Source: Octopus vulgaris
Lineage: Eukaryota
Assembly: GCA_951406725.2 (NCBI GenBank)
Contig: OX597828.1
Coordinates: forward strand, 54,932,001 to 54,996,000
DNA: 64,000 bases
Direction of reading: 5' to 3'
Within the stretch, counting starts at the first letter, position 1; the number at the start of each line of letters is the position of its first letter. The notes beneath the pieces were generated by a model. That model saw nothing but the letters and a program-made list of their open reading frames with translations. It was not told the origin of the DNA and made no database searches. A program made the translations under genes and the position numbers. Positions 1-64,000 of this stretch are shown piece by piece.

Positions 1-119
1 CAAGAGGACAGTCATCGCCAGGAAGTTTGCAATCAGGACAGCAACCATCGAATGCCATGCGACAAATTCCACAATTATCATCATTGGCAATCCATCGCCA
101 TGTGGCTACAGCTGTCCAG
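1..119 (-). CDS. ANAPC11: ANAPC11 (APC11 RING-H2 subunit) coding exon 3, runs off the window edge
   Basis: Minus strand ttgtttcag|C TGG ACA GCT... translates [39 protein letters not shown], matching APC11 (human [39 protein letters not shown]). Confidence 0.97.
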
Positions 120-924
120 CTGAAACAATGTGAAGGATCAGAAATCTATCAATAATATTTACATGAATCAGAAGAGTGTGTGTTTGTGTGTGTCTTTCTC
201 TATATTTGTCCCCCACCACTCTTTGACAACCTGTGTTGGGGTATTTATGCCTCTGCAACTTAGCAGTTTAGCAAAAGAAATTAATAGAATAAGTACCAGT
301 TTTAACCCTTTCGTTACCAACCTGGCTGAAACCGGCTCTGGCTCAGTATACCAGCCTGTGGGTGCAATAAAATGAGCTCATAGGCACAATTGCACCTGCG
401 GGCAGGGTTTCCCCACCCTTGATTTAATAGAATCTATTTCACATGGTCTGTTATTGATATCTGTTACTGTGAATTTACTTCTTACAAAATCCATCTTTTC
501 TGTCAGCACACCTGTGATTCCACTTCATTTCTCTTTCTCAATGTGTGTTGATGAAAGAAGTAAACAATGAGCAAACCAGAAAACTAGTTCTTTCTAATAA
601 AAATAACAGCAATCGCTTGGAACTCAAGAGCTATGATTTGGAAATCAAGTACCACAACCATCCAGCTATTTCTTTTCAACTCTCTTAACCACAGACCTTA
701 GCAGAAACAAAAGACACACAGACTGCAACCAGGAAAAAAATATGACACTTCACATAGTTGTAGCCTACAATAAAGATGCCACATATTAACATTGTAAATT
801 GGAACTTACAAGTTGATCCTATGTCTACCAGAGAGGACGGTCACAGTACTTACATGATTAATTGATTGAACGAGGAAGAGAAGTGACATTCACATTTTTC
901 TATCAGCCTCCCCTGGCACGTAAA

Positions 925-1650
925 AAGCTCTATCTGTACGTGGCCAATACCAGTGCCGCCTTGACTGGCTTCCGTGCCAGTGGCATGTGAAAAGCCCCAA
1001 CCGATCGTGGTCGTTGCCAGCCTCCCCTGGCACATAAAAAGCACCCACTACACTCATGGAGTGGTTGGCGTTAGGAAGGGCATCCACTGTAGAAACACTG
1101 CCAGATCAGACTGGAGGCTGGTGCAACCTCCTGGCTTCGCAGACCCCAGTCAAACTGTCCAATCCATGCTAGCATGGAAAACGGACGTTAAACGATGATG
1201 ATGATGATTTAACGTTAGTTTTTCCATGCTGACATGAGTTGGATAGTTTGACAGGAGCTGACCAGCTGAGGGGTCATTCAGGCCCCCTGTCTGTTTGGCA
1301 TGGTTTCTACAGCTGGATGCCCTTCCTAATGCCGTCCACTTCACAGAGTGTACTGGGTACTTTTACGCAGCACTGGCATGGGTGCTTTTTACATGGCACC
1401 AGCACCTACAAGCCTGTGAGATTAGGGATACTCAGCTGAAGAGGATTGCAGGGGACGAGCCTGTATGCAAGGACAACTACTTACTTAGCTTCACATGTCT
1501 TTTCAAGCACAACAAACCGCCAGGGGTCTCGGTCCCCTGAAATCCCTTCTGTGAGTTCTAACGTCTGTAAATCCTTTCTCACCACTTTGTCCCACGTCTT
1601 CCTGGGTCTACGCCTTCTATATGTTCCCACTCCAATTATAGATCAGCATC
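925..1650. mobile_element. Two tail-to-tail copies of an abundant LINE-3'-end/SINE-like repeat with (GAT)n tail (family 3)
   Basis: Motif ggttggcgttaggaagggcatccagctgtagaaa..catgctagcatggaaa..cgttaaacgatgatgat on + (925-1208) and - (1205-1650). Further copies near 5420, 8230, 9340, 15330, 18450, 29280, 30050, 34270, 34925, 37200, 38980, 47000, 47680, 52170, 54470, 61630, 62228. Confidence 0.85.
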
Positions 1651-1829
1651 TCTAATGTTCATCAATAAAGCGAAATAACTCCAACCAGAATTTAAATGTC
1701 ATGTAGTCAGAATTGGTATACCTGAATCTTACCTCTTGGCTGTAGCACACGGGACAGAGAAACTTTAGAAATAAAAAAAAATCCTTTTGTGATCAGGAAA
1801 CCATTCTTTCTTACCAAACTGCTACTCAC

Positions 1830-1830
1830 C
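1830..1830 (-). CDS. ANAPC11: ANAPC11 single-nucleotide exon 2 (G; middle base of Ser7 codon A|G|C)
   Basis: Minus strand atttcttttctgtattacag|G|gtgagt: pyrimidine tract, CAG acceptor, one base, then a consensus donor. Supplies exactly the 1 nt needed to join exon 1 (phase 1) to exon 3 (phase 2). Confidence 0.88.
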
Positions 1831-3022
1831 CTGTAATACAGAAAAGAAATTTCATAATCATAGATGACAATCAAAGGAAAGTATGACTTAATGTTTGAAT
1901 GATAGGATAGGTTAATATACATTGATACAGGAATGGTAGAGGAGAGAAAGTGCACATTTGAATGACCAAGAGAAAATACATTAAAAAATATTTATTTTCA
2001 ATCAATGTATGTATTGATGTGGTATTGGAATAAAATAACAATGTATACAATTTATATGAAAAGGTATTAAATGTCTTTTTTTTTTTTTTTTTTTTGGTGC
2101 AAGAGAAACTCCTTTTTAGATCCTTTGTGCATTAACAACATAGCCTGCTCTGAATGACATCAGCGGACCATCAGACACCAGTGTTTTGGCACAATTTTGC
2201 CCCATTTCCGGGAAAAGTGAAAAATGAAGGTGGGGGAAATTGAAATTTGAAAATGCGATTTTTAAAAATTTTTTTCCAGAATCGGATCTTCCATTACCAA
2301 AAACGTGGGATTCCGTAAAAAAAATCTATATATATCCATTTTACCGGAAGTTATGACGGAAAAATCAGATCTTGTGAATTTTCCGAAAGTCCCCCTGCCC
2401 AGGGTCGTGGGTGCTCATTTTTTTTTTTTTCATATTCATTTTCTAAATACTTGTTAATACCCACCAGGCAGGGTTTCATTTTTTTTGTTCCCGGGTGAAG
2501 ATTTTTATATTGACCGGATTTTTGTTTTGTTTTCGTTAACGGGTGAGGATCTTTATATTGAAAATTCCCTCCAACAAATGCACCATGGTAGAGGCATTTA
2601 GAAGAATGATAGTATTTAATTAAGGTCACCGAGTGTATAACGAAATCAGAAGCTGTGGATAAAACTGGCAGAAAATATAAAAGTGCAAAAAAAGAGTTTG
2701 AACGGTTGACAGCAAATGAGACACAAATCTCTTCAGCGGAAACAGAAAAGTGTCTTGAAGGGAGTAGAGACAAGTGGATGTGCAAAAGAAACCCTAATCC
2801 TTGTGAAACATGATAAATGTGAACGAAAATCAGAATTTAGGATCAGAGAGAAAAAAATTCAATAAAAAGTGAAGAATCTGATTCATTATAATTCTTCTTC
2901 TTTACGCAATATTTCCAACTCTGGGCTTCTAAATGTAAATTCATTTGTCCAATACAAATGCCACAGTGTACCATATCTTCATCTATTTCTATAAAATAAA
3001 TGAAATAAAAGGAAATCCTTAC

Positions 3023-3041
3023 TTTTTACTTTCACCTTCAT
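3023..3041 (-). CDS. ANAPC11: ANAPC11 coding exon 1 (MKVKVK + A)
   Basis: ATG AAG GTG AAA GTA AAA A|gtaagg; MKVKVK matches the APC11 N-terminus (human MKVKIK). Confidence 0.93.
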
Positions 3042-3059
3042 CTTTTTTAACTCATGCAG

Positions 3060-3275
3060 CCCGCCATTGTTATCAGAATCAGTTATAAAAACAAATCGTA
3101 GTTGCGTATCTCCAAACAAAACTAGACATATTTATATATATACGTTCAGTATTAATTTTAATATAATCACACATTTAAATAGTATATTAAAAATAACGAC
3201 ATTAAACTAGAAAGTAAAATTTTAATACTAAACTAAATATAAACATTTCTCCTGAAATCTGTAAAAATGGCGGTT
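3060..3275. promoter_or_regulatory. Putative bidirectional promoter between ANAPC11 and DIS3L
   Basis: About 200 bp very AT-rich spacer bounded by outward-facing YY1-like ATGGCGG motifs (minus 3061-3070, plus 3264-3273); genes are divergent. Confidence 0.6.
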
Positions 3276-3373
3276 TTTATTTTTGTTTTCATAAAAATTG
3301 TTTGAAAGTTTGTGATTTTGACTTCGTCTTCCACCGCTGCTGGATTATTTAATTATTTAGGTATTTGATACAG
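3255..3373 (+). other. DIS3L: Putative non-coding first exon of DIS3L
   Basis: Candidate donors tag|gtattt (3360/3361) and cag|gtactt (3373/3374). The ATG exon has its own acceptor at 7521, so an upstream UTR exon is required. Boundaries uncertain. Confidence 0.4.
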
Positions 3374-4256
3374 GTACTTGGTTATTTCACTTCCTAACAA
3401 TTGACCTCTGTCAATTTTGATTATATTGTTCTTTATAAATTAACACTAATTGGCACAAAATAATACTAATTATGTTTGTTATTGATCTCTCTCTCACATT
3501 ATTGACATAAAATCGAACAAGTTTTGATATTGCTCCCTCTCTCTGGTATTGATAGAAAGTCGATGACGACAAGCAAACCTCAGGCGATATTTCGTATTGT
3601 TTTATCGACTTTAGTGAAAGCCTTTATGGCCCCTAATGAAAGGCTTTCCACCTAGGAGTATCCCGTCTCCAGGTGTGCAGGGAACCCGGAACAATGTTGC
3701 CTAATGTTTCCTTTTCTAAGATGATGTGTCTGTGATATGAAGGAGATTTAACTGCTATTTCTACCCGTTCACTCAACCATCAAATGGTTACCTTGCTACG
3801 AAGCTGCGCTAAAACAAAGGATAAGAAGACGATGATGATGATGATGAACATCGTCGTCATCTTTATTTGTTTGGCCCTCTGCTATTTCTGTTAATCCAAT
3901 GCCTTATTCGATCTATTTACAGACCTTTTCTCTAAAAACCAAAGCTACGTTGAAGCGGAACTGTATTTAACGACGAGGACGTAGTTTGTTGACATTTCTT
4001 AGAGTAGACAAGTGGTGAAGTAGGTTGGCAGAATCGTTAGAGCGCTGGAACAAAAAATACCTAAAGTTATTTACTTCAGTTTTTTAGATTGTGAGTTCAA
4101 ATTCCGCCGGAGTCAACTTAGCCTTTCATACATCCCACCCCACCGCCGGCATGGATGAAATAAAGGACTCGTGACGTAGTAGGGTTGATTGATATATTCG
4201 ACTAAATTCCTCTCCTTAAAATTACTAGCCCTGTACCAAAACTAGAAACAATTTTA

Positions 4257-4350
4257 GGCGATCCTTCGGTATAGGTACCGTAAGTAGCGGAAGTGGCTTT
4301 GTTTACATTTCTGAAGATAACAGAGACCCTTTTCCCCTATCCCTAACCCC

Positions 4351-4393
<43 letters not shown>

Positions 4394-4439
4394 AAACACT
4401 TTCTTGAAATGTTTCCGGTACCTATACCGAAGTTACACC
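4257..4439. mobile_element. MITE with GG..CC termini and 8-bp TSD (Merlin-like)
   Basis: TSD caatttta (4249-4256, 4440-4447); inverted repeats cttcggtataggtaccg / cggtacctataccgaag. Confidence 0.75.
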
Positions 4440-4917
4440 CAATTTTATAACGTACAAAGACAATGAAGTATAGTGATGTTTGTGTTTTAATGACGCAATG
4501 TTCTTCTTATTTACTTGCTGAGCGTTTGACCAGATCTAATGGAAATATCGAAGTCCCAAACCGTCCATCTACTTTATCTAGATATACTTTCCCGTCCCTT
4601 TTCTCGCAATTAATTTACAACAGTGTAGTTTATTACATGATCTGAAATTGTTGACAATTTTAAACTGAAACGCTTTCGAGCCAGTCTTACAGGCTTTTGT
4701 TTGTAGAAGAGGAGGTTGTTGTCGCTGGGCTTCCGATTTCGATTCCACAGAGCGGACAACTTGGGCGATTTGTCATTCATTGTTGTCGTGGTTCATTGAG
4801 TTGATTTTCTGGGATACATCCAAGTACATAAAATGTATAAATCATCGTCGTCGCCGTTGTCATCATCATCAGCAGCAGAAGCATCGTCATCATCATCGTC
4901 ATTGGCATGGATTAGAT

Positions 4918-5253
4918 CAGTGGTTCTCAGTCGGGTTTCATGTATGATTTTTTGGGGTCCACACAACAAAATAGAAACTTGGGGGTCCACAATAGTATTT
5001 TAAGAGACCCTGAAAAAATTTAGCTTTAGTTGTATGTATTGGTATGTATTGCAATAAACAGTTTTTTCAACCCCTTCAAACATTTTACAAGTTCAACCTA
5101 TAAAAGTTAAAATGTAAAAAACAAAATCGGGATTTTGAAAGAAGTTTCTATAAAACTAGTTTTTAAGCATAGAATAGCTAAGGGGGTCCACCAGAATAAA
5201 ACAGTAATGAAAGGGGGTACAGAGATAAAAAAAAAAATGGTTGAGAACCTCTG
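4918..5253. mobile_element. hAT-type MITE
   Basis: TIR cagtggttctca / tgagaacctctg; 8-bp TSD gattagat / ggttagat. Confidence 0.8.
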
Positions 5254-6804
5254 GGTTAGATAGTTCATCCTGGCCTAAATTCTTACTTAGAATTACTTCT
5301 ACTGTCCCAGACAGGTTGGAGAACCACTTTTCACTCATACATTTCACTCTTGGTTTAGTTTCAATAGCCTGATGCCCTTTCTAGCACCAACCGTTTTATA
5401 TTTGATGTAATTTTATGTTAGGCAATGGATGCTGTGTGCAAGAAAGAAGACTGCACTGGTTTGGTTATGTGATGCATATGGATGAGGACAGCTGTGTAAA
5501 AAGTGCTGAGCTGTAATTGTGGAGGGTAGCTGTGGGAGGAATAGACTAAAGGAGACATGGGATGAAGTGGTGAGAAAGGATCTTTGGATGCTGGGCCTCG
5601 CTGAAGAAATGACAAGGGGCTGAGAGATGTGGCAATTTGCTGTACTTGATAAGATGTGTCAAGCTAAGTAAAATCGCTGTCTTCCACATATACAGGCTTG
5701 TCTTTTCAGGTGCTGGCGCCAGATAAAATGCACTTGTGCTGGTGCTGCATAAATGCACCCATGCCAGAGCTGCATAAACACACCTGTGGCGGTGGCACAT
5801 AAAAAGCACGCAACACACTCTGTTAAGTGGTTGGTGTTAGGAAGGGCATCCAGCCATAGAAACCATGCCTCAACTGACACTTGGAGTCTGGCCAGCTGAG
5901 TGTTAAACTGTCCAACCAATGTCATCATGGAAAATGGATGTTAAACAATGACAACAACGACGACATTCTCCATAGCAACTGAACTGAACAATCTTGCTTC
6001 TGAACGAATTGTGATTCAGATCATCACTGTTTCCCTTGGAAACTGGAGTTTAACCCCAAAATTAGTGGGTTTGTGTTAATGTTAGAGATCAAGAAATCAA
6101 ATGAGTTGGGATGTGAGAACAGATTGATATATTTATCCACTTGAAGTACAACATAATGGATGGCTTATTAGCTGAACTTTTAACCTTGTGGGACAAAGTT
6201 CAGCATCTTAACCCTATTATTGTTGTTATGTTTACCTCTCTCTTTCTTTCTTTTCCTATTGTGTGTGCATTGTTTTATCTATTCTATGTATATAAATGTG
6301 TGTGTGTATGCATGTATATACACACATACAAGTGAGTTTATGAACACACACACATACAAGCACATATACATACACATACGTTACATTTTAGTGATGACAT
6401 TAAACCAGGGATACATCATTTTTTCAATCCCATTTTCTAAAAGTTCTAGATTATTCATAATCAAGCGTTATGACTGATGAAATCATTATGAGTTTGGACC
6501 ATTGGGTGACTGATATACCACTAATCTGGATGTGTTTTTAGACAAGAAACCTAACGATTGCTATCATTTACTTGTAATTAAGTGTAGGTATTAGTTGTAC
6601 AACACAATGAATATTTTACTAACTTCCTTTAACTCTGTTAATATTTTGTGTATTTTGCTTATGATAGAAACTTTCATAATGTAACACGTTTAACTGTTTT
6701 GATATCAACCTGCCTGAGGATTACCTTAAAACCTTCCATCAAAATTTCATTTTGATTCAAATTCTAAAACCAGTTAAATAACAACAAATTTATTGTACTA
6801 AGTT

Positions 6805-7014
6805 CTTTTACTCTTTTACTTGTTTCTGTCATTTGACTGTGGCCATGCTAGAGCACCACCGTTAGTCAAGCAAATCGACCCCAGGACTTATTCTTTGTAA
6901 GCCTAGTACTTATTCTATCGGTCTCTTTTTGCTGAACCGCTAAGTTACGGGAACGTAAACACGCCAGCATTGGTTGTCAAGCTACGTTGGAGAGACAAGC
7001 ACAAGCACACAAAC

Positions 7015-7077
<63 letters not shown>

Positions 7078-7245
7078 TATGACAGGCTTCTTTCAGTTTC
7101 CGTCTACCAAATCCTCTCACAAGGCTTTGGTCGACCCGGGGCTATAGTAGAAGACACTTGCCCAAGGTGCTATGCAGTGGGACTGAACCTGGAACCATGT
7201 GGTTGGTAAGCAAGCTACTTACTACACAGCCACTCCTGTGCCTAT
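6805..7245 (-). mobile_element. tRNA-derived SINE (family 2, about 400 bp, internal TA/CA microsatellite, (AAAGAGT)n tail)
   Basis: A/B-box-like head gtggctgtgtagtaag..ggttcagtccc. Near-identical copies at about 13465(+), 14603/14840(-), 21765(-), 25290(-), 28140(+), 37626(-), 40035(-), 52370(+), 60128(+), 61992(-). Confidence 0.88.
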
Positions 7246-7254
7246 TGTATATAT

Positions 7255-7290
<36 letters not shown>

Positions 7291-7543
7291 CTCATTCTTT
7301 AACATCCGCCTTCCATGCTGGAAAGTGTGATATATATATGTAGTTCAGTGCATGTGCCAGCCTAGAACATGAACATTAAATGATAATGGTGGTGTTGTTG
7401 ATGACGATACACATGCATGTGCGCACACACATACACACACACACGCGCACACACACACACGCACACACGCATACTTATTTCTTTAGTGGAGACATCATTT
7501 CATCTTTTTTGTATTTAACAGTTGTACAAGCCAATACTGAAAT

Positions 7544-7742
7544 ATGACTGCCGAAGAAAGTGATGACTTTGAGAAAGCCCCATCCACCACCTCTATATCC
7601 CAGATTTCCAGAATAAACAGACAGTTCCGGCTGAAGTCGAACCGGAAAAGCAATATTATTAGTATGGTACAAGAACTCTATCTTCGAAAAGATGTTCCTT
7701 GCAAAAGTCTTTTATGCCAGAACAATTGCACATCGAATAAAG
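7544..7742 (+). CDS. DIS3L: DIS3L coding exon 1
   Basis: Acceptor aacag| at 7521, ATG 7544, ..VQELYLRKDVPCKSLLC.. (CR3 motif), donor G|gtaagt. Confidence 0.92.
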
Positions 7743-8658
7743 GTAAGTGTGGATGGGTTGGTTTGATCTTTTGTTTTACTTTTTTAATTGTTTCAGTCCA
7801 TATGTGGCCAAGCTGGGGCACCACCTGCATGTCTTAATCATCTCAAACCTAGTACTTACTTTGTCAATCTCTATTTGACAAATGGCTAAGTTACTTTTTT
7901 GACATATAGGTGTAGGAGTGGCTTTAGTCGAGCAAATCAACCCCAGGACTTTTTCTTTGGAAACCTAGTACTTATTCTATCAGTGTCTTTTGCCGAACTG
8001 CTAAGTTAGGGGGATGTAAACACACCACCATCAGTTGTCAAGGCTATAGTAGAAGACACTTGCCCAAGGTGCCACGCAGTGGGAATGAACCCGGAACCAT
8101 GTGGTTGGTAAGCAAGCTACTTACAACACAGCCACTCCTGTCTGAAATAATTTATTGTTTATTTGATTTTAATTCTTTAGAGTAGTTAATGTAATCTCTG
8201 GAGGTGAAACCTGTTTAATATTTGGCCTCACTGAGGAGATGACAAGAGACTGAGACATCTGGCAATTTGCTGTACTTGTAAATACATGTCAAGCTAAGTA
8301 AAACCATGGCCATCCATACGTACAGTCAAGTCCTTTATGACCCATGCTGTCACCACATAAAATGCCCTTGTACCTGCGTCACATAAAAAACATTCATGTA
8401 AATAGCATTTGTACTAGCACCACGTAGAAACATCTGTCCAGTGTCATGTAGTAAAATCCCCTGGTACACGCTGTAAAGTGATTGGCATTAGAAGGGCATC
8501 CAGCCAAAGAAATCGGGCCAAAACAGACAATTGGAGCCTGGGCAGCTCTCCAGCAAGCCAGCTGCTGCCAAATTGTCCAACCCATGCCAGCATAGAAAAC
8601 ACGTTAAATGATGATGATACATATCCAGGAATAAAACACTTGATGATGTTGTATACAT

Positions 8659-8702
<44 letters not shown>

Positions 8703-9063
8703 TATCATTATTATATCTACTTTCCATGTCCACATGGGTTTGCTGGGTTGTCACAGTCCAAGGCAGATCTTACTTAAAGTTACTGATCTCTTAGACGGGC
8801 CTAAGGATCACGTCTCACTTGATGGTAAATATTTAGTGTGGTATCTATGGTTGGATTTCATTCTAACCACCAACTTTACATGGTATGTAATGGTTCATTG
8901 CTGAGTTATGACCCCAGCAATAGAGAGAAGTTGCTTGATGATGTTAATATTCAAAAATATTCCATCTCTATAGGGAAAGTTTATAATCCTGAATATTATA
9001 GTTCTATGATTGTTGTTGTCTGAAAATATGACTTATTTTTCTATTTTGTTCTTGTTTCCACAG

Positions 9064-9197
9064 AAAATGATGTATTCCTATCATTGGATGTTTCACATTA
9101 TGTTATACTGGACAGCCAGATATGCAGGGACTATTTGGAAGTATGGGAAACACCAGAGATAAAAGGAATTATATTCCCCCAAACTATTGTTAACAGT
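9064..9197 (+). CDS. DIS3L: DIS3L exon 2 (PIN)
   Basis: cacag|..DVSHYVILDSQICRDYLEVWETPEIKGIIFPQTIVNS|gtaagt. Confidence 0.95.
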
Positions 9198-10072
9198 GTA
9201 AGTTTTTCTTTTATTATGTATAAATACAAATCTACACATATGTGTAGTTATTAAAAATCTGCTTCAACAAATTCCATGGAGAAGTGATGTTAAATGATGA
9301 TGATGGTGATGATGATGATGGTGATGATGATGATGATCATCATCATCGTTTAACGTCCGTTCTCCATGCTAGCATGGGTTGGACGGTTCGACCGGGGATC
9401 TGGGAAGCCAGAAGGCTGCACCAGGCTCCAGTCTGATCTGGCAGTGTTTCTACAGCTGGATGCCCTTCCTAACGCCAACCACTCCGTGAGTGTAGTGGGT
9501 GCTTTTTACGTGTCACCTGCACAGATGATGATATATATACATACATACATGTATGTGTATATATATGTGTGTGTGTTGTGTGTCATAAGTCCAAAACGTT
9601 GCCCTTTCAGAAAACGAAAAAGTAGTTTCACCATTCCATTTCTTTTTACATTAACAACAGTTTCAGCTGAACAATAATACTTTGTTGGGTGCATAAAATC
9701 GTAATTCCTTGCATGAACGATATTTTCAGTCAGAAATATTTTTGAAAAACTGTCGTATGTGGGGCTTACTACACTTTTGAAAAAGGCTAATCCATTGTAC
9801 TACACTTTGACAATTTTCATATCTTGGCATCTGAAGCAGCTGGAGATATGACAGTTTGACCAAAAGAACCAGCTATTGCAAGCAAAATTGAATATTGGAA
9901 AAAACGCATTTGGCCAAGTTTGGACATACGAAAGTTTAACATAACAGCAACGATGTATATATGTATATATATATATATATATATATAAACAATTGCAGCA
10001 TGGTAGGTGTTTATAAGCCATTTAAAAGCACACAAAAACGGTTAGATTCACTTCAACATTTAAATTTAAGTT

Positions 10073-10117
10073 GCCAAAATATTTTCGTTGCTTTGAGACC
10101 GCGACCTGATCACTGAC
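10073..10117 (-). ncRNA. Minimal type I hammerhead ribozyme motif, G3:C8 variant (Penelope-type repeat)
   Basis: GUCA-GUGAUCA-G-GUCGC[ggucucaaa]GCAAC-GAAA-AUAU-U-U-UGGC; palindromic AAUAUU helix III. Confidence 0.65.
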
Positions 10118-10811
10118 TATATTGTGGAAGTGTGTGGATTAGTGGTTAGGGTGTTGGGCTCATGATCATAAGATTGTGGTTTCAATTCCTGGACCAGGCA
10201 ATGCGTTGCGTTCTTGAGCAAAACACTTTATTTCACACTGTTCCAATCCACTCAGCTGGCAAAATTTAGTAATCCTACAATGGACTGGCGTCCCTTCCAG
10301 GTGGGGAATATATACACCTGGAAACCAGCCATTATGAGTCACCATGACTCAAGAAGGTAACTTTACCTTTGTGTGTGTATATTACTTCTGTTCTTTTACT
10401 GGTTCTCCTTCCATTTAGCTTTTGCCATGGTGATAAACTAGCATCAAAATACAAAAAATTCTACTGATGGCAATATTCTTTTACAGGCCATTCTGTAGCA
10501 TTGCATGTTGATTATATCAACTGCTCTACTTATTTTTATTGAGTGCTACTTATTTTATCAGCCTCTTACAAGGATGAAAAACAAAGGTAACCTTAGTGAG
10601 ATTTGAACTTGGAATGTAAAATGCTGGAACAAATCCCCACATGACATTTGGTTTGATGCTGTACTGATCCTATTAAAAGTGTTTCATCTCCAGAGTTGAG
10701 CTTCACTCTCTTCAAGACTATAATCATATCAGCAATGATTGTCTGTTTTGTAATGGGGAAGATACGTTACATGTTATGAAAGTAAAATGTAATAATTTCT
10801 TCTTCACTTAG

Positions 10812-10963
10812 GTCCAGTACGAAGGTAACAGTCGTCAGGTGAAACGACTCAAAGCCCTCCTGGATGATCCTCGTAAAGGATCAGTGTTGTTCTGTAATGA
10901 ATTTCATGAAGATGTGTATTGTGAAAGACAACCAAAAGAACCAACATCAGAATGGCAAACTAG
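10812..10963 (+). CDS. DIS3L: DIS3L exon 3 (PIN)
   Basis: ttag|VQYEGNSRQVKRLKALLDDPRKGSVLFCNEFHEDVYCERQPKEPTSEWQT|gtaagc. Confidence 0.95.
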
Positions 10964-11257
10964 GTAAGCTGCTCTGTTTGTCCGTCCGTCTGTCCATCCC
11001 AAACACTTCTCTCTCTCCCAAATACAGCCAGTATTAGTAAGCTTATCTTACTAAATACAACTAATACCGATAAACTTTTCTTTTTTTTCCCCCTTCATAT
11101 TTTCTTCTTCTTCATCTTCCTCTTCTTCCATTTCTTTCTTCATTATCTGATTTCTGTAGAATCCTCTGCTCCAAGTTCTCAAAAGCTTTTCTTCATTTTA
11201 GCTATCATGTTCTAATTAGTCTTGCTTTTGTTTCTTTTCTCCTTGTACCATTCCTAG

Positions 11258-11339
11258 GTGTTGCTACAAAGTCTCAGAATGGTATTACAACCACCTAAAT
11301 GGTCAAAAGCCTATTATAATGGTGACTGATAATACGAAG
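11258..11339 (+). CDS. DIS3L: DIS3L exon 4 (PIN)
   Basis: cctag|..CCYKVSEWYYNHLNGQKPIIMVTDNTK|gtgagt. Confidence 0.95.
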
Positions 11340-11694
11340 GTGAGTTGCTGATCTCTTTCAATGCCTCAACATCCAATCAAACTATAAAATGACTTTTCCC
11401 TTTTCTGTATTTACAAATTAATATTCTGTGTCTCAGTCTTCAGCATCCTCCTTGATAACTCTGTTCATAGATGCTTTGAATCAATCAAGATTTTTTAAAA
11501 GATCTTTTAGGATCCATACATGTTATAAACTGGTTGTTGCTGTTGAGTAAAAGATAAAAAAAATGTCCTGTATGCTTGTTTGAGAAACTGTATCTTTTAA
11601 AACAACTTAAGAACCTTCAGTGACTGTGTAAATACTAGGAACAAGATTTTTCTTCATGACCATATTTTACAAAATACATCTTAGCAGAAATTAA

Positions 11695-11901
11695 CCCCTA
11701 GCAGATGGAAAACGGTACTGACTGCATTGAAATACTGTGTGTGAGCAGTACAATGTCTTGTTCTGTGCTGTACCTTGTTTTCAAATACACCACACTGTAA
11801 AGACATTATAAAATTGTTTGTATGAAAGATTATGTAGTTACTAAACGACCTAATACCAGTACACAGCACTGACTGTCAGTGCTAAATCTGTCTGCAAGGG
11901 G
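11695..11901. mobile_element. piggyBac-type MITE
   Basis: TTAA|cccctagcaga ... tctgcaagggg|TTAA. Confidence 0.8.
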
Positions 11902-12239
11902 TTAAGGATAAATTACGTGGCACATCATAAAGAATTCTAGTGTTGGCTTATGTATCATTATCACTATCATAAGAAAGGGAGTGAGCTGGCAGAATCATTA
12001 GCAGGCTGGGTGAAATGCTTAGCAGTATTTCATCTGTCTTCACATTCTGAGTTCAAATTCCGCTGAGGTCAGCTTCACCTTTTATCCTTTCAGGGTTGAT
12101 AAGATAAGTACCAGTTGATTACTGGGGTCAGTGTAATCGACTATCCTCCTCCCCCAAATTTCAGGCTTTATGCCTATAGTAGAAAGGATTATTCCTACCA
12201 TTTGAATGTTTCACAACAATATTATATCTACATACATCT

Positions 12240-12982
12240 TTAATCCTTTAGCATTCAGATTACTCTGTTGAATATAATGTTTATATACCGTAAATCCTCG
12301 AGTATAATCCACATTTTTTCCCAAAATTCAAAGGTCAAAATCCCTAGTGCGTACTATATACGAGGTTAAAAATGAAAAATATTTTCTAAGCAATGTCCAA
12401 GTCTCCATTTGCTGTCCGGCAATGTTTATTCAGACGCATTTTGTGATGTCAGGCGCGAAAATACCTTAAGCTAAGTCTGAAAGCAATGAAGTCATAAAAG
12501 AATCATCCATAACTTGCAGTAAGCAACATTTATTAAAATAAAAGTATTCAGAACACAGAATAACATATAGCAAAAACAATTTGCAAACCTATTTACATCC
12601 CATATAACAGTTAAGAACATCATTATTGTATTACGCATGTGCGGAAGTGTTTGTCCGACTAGGTGCTGCTGGCTTAATTACGCACAACTCAAGTTAGAGA
12701 AGGGGTACGTATTATAAGGTTTAGGTTTTTCAGAGGTACAGCCCCCTAAAAATCCCCTGCGTATTATGCTCAAGGGTGGACTATACTCGAGGATTTACGG
12801 TATTTACATTGATCTCAATTACTCATGCATTATCTCATAGCTTTGAAAATTTGATAATGTGATTGTTTAGTTTCAGAATGACAAAGTAAGGTAGTTTTGG
12901 GAGGCTGGATCTGGCCCCTTTTAACACAAAACAGATGGAATATTTGGGCTGGGTATGGCTGGTTTGAATGCCAAAGGGCTAA
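12240..12982. mobile_element. piggyBac-type MITE interrupted by a Tc1/mariner MITE
   Basis: ttaatcctttagcattca ... tgaatgccaaagggctaa; the same family recurs, fragmented by three other repeats, at about 46966-47931. Confidence 0.65.
12288..12800. mobile_element. Tc1/mariner (Tc2/pogo-like) MITE
   Basis: TA|ccgtaaatcctcgagtata ... tatactcgaggatttacgg|TA; perfect 19-bp TIR. Confidence 0.88.
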
Positions 12983-13139
12983 AACATTGGTGCACAGCCA
13001 AGTTTATTTCTCTAAAATCAGTCACTGCAGAACCTCTTGATACTATAGAATCCACTTTCAAAAAAAAGCATGATTTGTAACAGTGATTGGATTCACTTAA
13101 TTAATTATATGTGACTAATTACTTTTGTTGGTCTTTCAG

Positions 13140-13281
13140 ATGATTGAAGAATATGGATGCAAAACTTTGAACGTCTTTGTTTTATCAATGGAAGACTACA
13201 TGAATAGCTTTTGGGAGGAACTTCCAGGAATAATTGATTTATACACATCTCTTCGTGCATCTTTAGACAGTAAGCAAAAAG
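13140..13281 (+). CDS. DIS3L: DIS3L exon 5
   Basis: ttcag|MIEEYGCKTLNVFVLSMEDYMNSFWEELP..SKQK|gtaaat. Confidence 0.94.
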
Positions 13282-13633
13282 GTAAATGCATGCTTGACCT
13301 TTCCTCTCTCTCTCTGTCTGTCTGTCTGTCTGTCTGTCATTGTCAGGTGTCATTGCTGCATATGAACATAGAACTGCTCTAGATTCAAAACCAGGAACCT
13401 TTGCTTCTAAGCCAAATATTTCGTTTGAATCATTTACTATTTTGCTGGTGACAAAGTTGGAGCTGAGGAGTGGTAAGTAGCTTGTTTACCAACCACATGG
13501 TTCCGGGTTCAATCCCATTGCGTGGCACCATGGGCAAGTGTCTTCTACTATAGCCTGTAAGTGGATTTGGTAGACGGAAACTGAAAGAAGCCCGTTGTAT
13601 ATATATGTATATATATATGTGTGTGTGTGTGTG

Positions 13634-13890
13634 TCATCTCTTGTGAAAGGTAGGAGAGTCCAGTTTGCTGGACATTGTTGTAGAGCTGAAAAAGAAGTAA
13701 TTTCTACTCTTCTCCTCTGGAAGTCATCTACTCGCAACACCAGAGGGCGCACACTCTCCTACCCTGATGTAATCTCCAGGGATACAGGCATCCAGCAACA
13801 GGACCTCCGTAATGCTATGATGGACCGTGAAGTCTGGCGCAACATGGTAAATTCCATTGTCTCGACCACGGTCGAACAATTATGATGATG
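13634..13890 (+). mobile_element. 5'-truncated RTE-like LINE 3' end inserted into the microsatellite of a family 2 SINE
   Basis: RRVQFAGHCCRAEKEVIS..GR..MMDREVWR (RTE ORF C-terminus), (TGA)n tail; the SINE resumes after it. Confidence 0.8.
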
Positions 13891-13924
<34 letters not shown>

Positions 13925-14214
13925 ATATGTTTTTGTGCATGTGTTTTTCCCCGCAACATCGTTTGGCAAAAGAGGCTGATAGAATAAGCACTAGGCTTAC
14001 AAAGAATAAGTCCTGGGGTCAATTTGCTCGACTAAAAGCGGTGCTCCAGCATGGCCACATTCAAATGACAGAAACAAGTGAAAGAGTAAAGAGTATAAGA
14101 TATAAATATATATACACACTATATACTTATATATACATGTTACTTACTTTTATATTAATTTTCTTTTGGGATTTTATATTTATTTTCATTTTTCCAATTT
14201 TCTTGACTTTTCAG

Positions 14215-14344
14215 GAACAGAATATTTGGGATATCTTCCAATGCACTGTCTTGAGAGTGGTGTCAAAACTGGTCTCTTCATAAAGGGACACTTAAATGTC
14301 AACAAACATGATGCTCAGAGAGAAGCTTTTCTACAGCGTAGCAG
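14215..14344 (+). CDS. DIS3L: DIS3L exon 6 (CSD1)
   Basis: ttcag|..EYLGYLPMHCLESGVKTGLFIKGHLNVNKHDAQREAF..|gtcagt. Confidence 0.94.
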
Positions 14345-14424
14345 GTCAGTCCACTTATAATTGTATACATGTAGCACTGATCTCCATGTTACATACATCT
14401 ATGTGTGTGTCTGTGTATATATTT

Positions 14425-15053
14425 GTAAGATTGCGAGTTTTATAGCTGGTAGGACTTTGTTTCCTTGAGTAAGACACTTTGTTTCATACTGCTCCAGTCC
14501 ACTCAGCTGGTAGAAACAAGTGGTACCGGTAATTCAAAGGGTCGGCCTTGTCACCTTCTGTGTCATGTTGAATCTCTCCGAGTACTATGTTAAGAGTAGA
14601 TGTCTGTGGAGTGCTCAGGCACTTTACTCTTTTACTTGTTTCAGTCATTTGACTGCGGCCATGCTGGAGCACTGCCTTTAGTCGAGCAAATCGACCTCAG
14701 AATTTATTCTATGTAAGCCTAGTGCTTATTCTATCGGTCTCTTTTGCCGAACAGCTAAGTTACGGGGCCGTAAACACACCAGCATCGGTTGTCAAGCGAT
14801 GTTGGGGGGACAAACACAGACACACATACATATATATATCTCTTTTACTGTTTTACTTGTTTTAGTTATTTTGACTGCGGCCATGCTGGAGCGCCGCCTT
14901 TAGTCGAGCAAATTGACCCCAGGACTTAATTCTTTGTAAGCCTAGTACTTATTCTATCGGTCCCTTTTGCTGAACCGCTAAGTTACGGGGACGTAAACAC
15001 ACCACCATCGGTTGTCAAGCGATATTGGGGGGACAAACACAGACACACAAACT

Positions 15054-15085
<32 letters not shown>

Positions 15086-15332
15086 CATATATACGACGGG
15101 CTTCTTTCAGTTTCCGTCTACCAAATCCACTCACAAGGCTTTGGTCGGCCCAAGGTTATAGTAGAAGACACTTGCCCTAGGTGCCACGCAGTGGGACTGA
15201 ACCCGGAACCATGTGGTTGGTAAGCAAGCTACTTACCACACAGTCACTCCACTTGCATGATTATCTCACAAGCAGGCTGACCCATTGTTCGGATCAACAG
15301 GAACACTCGTCATCATAACCAATAGAGTGCCG
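14425..15332 (+). mobile_element. Degenerate SINE split by two inserted family 2 SINE copies
   Basis: ..gtgctcaggcact| insertions 14603-15250 |acttgcatg..; uninterrupted relative at about 42760-43075. Confidence 0.7.
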
Positions 15333-15753
15333 GTGGGATGAGGTGGTGAGATAAGATCTTCAGGTGTTGAGTCTCCTGGAAGCAATGACAAGTGACTGAG
15401 ACTTCTGGCGATTTCCTGTTCTTGAGAAGACACATCAAGCTAAGTGAAATCATAGTTGCAGCCAGTGACACATGAGAGGCACCTGTGTCAGTGATGCATA
15501 AGGGGCACCCATGTCAGTGACACATGTAAACGACACCCAGTAGACTCTGGAGTGGTTGGTGTTAAGACAGGCATCCAGCTGTAGAAACCAAACCAAAACA
15601 GACTGAAGCCTGGTGCTGATCTCTGGGTTACCAGTGCCAATCAAACCATTTTACCCATACTAACACGGATGCTAAATGATGACAATGATTTCTATGAAGC
15701 ATCATTAAATAAAACTTTTCCTTTTTGTTTTTTTTTGGTTTATTAAATTTCAG

Positions 15754-15905
15754 CTGCTCCGATATCAAAAGTGGTAATACCGATATTCTAATTCATGGAA
15801 TGCCTCACCGAAATCGTGCCATTCATGGTGACCTTGTTGTTGTGGAATTATTACCAAAGTCTGAGTGGAGAGGCCGGTCAATGTCTCTTAATGAGAATAA
15901 TCAAG
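15754..15905 (+). CDS. DIS3L: DIS3L exon 7 (CSD1)
   Basis: ttcag|..[31 protein letters not shown]..|gtgagc. Confidence 0.96.
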
Positions 15906-16580
15906 GTGAGCTGGAAATTATTATTAATAATCATTCATCATATCTTTTATTGATGTTTTTTTTACTGTATTGTTATTGTTGTTGTCACTGTGGTTGCTAT
16001 TGGTGGTGTTGAAGATTTTTAGTCCTTACTGTCCAAAATAAGCAGTCTTACAATCACAATTAAGAAAACGTTCTAGTTATAACCATCCTGTCCTTATTCA
16101 AACATAGTGTTTCTAGGTCTACGTTATGGAAGTGTGTGTGAGCATGCGTGCTTGCATTGTGCGTGATTTGCTGTATTAACGAAAATATCCTCTAAATAAT
16201 TAGTTTATATGTAAAAAGCCCGTCTCATTGCCAAAATTTTAACCTGATGGTGTTGGTGCTATACACACACACACACACACACATGTGTATGTGTTTTATG
16301 TATAATGATATATGAAAACAAACTTTAGCTGGAAAAGCATAAAAGCACTCAACACATATATGTAAAATGTAGAATATATTTTTACAAACAAAAGGTTGAC
16401 AGTAACTTTGAAGTTAGAGTATTTGATGTGACAACTGGAAGAAGAAAGGACTGCTGTAACACTTGGTTGGGACTCGTTTTCAACTAAGAAGATTAGAGCA
16501 ACATGAGATGTGGAGCCTTACTCAGGAACACAATGTACCAGGAATGAAACCCACAACCTCATGATCATAAGCTCTATACG

Positions 16581-16755
16581 TTAACCAACAGCCCTCATTC
16601 TAAGTATTATATATAATATAATACTTTAACCAATAGCCCTCATTCTAAGTATTATATATAATCTAATACTTTAACCAATAGCCCTCGTTCTAAGTATTAT
16701 ATATAATCTAATACTTTAACCAATAGCCCTCATTCTAAGTATTATATATAATCTA
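16581..16755. repeat. 45-bp tandem repeat, about 3.9 copies
   Basis: Unit tactttaaccaatagccctcattctaagtattatatataatctaa; gccctc recurs at 16591, 16636, 16681, 16726. Confidence 0.95.
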
Positions 16756-16859
16756 CCTCAAACGCACACAAACTATGACAATTGTTGTGAAGTTGTTCAC
16801 CTCTGCTGATTTAAAATTAAATCCTCTACTCCCATTTATAAAATATCAACAAGAATTAA

Positions 16860-17507
16860 AGGATCTTTACTTTTTGACCTACAGATTTAAAAAATGATTT
16901 TTGGTAACTAAACACTTTCAAACTTTGGACACTGGTAGAATGTGTCATATAAAACATCTTTTACTCTTAGCATCTTTGAGAAAAACTTATATTTACAAAG
17001 TTATTTCACGTTAAAGTTGTTGTATTTCGGTAATTTCAACCAATCAATGACGTGTATTCAGCTGAATAAAATTACTGCTGTTGTTTGTCAACAAGAACTT
17101 CAGGCGGTGTATATTTCGTTTGTCACTGTTACTTACAACAACCCTAACCCTAAAACTATAACCCTAACCCTAAAACCCTAACCCTAATCCCTTAAAGCTA
17201 AAACCAATACAAACGCACAAGCAATGTCATAAACAACAGTGACAAATGAAAAATACACTGCCAATAGTTGTTGTTGACAAACAACGGCAGTAATTTTATT
17301 CAACTGAATACACGTCATTGATTGGTTGAAATTACCGAAATACAACAACTTTAATGTGAAATAACTTCGTAAATATAAGTTTTTCTCAAAAATGCTAAGA
17401 ATAAAAGATGTTTTATATGACACATTCTACCAGTGTCCGAAGTTTGAAAGTGTTTAGTTACAAAAAAATATTTTTTAAATCTGTAGGTCAAAAGGTAAAG
17501 ATCTGGA
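16860..17507. mobile_element. Fold-back MITE with about 280-bp inverted arms and (CCCTAA)-rich spacer
   Basis: Arms about 16862-17140 and 17227-17504 (mirror ORFs 16942+ and 17184-); TTAA on both sides. Confidence 0.88.
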
Positions 17508-17849
17508 TTAAATCTTCTCCCATTTATAAAATATCAATAAACCCAGTTAAAATATTGGTTTCAAATTCTGGTACACAGCGAGCAATTTCCGAGGAGGGTG
17601 TCAAGTCGATTAGATTGACCCCAGTGTTCAACTAGTAGTTATTTCATCAACCTTAGAATGATGACCTTGGTGGATTTTGAACTTGGAATGTAAAAATGGA
17701 TGAAATACTGCTAAGAATTTTACCCAGTGTGAATACAGTTCTGCCAGCTCCTCACTATCTTAAAACCAGTTAAAATGTTAATCTAAGAAATATTTGACTC
17801 AAGAGATGGTAGTTTCTTCACTTTTGTTTTTTGGTTTGTATTTCCACAG

Positions 17850-17959
17850 GTTCTGAAGATGAAGAATCTGATATGTCAACTGTGATGCCAAATGGTAAAG
17901 TAGTTGGAATCATTCAAAGAAACTCCCGAGACTATGCTGCCTCTTTAGTTACAGATGAG
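17850..17959 (+). CDS. DIS3L: DIS3L exon 8
   Basis: cacag|..VMPNGKVVGIIQRNSRDYAAS..|gtaatc. Confidence 0.95.
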
Positions 17960-18185
17960 GTAATCTATCTTATTATTACTTATAGTTTCTCTTTTAAGGC
18001 TACGAGCTGGTCAAATCACCACATAGGATTTCTTTAGCTTGTGCTGTATTGAGTCTGGGTTTTGTGGTATAGCTTATTAGCTATTACAAGGCTTTAGCTG
18101 ACAACCATTCCATTATCATGTTATTTTCATGTGTTTACAAGACCTTTAGAAATTATATTCTTGTTTCTTTCTGTTATTTTTGCAG

Positions 18186-18310
18186 AATAAGGAATCGGAA
18201 GGGAAGAAAAATCCTCGACGAGCTGATCGTGTCTTAGCAATTCCTTGGGATTACCGAATACCAAAAATTCGTATAAGTACCCGTCAAATTGAAAACCTCA
18301 GAGATCAAAG
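18186..18310 (+). CDS. DIS3L: DIS3L exon 9 (CSD2)
   Basis: tgcag|..[26 protein letters not shown]|gtgatt. Confidence 0.95.
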
Positions 18311-19528
18311 GTGATTATTAGTAATTATCAATTCTTGTATGTTCACATCTGATAGGAACACCTTTAATTAAGCCAGGTGTAGTTCATAATTTTCGTTGGT
18401 TACCCACTTTCTTTAACACCAAATTTTTGCTATAGAAATTAGCTGTGGAAATATGCTGTGCTTGAGAAGACTCGGCAAGTTCAAGTGAGACCATAACCTT
18501 GTGACCTATGCCAGGGGTGTAACCAGCCCACTTATGTGTACCTTTCCTTCATTGGACACTAAACTCTGCTTGCGAAGACCTGTTGAGGCAAGTGAAATCG
18601 AAATAGAAATCAAATTCGATGGCTGGCATCCGTGCTAGTGAAGTGCTTAGAGCACCATACGAGTGTGATCATTGCCAGAGCAACAAGCTGATGGCATGTA
18701 AAAAGCACCATTCGAGCGTGATCGTTACCTGCGTCGCCTTACTGACACTTGTGCTGGTGGCATGTGAAAAAAACATTCGAGTGAGGTCGTTGCCAGTGCT
18801 GCTGGACTGGCTCCTGTGCAGGTGGCACATAAAAAGCACCATCTGAGCATGGCCGTTGCCAGTACCGCCTGACCGGCCCTTGTGCCGGTGGCACGTAAAA
18901 GCACCCACTACATTATCGGAGTGGTTGGTGTTAGGAAGGGCATGCAGCTGTAGAAACTGCCAGATCAGATTGGAGTCTGTTGCAGCCATCTGGTTCGCCA
19001 GACCTCTGTCAAATTGTCCAACCCATGCTAGCATGGAAAGCGGACGTTAAACGATGATGATGATTGATTGCTTCAATTTCCATAATAAATAACAATTTGT
19101 ATCTTTATTGAGTATTTTAACCATTTTTATTGTTGTTGTTTAGATACAGGTCAGCCATAATAGAACAGGCCTATGATTCAAATGATTCCGACCATGTTCA
19201 TTTTTTTATTTCAGGTTGAGTGGCCAAAGCTGGAATGCTTTTGGTCATTTCTGCTCAGTGAAAGTTGATTGTCTGTTAAATAACAACTTTTTTTTAAATA
19301 ACTTTTTTTTAAATAACAACTTTTGTTTTAATTCAGGTTCCATTCTCCTCAATATTACATCTACAATGGTAACATAAACCACATTTTCTTCTTGATAGGA
19401 TATTGGAAGAATCGAAAAAGTTGCAGGTGAACCAGGTATGACACAGGCAAGGTGGTCATGTCAGGACATCATACCTGTGTCATTTCAAATTCAATTTTTC
19501 TTATTGTTTAAAATTTATTTCATTTTAG

Positions 19529-19682
19529 ATTTGTGGTAAGGATTGATTCTTGGGAATTAGGTTCCCAATACCCCAATGGGCATTTCGTCCGAACTTTAGG
19601 CCCTGCTGGGGATCCAGAAACTGAAATTGCCACCATTCTAGTAGAGAACAATATATTTATTGGAAATTTTTCAGATTCACAG
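19529..19682 (+). CDS. DIS3L: DIS3L exon 10 (CSD2)
   Basis: tttag|..[32 protein letters not shown]..|gtaagt. Confidence 0.96.
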
Positions 19683-20186
19683 GTAAGTAAACACAACTTT
19701 GATAAAATAAGTTTTTTTTTCTAGTTATGTTTTTTTTCTTTTTGCTTTTAAGAATAGCATTCATGGGCCAAGTGGTGTCCTAGAGATTAAATAAGGCCAG
19801 GTGGAAGGCCTCCATGACAATGGGAAGACGATTCAGTCAAGCGATTTGGGTCAAGATGGAAAAGAATGGCGCAATTAAGACTTTTAATCAAGAATTGGAA
19901 GTGCATTGTGACCAGTGGTGTATAACAACATTTGATGATCTGGTCGACACTATGATACTGCATTGGTTTTTTTATAACTTTGACCAATTGCTTGTTTTTG
20001 TGTCACTGAAATCAATTACAATAAATGTTGGTTTAAATCAGAGTAACAACTGGGGGAACTCCTGAATGTTTTGCATAAGTCAGTTTTGGGTTGGATCCTA
20101 ATAAATTGTTGAAATCATATAAAGTTAGGTGATGGAAATTATAATTATTGCCATATTATGAAGGTTTTTTTTTTTAATCCTTACAG

Positions 20187-20335
20187 TTACAAGAACTCCC
20201 TAAAGTAAGTCCAGAAAATCCTTGGGAAATTCCAGTAGAAGAATCTTCTAAAAGGAGAGACCTTCGAAAGAGCCATCTTGTGTTCAGTATTGACCCTCCA
20301 GGCTGTGAAGATGTTGATGACACACTGTCAGTGAG
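20187..20335 (+). CDS. DIS3L: DIS3L exon 11 (RNB active site)
   Basis: tacag|..[27 protein letters not shown]|gtaata; catalytic aspartates intact. Confidence 0.97.
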
Positions 20336-21009
20336 GTAATAATGTCTGGGTCCTTTTAAATCCAGGGTTTTCTGTATTTCATTCTCATATTGTTCTACTA
20401 CAGCTGAAATTTCATCTACAGCTTTGTAACTTGTAAAGGGCTGGGACCTCTCTTTACTGTTCTGTATTTTATACTCTTTCTCTCCTTCCCCCTTCTCGCC
20501 TTCTCTCTCTGTTTCCCTCTCCCTTTCTCCCCTCTCTCCCTCCCCCTCTTCCTTTGTTTCTCTCTCTTCCTCTCTCTCTTCTCTCGTTATTATCACTCAT
20601 TGAACCTCAAGGGTTGTTTGTAGTGAGAAACTGTCAGTTTGTAGCCTGTGAATCATCATTAGTCCTGGTTCACCTCGGACTATTCAACCTTTCTAATAGT
20701 TAAACTCACTCTGTAAAAGTGGTTGGTGACAGGAAGGGCATCCAGCCATAGAAACCAAACCAAATGACACATATGGGCACCAGTCTGTAGGAGCTGTGGC
20801 TCCCAGTAAGAAAGGATTCTGGCTATGGCTACCCACCCAATCTGGCACAGAAAGCAGACATAAAACCTTGTTGATGATATATGATGCCAGTGTTGAAAGT
20901 ACGAGTGTAGTCTTTATTTACAATACTCATGCCTTTCAGAAAGGCATGAACATCAATCAGTCTCATCCCCCACCCTATATAAATTTGTGCAAGTATACAA
21001 AAAGATTAC

Positions 21010-21204
21010 ACAGTTCTATATTTAAGAGATGAGGAATTATGTACATTATTTACATTTGACGGATATTTGTCCTCATTTTGTTTGTTGTTAACACATTTCG
21101 GGCATATGGTGTAGTGGTTAAGAGCGCAGGCTACTAACCCCAAGATTCTGAGTCCGATTCCAGGCAGTGACCTGAATAATAATAATAATAATAATAATAA
21201 CATC
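21010..21204. mobile_element. Composite repeat: Penelope-type tail segment back-to-back with a tRNA-like head and (AAT)n
   Basis: 21010-21099 matches 43218-43254 plus 43685-43728; 21100-21175 has A/B boxes; second copy at 23186-23346. Confidence 0.7.
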
Positions 21205-21313
21205 AAACTTGCCCCTATACATGTCATACTTTAGGATTATATCGACTCTCAGATATTTCTACAGAAGAATGGTAATTTCTTGTAAAGCTTTGCTTTCGTT
21301 TCTCTATCTTCAG

Positions 21314-21505
21314 GCATCTCCCAGACGGTCATATTGAATTAGGTGTCCACATTGCTGACGTCACCTTCTTTGTGAAGCCGGGTTCACTGTCAGACTTGGA
21401 AGCTAGAGGTCGTTCCACTACGGTTTATCTCGCTGACCGCCGTTACGACATGCTGCCATCGGTTCTGAGTTCTAATTTATGTTCACTGGTCAGCGGAGAG
21501 GACAA
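21314..21505 (+). CDS. DIS3L: DIS3L exon 12 (RNB)
   Basis: ttcag|..[39 protein letters not shown]..|gtaagt. Confidence 0.97.
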
Positions 21506-21867
21506 GTAAGTCATCAAACATCATTTATAGATAAGAATAAGCTTTGCTGATGTTGTTGGTTGGCTGTGGTTGTGGTGGTTGTGATTGCAGCCCCAGGTTA
21601 GTGCTGATTAAACAGACTTAAAATCAAAAGGGTTTCCAACTGTGACCATCATGTCATTTTATTTTTACAAATAGAGAATCTAAAGTGTGATCGTTACTGC
21701 ATCGCCTTACCAGCACTTGTGCTGGTGGCATGTGAAATATTCGAGCGAGGTTGTTGCCAGTGCATAAACACACCAACACTGGTTGTCAAGTGGCAATGGG
21801 GGACATACAGACACAAAGACACACTCACATAGATATATATATGTATGTATGTGTGTGTGTGTGTGTT

Positions 21868-21898
<31 letters not shown>

Positions 21899-22304
21899 AT
21901 ATGTATATGACGGGTTTTTTTCTGTTTCCATCTACTAAATCCACTCACAAGGCTTTGGTTTGCTCGAGGCTATAATAGAGGACACTTGCCTAAGTTGCCA
22001 CACAGTGGGACTGAACCTGGAACCATGTAGTTGGAAGCAAGCTTCTTACCTCACATTCACACCTGTGCTTAATTGCTGATAAATAAAGTATCAGTCTAGT
22101 TTTGTGGTCAGTTCTTTATTTTCTTCATACCTATGGATTGTACCAGTAATTCAAACGTCCAGCCCTGTCATATTGTATTACACTGATTCAACCTAAGACC
22201 TGCATTAAGGGTACACATGTCTTTGGAATACCCTTATAACTACTTAACAAATGCCACTTGTTGCTACTTAACAAATTGGAATTCAGTTGGTGAAACAACT
22301 CCCT

Positions 22305-22667
22305 GTCTCTGCAGCCCCTTCCATCTGTCCTTCTGCAACGGCGCTTCTGGTGGTTTGGCCATGCATGTAGGCGTCCGGTGGGTGAACTGAGCCATGATGT
22401 CCTTCTCTCAACTCCACTTCCCAACTGGCGGAAACGCACAGGCGGGCAGCTGAGGACCTGGGTTACGACGATCAAGGAGGACCTCTCAGTGCTCACGGGA
22501 CCGCAGGTGGTCAGCCTGCACCGATGGAACCGTGACTGGCTCACTATCTCCAGTGAACTGGCGCAGGACCATCGTGCATGGGCCACCATGGTTCGAGATG
22601 CCTCGAGGGGGGGTAGAAGAAGCCGACTCAACCCACCCAGGGTGAATGTCGCCACAAGTACAAGTAA
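22305..22667 (+). mobile_element. RTE-clade LINE 3' fragment
   Basis: QRRFWWFGHACRR..RKRTGGQLRTWVTTIKEDL..AQDHRAWATMVRDA; (CAAGTA)n tail. Confidence 0.85.
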
Positions 22668-22877
22668 GAAACAACTGAATTTTTATTGTCTTGACCGACA
22701 GAGAATTGACCTTATAATTGTGGTAGCAGCAGTGATTTATGTTCTGGTATCATCAAATTCTTCTAATGTCTGAATTGCCACAGACAACTGGCTTGGAAGC
22801 AGGAAATGTGTCTGTTTTGTAATATGGCAAAGGTTTTTGGTGTTGAAGCAGAATCATTCATTTGTGTATCTTTGCAG

Positions 22878-22980
22878 ATGTTCTGTGAGTGTCATGTGGG
22901 AGATGGATGCCAGCTTCAATGTCCTTGATGTCTGGTATGGCCGGACTCTGATTAATTCTTCGTATAAATTAACATATGAG
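22878..22980 (+). CDS. DIS3L: DIS3L exon 13 (RNB)
   Basis: tgcag|..[26 protein letters not shown]|gtaaga. Confidence 0.96.
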
Positions 22981-23510
22981 GTAAGATTTCCATGCTTTTA
23001 TTCTCAATTCTTCACTTGTTTCTGCTGGATGTGTGAAAAGAATTTGAAAAATAATTCTTTAAAAATCAATAAATAAAAGAAAGGAGAATTGTGGTTGAAA
23101 TGTTGCAAAGATTGGAAGAGGTGGAGAGAAAGAAAGAGAGAGATCTTACTATTTATTCAGTTGTAAAGATGTCATCTTAATCACTCAGTTCTATATTTAA
23201 GAGATGAGGAATTATGTACCTTATTTACATTTGACGGATATGCCCACAGGCTTAAGGCACAGTGGTTAAGACCGCGGACTACTAACCCCAAGATTCCAAG
23301 TTCGATTCCAGGCAGTGACCTGAATAATAATAATAACAACAACAACGACGGTGGCCCCTCGGCTTGCCAGCCGCGGTCAAACCATCCAACCCATGCCAGC
23401 ATGGACAATAGATTTTAAATGATGATGATGATATATATATATATTCTTCTACTTGTTTCAGTCAGTTGACTGTGGGCATACACACATACACCCAAGTATA
23501 ACTATATCTA

Positions 23511-23560
<50 letters not shown>

Positions 23561-23768
23561 TATATATGGTAACCCATATTTTATTGGTATTGTAGTAATA
23601 ACTTTAAAATCCCAGCATGTTGCAGAAGTTGATTAAAAAGGTTGGCTTTGTAATGTTAATAACTTTAAAATACTTAATTCATCCTTACAATTAATAAACT
23701 GCAAACTATTTCTGCAAATTATCTCTCGCTTTCTGTCTCTGTCCCTTTCTAAGTCTTCTTTTCCATAG

Positions 23769-23815
<47 letters not shown>

Positions 23816-24001
23816 TGTCTCTCTCTCCTTCTACTCCTGTGCTCTCTACTTTTCCTTATTTCATATTGTTTGAAAATATCTCAGATCACCTAACTGCTTC
23901 CTACAATACTAGACATGAACATTTGTCTTTACATATTTATAGGTTTAAATGTTCAAAATCACTATAGTATTGTGCATTAAACTGTGGTTGTAATTTGACA
24001 G

Positions 24002-24093
24002 ACAGCTCAGGCCTTAGCTGATGGAGCGACAGTAGAAGAGGCTTCCTCAAAGATTACAGAACTGGAAACATTAGGAACAGACAAACACCAAAG
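24002..24093 (+). CDS. DIS3L: DIS3L exon 14
   Basis: tgacag|TAQALADGATVEEASSKITELETLGTDKHQ|gtactg; phases 0/2 fit; weak pyrimidine tract, in-frame alternative AG at 24010. Confidence 0.88.
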
Positions 24094-25121
24094 GTACTGT
24101 TTTATCTGTCTAACTATCTGCCTATCACTCACTCTGTCTGTCTATCTATCAGTCTATCTATCACCCTATTTATCTATCTACCTCTCTGTCTGCTCTTCCA
24201 CCCATCCATTTACACATTCATATGCTGTGACTGCAAAGACCCGACAAATAACATGAGTCCATGGCTGTTTCCTGCACCAGCTTCACATAGAAGCCCCAGC
24301 CCATCCAAAGTACCATGGATCACAGGACAGCCTGTTGTGCTTACCTTGGATTGAAGGGCGACCTGCTGTGCTTGAGGAGACCTATTGAGTCAAGTACATC
24401 AACATCAAAAAATCAAATGGAAATTGTAGTTGTGATACTACAATTTTATCTACCCCATTCCCTAATTTTGTATTATGCACACACACACACACACACTCAC
24501 ACACACACATCCAATGTAAGTAAAATTGGTTTCTCTTAGAGGGAAGAAAGCATCCAAGTTTTCACTGGCTCAACTGTTTAATATCCAATTTAGTTGAGTA
24601 AAACTTTACAATTCACATGGGTATATATTAAATTTATAAAAAGGAAAAGGAAATGGAGATATTCAATTGCCAATTCAAAAATTAAAATTTATTAACATAA
24701 TATTATATTATATTCATGTAATAATATAATGTAATAAATAAATATCAAATACAAATTATATATAATTGTTTCGATTCTTACCCATAACAAAATTATAAAA
24801 GTCCATGTTTGTGGGTAAGAATCTCTTCAGTGTAATGTTTGATACACACACACGCAGACACACACACACACACTCACAAACTCATATTTAAAGACAGGGG
24901 ATGGGGAGGGAGAGATGCATCTGTTTGCCTCTCTACATATCTGTGCTCTGTATATTCATCCATCCATCCATCCATCTGTTTCTAATACTTAGCAGGTTGA
25001 GCAACTGTGTCCTGGGCCCTCATCCTTCATTAACCTCATCAATCATCATGAATGATATTAGGTCATGGTGTTTTCAAATGACTGACCTAACTCACAGTTT
25101 CTTTTATCGTTCTCATTACAG

Positions 25122-25278
25122 AGTTGAAGAACTTCGTGTTGCCATCCGCTTACTTATGGAAATAGCATTCCAACTGAAAGCTGAGAGGAAAGAAAAAGGT
25201 GCTCTGGATCTCGATGGCCTCGAAGTTCGGCCGGTTGTTGATGAAAAGAAAAACATTTCTGAGTTGATCATTGACAAG
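25122..25278 (+). CDS. DIS3L: DIS3L exon 15 (RNB)
   Basis: tacag|..VEELRVAIRLLMEIA..GALDLDGLEVRPVVDEKKNISELIIDK|gtatag. Confidence 0.95.
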
Positions 25279-26250
25279 GTATAGAAAGATACTCTTTACT
25301 CTTTTTCTTGTTTCAGTCATTTGACTGCGGCCATGCTGGAGCACTGTCTTTAGTCGAGAAAATCAACCCTAGGACTTATTCTTTGTAAGCCTAGTACTTA
25401 TTCTATTGATCTCTTTTGCTGAACTGCTAAGTTACTGGGGCATAAACACACCAGCATCGGTTGTCAAATGATGTTGGGGGTACAAACACAAACACACAAA
25501 CAGAAACACACACACATACATATATATATATATATGATGGGCTTCTTTCAGTTTCCGTCTACCAAATCCACTCACAAGGCTTTTGTTGGCCTGAGGCTAT
25601 AGTAGAAGACACTTGCCCAAGGTGCCACGCAGTGGGACTGAACCCAGAACCATGTGGTTGGTAAGCAAGCTACTTACCACACAGACACTCCTGCGCCTAG
25701 GAAGATAACAGATAAACCTTAAAGGAATCACTTTTTTTCCCAATGATTTTGTGTTTGCGATTGTTATGGCTAACATAGAATTGTTAGAACATCAGAGAAA
25801 ATACTTTATGTTATTTATTTTGGATCTTCGCTTTTCGAGTTCAAATCTCACTGAGGACAACTTGTGAGCTTATGCATGTCCTCAGCAGTCACGGCACATG
25901 TTTCATTGCCATTCAGCAGACTCTCTCAAACTATTTATGCCAAACTGTCTGTTGCAGTTGAGAAATGTTCTTTGTTTCTTTGATAGGACAGTCTCTGGCA
26001 AGATTTTATATTCTTCTAACTTTGATAACGAAGTTGAGTGAGGGGATGATGTAAGGACTATCTCATGACATTTGGTACCAAAATAGTTCAGCTTAAAAAC
26101 AATAAACCATCAGACTCAGGAACTAATTCAAACTTTTGAATTTGGATAATAATTAAAAAAAAAAAGTTTCCAATCCCAAAATAACAAAAAACTTTGTTAA
26201 TTAATTTTTTCTCTTATTTTTTTTTTCTTTTTATTTCATCATACTTTCAG

Positions 26251-26346
26251 CATTTAGAAGTTCATGATACAGTAGCTGAGTGCATGATTTTAGCCAATGA
26301 ATGGGTGGCTCGGAAAATATCTTCAACATTTATTAATCATGCATTG
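26251..26346 (+). CDS. DIS3L: DIS3L exon 16 (RNB)
   Basis: ttcag|[32 protein letters not shown]|gtaagt. Confidence 0.96.
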
Positions 26347-26901
26347 GTAAGTGTGGTCTTAATTAAAATTCTCAGTGAGTACCTCGTACAGTGGAAGAGA
26401 AAAGATAATGAGTTCTAATATTTGTAACTTTGTAAGGCAGTGAGCTGGCAGAATTGTTAGCATGCCAGGCAAAATACTCAGTAGCATTAACGTCCTGTGT
26501 TCAAATTCTGCTGGGGTTGACTTTATCTTTCATCCTTTCAGGGTCAATAAAATAAATACCAGTCATACACTGGGGTCAGTGTAATCAACAAATCCTAACC
26601 CCTGAAATTGCTGACATTGTATCAAAATTTGAAATTAATATTTGTAATTTTGTCATATATGAAATTAGAAGCTGAAGAACCCACAATATTGTTAAGAGTA
26701 GGAGTTCTCACTTGGATGGAATGGAAAGTGTTTTGGAAAACCAGGCCGTGGTTTGCCATTGCTGGGAAATCCTACTTCACAACTTCCACCTTAAATTTGG
26801 TTGGGAAATATCATCAAAGGTCACAGTGGTGTTTCTTGCTAGAATACAAACCATGCATTTATCTGTCTAAAATATAAAAAACGAGTTTAAATAATGAATT
26901 T

Positions 26902-27078
26902 AGTTAGTTAGTTAGTTAGTTAGTTAATTTGGCTCAAAAGCAAATAGCAAGGCCATGTAGGGGGACATGGAGTTAAGTACAGGATGGTGTTCATGTAAAG
27001 AGTTCAGGCCACTTGAGGTCCAGGGAGGCTTTGAACAAAGCGGTCGTCGGCATCTTCACCATCTCGTCTGGCAGCTTG
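26902..27078 (-). mobile_element. CR1-like LINE 3' end
   Basis: Minus strand KLPDEMVKMPTTALFKASLDLKW..*, (TAAC)n tail. Confidence 0.7.
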
Positions 27079-27817
27079 TATAATTTTAATATAAATCCCT
27101 AATTTTTTTTCGTGAGTTGGAAGGGGGCTACAAGCATGTTTTCTGTACCCTGCTCTAATTAAATGGCTGTCATTTTTAATAAGTGCCAGGATTTACTCTT
27201 GAAGTACAATAAGCATTCTACTTTAGAGATATTTCCATTGTGTCTTTTGTAATATTCTTGTGTAGAATTGCCAAATGGATAAAGAATTATGCAGAACTGT
27301 CGTCTGCTGTTGGTCTGTTTTTTTGTTGTATATCATGAAGAATGACAATTGATGGTCACAGCTGGAACACCTTTGATCATGTATATACTCTGTCTTAGTT
27401 AACTAAGGGAAATGGGTGAGGCTAAACAACAACAATAGCCATCAGTCCTTTTTTATGTGTATATTACTATAAATATGAAAGGTGAAAAAACCCTTTTTTT
27501 ATGACTTAGAGGTAAAAGGGGTGCATCAGTGACCCTTTTTCTCAAGGTTTCTAGCACTGCCAGGATAAAGGGAGGAAGTGATGATTAAGTCACAGACTCA
27601 GTCAAAATACCTCCAATAGTGTGGTCTTTACTAAAAGCCTCCATAGAACAAGGAATGGTGTTGAACAAGATGACAGGTTAAGTCTACCTTGGTTATTGAA
27701 GAAAGTAATTTTAAATTGATTAAATTGTGTCATCATTTTAATTAGAACTAATATAAACAAAAATATATCGTTTATGTGATTGCATTAATTGCTTTTTACT
27801 GTCTGGATATTTTTCAG

Positions 27818-27970
27818 TTACGGCACCATCCTTTGCCACGTCAGGAATTCTTTCAAGACATTATTGATTTTGCTAAGGTGAAAAACTTCTCCATTGATAC
27901 CTCTTCCAATAAATCGCTGGCTGATTCTCTCGACAGGTGTGTTGATCCTAACGACATCTACTTCAACAAG
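27818..27970 (+). CDS. DIS3L: DIS3L exon 17 (RNB)
   Basis: ttcag|[30 protein letters not shown]|gtgaaa. Confidence 0.96.
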
Positions 27971-28899
27971 GTGAAACTAGTTTTCTTTTCCTTCTTTTTT
28001 CTTTTTATCTTTTATATTTAAAATGAGTAAAAGACCATCATGTATACACGTGACAGTACTTACATACATACATACAAACATACTTACATACGTACATACA
28101 GATGTACACGCATTCACACATACACACATATATATACACAATCATGGTTGTGTGGTTTAGAAGCTTGATTTGCAACCATGTAGTATCAGGTTCAGTCCCA
28201 CTGCACAACACCTTGAGAAAGTGGCCCTGGGCCGACCAATACCTTGTAAGTGTGAAATTGGTAAACAAAGTGTGTGAAAGCCTGTGCTATAGACACATAT
28301 ACGTATGTGTGTTTGTGTTTTCGCCCCACCCCCTTCCTACCACTTGACAGCTGGTGTTGATTTGTTTAACTTAGTGGTTTGGCAAAGGAGACCAACAAAA
28401 TAAGCACCAATACTGGAATTGATTTCTTTGACCAAAACCTTCCAAGGTGGTGCCCCAGCTTGGCCACACTCCAATGGCTGAAACAAGTAAAAGATAAACG
28501 ATAAAGATATGCACACCAGCAGATACACACACACACACACTGACATATTTACTTTCATATTACAAAAATATTAACCAAGGGAAGCAACTCAAGTGGACCA
28601 GTGTCATAAATTTAGATAATTCAGTAGGTGATGGTGTACTGAATAATTCAAACAATTCTAAACATATTGAAATTTGTATTTTTGTTGGTCAAAGAAAATG
28701 AAAGCCCAACGGCAATTCTGACTCTCAAACTAAAGGGAGATAAATTCTCAAAATTCTAGATTGATCTCTCTGAAGATTGGGTTTTTGTGCTTCATGAGAA
28801 ATCTGATTGTTGCTTGATAACAAAGATGACACTGACATGTTTTCATCCATTTAGACTGCATCATGTCCATAGCTGCCTCATTTTTAACAAACATTAGAT

Positions 28900-29690
28900 T
28901 TTATCCCCAACTCATCATCTTCAGCCTCATTTTAGGAGGTCTTCAACTCAACTGTTGTAGCCCAGAAAATTATAATAAACCAAAGGATACTGAGATTTGA
29001 TCTCTGTTGGACACCTACCTGCATATTATATTTATTTTCTGAATTCATTGTTAACTTTCTCTGTGCTCAAAGTATCTGTACAGGGCTTGCATGACTCTCA
29101 CAAACCATTCATCTCCTTTTCCACCTTACTGAATACAGTGCCCTGTCATAGACCTTTTCAGGTCACCAAATTGTAGACTGAATGTTTTGACTTTTTAGTG
29201 AGAACATCTGTTGTCATTGCCTTACTTGGAAAAGTGTATCAGTGCAGGTCATTGCAAGAACAAAACCTAAACAGCATCATCATCATCGTTAGTGTCTGCC
29301 TTCCATGCTGGCATGGGTTGAACAGTTTGAGAGGAGCTGACCAAGTATAAGACTACCCAAGTCTACATGGTTTTTACGGCAGGATACCCTTCCTAACACC
29401 AACCACCCTGCAAAGTGGACTGAGTGCTTTTGACATGGCACCAGCACAGATGAGGACAGTTTTGGCATGGTTTTTACAGTTGGATGCCCTTCCAAGTGTC
29501 GCAGTGTGGAATAGATGCTTTTTACGTGGCACCAACACCAGCAGGGTTACCAAGTAACTTGCAAGACAAATTTACTCTTTGTTCAATCTGTTGTGCAATA
29601 ACTCTTGCAGTTACTTTCATAACCTGGCCCACCAATCTGATACCTCTGTAGTTGCTCCTTTGTGGAGCATATCCTTTATTCTTGTAGCTG
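28900..29690 (-). mobile_element. Degenerate RTE reverse-transcriptase fragment interrupted by a family 3 repeat
   Basis: YKNKG..RSNYRGIRLVGQVMKVTARVIAQ motif preceding the RT domain. Confidence 0.65.
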
Positions 29691-29855
29691 ATGACACTAG
29701 TATACCAATTATTAGTTAAGACACCTCTGTGTTCTACATGATTGACTACAAGAGTGACTAACTTGTGTTCCACTTTGTCATACATTTTCGTCCTCTTAGC
29801 AACTGTCTCTGATGTTTGCATATTAATTCATGTTTTCTCATTTGTCTGTTTTCAG

Positions 29856-30005
29856 CTTTTACGAATGATGGCAGTCTTAGCAATGCCCCAGTCACTATAT
29901 TTCTCAACAGGCTCTTTAAATCGGGATAATTTCTTCCACTATGGATTAGCTCTGGATGTCTACACACATTTTACGTCACCTATTCGTCGATATGCTGATA
30001 TCCTT
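29856..30005 (+). CDS. DIS3L: DIS3L exon 18 (RNB signature)
   Basis: ttcag|[29 protein letters not shown]|gtaagt. Confidence 0.97.
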
Positions 30006-30556
30006 GTAAGTTTATCTAATCTCTTTCCTGTAAATATGATTCTGTACGTCATCATCATCATCATCAATGTTTAACGTCCGCTTTCCATGCTAGCATGGGT
30101 TGGACGATTTGACTGAAGTCTAGCGAACCAGATGGCTGCACCAGACTCCAATCTGATCTGGTTGAGTTTCTACAGCTGGATGCCCTTCCTGACGCCAACC
30201 ACTCCGAGAGTGTAGCGGGTACTTTTACGTGCCACCGGCACGAGGGCCAGTCAGGCGGTACTGGCAACGCTCAACTGGTGCTTTTTATGTGCCACCTGCA
30301 CAGGAGCCAGTCCAGCAGCACTGGCAATGCCCTCGCTTAAATGTTTTTTATGACTTTAAAACAATAAATTTATGTCATAGAACCAGGGGTAGTCTCAGGT
30401 GGGTTGGTATCAAAGGGGTTAAAAAATTGGCAATGTTTAAAATTTTGGTGTGATTCCTTAGTTTCACAGTTTTTGTGTCTCTTTGAAATGAATTAATGTA
30501 AATTATTTCCGTTACTGCTTTAATATTTGCTCTTTTCTTTTTTTTCTTTACTTGAG

Positions 30557-30664
30557 GTCCATCATCAACTTTTGTCAGCGATTGGGGAAGGTCCTGATGA
30601 CTACAAGCTACCCGGCAATGAAGAACTGCAGAAGTTCTGCGATCACATTAACATGAAGCACAGA
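30557..30664 (+). CDS. DIS3L: DIS3L exon 19
   Basis: cttgag|VHHQLLSAI..NEELQKFCDHINMKHR|gtaagc (rare GAG acceptor). Confidence 0.93.
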
Positions 30665-31864
30665 GTAAGCCATATGCCCTCCTTTACCACCACTGCCACC
30701 ACCACCATCATCATCATCCTCATCATTATCGTTGCTATCATTTACATGGAGCAGAATGTGACATACATCCGCCTTCATTATTGTTATTATTATTATTATC
30801 ATTATTATTATTATTGTAATGCCAAGGCAGCCAGCTGATCGAATCAATAGTGCTTAAAGCAATGGACGAAAAGCATTATGACATTTATTCTGACACCTTA
30901 TGGTTTGAGTTCAAATCCCATCAAGGTTAACTTTGCCTTTCATCTTTCCAAGGTCAACAAACATGGGACAAGTCTGAGGCAGTGAACTTGCTGGAAATGG
31001 TACAGCTTCAAATACGATGCATTGTGTTTGTTCTGAGTTCAAATCCTACTGCGGACAATAGATTTAATGACTTGATCAGTTTAACACTAACACCAGTCCA
31101 TTAGGTGCCTTTAGAAAAAAGCCACTCGGCCCAGATCTCTGATTTGAGAATATTGATATCCCTCCCCCTCCCTTTCTCCAGTCTCAGAGGCCTTAGAAAG
31201 GGTTATTGGCACCACCTTATCTTCCTGACTAAAAGATAAAAACAACAAAATAAAATCACAGTCATATGGTTCCAGGTTTGATCCTATGACTCTGTTGAAT
31301 GGACAGAAACTGTACTGAAGCCTGCTAGATGGATTGTATCTAATCATCTACGTATGACCTAATATGACATCATCCTGCTTGACCCTATCCCCATCTGGCT
31401 GTTTGCTATCATTGGCAGAATTCACTCTGTTACAAACATTGATAACAGGCAACCAGTTTTGAGGGATGTCAACAGCCTTTTTCTTACTGCCTCACAGATC
31501 TACACATGTTATCAAGGCAATGTGCTTACTCTCCCTCCTAGACACAAGAGTCAAGACTTCTTCAAATCGCACCTAACAGTCTTAGAAAGAAGGCCACGTT
31601 GGATAATGTTATCATATGTAATGAACCTTGATGTGATGGCTATGGCTGGAATGTTTTTCATTGTAAGTTAAAATTGTCAAGATTTACTTGGAGCAAGTCT
31701 AAACAACAATTAAAAGGATTTTGCCCCTATTTTTCTCCTACTAATGTCATGAGACCCCTTATAAAGGTTATGAGTGCATTGCACTCCCTTATTCTTCTCT
31801 CTGTACCATTATAAAAATATACAGAAATTAAATTAAATTGTAACAATTTGTTTTTGTATTTCAG

Positions 31865-32013
31865 GCAGCACAGAATGCTCAACGTGATTCACAGAAAATG
31901 TTCCAAGCTTTATATTTCAAGGACAAATCTTTTGACAAAAATAAGGAAGATGTTATTGCTGAAGCTATTGTGATTCAGCTAAGATCCAATGGTGTCCTTG
32001 TCTTTGTACCTCG
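31865..32013 (+). CDS. DIS3L: DIS3L exon 20 (S1 start)
   Basis: ttcag|AAQNAQRDSQKMFQALYFKDK..LRSNGVLVFVP|gtatgt. Confidence 0.95.
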
Positions 32014-32989
32014 GTATGTTCAGCACACAATTTGTCTTAAGATAATGGTCATGGATTGTGTATAACACTCTGCATGCATGTGTAGTGTATGTGTGTGTAT
32101 TTGTGTGTGTGTGCATGCATGTGTGTATGTGTGTAGGGAGAATCTTAAGGGTCTATGCACTTACTTCATACACACGTACACACTCACACACACACATATG
32201 CTAGGTTCACACTTGTCTCAGTTGTTACCCATGCTTCAATTATCCTTCAGGGTTGTTCCCCTTGCCACTCACGCTTCTAGTCACCTCTTCCTACTCCCAG
32301 TCATTTTGCCATGCAGTGACCATCCAACTGAGACATGTTTGCTCTTTTCTTTCTCCACCTTTTTTCTCTCCTCATCTTTTCTTCCTTGAAGAAGGGCATT
32401 TGCTTGAAGCATAAAAGACTTTTCCTTTTATTTTTTCTCTGAGTGTGTAACCTAATACTCTTTTTCTCTTCCTTACCTTTGAGTTATTTATAATTTTTGC
32501 GCCACACACAAACACAAACACGCACATATAGGGATGAACATGTTGAAATAAAGAAGAGAAAAGTACTTAATTCAGAAGTGGTGTATTTATTTAAAGCTTA
32601 AGGTGGTGAGCTTGCAGAATCGTTAGCAGCATTTTGTCTGTCTTTATATTCTGAGTTCAAATTCTGCCGGGGCCAACTTTTCAGGGTTGACAAAATAAGT
32701 ACCAGCTGAGCACTGGAGTCGATGTAATCGACTTACACCCTCCCTAAAATTGCTGGCCTTGTGCCAAAATTTGAAATCAGTAATATTTGAAAGTTGGAGG
32801 GGATCCGAGTGAATCTATTATATAACAAAATAAACATTGACAATTATGTCAGGGTTTTTTGACCAAGTTTGACAGTGTTCCTACGTACTGTGCAGGGGAG
32901 GCAATTCAGTAAAACTGAGGAAAAATTAGAAAAATTTCTGCCAGGATCAGATGGTGAACACACAGAACAACCGTTGGTTTGCCACATCC

Positions 32990-33573
32990 CTGACACATGA
33001 ACTGAGACTGGATAAAAATCAAACATCCAGTCAACATCACGGTGTTTGGAATGGTCACTATTGATGGTGACGTTATGCTTCCGTTCATCTTTCCACATGG
33101 CCTCAAACTCAATACAGAGGTCTACATTGAGTGCCTGGAGGAGGTAGCGCTGCCCTGGGTCAAGAGGTTGGCTGCTGGAAGACCCTGTGTCTGGCAACAG
33201 GACTCTGCACTATGTCACACAAACAGGAGAACCCAGTCATGGCTGTCAGACAATTTCTGCAACCACATCACTCCTAACTTCTGGCCACCTAACCCTCCAG
33301 ATTGCAACCCCCTTGGTTATTACGTGTGGGGTGCAGTTGATGAACTGAAGGCAAGGATTTCGGCAGCATTGACCATCCAGAAGAGTTGCAGGAGATTCCG
33401 AAGTCATCTGGAGGCCATGGTTGAAGCCAATGGCAATTTTATTGAATGAATTTACTCTTTAGTACATCAAAATATTTTAATGTAATTTTGGTAAATATAT
33501 GTGTCAAAATAAGATGTAAGTGTTATTTTCATTTTTGTGTAACTTAGATGACAGTTTATTCACTGCACCCTAT
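32990..33573 (+). mobile_element. Tc1/mariner maT-family (DD37D) transposase relic with right end
   Basis: WQQDSALCH..WPPNPPDCNPLGYYVW; 37 residues between QQD and the third catalytic position (D to G here); ends ..cactgcaccctata; partial copy at about 34414-34547. Confidence 0.88.
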
Positions 33574-33619
33574 ATATATATATATATATATAAAGTTTTC
33601 CGTGTTGAAGTTAACCCCA

Positions 33620-33968
33620 CCTCTGACCTTCTATTGAAATCTTCTATCTTCCCCATGCCAACTATTACCTATTAAAATGTTATATCTGGTTCGGCAGTCA
33701 AAATTGGACAAAAATACAAAAGCTGCTGGAAAAGTAACATCGTTATGGGAATTTCCATTCAAACACCTGATTGAGCTCACAAAAATCAATGCCAACTGAG
33801 CATTATCAAGTTTTCGAAAAATTCTGGTCTTATTTGAATTTCAGGACATGTGATCTACCTATGTGCCTGAAATCATTAAAATTGGTTCGACAGTGTGGGA
33901 GACATTAGAGTAACCCCGAACATACACACACATACACAGACACCATTACACATTTATGTATAAAGATA
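33620..33968 (+). mobile_element. Possible non-autonomous Helitron/Helentron-like repeat
   Basis: Ends aaaattggttcg..(acac/agac)n..atttatgtataaagat, resembling DINE-1/Lep1-type 3' ends; no TIR or TSD seen. Confidence 0.4.
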
Positions 33969-34030
33969 TATTTATAAACAGCTATTTCCTTGAGATAAAT
34001 AAAACACAATTCATTTATTATTTCCACCAG

Positions 34031-34208
34031 CTTTGGTCTGAAAGGTCCAGTTTATTTGAAAGACAAGCAAGATAAAGTTGTAGAGTTCTCCGCAGCAAAT
34101 CAAAAGATGGAATGGGGTCATGGCTCCATAACCCGTGGTGATAATCATGTTACAGTTATAAGTCGCTCTGGCAAAAAGATGAAGTTTACTCTCTTGCAGC
34201 ACATAACT
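34031..34208 (+). CDS. DIS3L: DIS3L exon 21 (S1)
   Basis: accag|..FGLKGPVYLKDK..KFTLLQHIT|gtaagt. Confidence 0.95.
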
Positions 34209-35755
34209 GTAAGTATCATTTATTTCTTTATTTCTTTGTTTATTTATTACTCATTCATCATCATCATCATCATCATTGTTTAATGTCCGCCTTCCATGTT
34301 AGCATGAGTTGGACGATTTTGACCGAGGGCTGGTGAACCAGATGGCCACACCAGGCTCCAATCTTGATCTGGCAGAGTTTCTACAGCTGATGCCCTTCCT
34401 AACACCAGCCACTTAATACAGAGGTCTACATTGAATGCCTGAAGGAGGTAGTGCTGCCCTGGGTGAAGAGGGTGGCTGCTGGAAGACCTTATGTCTAGCA
34501 ACAGGACTCTGCACTATGTCACACAGGCAAGAGAATCCAGTCATGGCTAATAAAAAAAAAAAAGGGAACAGAACCTGTAATCTAAAGGTTGCAGGATCCC
34601 TTTTGGGTTATTTAGGAATGACTGATTAAGCTGAGGCGTTGTCAAGTTGCCAGTGTTGGTGAAAATGGCCCAGATAATACAGTACTGAACTTGAGTATTA
34701 AATAACTGTTAAAAGACACCTAGAATTTTTTTGAGTAATGTTTTTGTAGCTTGTTGTTGTTATGTTACCTATATAGGAGCATAATTATAGTAGTTCTGTT
34801 GAGGTTCATTTACTGTTTACTGAGATGCCAAGGTTCTCGTCTGTTGATCCCTAAATCATTGATATTGTACATGTTGTAAACGTGTCTCACTGTCATATAA
34901 GTGATGTCTTTTGTTTCCAGTCATCATCATCATCATCACCGTCGTTTAACGTCCGCTTTCCATGCTGGTATGAGTTGGACAGTTTGACTGGGGACTGGTG
35001 AGCCAGGAGACTGCACCAGGCTCCAATCTGATCTGGCTGAGTTTCTACAGCTGGATGCCCTTCCTAATGCCAACCACTCCGAGAGTGTAGTAGGTACTTT
35101 TACATGCCACCGGCACAAGGGCCAGTCAGGCGGTACTGGCAACGGCCACGCTCAAATCTTATTACATGTGCCACCGGCACAGGTGTCAGTGAAGTGACGT
35201 TGGTAACGATCACGCTCGAATGGTGCCCTTTTATGTACATGCTTTTACTAGCAACTTTGTTCCCTAGACAGGAAAGATTAACCCTAACATTGGTCATATT
35301 AAAAAAGTATTTAGTTTTTGTGTGCATGGGAAAGGGTGTCTATTGGGGATATGGTCACCTTGTTAAGATCCAATGTCTCTTTCTGCAGAATTAAAATGGT
35401 AGGATGAGTTGAGGGATATTCTATTGTTATATAGAGATTCTCAGTTTGGTTTGTGTTCCATTATTGTTGCTGTTGTTTAGCAACAAGCCTGATCCAGTAA
35501 ACCTTTGATCAAGGCATTCTAACCGTGGTTAACTTGTCTTATTTCTTCTTGGCATAATGTATCTAGGACTACATTGTTCAATATTTCTTAGAGTTTTTTT
35601 GTTTTTTTGAAGATGATAGGATGAAGACTATTTATTCTAGCAACCAATCAAATGGTCACACTGAGACTTCATCACTGAAATCTGTGACTGATTGATATCA
35701 GATGAAAATAAACTTTATATATGTATATATATATATATATTTTTTCCTGTTTTAG

Positions 35756-35890
35756 GTAATTATTTCCTTAGAATTGGTCAATGCTCATCAACCAAATGTT
35801 AAACTGGAGCTGCTTTCTGATAAACCGATTCTTTTACAAAACCAAAATCAAACTGATCTAAAAAATGTGTTTGACAAGTTTTCTAAAAAG
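35756..35890 (+). CDS. DIS3L: DIS3L exon 22
   Basis: tttag|VIISLELVNAHQPNVKLELLSDKP..FSKK|gtaaat. Confidence 0.92.
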
Positions 35891-35898
35891 GTAAATAT

Positions 35899-36240
35899 AT
35901 GTGTGTGTGTGTGAGTGTGCACATGTGTGTGTGTGAGTGTGTGTGTATGTATGTATGTATGTATGTATGTTTATATGTATGTATGTTTGTATGTATGTAT
36001 GCATGTATGTATGTTTGTATGTATGTATGTTTGTATGTATGTATGTATGTGTGTATGTATGTGTGTATGCATGTTTATATGTATGTTTGTATGTATGTAT
36101 GTATGTATGTATGTATGTATGCATGCATGTATGTATGTATGTATGTATGTATGTATGTATGTATGTATGTTTGTATGTATGTATGTATGTATGTGTGTAT
36201 GTATGTATATGTGTGTCCTTATCATCATCATCATCATCAT
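35899..36240. repeat. (ATGT)n/(GT)n microsatellite followed by (CAT)n
   Basis: Direct inspection. Confidence 0.97.
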
Positions 36241-36697
36241 CCCTTTAACATCCACTGTGCATGAGTGAGAGAGAATTTGTTGAGGCAAATTTTCTATGGC
36301 TGGATGCTCTTCCTGTCACCCACTCTCACCTTTTTCCAAGCAAGTCCATATTTCCCTATCATCAAAGTCGTTTTGCATGGAAGATTGAAAATGTAGAACA
36401 TCATTTGTATGGTAGTGTAGCACAAGGTTTGTCTGATCAAGAACTGACCTTTTAGTTTGAAATTTATTTACTTTTCTTATTAATGCTTTAAATCTCTGAC
36501 TGGATTTGCTCCCTGCATTCTTTTTCCTTCTCTTTTGAAACTCATTTCAGATACTTTTATATTTTATCATATTTCTATTTAATTTAATTTAATTTAATTT
36601 TTTCCTCTTTCTATAAATCATGTTGAAAATTATATCTCAGTGAAATAGAATGAAAAAATAATAATTCTTAGTTTCTTTTCCTCTTTTTATCCTTCAG

Positions 36698-36847
36698 GAT
36701 GCAAATGCCTTGAGTGCTGATGAAATAGCAGCTGCCTCAGCGAACTCATTTACTCATCTGAATACAGAATACAGACAGTCTGAGGCTGAAAATAGTTTGT
36801 ATGAAGTGTTTGAATCTTTCCAGGAAATGGGTATAATGTCCGTATAA
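36698..36847 (+). CDS. DIS3L: DIS3L exon 23 (terminal, TAA stop)
   Basis: ttcag|DANAL..TEYRQSEAENSLYEVFESFQEMGIMSV*. Confidence 0.92.
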   Translation, partial: DANALSADEIAAASANSFTHLNTEYRQSEAENSLYEVFESFQEMGIMSV

Positions 36848-36940
36848 GGAAATGGATTTTGTTGAACCAGTTTTGTACATTTTGACCTAAATGGGTGATT
36901 GTTGTAAATATTTGTCTGTACATACACATGTATATGTCTG

Positions 36941-36984
<44 letters not shown>

Positions 36985-37043
36985 GTGAATGTGTGTTTGT
37001 GTGTGCGTGTTTGTCTTTTTTTTAGAAATTTCTAAGATTTAAA

Positions 37044-37056
37044 AATAAAAAATAAA
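37044..37056 (+). terminator. DIS3L polyadenylation signal (tandem AATAAA)
   Basis: AATAAA at 37044 and 37051, about 200 nt after the stop, followed by a T/GT-rich tract. Confidence 0.65.
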
Positions 37057-38764
37057 ACTTTACATATGAAACCCTTTCGACATGATTTTTAATTTGTTGT
37101 TTGTTGTTTATTTTTCCTGTTACAAATTCTATGTTTGTTGTTTGTCTCTGGGTCAGGCCTGACTAAACGGTGATCGTTGAAGTCATCGCCACTACTGCCT
37201 TCATCATTTAACGTCTGTTTTCCATGCTGGCATGGGTTGGACGGTTTGACATGAGGCTGTCCAGCTGGGAACTGCCCTTCTCAATGCCAACCACTTATCA
37301 GAGTGTGCTGGATGCATTTTACATTCCACTGGCATCGGTGCTTTTTATTTGGCACTGGCACCTAAAAGAACAAACCTTTATGTGTGGAACACAGTGATTT
37401 TACTTAGCTTTATGCATCATATCAAGTACAGCAAATCGCCACATCCCCTAGTCCCTTGTCATTTCCTCTGTGAGGCCCAGCATCCGAAGATCTTTCCTCA
37501 CATCTTCCTGGGTCTACTCATTCCACAGGTACCCTCCACAATTAGGGCCCAGCACTTCTTTACGCTGCTGTCCTCATCCATATTAAAACTATTTCACATA
37601 TGACCATCCCTTCTGTTCCCTTTTTAACTCTTTTACTTGTTTCAGTCATTTGACTGTGGCCATGCTGGAGCACCACCTTCAGTCGAATAAATCGACCCCA
37701 GGACTTATTCTTTGGATGCCTGGTACTTGTTCTATCAGTCTCTTTTGCCGAACCGCTAAGTTACGGGAATGTAAACACACCACCATCGGTTGTCAAGCGA
37801 TGTTGAGGTAACAAACACAGACACACACACGCACATACATACATATATACAACTGGCTTCTTTCAGTTTTCGTCTACCAAATCTACTCACAAGGCTTTGG
37901 TCGGCCCGAGGCTATAGTAGAAGACACTTGCCCAAGGTGCCACGCAGTGGGACTGAACCCGGAACCATGTAGTTCATAAGCAAGCTACTTACCACACAGC
38001 CACTCCTATGCCTGTTCATCTTTCTTTGTCGAATATACCTACACAGGAAATCTATGATCAAAGTTATTCTAAGCATGACCATGCTCTGTTATTTTTGAAA
38101 GAAGAAAAGGATTGTGATTTGAGGGAAATTTGGCATCTATTTCAAGTCAAGCAAATTGAGATACTACATAGAGGCATCCTTTATGTTTTCTTAGGGTAAC
38201 AACAGTTGAATACTTCATTCTGTATTGAAAAGGCAAAAATGAAAAGTGTGTGAAATTACAAGAAAATGGTGGGATATGTTAGTCTTTGCAACCAATGAAT
38301 CAAAATACCAACTTGGCATCAAAAGTATGATCAGATATCTTTAGTCTTTAGGCATCAGACATTACACTGGTTTACATGCATACAATGTATGTCAGACATT
38401 CTGGCATACAAATACACAATGTATGTCACATTTTGAGAAAACAAGTTACACCAGTTGGAGTTGAGCTATTATTACAAATGTGGTTGTTGTTGTTCTTCTT
38501 CTTCCAATCATTAACCTCAAAGAATAATCTCTAATTCGAGCCTACTCTAAGCTACTAAGAATGCGTGTGGAAACTTGAAGATCCACCCACCACACGCGAT
38601 AGATTGGCGGTTGCATGGGCGTGAAAGCTACGTTGTTATCCTCATTCCGTAAACGGTGGCTTTTAACGGGTGGAGAGCTGAACCATCCTGGGGTACAGAG
38701 GATTCACAATCTAGACTAGGGTCTGAAGGTTTACCACTCCATAGTGGGTTACACCATGGTTCCT

Positions 38765-38968
38765 CTGCTGTGTGGTGGAAGTAAGAAGAAAGAGTAAGAG
38801 AAAGTTGTGGTGAAAGAGTACAGTGGGGTTTATTACCCCACCGCCAGAGCCTCGTGGAGTTTAGGTGTTTTTGCTCAATAATACTCACAATGTCTGGTCT
38901 GGGAATCGAAACTGCGTTCTTACAACTGCGAGTCCGCTGCCCTAACCACTGGGCCGTTGCGCCTCCAC
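38765..38968 (-). mobile_element. tRNA(Arg)-derived SINE, same family as 55803-56096
   Basis: Minus-strand head ggaggcgcaacggcccagtggttagggcagcggactcgcag.. Confidence 0.8.
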
Positions 38969-39839
38969 CGCTGTTGTTGGAGTGGTTGGCATTAGGAAGG
39001 GTATCCAGCCAAAGAAACCATGCCAAATTAGATTGCAACCTGGTGCTGCTCTCCAGCTTACCAGTTTTCAGTCACACTGTCCAACCCATGACAGTAAGGA
39101 AAGCGGACATTAAATGATGATGATGTTGTTTAACCCCAGGTTAACCCTGATTGAGCAACCCTATAATCAAACGTGTTCCAGTCTTGACCATCTTGCCTTT
39201 TTACAGACATTATGTCCCTTAGCCTTTTTTTAATGTGTTAAAGAGAGATTTGAAGAAAATTTGGCTGCTATTTCTAATATATGAAACATTCATTTGCTCA
39301 TTTACATAAATGAAGAAAGTAAAGATGTCTGCATTTTAGACTGAAACAACAAATTTCAATGGCAATATAACCTGACCTGCATAAATTATTAATTTTATCT
39401 TTCTTCATTGTTTTAATTAACATTCTTAATTCATTACTTGCGATAGCAATGGAAGCAGTATTAGTTCAAAATGGCATTCTGTCTATCTTACTTAATGTGG
39501 ATATACTGCAGTAAACTGCAATATTCGTCTCAAGAAAGTATCTCTTGTAGACCTATAAGGATAAAAATCACAAAAATATATCAGTAGCATAGAAAAAGCT
39601 TCCAGCATTGGTGGCAGAATCGCAAAACCTCGATTATTGCTTCTATGAGCATCATCAGGAGTGAGTAACCACAAGCGATTGTATACTTATACTAATTTAG
39701 CCTCCACTGATATAGAAAAACGGTGATTAACAAATCACTCATGTTGCAATTAGTTGGCTGACTGGGTAAAAATTAATTATTAGCAGCGAAAGCAGTGTAA
39801 ACTAAATTTTCCTAAACATTCGGCTGCTAGTGGATCCTT

Positions 39840-39876
39840 GCTTCTGATGATGCTCAAGAAAGCAGAAATCTAGAGT
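39840..39876 (+). ncRNA. Minimal hammerhead-like motif
   Basis: GCUU-CUGAUGA-UGCU[caagaa]AGCA-GAAA-UC-UA-GAGU; a decayed inverted copy lies at about 39607-39676. Confidence 0.55.
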
Positions 39877-40245
39877 TAGCACAACTTCATCTGCCACTGA
39901 TATCCTGACGACACAAACTTCAATGAAGATGCAAGAAGAGAAATCTTTTAGATGTTACCAATACTTTTAACTATTCCCTTTGGAGTGAACCAAAGAAAGC
40001 TAAAGATAAACCTTCACCATCCAAAGGAACAAATACTCTTTTACTTGTTTCAGTCATTTGACTGCAGCCATGCTGGAGCACCGCCTTTAGTCGAGGAAAT
40101 CGACCCCAGGACTTATTCTTTGGAAGCCTAGTACTTATTCTATCGGGGTCTTTTGCCGAACTGCTTAGTTACAGGGACGTAAACACACCACCACCATCGG
40201 TTGTCAAACGATGTTGAGGGGACAAACACAGACATACAAACATAT

Positions 40246-40285
<40 letters not shown>

Positions 40286-40948
40286 TAGAAGAAATGAGGT
40301 ACTCAGAAAATCAGATGGTTTATATTTACAGATATTTATTTGTATATTACATTTTTTATATATCATATAACTTAGATCATGTGTTAGCACTTTCTCCCAT
40401 TCTAGTGGGATTTTCAAATCAAACTAAGTTCCTGGCTGAAGAGTTTGGACCATTTTATAGTGGTACTGAGTTTGTAGTGGTGGGGAGGAATATAAGACAG
40501 TACAAGAGGGTGATGGATGAGGAGAAAGTGAGAGAGAGAACATGTGTGTACATATATATATATATATACGACGGGCCTCTTTCAGGCTATAGTAGGAGAC
40601 ACTTGTCCAAGAAGCCACGCAGTGGGAATGAACCTGGAACCATGTGTTTGGTAAGCAAGTTACTTACCACACAGCCACTCTGCGCCTACTGATATATCAA
40701 CCCATCGTCTAATAAATGTTGTCTTTTCATCAATGGTCACAAAAGACATGTCTGTACGCAATGTCAAATATGATTTTGCCTTGCATTTAACTGAGAGAAG
40801 ACAGAAATGTAACAATTGGCATAAAAAGTTGCAAACCATCACCAGGGCTTAAAAGTCATCTTTGCTTTGCCTTTCATTGAAGGGTAATGAATAGCCATAC
40901 ACATTGTTGGGAGGGATCCAACCCTCTCTCTCGCTCACACGATGTTTG

Positions 40949-41157
40949 GGCAATCTTTCGATATGAGTCCCATTCACATCACGTGTATTTCTTTACATTT
41001 GAAGAAGATCATCACTTTCCGTAAAATTTTAATTTTTTTTATACATGTGGGGGTTAGGGTTAGGGGTGGTGGAAGGGTATCTTTTTTCTTCAGAAATGTA
41101 AATAAACCCACGTGGGTTTATAAGTGACGGTTATGTTACTAGGACCGAATGATCGCC
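40949..41157. mobile_element. MITE with GG..CC termini and 8-bp TSD (Merlin-like; related to 4257-4439, reversed)
   Basis: TSD gatgtttg (40941-40948, 41158-41165); TIR ggcaatctttcg / cgaatgatcgcc. Confidence 0.78.
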
Positions 41158-41858
41158 GATGTTTGTTTTCAGTTTCCGTCAACCAAATCCATTCACAAGG
41201 GTTTGCCCCCAAACACACTCGCCTAAGGAGGTGTGCGGTGGGACTTAAACCGAATGATCGTTAACAGAACTTCTTTAACTACCCAACTGTGTGTATGTTT
41301 GACATTGAAATATTTAATAAATTTATGCAGCATTCCGAACCATATTTTCGTTCCAAGCTCGCAAATTACCGAGAAAATAATTCCATTAGGAATCTAAGAG
41401 CAACTAAAATACGAAAAACAAAAATAAATAAATAGGTTTATTTATTTTTAAAATACTTAATCATTACATTAAATTATAGTTACATCTTTGAGTAATATAT
41501 ATCTAAATATATTTTAAACAAATATGAAGCACAATGAGATAATTAAACTAAACAATCAAAACTATTAATTGGCTATAATTTACTTTCATAGTAATCTGCG
41601 AAACTGTGGCTTAGTATGTTATGGTCAGCTTTACAATGTTTCCTTATATAAACTCGAACTCAGAAATGGACTGATGTGAGTTGCTTCTTTGCTTTTGTTG
41701 GTCTTTCACTTAATTAGGATAATAAGAATAACCGTAACGACAATAAGGCTTTGAATGATAGCTCTTAGCCTCTCCCTCTCTTGTGTCTTTCGTTGATGTC
41801 TATATTTTCATCAATTCAGTTGTGAAGGAAACAAAACAATATAAACACATATATAGAA

Positions 41859-42031
41859 TGTTGTGTCTGGGGAGAGTCATTCTCTTTTAGTGCCTTATAA
41901 TTTAACACACTCACCGGTAAAATTTCCACTTATTTCTTATTTAAATAATAAAAAAAAGAAGTGGAAGTTTTACCGGTGAGTGTGTTGAATAATAAGGCAC
42001 TGAAAGAGAATGACTCTCCTCAGACACAACA
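41859..42031. repeat. Near-perfect inverted repeat, about 73-bp arms, 27-bp AT spacer
   Basis: tgttgtgtctggggagagtcattctc..ccactt versus aagtgg..gagaatgactctcctcagacacaaca. Confidence 0.92.
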
Positions 42032-43254
42032 GAATATGCTTCAACACACGAACTCATATAAAGAATCTCGCAAACCAAATCCAAAAACGAAACATATATA
42101 GAAGTTTAAGGAAAATATACTTGTGTTGACGTTGTTCTTTGTTTTTGAATCTTAACGTGAGTGAATTAAAATATCCTGTAGCGTGGAATCGAAACCAGCA
42201 CCTCAGACCCTTACCTCTCTGCCTTTTCTTTGTTAAGAATAAAGTAAAGCTTGTAGAAAAGGGTTTATTGCAGTCGATCAAAGTAAAACGTTGGCATTTC
42301 GGCATTTATAGACTGCAAACGGATGCGCTGTTTTCCACATTTTCCTGTCATTTTACCTCTCAAGTTCAGATCTCACTCGGAGCAACTTTATTTTTTTAAA
42401 TTTTTATTTTTCAGAGCAGGTAAAATAAATGCCGGTCATGAACTATAGTCGATCTTATGGACTGTTTCTCAAGGTGGGATGTGAGTTGTTCAAGAATGGG
42501 TTGTAAGCAAAGTGACAAGTGAATAGAGCTTCTAACTTTGTACGTTAGGTGTATGTTTCTTTTGAAAATCGAAGTTGCGTGCGGGACAGAAATGCTTCTT
42601 AAACACTTCTCTAATCGATTCCATTCTCTGAAATTTGGTGTCTTATATATTGGACCGTCCGACAAGGTTTTTGCCGTATTGCATCCTGCCCATTCAAGTT
42701 CAAGTTGAAGTGGTAACCAAATTTTGCTTCCCTCTCTTAAATGATGTAACTAAGGTAAGGTGGATCGTTTAGGGGCTAAGGTATTCAGATCACGATCGTA
42801 AGGTCGCGAGTTCAATTCCTGGCAACACTTTTTGTTCTCGTGCAAGACGATTTATTTCGCATTGTTCCAGTCCAGTCCCCTGGCAAAATGGACTTGTACC
42901 TATAATTCTTAAGGGGCAACCTGATGACATTTGGTGCATTGCACTGAATCTTCCTGAGAGCTACATTAAAGGTACGTGTACCTGTGGTGATCTCAGCCAC
43001 TTGCATGTTAATTTCACGAGCAGGCTGTTCTGTTGATCAAACCAACTGGAACAGTTGTAACTGACGGAGCACTCAGCCAGCCTAATGTAAAACTAAAGAC
43101 TTTATGCTTGAAAAAGATAGAGCAGGGTGGTCAGAGTAAGAGCACTTTCGATCACAGGTCTGTTACATCATGGCTGACACAGGGTTAAACAACATCAGCA
43201 AAAGTGATCACAAATATTACAGTTCTATATTTAAGAGATAAGGAATTATGTACA

Positions 43255-43684
43255 ACCAAACGCATACCCTCCATCAGACACCTACCATATTCTGAGCGCC
43301 TTGTTTCCCTGGGCATGGATTCACTGAAGCTCCGGCGTCTGGCGACGGACTTGGTAAATGCCCACAAAGTTGTCAACCACCTCACCAATAACAACACTGA
43401 ACACCTTTTTGATCTCCATGTGTCTAACACACGTGGACATGCCTACAAAGTCAGAAAACAACACAGCTCCCATGACTTTCGGAAACATTTCTTCACGCTC
43501 AGAGTTGCTGAAGCATGGAATAAACTGCCTGCGTCAGTTGTTGACTGCCATGACACTGCATCCTTTAAGGCCCTCATGCTTTCCGAAATCCATCGAAACT
43601 ACACCTGATTATATATACACTTTAGATGAGTTGTAGTGCACTTGAGCACTGTACACAATGTTTATTATTATTATTATTATTATT
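43255..43684 (+). mobile_element. CR1-clade LINE 3' fragment inserted into the hammerhead-bearing repeat
   Basis: LPYSERLVSLGMDSLKLRRLATDL..NTRGHAYK..FFTLRVAEAWNKLP; (TTA)n tail; host repeat resumes afterwards. Confidence 0.9.
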
Positions 43685-43715
43685 ATTTACATATGACCTC
43701 ATCTTGTTTGTTGTT

Positions 43716-43761
43716 AACACAACGTTTCGGTTGATATACTCTCCAGCCTTCTTCAGGTGTC
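43716..43761 (-). ncRNA. Minimal type I hammerhead ribozyme motif (Penelope-type repeat)
   Basis: GACAC-CUGAAGA-A-GGCUG[gagaguauau]CAACC-GAAA-CG-U-U-GUGUU. Confidence 0.75.
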
Positions 43762-43910
43762 TTGGGGAAATTTCAAACCTGGGTGCTCATTCCTAAGCTT
43801 AGGGGTTAGCCACATTTAAGTGGCAAATATACTTCACGATATAATAAATTTATTTTTTATTTTATTTTTGCAGGAAATCGAAAGAATCTACCAACATAGC
43901 TAATCATATA

Positions 43911-44045
43911 ATGATGTCTGAAGACAGTGGAATAATTTCTATGGGTGGTAAATCACTTACCTGTTGTAACTGCAATTGCCACCTAACGAATTTGGTTGAG
44001 CTTAAGTCTCCAAATAATGAATCTGAAATTAATCAAAATCCCCAG
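43911..44045 (+). CDS. AGGF1: AGGF1 coding exon 1
   Basis: Acceptor tgcag| at 43873, ATG 43911, MMSEDSG..NQNPQ|gtatgc; phase fits next exon; sequence poorly conserved. Confidence 0.7.
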
Positions 44046-44346
44046 GTATGCATTAAGGTATATGGCAATGTCTTTATTTTCTCTGATTTCCATCCTCCTC
44101 CTTTTACATGTGCTTTTTTTGTGTGCATGGGTTGAACAAGTCTTCTCCAGCTGGGTGCGTTTGCCACTTGCTTAACTGCTATTTTTTGTCATCTCCTTCA
44201 TAAGGTTCAACATTCTCAATTCAACTTTTGCCACTTCTGCCCATGTCTTCAGAGACTTCCTCTGTCCTAGTTTCCTTCCTTCCTCTTCTGTATCCAACTG
44301 TCATCTTCCATGCACATCATCATTTCTAGTTCAATATTTTTATATA

Positions 44347-44745
44347 AGGCGGCGAGCTGGCAGAACCGTTAGCACGCCGGGCGAAATGCGTAGCCGTATT
44401 TTGTCTGCCGCTACGTTCTGAGTTCAAATTCCGCCGAGGTCGATTTTGCCTTTCATCCTTTCGTGTCGATAAATTAAGTACCAGTTATGCACTGGGGTCG
44501 ATGTAATCGACTTAATCCATTTGTCTGTCCTTGTTTGTCCTCTCTGTGTTTAGCCCCTTGTGGGTAGTAAAGAAATAGGTATTTTGTCTGCCTTTATGTT
44601 CTGAGTTCAAGTTCTGCTGAGGTTGACTTTGCCTTTCATCCTTTCGGAGTTGATAAATTAAGTACCAGTTGCATACTGAGGATCAATCTAATCGACTGGT
44701 CTCCTCCTCCAAAATTTTGGGCCTTGTGCCTAGAGGAGAAAAGAC
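44347..44745 (+). mobile_element. tRNA-derived SINE (family 1) with internal tandem duplication
   Basis: ggcggcgagctggcagaa..gagttcaaattcc..gcctttcatcctttcg..gataaattaagtaccag. Other copies near 4015, 11980, 17550(-), 26435, 32600, 47428, 48432, 58598. Confidence 0.88.
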
Positions 44746-45126
44746 TATTTTTAATTACTATATAGTGTTCTTCTCATCTCTAGTTTTTTCACTCAGCTGA
44801 TACACACACGCATGCACGCAAGCATGCATGTGTGTGCCCACACACACACACACACACATCTTTGTCTCTTTCTAACTAACAGTGATTACAATTGCCATTC
44901 AGTTCCTGACAGACTCACTGGCAAAACAATAATTATGGCTGTTCAGTTAAGAAGCTTGATTTGCTACCATGTGGTTTCCAGTTCATTTCTACTGTGTCGC
45001 ACCTTGAACATGTGTCTTCTACTATTGCCTCAAGCCTGACAGACAATGTGTAAACCTGTTGGTGTGCTAACACAGAGCTTATAAAGTATTTTGCCTGGAT
45101 TATTACCCCACTCACTAATAACTGTG

Positions 45127-45163
<37 letters not shown>

Positions 45164-45929
45164 CAAAATTTAGAGGAATGACCACTAATAGTGGACAGCC
45201 TGTATGCTAGATATAGACGTCAAACTCGCCATTTACCACGAAGAATGTGTTCTCAAGAAAAAATTCAGCAAAAACCAGTGTTGGTTTGTTTACATTACTG
45301 CAACTTAGTGGTTTGGCAAATGAGACTTGTAGATTAAGTACCAGACTTTAAAATAAGTACTGGAGTTAATTTGTTCAGCTAAACCCTTTCAGTTAGTGCC
45401 CCAGTATGGCCACAGTCCAGTGATCAAAAGAAAACATGAGTAACTGATGATTTGTCAACAATGAGGATCCAGTTATTTAATCAAGTGAAGTCACCAATCA
45501 CTGAATTAACATATAAGTGGTTGAGTATCCCACAAACATGCAAACCTTTTATTCTAAGGCTGACTCAGTGTGGGATAAATTGCACTTTCAGATTATGGGT
45601 ACAGTCTATGTGATGGGCCTCCAAACAGTTTTCATTTACCCAGTTTCATTGATGAGGCTTGGATTGACCTGAAGAATATGGTAAATAACATTGGCCCAAG
45701 ATTCCACACTGTAGGACTGAACTTTGAATGTTATGATTCTAAAGCAAACTCCTTAACCATTTGACCATGCCACACACACACATGCACACACACTCATGCA
45801 TACACATACACACACCCATACATGCATGCATATATACATGTGCACATACATGCACACACACACACAAACACACACAAATGCACCCATGTATAACAATAAT
45901 TTTTATATTTCTGTTTCCAAAACATTTAG

Positions 45930-46167
45930 GTGCCGGCATCTGATTCTAGCATGGAAAGTATCATGAAAGAGAATGCTGATTTAAAAGTGGCTCTGGAAGA
46001 TGCTTGGGAAAAACATGCAAGATTACTTTACAAGCAGAAAATGATGCGCAAAGAATTTGATCTGTTGGAGGCAGAACTTTATAATTATCGCAATAAAAAT
46101 GTTGCACACCATCAAAGCAAGTGTGATATGTCCACACAAACAGCCTTAGACACAAACTTCAGTTCTG
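45930..46167 (+). CDS. AGGF1: AGGF1 exon 2 (coiled coil)
   Basis: tttag|VPASDSSMESIMKENADLKVALE..KCDMSTQT..|gtaggt. Confidence 0.88.
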
Positions 46168-48240
46168 GTAGGTTTACATTTATAACTGTTTAATACGCAC
46201 GCACACACACATTTCTGCCCTCTTGTTATCTCTCTCTCTCTTCTCCCCCTCTCTCTCTTTCTCTCTCTCTGGCTGGGTAACCATGTACCTCCTCTACAGC
46301 AAAACACCTGTTACTGTCTCTCTGCCACACTGTAACCATTTGTCTTCTGACACAATATCACCTCCTCCTTTGCCCTCTTCTTTCTCAAAGATTCCTTGTC
46401 TTTCTATGGCTAGATAGCTTTCCTGTCTCCAACCCATTCACAGAGTGTAATATTTGCATTTTATCATGGCACCAGCATCAGAGGGGTTGTCATGTCCTAG
46501 TAAAGACTAAAGAGCCTTCTCATCTCTATGTTGTTTTTGCTCAATTACCAGCCATTTTACTGAGTGTGCTTCATGCATTTTATCATGTCACTTGCACTAA
46601 TGAGTTTGGTATCTATCCTGTAAGACTAAAGAGTCCTCATTATTTTCACATGATTATTCCCTCAATAGTGTCCACAAAGGTGAACAGAACAGTGAGCTAT
46701 GACTAAAGAAGAAAATAGTTACCCTTAGCAAATTACTTCTCCTGCAGTTGTCTCACTAGGAAGATGACATCAGTAGTACTTCTTCCCTGTACACAGTAAA
46801 AGTTCACAGATTGATTCTCTGTAATTTCCTCTCTTTAGTGCATCTCTTACTCTTGTAACAACTGATGCTGCTTTATGTCATGGCAGTCATTTGATAAGAC
46901 ACCTTCCTGTTCAACTTGGTTGATTGCACAAGTAACTAATCCACACCCTACTCAGCCAATTATTTTTAACCCTTTAGCATTCAGATTACTTTTCAAATGG
47001 CACGTAAAAAGCACTATCCGAACGTGATCGATGCCAGGCTCACCTGACTGGCTCCTGTGCCAGTGGCATGTAAAAAGCACCCACTACACTCTTGGAGTGG
47101 TTGACATTAGGAAGGACATCAGGCTGTAGAAACATTGCCAGATCAGATCAGAGCCTGGTGCAGCCGCTGGCTTTCCAGACCTCAGTCAAACCGTCCAACC
47201 CATGCCAGCATGGAAAGCGGATGTTAAACGATAATGATGATGATGAATGTTTATTTATTTGCATTGTTTTGAATAGATCATGCACTATTTCATAGCTTTG
47301 GGATTTTGAATGATTTTCATTTTTTAAATAGACTTGTGAAACCAAGTTAAATTGTAGTTGTGGCCGATGCCAGTGTCACATGACTGGCACTGGTGCTGGT
47401 TGCACATAAAAAGCGTATATATAGAAAGGCGGTGAGCTGGCAGAAACGTTAGCACGCCGGGCAAAATGTTTAGCGGTATTTCATCTGCCATTACGTTGCG
47501 AGTTCAAATTCCGCCGAGGTCGACTTTGCCTTTCATTCTTTCGGGGTCGATAAATTAAGTACCAGTTACACACTGGGGTCGATATAATCGACTTCATCCG
47601 TCTGTCTGTCCTTGTTTGTCCCCTCTATGTTTAGCCCCTTGTGGGTAATAAAGAAATAGGTATATAAAAAGCACCTATTTCACTCTTGGAGTGGTTGGCA
47701 TTAGGAAGGGCATCCAGCCATAGTAACAATGCCAAATCAGATTGGAACCTGGTGCAGCTCTCCAGCTTACCATTTTCAGTCAAATCGTCCAACCCATGCT
47801 AGCATGGAAAATGGACGTTAAATGATACTAAATAATAATGACGATGATGTTGAGTTGGTGTGAGAGGCTGGAACAGAAAACAGGTAGACTATTTTGGCCA
47901 GATATGGCTGGCTTAAATCTTAAAGGGCTAAACATCACAACAGCAATTTCAGATAAACCAGTAGCTTTCCTTTACATCCTTAATTGCTATGTCTGTCATA
48001 CTACTGTCAACTTGAGTCACAGATCCTTGGTCTGGGCTTACTCTACGAAGGTCATCTTTCACCCCTGCATTCTTTTCATCTAACACCCTTTCATAACAGC
48101 ACTTCACAGCACTCTATTACATGCACACTTCTCCCGTACGGTGTTTCGGTTTTCTTTGGTACACTCCCTTGCAGTCTAGCTCATCTTACATTTCAAAATG
48201 CAAAGAACAAAAGATAACGAAATATTTTTTGAATTTGTAG

Positions 48241-48305
48241 ATGCAGATTCCATAGAGGAAAATGATGGCAAAGATCGTCCTTTGCCTGATTGGATTACTA
48301 TGAAG
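48241..48305 (+). CDS. AGGF1: AGGF1 exon 3
   Basis: tgtag|..ADSIEENDGKDRPLPDWITMK|gtaaaa; needed to convert phase 1 to phase 0. Confidence 0.78.
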
Positions 48306-48664
48306 GTAAAAAAGACTCCTCATCCTTCTCCTCCCCACCTCATCATCATCATCACACCACCACTACCACCTCCACCACCACCACTATCATTGCGACCACC
48401 ATCACTATCTCCATCATCATCATCATCATCAAAGCAGTAAGCTGGCAAAATTGCTAGCGTGCTGGACAAAAAGGCTTGATGGCATTTCAGACATCTTTAC
48501 ATTTTGAGTTCAAATTCTACTGAGGTTGACTTTCTCTCTCAGAATAAGTACCACTGAAGTACTGGAGTTGATGTATTTGACTTACGCAGCTCCTTCAAAA
48601 TTTCAGACCTTGTGCCTATAGTAGAAAGGATTATTATTGTTATGATGATTATTATTATTATTAC

Positions 48665-49660
48665 TATTGAGTGAGAGAGCAGTGCATGACATTAAAGTGA
48701 CCATATATGAAACCCAGGATACCCATAATGACCATATGTCTGGTAAGGGTACATCAAGCACATAAATCACAACCGTATGTGCACACAATGGTGATTGCAT
48801 ATCAAGATAGATAGTGCATACCTTGCAGGTGGGGCCCAGTTAGAATTTTCTTCAAGTTCAGTAGCCTGACCCACTCAAAAAGTCCTTAAATAAAGGTTAA
48901 GGATGTTGAACAAAACACTCATGTTTCCAGAGGTGAATTATCCAAGCCCCAAAGAATTCCTCTCAGCACATGGCTATGATATTCCCCAGCTACTTCTGCT
49001 TGTGATCAGAGATGCACATATCTCAGCCACTAAGGGACATGCTCAACTGGTTAAGATCAAACAACTGACAAGCAAATCTCTGGTATTGAGCAGAATATTT
49101 GCTGTAGCCCATCTTTTATACCAAGACAAAACAATGTACATAATAACACTTCCAATCAGTTAAGATCAGAAGCCATAAAAGCCAATGTCTGTACTGCATC
49201 AGGGTGTTTATTATTATTGAGTGAGAGAGCAGTACATGCCATCAAAGTGACACTGGGGTAAAATATACAAAGTCCAGTATATCCATCATGACTACCCATC
49301 CAATAAGGGTACACTAGGCACATACATCGCAACCATATGTCTGCAATATGGTGATCTCATATCAAGATAAACAGCACATGACCTTGCAGGTGGGGCCCAG
49401 TTAGAATTTTTACCAAGTCAAGTAGCCCATTCCACTCAAAAGGACCCTGAGTAAGGGTTGTTTAAGGATGTTGAACAAAGCACCTATGTTTTTCCAAAGG
49501 TGAGCTATTCAAACCCCAAAGAATTCCTCTCAAACATGGTTATGATGCTCCTCCAGTACTTCTACTCATGATCAGAGTTGCACATATTGTCAGCCACTAA
49601 GGGACATGCTCAATTGGTTAAGGTCAAACAACTGACTAGCAAATCTGTGGTATTGAGCGG
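48665..49660 (-). mobile_element. Two tandem copies of a (TAA)n-flanked retroposon (possibly R4/Dong-mobilised)
   Basis: Copies start attgagtgagagagcagt at about 48666 and 49216; third copy at 58100-58540; all abut (TTA)n. Confidence 0.75.
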
Positions 49661-50202
49661 AGGCTACTCTACAGGGTCACTTAATCTGCTAGAAATAATA
49701 GCTAAATCTCATACATTGCATCCCACATCTAATTGAAGAGTCATTAAAATGTCAAATTGAATGCTTCATGGTATCAGTTATGGCTGTCTGCATTCTGAGT
49801 TCAAATCCTACAGATGTTATCTTTGCCTTTTACCCTTTTATAGTCACTAAATAAGTATCAGTTGCTAAGCATCCAGTGAGTGCATTTGTATGATTGTGTG
49901 TATGTGTCTGTCTGCATGTGTGAGTGTGTTTGTATGATTGTGCATGATTATGTATGTGTACCTATAGGATAATGTATTTGTGTGTGTGTGTACGTGTGCA
50001 CATGCGTGTGTCTGCATGTAAGAATCGATGACCACTTTGATGGTATCTTGGGCTTCTGACTGTTAGTCTCTTATTTTCCATCTGTCATTTGATTTCCCTA
50101 CTTCGAAATATTGTATTGTATTCCTTGAACAAGACAATCAACTCTACCTGACTATCACTTCACAAAACCCACTAAATTTTCTGTTACATTTATTAATTTT
50201 AG

Positions 50203-50427
50203 CCAGAATCTCAGTCTGTTGCTGAAAGTGTGAAAGATGTAGCAGAGATGATGGTGATGGAACTTGATATGGAGAAAGAGAAGACTTTAGATGGTGATTC
50301 CAATGTTGCCACAGGATCGAGTATGGAGAATCCCCCAGTTGATTGTTTTAGTTCTGACTCACCGTTTGTCTATGATTCTTCCTCTGGAATGTACTATGAC
50401 CACACCAGTGGTTATTATTATGATGCT
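50203..50427 (+). CDS. AGGF1: AGGF1 exon 4 (OCRE N-half)
   Basis: tttag|PESQSVAESVKDVAE..FVYDSSSGMYYDHTSGYYYDA|gtaagt. Confidence 0.94.
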
Positions 50428-51543
50428 GTAAGTATTCTGATTGCATTTATAATTTTCCCTTATTTTCAAGATGGTGCAACTGCAGAGACTGGGAAGTGTC
50501 AGACAAAGCATCTAATTATATACAGGCATTGTTTTAGTTCACATTGATTTTAATTGGAGTTAACATCAACTCTGGGAAAGAATTTCAACCGTGTTTCGTG
50601 GTCTGCTACCACAACAGCTCCTTTATAGGATCCAGTTAGCTCAACACATCATCAGGAGGAACCACATTCTGTTTTGGCCCCTACTCCTCTATCGTTTTGA
50701 CATGGTGGGGCCCCACTTTCGGATGTGTCTTCAACTCTGGTGTTGGGTGCATGCCTTCTTTCTTCTGTTCCCTGAAAAAAGAAGAAAGAAGACAACCCAA
50801 TACTATATAAGGATGCCTGTTGGTCACAGTTGACCATGCAACTGCACATTTATGCTCAAAAACATGGTTGAAACCCTTTTTGGGAAGACCAGCACTTGGC
50901 CCTACCCTCTCTCTGTTACTGATGTTTGTCTAAATAAAAGGCTACCAATTTGGGCCTATACAGTTTAGAATTAGTGTTAGAACACCAAAGATTCACAATA
51001 GACACTGCAAAGCATCTTGACTTCTCTGTTAAAGTTCTGCTCATTCACTGTCTGAGATGGGTACTTTTCTTTTTTAACCCTGAAAAGATGAAAGATAAAA
51101 CTAACTTTGATGGGATTTTAACTCAAGGAACAGAGTGTTAAAACAAATAGCACATAAGGTATTCCATCCATGACTCACTCTAATAACTCTACCATTTCAC
51201 CTCCATTTATGACCACCCATCATTATTTCCAGTCTCCATATCTTATTTTGTGTAGAATGCATATTTCTGCCCATCTTTTCACACTGACCAAATCAGGCTG
51301 ACTATGTGTAGCTTACATTTCCTTGTGGCTAAAATCTCTTTTTCAAACTGATGTCCAAGGAATGGTATTTTTGTGGATAGAAATCCGTCAATGAAGTTCC
51401 TAAAAATGAATAAACTCTGTGTGAAGTGCTTTGGGTTGGATGTTAAAAAAACACAAAAGGCAAAAAAAAAACTCCTATATTTAAGAAGTTGATGTTATCA
51501 GATTGTGGTGACAAATGTTGTTTGTTTATTTTACTTCATTCAG

Positions 51544-51771
51544 AATTCCACATTATATTACGATCCACGTACGGGGACATACTTCTATTACAACTACACA
51601 ACCAACGAGTATAAGTTCCATTCTAAAGTTGATTCCACAACCTCTGAGAACATCGATGAATGTGAGTCTCATTTGAGCGACTCTTCTTTGAAGAGTAAGA
51701 CAGAAGATTCCAGTGAGTTAGAGGAAGGAGAGATCAAAGAACACAAGAAAAAGAAATCAAAGAAAAAATTT
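51544..51771 (+). CDS. AGGF1: AGGF1 exon 5 (OCRE C-half, EEGEI motif, basic tract)
   Basis: ttcag|NSTLYYDPRTGTYFYY..YKFHSKV..LEEGEI..KKKF|gtaaat; 3' boundary less certain. Confidence 0.9.
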
Positions 51772-52715
51772 GTAAATATATTCTATGATTTTATTTCTTT
51801 TACCTTTTAATGACTGAAGACCGACTCGTTAATGTATCAAACAATGTATGTTGTTATATTGTTGCAGTTCACTTAACTCGGGCCATCTAGTAATGAGATA
51901 GGTATTATGATATATATATATATACACACCCACCAAAAGCCATCTCTACTCATTTCTTCAAATATATATATGTATATATGTGTGTGTACGTGTGTGTGTG
52001 TGTGTGTATATTGTACGTATGAAAACATCATCAACAATATAGTTATTACTTAATTAACTGTAGCTATTGAATTAATTTGATTGAATGTGATAAGGAAATC
52101 ATTTCCTCAAGTACAATTTTAGTGACGTGTTAACTAAATCAGCATTGCTGTTAAAAAAAAACGATTTTCCATGACCGTTGCCAGTGCTGGCCCTCGTGCC
52201 GGTGGCATGTAAAAAGCACCCACTACACTCTTGGAGTGGTTGGCGTTAGGAAGAGCATCCAGCTGTAGAAACTCTGCCAAATCAAGATTAGTTCGCCAGT
52301 CATTCAGTCAAATCGTCCAACCCATGCTAGCATGGAAAGTGGGTGTTAAACAATGATGATGATGATAATGTCTGGGTGGTTAAGAAGCTCACTTTGCATC
52401 CATGTGATTTTAGGTTCAGTCCCACTGTGCAGTACCTTGGGCAAGTGTCTTTTAATATAATCCTGTATGGAAGTCCATTGTATATGTGTGTGTGTGTGTT
52501 CGTCCCAACCAGTATCTGACAACTGGTGTTTGTTATTAGCCCCTGTAACTTAGGGATTTGGCAATAAAGACCAATAGAATAAGTGTCAGGCTTAAAATAT
52601 AAGCACTGAAGATCCATTTGCTCAACTAAAAATTCTTTTAGGTGGTGCTCCAGTATGTCCACAGTGAAATGACTGAAATAATAAAAAGAAAATCCCTTTT
52701 TCTCTCCTTAATCAG

Positions 52716-52998
52716 AAAAAGAAGCAGAAACACAGCCACAAGCACAGTTCTGACCTTCCAGTTGATCAACAATGGGAAAGTCGCAGCACAAACCTGCTTT
52801 CAGCAGAGGACAATACAAACACAGGTACAGAATTCAATCCTGAAGGCTGTCATTTGACAGCTGCTACTGTTTCCTATGGCCTAAGCCCTCCACAAAGTTT
52901 ATCTGAGAAAGATGAAGCTGACTATCTCGCATGCCAAGAACTTTATGCTCAGTCGTCGAAACCAATAGAACCCGAACAGTTTTACTTCAAGAAATCAG
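52716..52998 (+). CDS. AGGF1: AGGF1 exon 6 (linker; alternative in-frame donor after 52824)
   Basis: atcag|KKKQKHSHKHS..QFYFKKS|gtacag; open frame throughout, phase 0 to 1. Confidence 0.8.
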
Positions 52999-53137
52999 GT
53001 ACAGTTACTGGCCATCTTCTACAATTGCTCTCTCTTCTATTCACTCTGTTGGTCATGTTACCCTCAATGAACAGGGATGACAGAGGGGTGAGGACCCTTT
53101 TGTTTTGCAGGGGTAAAAGGTAGCTTCACTAGTGTTG

Positions 53138-53514
53138 TACTTAATTGTACTTGTGGTGACATTCACCCTGGGCGGGTTGAGTCGGCTTCTTCTACCGGAA
53201 GAAGTTTCGTGGGAATATGTGGATTTCACAAGCGGTCCCCAACAATCCTGCATGCAGAGACATCCTGTTTGTCGCAGGTTGTCCGCAGACGCAGGGACAG
53301 AACGACCGAGGAGCTGCTGGTTTCCGAAACTGACACTCCGAGGATTTTCACCAGAGCCCCGTCTGCCGGGTTGTGGCCTTAATACCACTTGGTGTCAGAC
53401 CAATCCGCCTTGGGTGGCCCTATCAGGAACTGAAGTTCCCAACGGCATGGCACTGACACTACCCGTTGCCAGCGTCCCCACCAAGGTGAGGAGGGGATGG
53501 ACTTTAGGGATGCA
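53138..53514 (-). mobile_element. Bipartite non-autonomous RTE derivative with 10-bp TSD
   Basis: TSD actagtgttg (53128-53137, 53515-53524); 3' tail nearly identical to RTE fragment 22613-22667; 5' part has RTE/BovB-like motifs gccatgccg and agggccacccaaggcgga. Confidence 0.8.
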
Positions 53515-54815
53515 ACTAGTGTTGGCACCAAAATAAAATGCATCTTGTATGTTCTGTTGAGTGGTTTCTGAATGTCTGGAGGCAAAATAGAATCAAGATA
53601 TGCCACTACTTGTGCATCTGATTCCTCTTAGACCCAATTTTTCTTTCAATTCATTTGTACTCCATTATCTAACCATAAAACCATTATACAAGTAGCAGAG
53701 TATGCTTGTTTCATTTCTTTCCATTCTTTGCCCCTTGTTTCCCATTCACAGCCCCTGTTTCACTCTCATGCAATATTGCTCCTTATACATACAACCTTTT
53801 CTTCACTCAAAGAAAGAATCACTCTGTTTCCAGTCGAGATAATAATTCTCTGAACTTTTCCTACCTTGTTCTTACTTTAGCATCTCTTTTAAAGTATCCA
53901 CCCCATTGCTTAATAAGGTCACTTAATTAAGGAAAACTATTATCTACTTCTGTAGTACATTCCAAATATTTTAAATAATGTATTTCATAGGCGCTCTTAT
54001 TGTTAACTGCTTCTGTGCAACTGTTGCATACAAAATATTCTCTGTCAACCTATCTTTGATCCCATTACACCTCTTGTGCACCCTTGCTCTCTCTCTCTCT
54101 CTCTTGTTCTACTCTACCATCCCATTTATACTCTGATCCCCGTTCCTTGTGAGTATGCCCTGGCATTTTGCCACCATCTCTCTCCCATGCTCTCTTGCCC
54201 TCTCGCTCTCTTCCACTCTCTTTCCCTCTTGCTCTCTCCTTCTAACTGGTTAACCATGTATCTCGTCTACAGCAACACACCTATTACTGTCCTCATTCTT
54301 GATCTCTCTCTCTGTCTCTCTCCCTCTCTCACCGCATATCTCCTCTACAGCAAGACACCTGTTTCTGTCTCTCTGTTACACTCTAACCTTTTATCGACTG
54401 GCACAAGGTCACCTTCTCTAATGCCCTCTCAAAGGATCTTTATCTTGCAAGTTACTTGGTGACCTTGCTAGTGCTGGTGTCACTTAAAAAAACACTCACT
54501 CCACTCTGTGGGGGTAGTTGGCATTAGGGAGGGCATCCAGCTGCAAAAACCATGTCAAAGCAGACACTGAAGCCTGGTGCAGTATTCTGATTAGCCAGCT
54601 CCTGTCAAATCGTTCAACCTATGCCAGCATGCAAAGTGGACGTTAGATAATGATGAAATTCTTAGCTTTACTGAATACTAAACATCATCACTCCCTCAAT
54701 GGCAATAATAGTGTTCCTGTCTTCTTTTCTGCTAACTAAAACTTTTGCCCATTAAAATTTTACTTTTTAATCATTAATTATTTTAATTACTTTTGTTGTT
54801 TTAATTACATTGCAG

Positions 54816-54970
54816 ATCCCTGTGATTTGTGGCCAGCTTGTGTCCGATTAATTGTGACAAAATCTAGTTATTTAAAAATTGGTAAACTCTTCCTTGTCAC
54901 GTACACGGGGGCTTCCATTGGTCAACGAGACAAAGATTTAATACAAATTATGGACTCTGGCAAACCAGGA
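54816..54970 (+). CDS. AGGF1: AGGF1 exon 7 (FHA N-part)
   Basis: tgcag|..LWPACVRLIVTKSSYLKIGKLFLVTYTGASIGQRD..KPG|gtaagt. Confidence 0.94.
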
Positions 54971-55802
54971 GTAAGTTGCTTATTTGTTTGTTTAGCCCCA
55001 AGCCAGTCCTCATAAAGCAAATTTATGATCAAAGGCATTCTAGCCATGACCATCTTGTCCATTTTCCTGCAATATATACCTTACACTTTTCAATGTATTC
55101 TTTTAGTACAGTAATTTCGAATTTGAGAGTGATTTAGCTGCTATTACTTGCATATTGAGTTACCATGCGGAGGCTGTTCATGTGCAGCTGTGGTTTAGTT
55201 TTTAACAATAACAGACAAAACATTTAAAAACCTGATTTCTTTTTTTTTCTGTAAATGTATGGCAGAATTGGTAGAGCACCAAGCAAAATAACTTGTGACA
55301 TTTGGTTATTTTCCACTACACTGAGTTCCAGTTGGACTGGTTTAACACCCCACCCTCCCACTCCAACTGACCCATGGGTGCCTTTAGCAGAGCCCACTTC
55401 TTGTCACTCATAAAAAAAAATAAAGTACATGCAATCACATTGAGGCCAGACAGAGGTGCTGTGACCACACAAGTGTTCATTGACCAGACAAAGCTGCAGT
55501 GACCTCATAGCGATTTTTGTTACCATAGTGACCAGACAGCGATGTAATGACCATATAGATGTTCATTGATTATACAGAAATTCAGTGACTTTAATGACTA
55601 CAAAGGTTAGTGACCACATTGAGGTTCACTGACCCCATAGTATTTTAACGATGATGATGATGATGATGAATGACCTCTTTGAAGTGTAGAGACCACAGTG
55701 ACCAGGGAGGAGTGTAGTGACCCTGTCAGATTTAATGATCATAGGCTCTTATTGGTTCAGTTGTTGATATGAATTGGGTAAGTGGACAGTTCTGTTACTG
55801 TG

Positions 55803-56096
55803 GAGGCACATGGCCTAGTGGTTAGAGCAGCGGACTCGCGGTCAAGGGATTGCAGGTTCGAATCTCAGACCGGGCGATGTGTGTGTTTACGAGCGAAACA
55901 CCAAAGTTCCACGCGGCTCCGGCAGAAGGTCATGGCGAACTTCTGCTGACTCTTTTGCCACAACTTTCTCTCACTCTTTCCTCCTGCATCTTGCAGCTCA
56001 CCTGCGACAGACTGGCGTCCCGTCCAGGTGGGGAACCTATACGCCAAGAAACCGGAAACTGGCCCTTATGAGCCAGGCATGGCTTGAGAAGAAGGA
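55803..56096 (+). mobile_element. tRNA(Arg-TCG)-derived SINE flanked by about 100-bp direct repeats
   Basis: Head tggcctagtggttagagcagcggacTCGcgg..ggttcgaatc; repeats at 55704-55802 and 56097-56199. Confidence 0.88.
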
Positions 56097-56750
56097 AGGG
56101 AGGGGTGTAGTGACCCTGTCAGATTTAATGATCATAGGATCTTCCTTATTGGTTCAGTTGTTGATAGGAATTGGGTAAGCGGACAGTTTTGTTACTGTGT
56201 GGACCTTTGATTAAAGACATTTTGACCAAGGCCATCCTACCTTGCTCTCTGGCATTGCACACCTTGGACTACTATATTCAGTATCTTCTCCACTTTTAAA
56301 TGCAGTGAGAGTTTATTTTTTGACAGCTCTTTCTAGCTAATAGAGAAACCTCATCAAGACATTCTTGTGGAAAGCAGTGTTCTGTTAGCAACTGACTTGA
56401 TTTTTAGTTCTAATCCAGTGCTGGCATTTGATTGAGTATCTGGGACAACATATTTACTTATACTCTTTGCTTTACTTATCCATCAGGAATTGGTACTACA
56501 CCACTTAGGAGTGTCACTTTTTATGCACTGTTGTCCTATCCTGGAGCATATTTATATCTCATCCACTTAATATAGTAAACTGAAATGTAAAAACCAGTTC
56601 CTCAAGCGTATTTTGAAGATTGTAGTACCATGCATATTTTGGTTATGATACAAGTATGTGTGAGCGTGTGTCCATACACATTTATTTTTTGTTATTTTTA
56701 TCATGTTTTATTTTGTTCATTTTATTCTTTGTGTTCTTTTGTTTTTGTAG

Positions 56751-56852
56751 TTGTTTGCTAAAATTTCATTTAATGAAAAGAACCAAAATTATGCTGTGAT
56801 AAGTTATTCTAAGCAGATTGGACCATTTGTGAACAGTACAGAAGTTCTTCAG
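56751..56852 (+). CDS. AGGF1: AGGF1 exon 8 (FHA middle)
   Basis: tgtag|LFAKISFNEKNQNYAVISYSKQIGPFVNSTEVLQ|gtatta; aligns to human FHAEIYFDHDLQSYVLVDQGSQNGTIVNGKQILQ. Confidence 0.88.
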
Positions 56853-57182
56853 GTATTAGTTCTTCACATATTATATACATATATACGTGTGTTTGTGTTT
56901 GTGTGTCTGAGTTTGTGCTTCAGATTCTTTTGTGAAACTTTAAAAAAACAACCCTATGACCTGAAGCTGACACACCTAAATAGACCCGCCTGGTTATAAA
57001 GGTCTACATGCATGAAGATATTCTGAACACAAAAAAACATACAAAACAAATGAATGAACAATATATATGTAAGAACTTTTCTTCACCCATTTCCTTCCGG
57101 TCATTCAAAATGTGACTGCGTGTGTACCGTTGGCGATTTTTTCCCCTCTGTCTTCCCTTCTCTGGATCTTTCCTTCTCCTAT

Positions 57183-57217
57183 GTTTCCGACGAAGAGCTC
57201 CGCTCGAAACGTTAAAC
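57183..57217 (+). ncRNA. Minimal hammerhead-like motif (U4C variant) in a repeat at about 57110-57310
   Basis: GUUU-CCGACGA-A-GAGC[ucc]GCUC-GAAA-CG-U-U-AAAC. Confidence 0.55.
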
Positions 57218-57506
57218 CCTCCTTCTTTCCTTCTTTCCTGAGCGTCCAATATTTGTTCCACGTCCTCGCGTTGTTGTGTTTTTTTGTTCTTTCATGTTTG
57301 GATTAACTATATATATATATATATGTGTATGTGTGTGTATATATATATATGCATATGCATTACCATAATTATTTATTTACTGTCTATGTTTTATACATAC
57401 ACACACATTTGTATGTGTGTATAATACATTTTTGTATATATATATACATGTAAAATTTCTATGAAAATTAAAATTTATCCTATATAGTGGTGTTTTCAAA
57501 CTTCTT

Positions 57507-57554
<48 letters not shown>

Positions 57555-57611
57555 TTTAGTTTCTTGTATCATCTCATATTGGCATTTTATAGTATTTGTT
57601 GGTATTTGTAG

Positions 57612-57768
57612 GGAGAGAGTCCTGTCCCACTACAACATGAAGACACCTTGACCGTGGGAGGTACGACCATGGCAGTCCACATCCACCCTGGTTCTGAGAC
57701 TTGCAATGATTGTGAACCAGGCCTGGTTCAAGCTAAATATGACTCACAATCAAAAACCTGTCAGCCTG
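57612..57768 (+). CDS. AGGF1: AGGF1 exon 9 (FHA C-part)
   Basis: tgtag|GESPVPLQHEDTLTVGGTTMAVHIHPGSETCNDCEPGLVQA..|gtaagt. Confidence 0.95.
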
Positions 57769-58540
57769 GTAAGTCAAATGAGTTGAACTGTTTGTTGTTG
57801 TTGTTGTTTAGGTCCAGGTCGGCTCTGATGAAACTGATGTGGTCAAAAGCATTCCAGCTGTCAGTGACCACCCCAACTCTCCCTCTATTTTTTCATCAGA
57901 CATAGTGTATCTAGGACTATATATTCAAACGTATCCTCCAATTTTTTTAGACGGCAAGCCTTCATTCAAGAGAGATTTGGGGCTGATAAATTAATTAGCA
58001 GTGAAACACTGGGATCGATGTAAGTGACTAGCCCCCTTTCCCTGAATTTCAGGCCTTGTGCTTTTAGTGGAATGGATTATTATTATTATTATTATTATTA
58101 TTGAGTGAGAGAGCAGTTCATGCCATCAAAGTGACACTGGGGTAAAATATACGAAGCCCAATATACCCATCATGACTACCCGTCTGATAAGGGTACACCA
58201 GGCACATGCATCACAACCATATGTGCGCGACATGGTGATCTCATATCAAGATTAAACAGTACATGACCTTGCAGGTGGGGCCCAGTTAGAATTTTCTTCA
58301 GGTCGAGTAGCCCATCCCGCTCAAAAGTTCCCTGAATAAGGGTTGTCTAAGGATGTTGAACGAACCACCCGTGTTTCCAGAGGTGAATTATTCAAACCCC
58401 AAAGAATTCCTCCCTCTCAACACATAGCTATGATGCTCCCCCACTACTTCTGCTCTTGATCAGCGATGCACATATCGTCAGCCACTAAGGGACATGCTCA
58501 ACTGGTTAAGGTCAAACAACTGACTAGCAAATCTGTGGTA

Positions 58541-58578
<38 letters not shown>

Positions 58579-58852
58579 GTTATTGTTATTGTTATTAGGG
58601 CAGCAAGCTGGCAGATTCGTTGGCACACCAGACCAAATACTTAGTTGTTTTGTCTGTTCAAACACCACCGGGGTTGACTTTGCCTTTCATTCTTTCAGGG
58701 TTGATGAAATAAATACCAGTTGTGAACTGGGGTCAGTGTAATCAGCTTACCCCCTCCCTCAAAATTGCTGGCCATGGGCCAAAATTTTAAGCCAGTATTT
58801 TATTTTGTTTGTTTATTTGGTTTTATTTATTTGTTGATATTTCCTTGTTTAG

Positions 58853-58932
58853 AAATCCTTCCTTCTGAGAAATCCAAGCGAGACAAACACCGTCAGCAAC
58901 TGAAAGAGATTAAAAGGAAATATGGCTTAAAG
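58853..58932 (+). CDS. AGGF1: AGGF1 exon 10
   Basis: tttag|..KRDKHRQQLKEIKRKYGLK|gtaact. Confidence 0.93.
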
Positions 58933-58956
58933 GTAACTGCAGTCAGCACCAAGATT

Positions 58957-59067
58957 ATCATCACCACCACTACCACCACCACTACACCCATCACCACTAC
59001 CATCACTACTATCATCATTACCATCATTACTATCACTGCCTCCATGGCCATCACCACATGCACCATC

Positions 59068-59101
<34 letters not shown>

Positions 59102-59223
59102 TCACCACCATCACCACCACCACCACCACCATCATAATCATCATCACCATCATCATCACCACCACCACCATCACCACCATCATCATCATCATCATCATCA
59201 TCATCACCACCACCACCATCACC

Positions 59224-59257
<34 letters not shown>

Positions 59258-59318
59258 CTACCACCACCACCATCAACACCACCACCACCACTACCACCAC
59301 CATCATCATCATCATCAT
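58957..59318. repeat. Compound (CAC)n/(CAT)n trinucleotide microsatellite in AGGF1 intron 10
   Basis: Direct inspection; source of the spurious poly-H, poly-T/I and poly-M/V ORFs. Confidence 0.97.
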
Positions 59319-59374
59319 CTATATTATCTGTGGTTATTTATAACATGCATGTTTTGATATTTTCCATTACAAAG

Positions 59375-59508
59375 GATTCGGCGTATGTCAGCAACGTTGA
59401 GGCCCTGAAAAACCCCAATTATTCTGATAAAGCTTCGATCAGGCGTAAAACAGTTGGCAGCAGCAACCCCTACATCGAGAACACAGCAAAAGCAGCGTCA
59501 GTTAATGA
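59375..59508 (+). CDS. AGGF1: AGGF1 exon 11
   Basis: caaag|DSAY..LKNPNYSDKASIRRKTVGS..ASVN|gtaagg. Confidence 0.92.
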
Positions 59509-59877
59509 GTAAGGCATTCTAATTATACCATATCATCTTTATCCTTTAATTAACCATACCCTCTGTGACACGTATTGAGCACTCCTATCTCAATATATAA
59601 TACCAACAAAATACACTCTAGTACACTCTTAAATAGAAACCAAAAAAAAGTACACTCGCATATGCATGCACTCATATATGTTCTTAAATGCCAATAAAAA
59701 CACACAGTTTTGAATATCAACTAATACATACATGCAAACACATAGATGTCTATATTCATAGTCATACATAAATATTGAGGTATACATACACATACCCAGA
59801 GATTCTTGCAAATATTATGTATGTAATATTTCATGATTAAAAAGTTCTCCCCTAATTCTTTTTTTAAAATCTTTCAG

Positions 59878-59977
59878 AGAGATTCCATCAGAAAATAAAG
59901 GAAGGAAGATGCTAGAAAAATTAGGCTGGAATCCAGGAGAATGTTTAGGCAAATCAAACCAAAATATAACAGAACCC
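59878..59977 (+). CDS. AGGF1: AGGF1 exon 12 (G-patch)
   Basis: ttcag|..EIPSENKGRKMLEKLGWNPGECLGKSNQNITEP|gtaagt. Confidence 0.95.
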
Positions 59978-60890
59978 GTAAGTATATATCTAGTGATAGG
60001 ATTTGTCTATGGGACAACATTTTTGGATAAGTACAGGTTATGAATAGATATACGAAAGCTATGTCTTTATGCATTTAATCTAAGGCATTTTTCAGCAATT
60101 TGGTATTAAACGAAAATATTAATACATTAGGTACAGGAGTGGCTGTGTGGTAAGTAGCTTGCTTACCAACCACATGGTTCCGGGTTCTGTCACACTACGT
60201 GGCACCTTGAGCAAATGTCTTCTACTATAGCTTCGGGCTGACCAAAGCCTTGTGAGTGGATTTGATAGACAGAAACTGAAAGAAGCCTGTCGTATATGTG
60301 TATGTGTATATATATATCTGTGTGTATATGTGTTTGTTCCCCCAACATCGCTTGACAACCAATGCTGGTGTGTTTAGGTCCCTGTAACTTAGCAGTTTGG
60401 CAAAAGGAACCAATAGAATAAGTACTAGACTTACAAAGATTAAGTCCTGGGGTCGATTTGATTCGACTAAAGGCGGTACTCCAGCATGGCCACAATTAAA
60501 TGACTGAAACAAGTAAAAGAGTGAAAGAGTCTTCTGCTATTTTTGCTGCTCGTAAGAAAGAGAGATAAACCAATCCTATTGAATTAATACATAGCAATTA
60601 ACTTACTGGTTCAAACTTTGTCTCAAGGATGAAGAAGACTTTTATAGGACTTCATTTTGCTGTGAGGATAAATACGTACGAATATGACTCTATATACATT
60701 TATTTAAAGATAAACCCTTATGAAAATGAACAATTCTTTTAAGAAATTTGAAAATTCAGATGAGTGAAGGACGCAAATCAGCAAATTTTCTCTTCTTTTG
60801 TTGTTGTTTTGGATTGAAGACTTCTTAGTTGTTGCTACTGTTGTTGTTGTTGTTAAGCAACAAGACAGGTAAGGGTGATTAGGTGGTGGT

Positions 60891-61125
60891 CTAGGGCTTA
60901 GGGGCGGGAGACCCCAGACCTTGGGAAAAAAAAAACTTTGGTTGTCTTGTTGTAATCGATGGCTCTTCGTTGACGCCCGACACCACTGGGAGGTGGCCCT
61001 CGAAGTCGCTGGAAATGGAGATCTCCAGGTCCAAATTCTTGGACGGCTGCTGCTGCTGCTGTACACAAGGGGATGGCTTTTGTTGGAACACTGCCTTTTG
61101 GTGAAAGTTGTTCTTGCTGTTATTC
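60891..61125 (-). CDS. Putative terminal coding exon (or gene fragment) of an unidentified antisense gene inside AGGF1 intron 12
   Basis: GC-rich island with high GC3 codons (..QQQQQPSKNLDLEISISSDFEGHLPVVSGVNEE..PKP*); minus-strand AATAAA at 60699-60704. Confidence 0.4.
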
Positions 61126-62839
61126 CTTCAATCATAAAATAGGAGTGGAACCTTTCCCTCTTTTTTTTTATGTCAAGGTAACTGAAACAAATTCTTTGTG
61201 ATGAACCAACCCCAAAATGTTAGAATTCCTCTCTCTTCACAATGCACTGACATATTTAGTTTTGCAAACATTTTCACACAATTAAGAGTTATGTACCTTG
61301 CTCAGTAACACAAGAATACAATGCAGTTTGAACCCTCAACGATGTGGTTGGTAGCTCAGCTCCTTAACTCTGCAGCTATTGTACTTTTGTGGTGAGTAAA
61401 ACTGGGAATTGTTTTGTTAGATCTCAGAAAACTACAAAATTTTGTCAAGTTTAAAATCAAATCACTAACATCACATATGGCTCTATGTGCAGCCACTGGT
61501 GTGTGTGGCCCAGTGTGGCCACATACAGTCATGTGCACTCAAGTGTTTTTGTAAGTGAATCTGTTTGAAGTAAAACTGTAAATAGCCTGATCTGTGTGTC
61601 TCAGTGGATGAGCGTGTGCGTGTGTATATATATGGGTATCTAGCTGTAGAAACACTGCCAGATCAGACTGGAACCTGGTGCAGCCTCCTGGCTTCCCATC
61701 CCTGGTCGAACAGTCCACCCATGCTAGCATGGAAAACGGACGTTAAACGATGATAATGATGATATATATATATATATATATATATATATCTGTATTTATA
61801 TAGGGTTAACCACTAAAAATTTGCTGAATCTTTTTATTCATTCCCTCACTTGTTACCAGTGCTAAAGGAGTGCATGATGTGGTTTTAGAGTAATTTGACT
61901 TCCATTTCTAGCATGTTGGTGCTGTTCTCAGTACCCTTAATTATAATCATATTTATATAATTATACATACATATATATATATATATATATATCTTTTACT
62001 TGTTTTAGTCATTAGACTGTTGGCATGCTGGGACCTTGAAGTATTTTAGTTGAATGAATAGACTCAAATACTTACTTTTTTAAAGTACTGGTACTTATTC
62101 TATCAGTATCTTTTGCTGAACCTCTAAGTTATGGGGACATGAACACATCACCATCTGTTGTCAAAGGATGGTGGAGACAAACACAAAGACACACACACAC
62201 ACATATGCATATATATTTATATATATACTGGCACTTGTGCCCGTGCTAGTAGGGTGCCAAGAGCACCATCCGAGCGTGATCGTTGCCAGAGCAGCCAACT
62301 GGCATCCGTGCCAGTGGCACGTAAAAGGGCACCATTCGAGCGTGATCGTTACCAAAGTCGCCTTACTGGCGGCATGTGTAAAAGGATTCAAGCGAGGTCG
62401 TTGCCAGTACCGCCTGACTGGCCCTGTGCCGGTGGCACGTAAAAAGCACCCAGTACACTCTCTGGGTGGTTGGCGTTAGGAAGGGCATCCAGCTGTAGAA
62501 ATTCTGCCAAATCAAGATTGGAACCTGGTGCAACCATCTGGTTCGCCATCTCTCAGTCAAAATCGTCCTACCCATGCTAGCATGGAAAGCGTACGTTAAA
62601 CAATGATGATGATATATATATATATATATATATATGAAAGGCTTCTTTCAGTTTCTGTCTTCTAGATCCACTCAAATCTCAATGCTTTAATAGAAGACAC
62701 TTGCTCAAGATGCCATGCAGTGGGACTGAACCTGAGAGGATGTGGTTCGAAAACAAGCCTCTTACTGCACAGCCATACCTGCATCTGTGTGTGTGTGTGT
62801 CTGTTTGTCTGCATGTATCCATATTTTCTTTATTTCCAG

Positions 62840-63049
62840 ATCACTGCCCAGCTAAGGACCGACCAACATGCTGGTTTAGGGATGGACTGCCAGGCATCAA
62901 TCAGCACTTCACAGAAATACAAAAACTGGATGAATGCCAGAATCCGTTTTGAAAGGATCGAGAAAGGGAAAAAGGGGGACAAACTGGACACAAAACTCTC
63001 CAAGTCCCATAAAATGTGGGTCCAGGGAAAAACATTAGAACCATCTTGA
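62840..63049 (+). CDS. AGGF1: AGGF1 exon 13 (terminal)
   Basis: tccag|ITAQLRTDQHAGLG..KNWMNARIRFE..MWVQGKTLEPS*. Confidence 0.94.
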   Translation: MTAQLRTDQHAGLGMDCQASISTSQKYKNWMNARIRFERIEKGKKGDKLDTKLSKSHKMWVQGKTLEPS

Positions 63050-63108
63050 ATAAAGTTTTTAAAAAAATTTAAATTTCATAACAAAAAACAAAACAAAAAA
63101 GAAATAAA
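63049..63108 (+). terminator. AGGF1 polyadenylation signals
   Basis: AATAAA overlapping the stop (63049-63054) and a second at 63103-63108 followed by a T-rich tract. Confidence 0.55.
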
Positions 63109-63499
63109 AGACTTTTTTTATATCTATTTTGGTTGATTGTTCTTGAAATATAGCAGTCTATTCAAAACTCAAGGATACACACCATTTATATATATATATA
63201 TGTAGTCAATCCAAGGTTGTTTATGGAAGACCAGAAGTCGCCCATGCATACCAGCCTCCCTTCTCCATGCCACCAGTGTTATCCAAGAGAAAGGCAAAGG
63301 GGCTGATTCAGCTTGGCACCAGTGATGTCGCAACTCATTTCTACAGCTGAGTTAACTGAAGCAACGCAGCTCGGTCCGGGATTTGAGCCCACAACCTCAC
63401 GATCGTAAGCTCGATGCTCTAACCACTGAGTCATATATATATATGGAGTGAAAGAGAAAGAAAAAGAGAATAAATTTAAATTAATCAACTTCTTTAAGC

Positions 63500-63785
63500 T
63501 GCACTTAAGCTACTAAATACTCTTCCCTTGGGTGAAACCCTCATGGCACCAAACACCGCTAGGGACCTTGGAGTATCTGTCATCAGCAACTTAAGCAGGA
63601 ATGCCAACATAAACAACAAAGTAGATGTGGTCCGCAAGGCGTGCTCCGGGATCCTCAGGGCTTTTCGGCCCGGTGACGTTCCTACCACTATCCTTCTCTT
63701 CTCCATTTTCGTCCGTCCTCTCCTTGAATACTGTTGTCCGCTGTGGTCTTTCTACATGAAAACAAATATAAAAATACAAAAACGA
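63500..63785 (+). mobile_element. CR1/L2-group LINE RT C-terminal fragment
   Basis: RDLGV..ILRAF..FVRPLLEYCCPLWS motif. Confidence 0.8.
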
Positions 63786-64000
63786 AACACACACACACAC
63801 ACATACATTGAAGAGAAACCGAATGACCTGTGCTTTTTGAAAGACATCCCTTACAATACTTATTCAATATAGAGCTATAGATACTCCCTTGTAATTCTGC
63901 TTTTGAGAAGCACTGAACTAGTGACTAACTCGTTTTATACATGTATGTGTATATGTACATGGATGTGTATGTAAGGATATATATCGATATGTATGTGTGT

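Follow-up and report, generated by a model that had tools for sequence, protein, structure and literature searches.

A probable one-nucleotide exon in APC11 of Octopus vulgaris at the coding base of the plant APC11 micro-exon

Within the window, the whole stretch of 64,000 nucleotides of Octopus vulgaris DNA analyzed here, the base G1830 on the minus strand appears to be a one-base spliceosomal exon of the APC11 gene, putatively constitutive and orthologous to the one-base exon of plant APC11, with both flanking introns already present in the animal-plant ancestor; we assign this reading a probability of roughly 0.8. That the exon itself is real in this genome we regard as close to certain, and its shared ancestry with the plant exon as highly probable. 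The original prediction, made from the sequence alone, had read this base as a single-nucleotide exon and, provided that the codon position matches that in Arabidopsis, had considered its structure either ancestral to plants and animals or convergent. The exon is borne out by a spliced contig from sequencing run X5 and by the conserved gene structure in relatives, and ancestry is favored over convergence.

Results

The octopus gene and its reading frame

All of the predicted coordinates were upheld when the sequence was re-read on the minus strand, and exon 4 was located outside the window:

3023..3041, minus strand: coding exon 1, 19 nt, codons 1-6 and the first base of codon 7, followed by GT
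1831..3022, minus strand: intron 1, 1192 nt, phase 1, GT-AG, U2-type donor
1831..1850, minus strand: pyrimidine tract and CAG acceptor of the one-nucleotide exon, acceptor score 11.4
1830, minus strand: one-nucleotide exon G, coding nt 20, the second base of the Ser codon 7
1824..1829, minus strand: consensus donor GTGAGT of intron 2, donor score 8.9
120..1829, minus strand: intron 2, 1710 nt, phase 2, GT-AG
1..119, minus strand: exon 3, 119 nt following CAG, from the third base of codon 7 through the first of codon 47
L002:6157-6042 (G000:C15:54928142-54928257): exon 4, 116 nt including the stop, 3743 nt beyond the end of the window

The coding exons of APC11 thus listed measure 19, 1, 119 and 116 nt. 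As had been predicted, joining exon 1 directly to exon 3 leaves the coding sequence one base short, at 254 nt, and codon 11 then reads as a stop; inclusion of G1830 restores the frame (255 nt, first stop at codon 85), giving 84 codons, the same length as human APC11 (84 amino acids). The encoded product is a RING-H2 protein similar to solved APC11, in agreement with its assignment to APC11/ANAPC11; the translation of exon 3 matches residues 8-46 of human APC11 with an E value of 1.7e-20, PF12861 was found on homologues, and the nearest proteins, among those that are named, are molluscan. The genome (2.8 Gb, 227 contigs) contains a single match to APC11 exon 3, and a second APC11 copy that could supply the G was not found in it. 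A potential upstream ORF of six codons (window 3067-3047, minus strand) stops 5 nt short of the start codon of APC11. Both introns contain high-copy interspersed repeats (window 221-440, 881-1650 and 2201-2640), with very high depth in all four sequencing runs.

With approximate consensus splice-site weights, G1830 scored 20.3 and ranked first among 140 frame-restoring AG..GT candidates as well as among the 10 one-base candidates, the runner-up of which scored 5.1. Counting both strands, the window has 446 AG-N-GT sites, and G1830 alone among them attains this score, which none of 2000 resamplings of the intron span reached. The same weights placed its acceptor above that of exon 3 (9.2). G1830 therefore lies between a canonical AG and a canonical GT whose splice signals are usable, as is required of a one-base spliceosomal exon. 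Candidate micro-exons of 7 and 4 nt had lower scores and would add residues absent from APC11, and an AG lying in frame 26 nt upstream of exon 3 was rejected by hand, as its use introduces an in-frame TGA. A second donor lies 16 nt past the G1830 acceptor (window 1830-1815, minus strand), which keeps the frame length and has the second-best score; a micro-exon extended by this means to 16 nt was rejected on account of an in-frame stop, and use of this donor might possibly generate a poison isoform.

APC11 loci in other genomes

A metagenome scan returned at least 588 pattern matches with 476 confirmed loci, the best 80 of which were compared; this set is biased toward animals and plants, includes duplicates from one species and contains one unplaced locus, L081, while no fungal APC11 locus was found among these best 80 of 476. 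The original prediction had proposed to map intron positions around codon 7 and to look for AG-N-GT, and this pattern was indeed present in 26 of the best 80 loci. In each of the 26, an AG-N-GT, N being G or A, lies between a phase-1 donor that follows nt 19 and a phase-2 acceptor that precedes nt 21; they comprise 12 animal loci, some of which are duplicates, 13 plant loci and the unplaced eukaryote L081. The animal loci include a bivalve-like (L008) and a gastropod-like (L011) sequence, L016 and L035, three coral-like loci with the base A (L027, L029, L030), and five loci of an unplaced invertebrate group (L049, L051, L052, L055, L057).

Elsewhere among the best 80 of the 476 loci, a phase-2 acceptor with no exon 1 on the contig was found in 16, a phase-1 acceptor only in 13, which are mostly insect-like (12 of these with exon 1), and a phase-2 intron only in a single locus, L086; 21 were contiguous, being intronless or transcripts, two (L012 and L076) were unclassed, and one, L026, is described below. 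In the gastropod-like L012 (positions 1-63) exon 3 is preceded by sequence with neither an AG in any phase nor an exon 1. An intron after nt 139 was present in 53 of 79 loci from this set, both plant and animal. Within the unplaced invertebrate group, six of eight loci compared, a count that includes the query L052 and L057, retain an island that ends in AG-G-GT; the second introns of this group measure about 340 to 1410 nt. The island was absent, among seven aligned loci, from L047, L053 and L054, where the upstream sequence extends over 711 nt in L053 and only 361 and 372 nt in the other two. In L049, L051 and L055 the conserved AG-G-GT site was not the top-scoring candidate. The unplaced L081 (positions 1311-1566) has the full 19+1+119 layout with introns of about 37, 35 and 45 nt, and it comes nearest to Echinamoeba and to lycophytes, each at 83%. 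It carries GTATCCTT 4 nt inside its intron 1, and a putative glycosyltransferase-like ORF is arranged head to head with its APC11. Searches of viral and prokaryotic collections gave weak partial matches only (0, 2, 1 and 1 loci), which were set aside.

Comparison with the plant exon

In Arabidopsis, A333 within a 422-nt span was established by substitution as a constitutive 1-nt exon of APC11 (Guo and Liu, 2015; PMC4674806). In our Arabidopsis-type locus L080, the 19-nt exon 1 matches the published forward primer exactly and is followed by a 332-nt intron, an A and an 89-nt intron, in agreement with the 422-nt span, with A333 and with the primer flanks (PMC4674806). Since L080 reproduces the published span and flanks, the plant exon falls on coding nt 20, in the middle of codon 7, precisely where the window has its own, and the common codon position that the original prediction had left as a condition is thereby confirmed. 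The land-plant APC11 exon is cluster 1 of Yu et al. (2022; PMC8831610), and the octopus base has the same placement, at nt 20, with a 19-nt exon preceding it and a phase-2 acceptor following. That study states that the exon "evolved in early plants", an origin that is contradicted by the animal loci unless these are convergent. The octopus and plant exons share the gene, the coding base, the phase-1 intron before and the phase-2 intron after it, and the 119-nt exon 3; in addition, both are needed for the frame and are missed or bent by gene models. They differ in the base itself, which is G (Ser) in the window versus A in plants and corals, in the length of the flanking introns (1.2 and 1.7 kb versus 332 and 89 nt in the Arabidopsis-type locus), and in intron 1, which is U2-type in the window versus U12-like in plants.

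U12-type introns have the consensus donor RTATCCTT and the branch site TTCCTTRAY. Examples are given in PMC7367187. When intron 1 was tested in seven plant loci (L060, L066, L078, L080, L087, L059 and L071), it started with GTATCCTT in six of them, and six of the seven also had a branch-like motif with 8-9 of 9 matches located 40-49 nt before the one-base exon, compared to a background of 50 in 1769. A distance of 40-49 nt is unusually large for such a branch site. The branch match of L080 was just 6/9, and its A at -44 is the branch A marked by Guo and Liu (PMC4674806). Judged by these motifs, plant intron 1 looks U12-type; the main text of PMC8831610 (Yu et al., 2022) does not contain the term "U12". 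In animals, on the other hand, intron 1 donors are U2-type, and intron 1 of the window, with the donor GTAAGGAT and a best branch match of 7/9, does not qualify as U12-type. The 7/9 match, at -41, was considered as a U12 relic and rejected, being within the background (397 of 1769). PMC7367187 describes conversion from U12 to U2 as one-way, and U12 introns as subject to loss or conversion and not to gain; an old intron 1 is therefore the simpler reading.

That the animal one-base exon is real but independent of the plant one, the result of parallel intron gain at the same two sites, seems improbable to us. Parallel gain would agree with the different class of intron 1 in the two kingdoms and with the lack, by eye, of intronic similarity across kingdoms beyond the splice signals. 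It would also suit the data of Yu et al. (2022), who in the available text recovered the exon in land plants and report a single further cluster in common with Chlorella (PMC8831610), and the gap between the kingdoms is sampled here by one unplaced locus. However, two gains at adjacent bases would be needed, in a gene whose nt-139 intron the two kingdoms likewise have in common, and so unusual a structure would have to arise twice; furthermore, the reported fate of U12 introns speaks against their gain, and L081 has the same 37+1+35 layout. Taken from these alignments, ancestry is favored over parallel gain by three shared intron positions and by the mixed pattern of loss.

Transcript and DNA contigs

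Contigs of four sequencing runs, of which X5 and X13 are presumed (as a guess) to be RNA and X15 and X16 are DNA, were compared with window positions 1-3300; such contigs drop rare splice variants. The extra G expected at the mRNA junction was present in a spliced X5 contig, that is in one of the two presumed RNA runs. This contig (636 nt, depth 95) covers 3022-3046 and joins 119 to 3022, and X5 record 25 covers 1-119 with one difference. The joint omits 2902 nt, one base fewer than the 2903 nt that a direct join would omit, and therefore the spliced product contains the extra G. For G1830, the extra base in the X5 joint and the need of the frame, which otherwise stops at codon 11, coincide. 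The X13 contigs cover exon 3, and no joint was seen among the X13 records listed.

It is very unlikely, in our estimation, that position 1830 contains no exon and that a single 2902-nt intron with non-canonical TA..AG or GT..CA ends leaves an intron-derived G in the mRNA. The X5 joint does agree with such cuts letter for letter: on the gene strand the skipped ends read TA..AG, or when shifted GT..CA or AG..TC, and none of these is a canonical single intron. Because both neighboring intron bases are G, the mRNA of this species alone does not separate the possible origins of the extra base. No splicing intermediate was seen in the X5 and X13 contigs, which have depth 0 at 1761-1870, a hole that in itself proves nothing. 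Nevertheless, such an intron would have to harbor a near-perfect acceptor and donor pair, and in the plant orthologue the exon has been proven via base substitution (PMC4674806). Moreover, orthologues supply an A, which would be impossible by a shifted cut. In L035 the best candidate is an A that gives Lys, where a shifted site would give Arg, and the protein P0313, identical to L035 over exon 3 (39/39), carries Lys7; a mature coral mRNA with Gln7 was not found among the 24 entries matching W[IV]GVATW. Since the coral base A is not obtainable by any shifted cut, the sequences support the lone base as mRNA template in those orthologues that carry A.

An assembly that lost one G at the splice junction, or a second gene copy that makes the mRNA, can practically be dismissed: although the DNA runs lack base-by-base cover of exon 3 and its acceptor (depth 0 in bin 1-110), X15 and X16 contigs span exon 1 and 1599-2306, including position 1830, at about 95% identity to the window in the intron, with neither a gap at 3023-3027, where the original prediction had allowed for an assembly indel, nor a change in 1790-1877 among the differences listed, the genome holds one match only, and the identical one-base gap recurs in 12 other animal loci among the best 80 of 476.

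Partly spliced records and gene models

Several records bear on the order of intron removal. The coral-like L026 equals L030 minus exactly its 533-nt intron 2, with introns 1 and 3 retained and no mismatch over 585 nt; it could be partly spliced RNA, the alternative being an intron-less allele. The RefSeq protein P0255 of Orbicella begins within intron 1, continues across the lone A and enters exon 3; in Populus, protein P0385, compared with L060, shows an equivalent read-through from intron 1 via the one-base exon into exon 3. The models of Exaiptasia (X1) and Pocillopora verrucosa appear to resemble the read-through of P0255. L086 fits either a loss of intron 1 or an intermediate from which intron 1 was removed first. 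In the coral-like L022 (positions 420-541) intron 2 is present and intron 3 absent, which may represent either a partly spliced form or loss of intron 3.

The expectation that gene predictors would miss the exon held for the most part, with the exception of some mollusc records (Pecten P0295, Mya/Dreissena P0287), which start correctly and have 84 amino acids. A direct join of exon 1 and exon 3, read out of frame, was found in 16 of 401 proteins, including those of two Lytechinus sea urchins, Pocillopora damicornis, the streptophyte alga Closterium and the lycophyte Diphasiastrum. The RefSeq proteins P0010 (Glandiceps) and P0261 (Acropora) have one additional residue at codon 7, for which a cryptic donor 4 nt into intron 1 that rescues the frame would account.

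Discussion

Established splicing biology suggests that exon definition would be impossible on one base, and since two spliceosomes cannot occupy sites one base apart, the introns on either side of G1830 would have to be spliced sequentially. Intron 2 would probably be removed first, with the strong donor behind the G joining this base to exon 3, and intron 1 would then end at the ordinary CAG|G acceptor of a 120-nt exon. Whichever intron is removed first, a strong site would remain (AAG|GTGAGT or CAG|G). As far as can be read from their sequences, the records of coral and poplar favor intron 2 first, and the same order is cited by Guo and Liu for potato invertase (PMC4674806). Skipping of the exon leads to a stop at codon 11 in the only gene copy and would therefore be selected against. 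As skipping destroys the protein, the structure can vanish only by exact loss of one or both introns, a view that would fit the insects, with intron 1 only, L086, with intron 2 only, and the intronless loci. Intron 1 probably started out as U12-type, a state that plants would have retained, with conversion to U2-type in the animal lineage.

A more comprehensive scenario, to which we give slightly better than even odds, holds that the 1-nt exon has been kept since the plant-animal ancestor, probably the last eukaryotic common ancestor (LECA), at first behind a minor-spliceosome intron; that the downstream intron is removed first; that intron 1, being slow and retainable, could set the dose of APC11; and that reciprocal losses mimic one-base sliding. 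A regulatory role of slow intron 1 removal is speculation.

Adjacent acceptors and donors within a long intron, with two-step removal, are familiar from recursive splice sites (AG|GT, zero-length exons) and from fungal stwintrons. The neural microexons of animals, of 3-27 nt, are mostly frame-preserving and alternatively spliced, and the single-base exon in placozoan mitochondrial cox1 is flanked by organellar introns. Recursive splicing, which is cited in PMC4674806, and stwintrons leave no base in the mRNA, whereas G1830 is kept and required for the frame; a recursive zero-nucleotide site was accordingly rejected for the window, where the arrangement is AG-G-GT and the spliced contig has one extra base. 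Like the neural microexons, introduced in the available text of PMC8831610, the window exon is tiny, internal and found in an animal, but it is 1 nt long, shifts the frame if skipped and belongs to a housekeeping cell-cycle gene. The placozoan exon (PMC5436844; PMC6067683, from the parts available) is also a one-base exon of an animal, but mitochondrial and not spliceosomal. Closer parallels are the 1-nt exons of plant VPS55 (PMC8831610) and of Fusarium CYP621A (PMC12940212), which in the available texts likewise consist of one base between AG and GT and, as stated for CYP621A, supply the middle of a codon; they reside in other genes, each within one kingdom, and neither is reported there as cross-kingdom. 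Annotated 1-bp exons are mentioned without experimental proof in PMC3064661. The original prediction knew of no description in molluscs, and in the literature searched, made up mostly of papers outside subscription, we found neither a 1-nt exon of animal APC11 nor a cross-kingdom comparison of the APC11 micro-exon; an animal 1-nt exon was likewise absent from the available parts of PMC9341508, PMC8632122 and PMC12409088.

Rather than an oddity of plants, the APC11 exon was probably inherited from a very early eukaryote, which would shift a curiosity published for plants back to the common root of plants and animals. Animals would thereby gain a one-base exon that is nuclear and backed by RNA as well as comparative evidence, of a kind not encountered for animals in the literature searched, and with it a natural, essential substrate on which the animal spliceosome faces, between introns of kilobase size, an exon below the size that exon definition requires. 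The gene would also offer a clean case in which reciprocal intron loss mimics one-base intron sliding, as well as a U12-to-U2 conversion adjoining a one-base exon. At the level of annotation, the one-base exon would account for the wrong APC11 N-termini in many coral, mollusc, echinoderm and plant gene models.

Follow-up and report, generated by a model that had tools for sequence, protein, structure and literature searches.

A one-nucleotide coding exon has been described in the APC11 gene of plants (Guo and Liu, 2015, PMC4674806; Yu et al., 2022, PMC8831610, the latter available in part). Both papers, in their accessible text, argue for a stepwise removal of the two introns that flank the single base (PMC4674806; PMC8831610), and the one-base exon of Arabidopsis is spliced with a downstream intron of ~89 nt (333 of 422 nt; PMC4674806). 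Removal of the downstream intron first is on record for the mini-exon of potato invertase, as cited by Guo and Liu (PMC4674806), and a one-base coding exon is reported for CYP621A of Fusarium, another gene in another kingdom, in the available extract of PMC12940212. Neither a downstream donor acting as a scaffold nor an occurrence in animals is mentioned in the accessible text of the two plant papers (PMC4674806; PMC8831610). How the spliceosome handles an exon that is too small for exon definition is a question that the plant papers leave to the future. Recursive-splicing exons (RS-exons) were reportedly described by Sibley et al. in 2015. In flies, a ratchet point depends on a cryptic exon of poorly conserved sequence and variable length, according to the accessible part of PMC8605326.

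The window analysed here, a 64,000-nt stretch of the Octopus vulgaris genome, begins within an APC11 gene that probably contains a one-base exon of its own. The gene lies on the minus strand, and all coordinates are those of the window. The coding part of exon 1 (19 nt, 3023..3041) ends one base into codon 7, at a weak donor (AAA/GTAAGG, with a U1 pairing of -5.0 kcal/mol), exon 3 (119 nt, 1..119) begins with the last base of codon 7, and contigs join the two; the last exon is found ~3.7 kb past the start of the window, in flanking sequence (L004). The one-base exon, a G at 1830, would supply the middle base of Ser7 (A-G-C) and separate intron 1 (1,192 nt, 1831..3022) from intron 2 (1,710 nt, 120..1829), both of the GT..AG type, the second with dispersed repeats at ~215-430 and 860-1710. 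The predicted protein matches Pfam zf-ANAPC11 with 124.2 bits against a cut-off of 25 (49.7 bits for exon 3 alone), which identifies it as the RING-H2 subunit APC11 (ANAPC11). Its closest named relatives among the best 120 of 434 homologues are molluscan (Dreissena, 98% over 40 residues). A search of the 2.8-Gb assembly (227 contigs) gave one match, with two candidates scored, and hence a copy number of one; no APC11 retrocopy was found in this search.

Twenty-four sequencing runs are listed, all as contigs and with RNA status not recorded, of which seven were examined. Contig joints were analysed in four (X1, X13, X11 and X3), which are RNA by our guess and come from close relatives or other individuals. 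Three of the four (X1, X13 and X11, representing three studies and two organism labels) join exon 1 to exon 3 with one extra G in between, seen as a joint of 119 to 3022. Whichever of the three possible registers is chosen, the skipped segment lacks GT..AG ends, which excludes one ordinary intron as the source of the extra G. The joint tables are swamped by repeats, with 49 joints, 905 loose ends and 20,426 pieces beyond those listed, and the joint of exon 1 to exon 3 was not seen among the joints listed for X3; this run has one unspliced contig across 1811-2064, from either pre-mRNA or DNA. In X13, a depth of 3.42 in the bin 1820-1926 corresponds, by arithmetic, to sequence joined to neither exon 1 nor exon 3; it does not recur in a separate comparison over 1660-2060, in which X13 and X2 yielded no contig, possibly through filtering. 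A contig of X11 reaches 3072, upstream of the coding part of exon 1, and the gene is thus transcribed at least that far. A six-codon upstream open reading frame (3047-3067, minus strand), which ends 5 nt ahead of the APC11 ATG, lies within this transcript and could affect both the translation of APC11 and nonsense-mediated decay (NMD). In divergent orientation to APC11, an ATG-started frame at 7544-7837 (plus strand) has no Pfam match; it resembles what we take to be the start of a DIS3-like exonuclease.

The need for a one-base exon, proposed in a sequence-only reading of this locus, is borne out by the extra G in the contigs and by the reading frame: the full APC11 start is obtained only from exon 1, G1830 and exon 3, and an early stop follows if the G is omitted or if 98-nt or 16-nt extensions of it are included. 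On the minus strand, the acceptor AG at 1832-1831 is followed by G1830 and then by GTGAGT, and the frame requires a single base; G1830 has AG before it and GT after it, as a one-nucleotide coding exon would. As the origin of the extra base we infer position 1830, the best of five AG-G-GT/GC sites in the 2,903-nt span between exons 1 and 3, with the most pyrimidines and the sole GTRAG donor; for a coral-like homologue (L023, below), a part-spliced junction shows the origin of the base. No longer micro-exon fitted any other donor-acceptor pair tried in the span. The acceptor region of the one-base exon (1831..1875) is pyrimidine-rich, with a possible branch A at 1871 as a motif guess. Its donor (1822..1832, AGG/GTGAGT in the pre-mRNA) is by U1 pairing the strongest of the 167 GT sites from exon 1 to exon 3. 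Removal of intron 1 would rebuild the junction as AAG/GTGAGT, which had been called ideal; it does match the consensus at 9/9 positions, but the pairing improves by only 0.6 kcal/mol, from -11.7 in the pre-mRNA to -12.3 when rebuilt. An in-frame skip to an acceptor at 112/111 was rejected as a candidate: the conserved Trp would be lost, and no contig supports the skip.

Conservation around the exon could be assessed in two close relatives, X18 and X20, large runs that are likely DNA and that each provide one contig spanning 1660-2060. These differ from the window by 16 and 14 letters, respectively, and 18 variable sites are listed. None of these sites falls within the 78 nt around the one-base exon (1800-1877; p 0.018 under a fixed-interval test, the interval having been picked with the data in view).

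If splicing of a single 2.9-kb intron slipped by one base at a non-canonical donor or acceptor, the extra G would be accounted for, and no one-base exon would exist here at all. The G can indeed be aligned to either 3022 or 120 (joint ambiguity 'both = 2'), and no contig joint falls at 1830 itself. However, the intron ends would be non-canonical in all three registers, the strong AG-G-GTGAGT with its pyrimidine tract lies in the unchanged 78-nt stretch, and neither the A found as the single base of coral-like homologues nor the L023 junction can arise by such a shift; we regard this reading as highly improbable.

The homologues are drawn from 20 metagenome loci that were found by a pattern consisting of the start of exon 3 and its acceptor. 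The layout is complete in six (L009, L012, L014, L016, L020 and L021), which amount to five distinct genes because L014 and L021 represent the same one. The contig does not reach exon 1 or the one-base site in L010, L011, L015, L018, L019, L024, L026, L027 and L028, of which L010 was scored apart; L013, L017, L022 and L025 have no codon-7 intron, and L023 is part-spliced. Together with X18 and X20, the comparison covers close relatives and distant animals. In 6/6 complete loci exon 1 ends after base 19, exon 3 runs from base 21 and one base is needed, and an AG-N-GTRAG site, whose chance frequency is 0.11-0.15 per kb, is present in each. Two of them, L009 (introns of 324/894 nt) and L012 (700/352 nt), share the Lys-Ser-Trp junction of the window. 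The motif of L014/L021 and L016 matches named coral proteins, and these loci are called coral-like here; their intron 1 is 122-126 nt long and their one-base exon is an A, a base available from neither of the flanking splice sites. In the coral-like loci the rebuilt donor is weaker than the pre-mRNA donor, so that the 'ideal' rebuilt junction of the window follows from its Lys-Ser codons. Across the complete homologues, the introns measure 122-713 and 330-894 nt, shorter than the 1,192 and 1,710 nt of the window.

Several of these loci show peculiarities of their own. L020 has two AG-A-GTAAGT sites, 544 and 330 nt before exon 3, either of which supplies the same base; they may possibly be redundant one-base exons. 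Intron 2 of the coral-like L014 contains decoy AG-G-GT sites 199 and 392 nt before exon 3, the stronger of which is lost in L016. L013, L022 and L025 are APC11-like without the codon-7 intron and encode a protein close to that of L012, the similarity stopping about six codons short of the usual exon 3 end; they are possibly paralogues with an altered intron pattern or decayed retrocopies.

L023 bears on the order in which the introns are removed. At positions 1-20 of this contig (APC11 on the plus strand), 13 nt of exon 1 are joined to the one-base A, with intron 2 following in full. Over 2.7 kb, L023 and L021 share 99.4% identity, and what L023 lacks is exactly the 126-nt GT..AG intron 1. The neighbouring gene in L023 is without four GT..AG introns that genomic L026 has, and the contig is therefore RNA-derived. 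L023 represents either an upstream-first re-splicing intermediate or a retained-intron form, at one contig end and in another phylum. The earlier proposal that intron 1 leaves first and that its junction is re-used as a donor thus finds its part-spliced junction, in a single contig from another species; an upstream-first order appears somewhat favoured by analogy with L023, the order not being seen in O. vulgaris itself. In the L023 gene, intron 1 is short and a conserved helper donor downstream is absent. L018, from the same gene as L027, has lost intron 3 but retains the intron before exon 3; this hints at slow removal of the intron that follows the one-base exon, but L018 is perhaps an assembly mosaic and was left out of the argument on order.

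Taken with what follows, these observations lead us to favour, as the probable explanation, a one-base exon that is likely constitutive, with two introns that are likely removed in turn and with a further donor downstream, at 1733, that is likely a cryptic bystander. U2AF/U2 and U1 could not occupy the overlapping AG-G-GT together, and the site would serve first as acceptor and then as donor; it is the overlap that implies use in turn. Pairing across each intron, helped by the strong GTRAG donor and the pyrimidine tract, would be sufficient, with no dedicated 98-nt exon. Cryptic donors at 16, 98 and 109 nt would lose by competition to the 1830 donor, and any leak to 1733 or 1815 would meet a stop and be cleared by NMD as noise.

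The 1733 donor had been flagged in the sequence-only reading as GAG/GTAAGA at 1733/1732 (1727..1735), delimiting with the acceptor of the one-base exon a 98-nt pseudo-exon (1733..1830). Letters and coordinates are correct, as is the predicted stop: inclusion would add an Arg and then, as the second codon, a stop. This stop would fall at CDS nt 22 and precede the exon 3/4 junction by 212 nt. The distance rule for NMD is 50-55 nt. The stop is NMD-eligible, as that of a poison exon would be. Two further donors that pair with the same acceptor had been overlooked, namely a weaker one, TTG/GTAAGA at 1815/1814 (1809..1817), which gives a 16-nt extension with the same stop, and a weak one, CAG/GTATAC at 1722/1721 (1716..1724), which gives 109 nt and whose -3 base differs in X18; both are cryptic. 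U1 pairing amounts to -9.6 kcal/mol for 1733, which is tied third of the 167 GT sites in the span, -8.0 for 1815 and -7.2 for 1722.

Donor scores were based on pairing with the 5' end of the genome's own U1 RNA, a crude duplex energy, and on match to the consensus. More than 20 U1 snRNA genes, in both orientations, are densely clustered at G000:C18:48.97-49.21 Mb. The background was 168,000 bases from the same genome, namely both strands of the window and of two 10-kb flanks; pairing with U1 as good as that of the 1733 donor is reached by 59 of its 9,883 GT sites. The chance of a like donor at an exon length of 50-250 nt is 0.069 by U1 pairing in this background and 0.081 by 720 non-overlapping background windows at 20-250 nt; it becomes 0.37 by consensus (at least 7/9) and 0.027 by the exact AG/GTRAG core. 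The 1733 donor, chosen after the fact, is good yet not rare, and exceeds chance only modestly. The region 1640-1960 is single-copy in the genome, and so the second donor does not come from a detectable repeat. The predicted fold of 1700-1900, made without a shuffle comparison, has AT-rich pairing across the one-base exon.

A comparison with the homologues does not support the proposal that the 98-nt unit defines the exon. A donor as strong as 1733 is absent within 250 nt in 5/5 distinct animal APC11 genes with the one-base exon: the best donors 20-250 nt downstream pair with -3.6, -3.7, -7.0, -6.5 and, for L020, which was scored twice for its two candidate one-base sites, -8.3/-5.2 kcal/mol, compared with -9.6 here. 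Their background fractions (0.93, 0.92, 0.29, 0.40 and, for L020, 0.16 or 0.66) show no enrichment. No donor of at least 7/9 or -7 kcal/mol was found within 400 nt downstream (up to the next acceptor) in L009 and L012. No strong downstream donor is common to the two coral-like species, L014/L021 and L016, the two best of L014 being lost or weakened in L016. Because other animals thus have the one-base exon without such a signal, the proposed 98-nt scaffold is likely a bystander. In L010, whose intron 2 is 1,232 nt long and whose exon 1 is off the contig, the donor TTT/GTAAGT is found at 121 nt (-7.3 kcal/mol; background fraction 0.25).

It is conceivable, though we consider it unlikely, that the 98-nt unit works as the scaffold of an RS-exon: U1 at 1733 would define the 98-nt exon, intron 1 would be removed, and the rebuilt donor would then win, the remaining 97 nt leaving with intron 2, in which case the helper would be lineage-specific and needed as the introns grew past 1 kb. 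The acceptor does adjoin, offset by one base, a donor that is strong once intron 1 has gone, and a strong second donor (top 7-8% of the background) stands at a typical exon length. The rebuilt donor beats the helper (-12.3 versus -9.6), as donor competition in flies requires in the accessible part of PMC8605326, and a 6-nt micro-exon made in two steps needed a downstream donor in a human reporter, according to the available text of PMC6224609. The upstream-first junction exists in the relative L023, the long-intron L010 has its fair donor at 121 nt, and the introns of the window are longer than in all complete homologues. Moreover, the poor conservation of fly helper exons, as described in the available text of PMC8605326, means that a missing shared site does not exclude a helper role. 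Against this reading, L009 and L012 possess the same Lys-Ser-Trp junction with introns of 324-894 nt and no donor of 7/9 or -7 kcal/mol within 400 nt, and the gene that shows the intermediate (L023) is without a conserved helper. The rebuilt donors of the coral-like genes are weaker than those in their pre-mRNA, and the chance of such a donor is about 0.07. An RS-exon would keep no exon base and lie in a very long intron; here one base is retained, and the span is 2.9 kb.

A regulated poison exon appears very unlikely; in this reading the 1830 and 1733 donors would compete, and the fraction of transcripts thereby routed to NMD would be controlled and would set the level of APC11. The position of the inclusion stop, 212 nt upstream of the last junction, would suit it, and in human cells the exon-junction complex (EJC) suppresses donors up to 15 nt from a fresh junction, which would favour the 98-nt form (PMC6224609, available in part). 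However, the inclusion form is missing from the contigs that are joined across the stretch: no contig of the four runs covers 1733-1810, X1, X13 and X11 are joined across it, and the depth of 0.35 in X3 there equals, by arithmetic, exactly the unspliced contig ending at 1811. Neither the 98-nt inclusion form nor a part-spliced form was seen in the contigs of these four runs, which drop rare and NMD-degraded forms; an NMD target would be scarce, and 49 joints are unlisted. The body of the 98-nt unit and its length show no constraint: it holds 6/18 variable sites in X18 and X20, or 0.061 per base compared with 0.045 overall, a comparison of low power, and X18 has a 1-nt deletion inside it. The 1733 donor is intact in both relatives, an outcome with a probability by chance of 0.66. 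The 98-nt body thus seems to change at the intron (neutral) rate, and the conservation expected of a poison exon is not supported. A counterpart exists in 0/5 homologues, ANAPC11 is unmentioned in the accessible text of the poison-exon literature found, and a stop would be expected in nearly any AT-rich stretch of intron. With no inclusion contig, a neutral-rate body and no homologous counterpart, the proposal that donor competition tunes APC11 dosage is not supported.

A composite of these ideas is rather unlikely but deserves to be set out. The one-base exon would be ancient, common to plants, cnidarians and bilaterians and spliced in two obligatory steps, and in lineages such as this one it may have recruited a fast-turnover cryptic donor (here 1733) as a scaffold once its introns exceeded ~1 kb, with the EJC setting the loss to the 98-nt stop form. 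If this were true, an essential base would be made constitutively by a route that in human cells gives only erroneous micro-exons. The 98-nt unit matters only if it is needed for splicing, which we rate as unlikely, and the bystander reading of 1733 remains our preference.

The exon may also have left a footprint in protein databases. Of the 52 homologues labelled, taken from the best 120 of 434, 48 match the motif, and 20 of these 48 APC11 proteins have foreign N-termini, similarity being lost just before the conserved Trp. All 20 are from invertebrates (molluscs, echinoderms, cnidarians and insects), two of them marked as low quality by the source; the entries from Arion and Glandiceps were flagged and are not counted among the 20. 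The ten vertebrate APC11 entries have normal starts. These N-termini are likely mis-annotations and fit a one-base exon missed in many invertebrates, which would explain the wrong starts of these APC11 models if the shared position holds.

Our searches found only plant and fungal reports of one-base exons, in texts that were partly available and with most subscription papers outside the search. Within this search, the occurrence of the APC11 one-base exon in animals is new, the exon being likely at the plant position and likely spliced stepwise. For an essential gene of the cell cycle, the locus and its homologues allow the question to be tested in animals: the one-base donor is strong, some of the genes have a second donor and others do not, and the coral-like L023 offers a first sight of an upstream-first intermediate. 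The RS-exons and ratchet points of vertebrates and Drosophila resemble the locus in their abutting acceptor and donor, an expected use as acceptor and then as donor, a near downstream donor and a stop that inclusion would bring, as described in the available text of PMC8605326 and PMC6110457. APC11, however, keeps one coding base and thus has an obligatory exon, whereas ratchet points are zero-base; its introns are 1-2 kb compared with a mean of 9.1 kb for fly recursive segments, and no helper donor is found in the APC11 homologues. The EJC-repressed cryptic micro-exons of Blazquez et al. (2018, PMC6224609, available in part) use a donor 1-15 nt into a longer exon after the first splice and so leave a micro-exon, which is the route proposed in the sequence-only reading, but there the long exon is normal and the micro-exon an error, while in APC11 splicing yields the micro-exon and no long form is seen. 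The one-base exon of plant VPS55, in the accessible text of PMC8831610, has a conserved GTRAGT donor like that of animal APC11, although in another gene and kingdom. The closest system is plant APC11, in which the same gene has one base between two GT..AG introns, essential for the frame and missed by annotation. The base is A in Arabidopsis, as in the coral-like loci, and G in O. vulgaris, and the Arabidopsis introns are ~0.33 and 0.09 kb compared with 1.2 and 1.7 kb here. The forward primer for all Arabidopsis APC11 variants ends 19 nt from the ATG (PMC4674806), which is where exon 1 ends here; judged from this primer rather than from an exon boundary, the same position (CDS base 20) is suggested, and if it is shared with plants then the one-base exon has survived since early eukaryote divergences.
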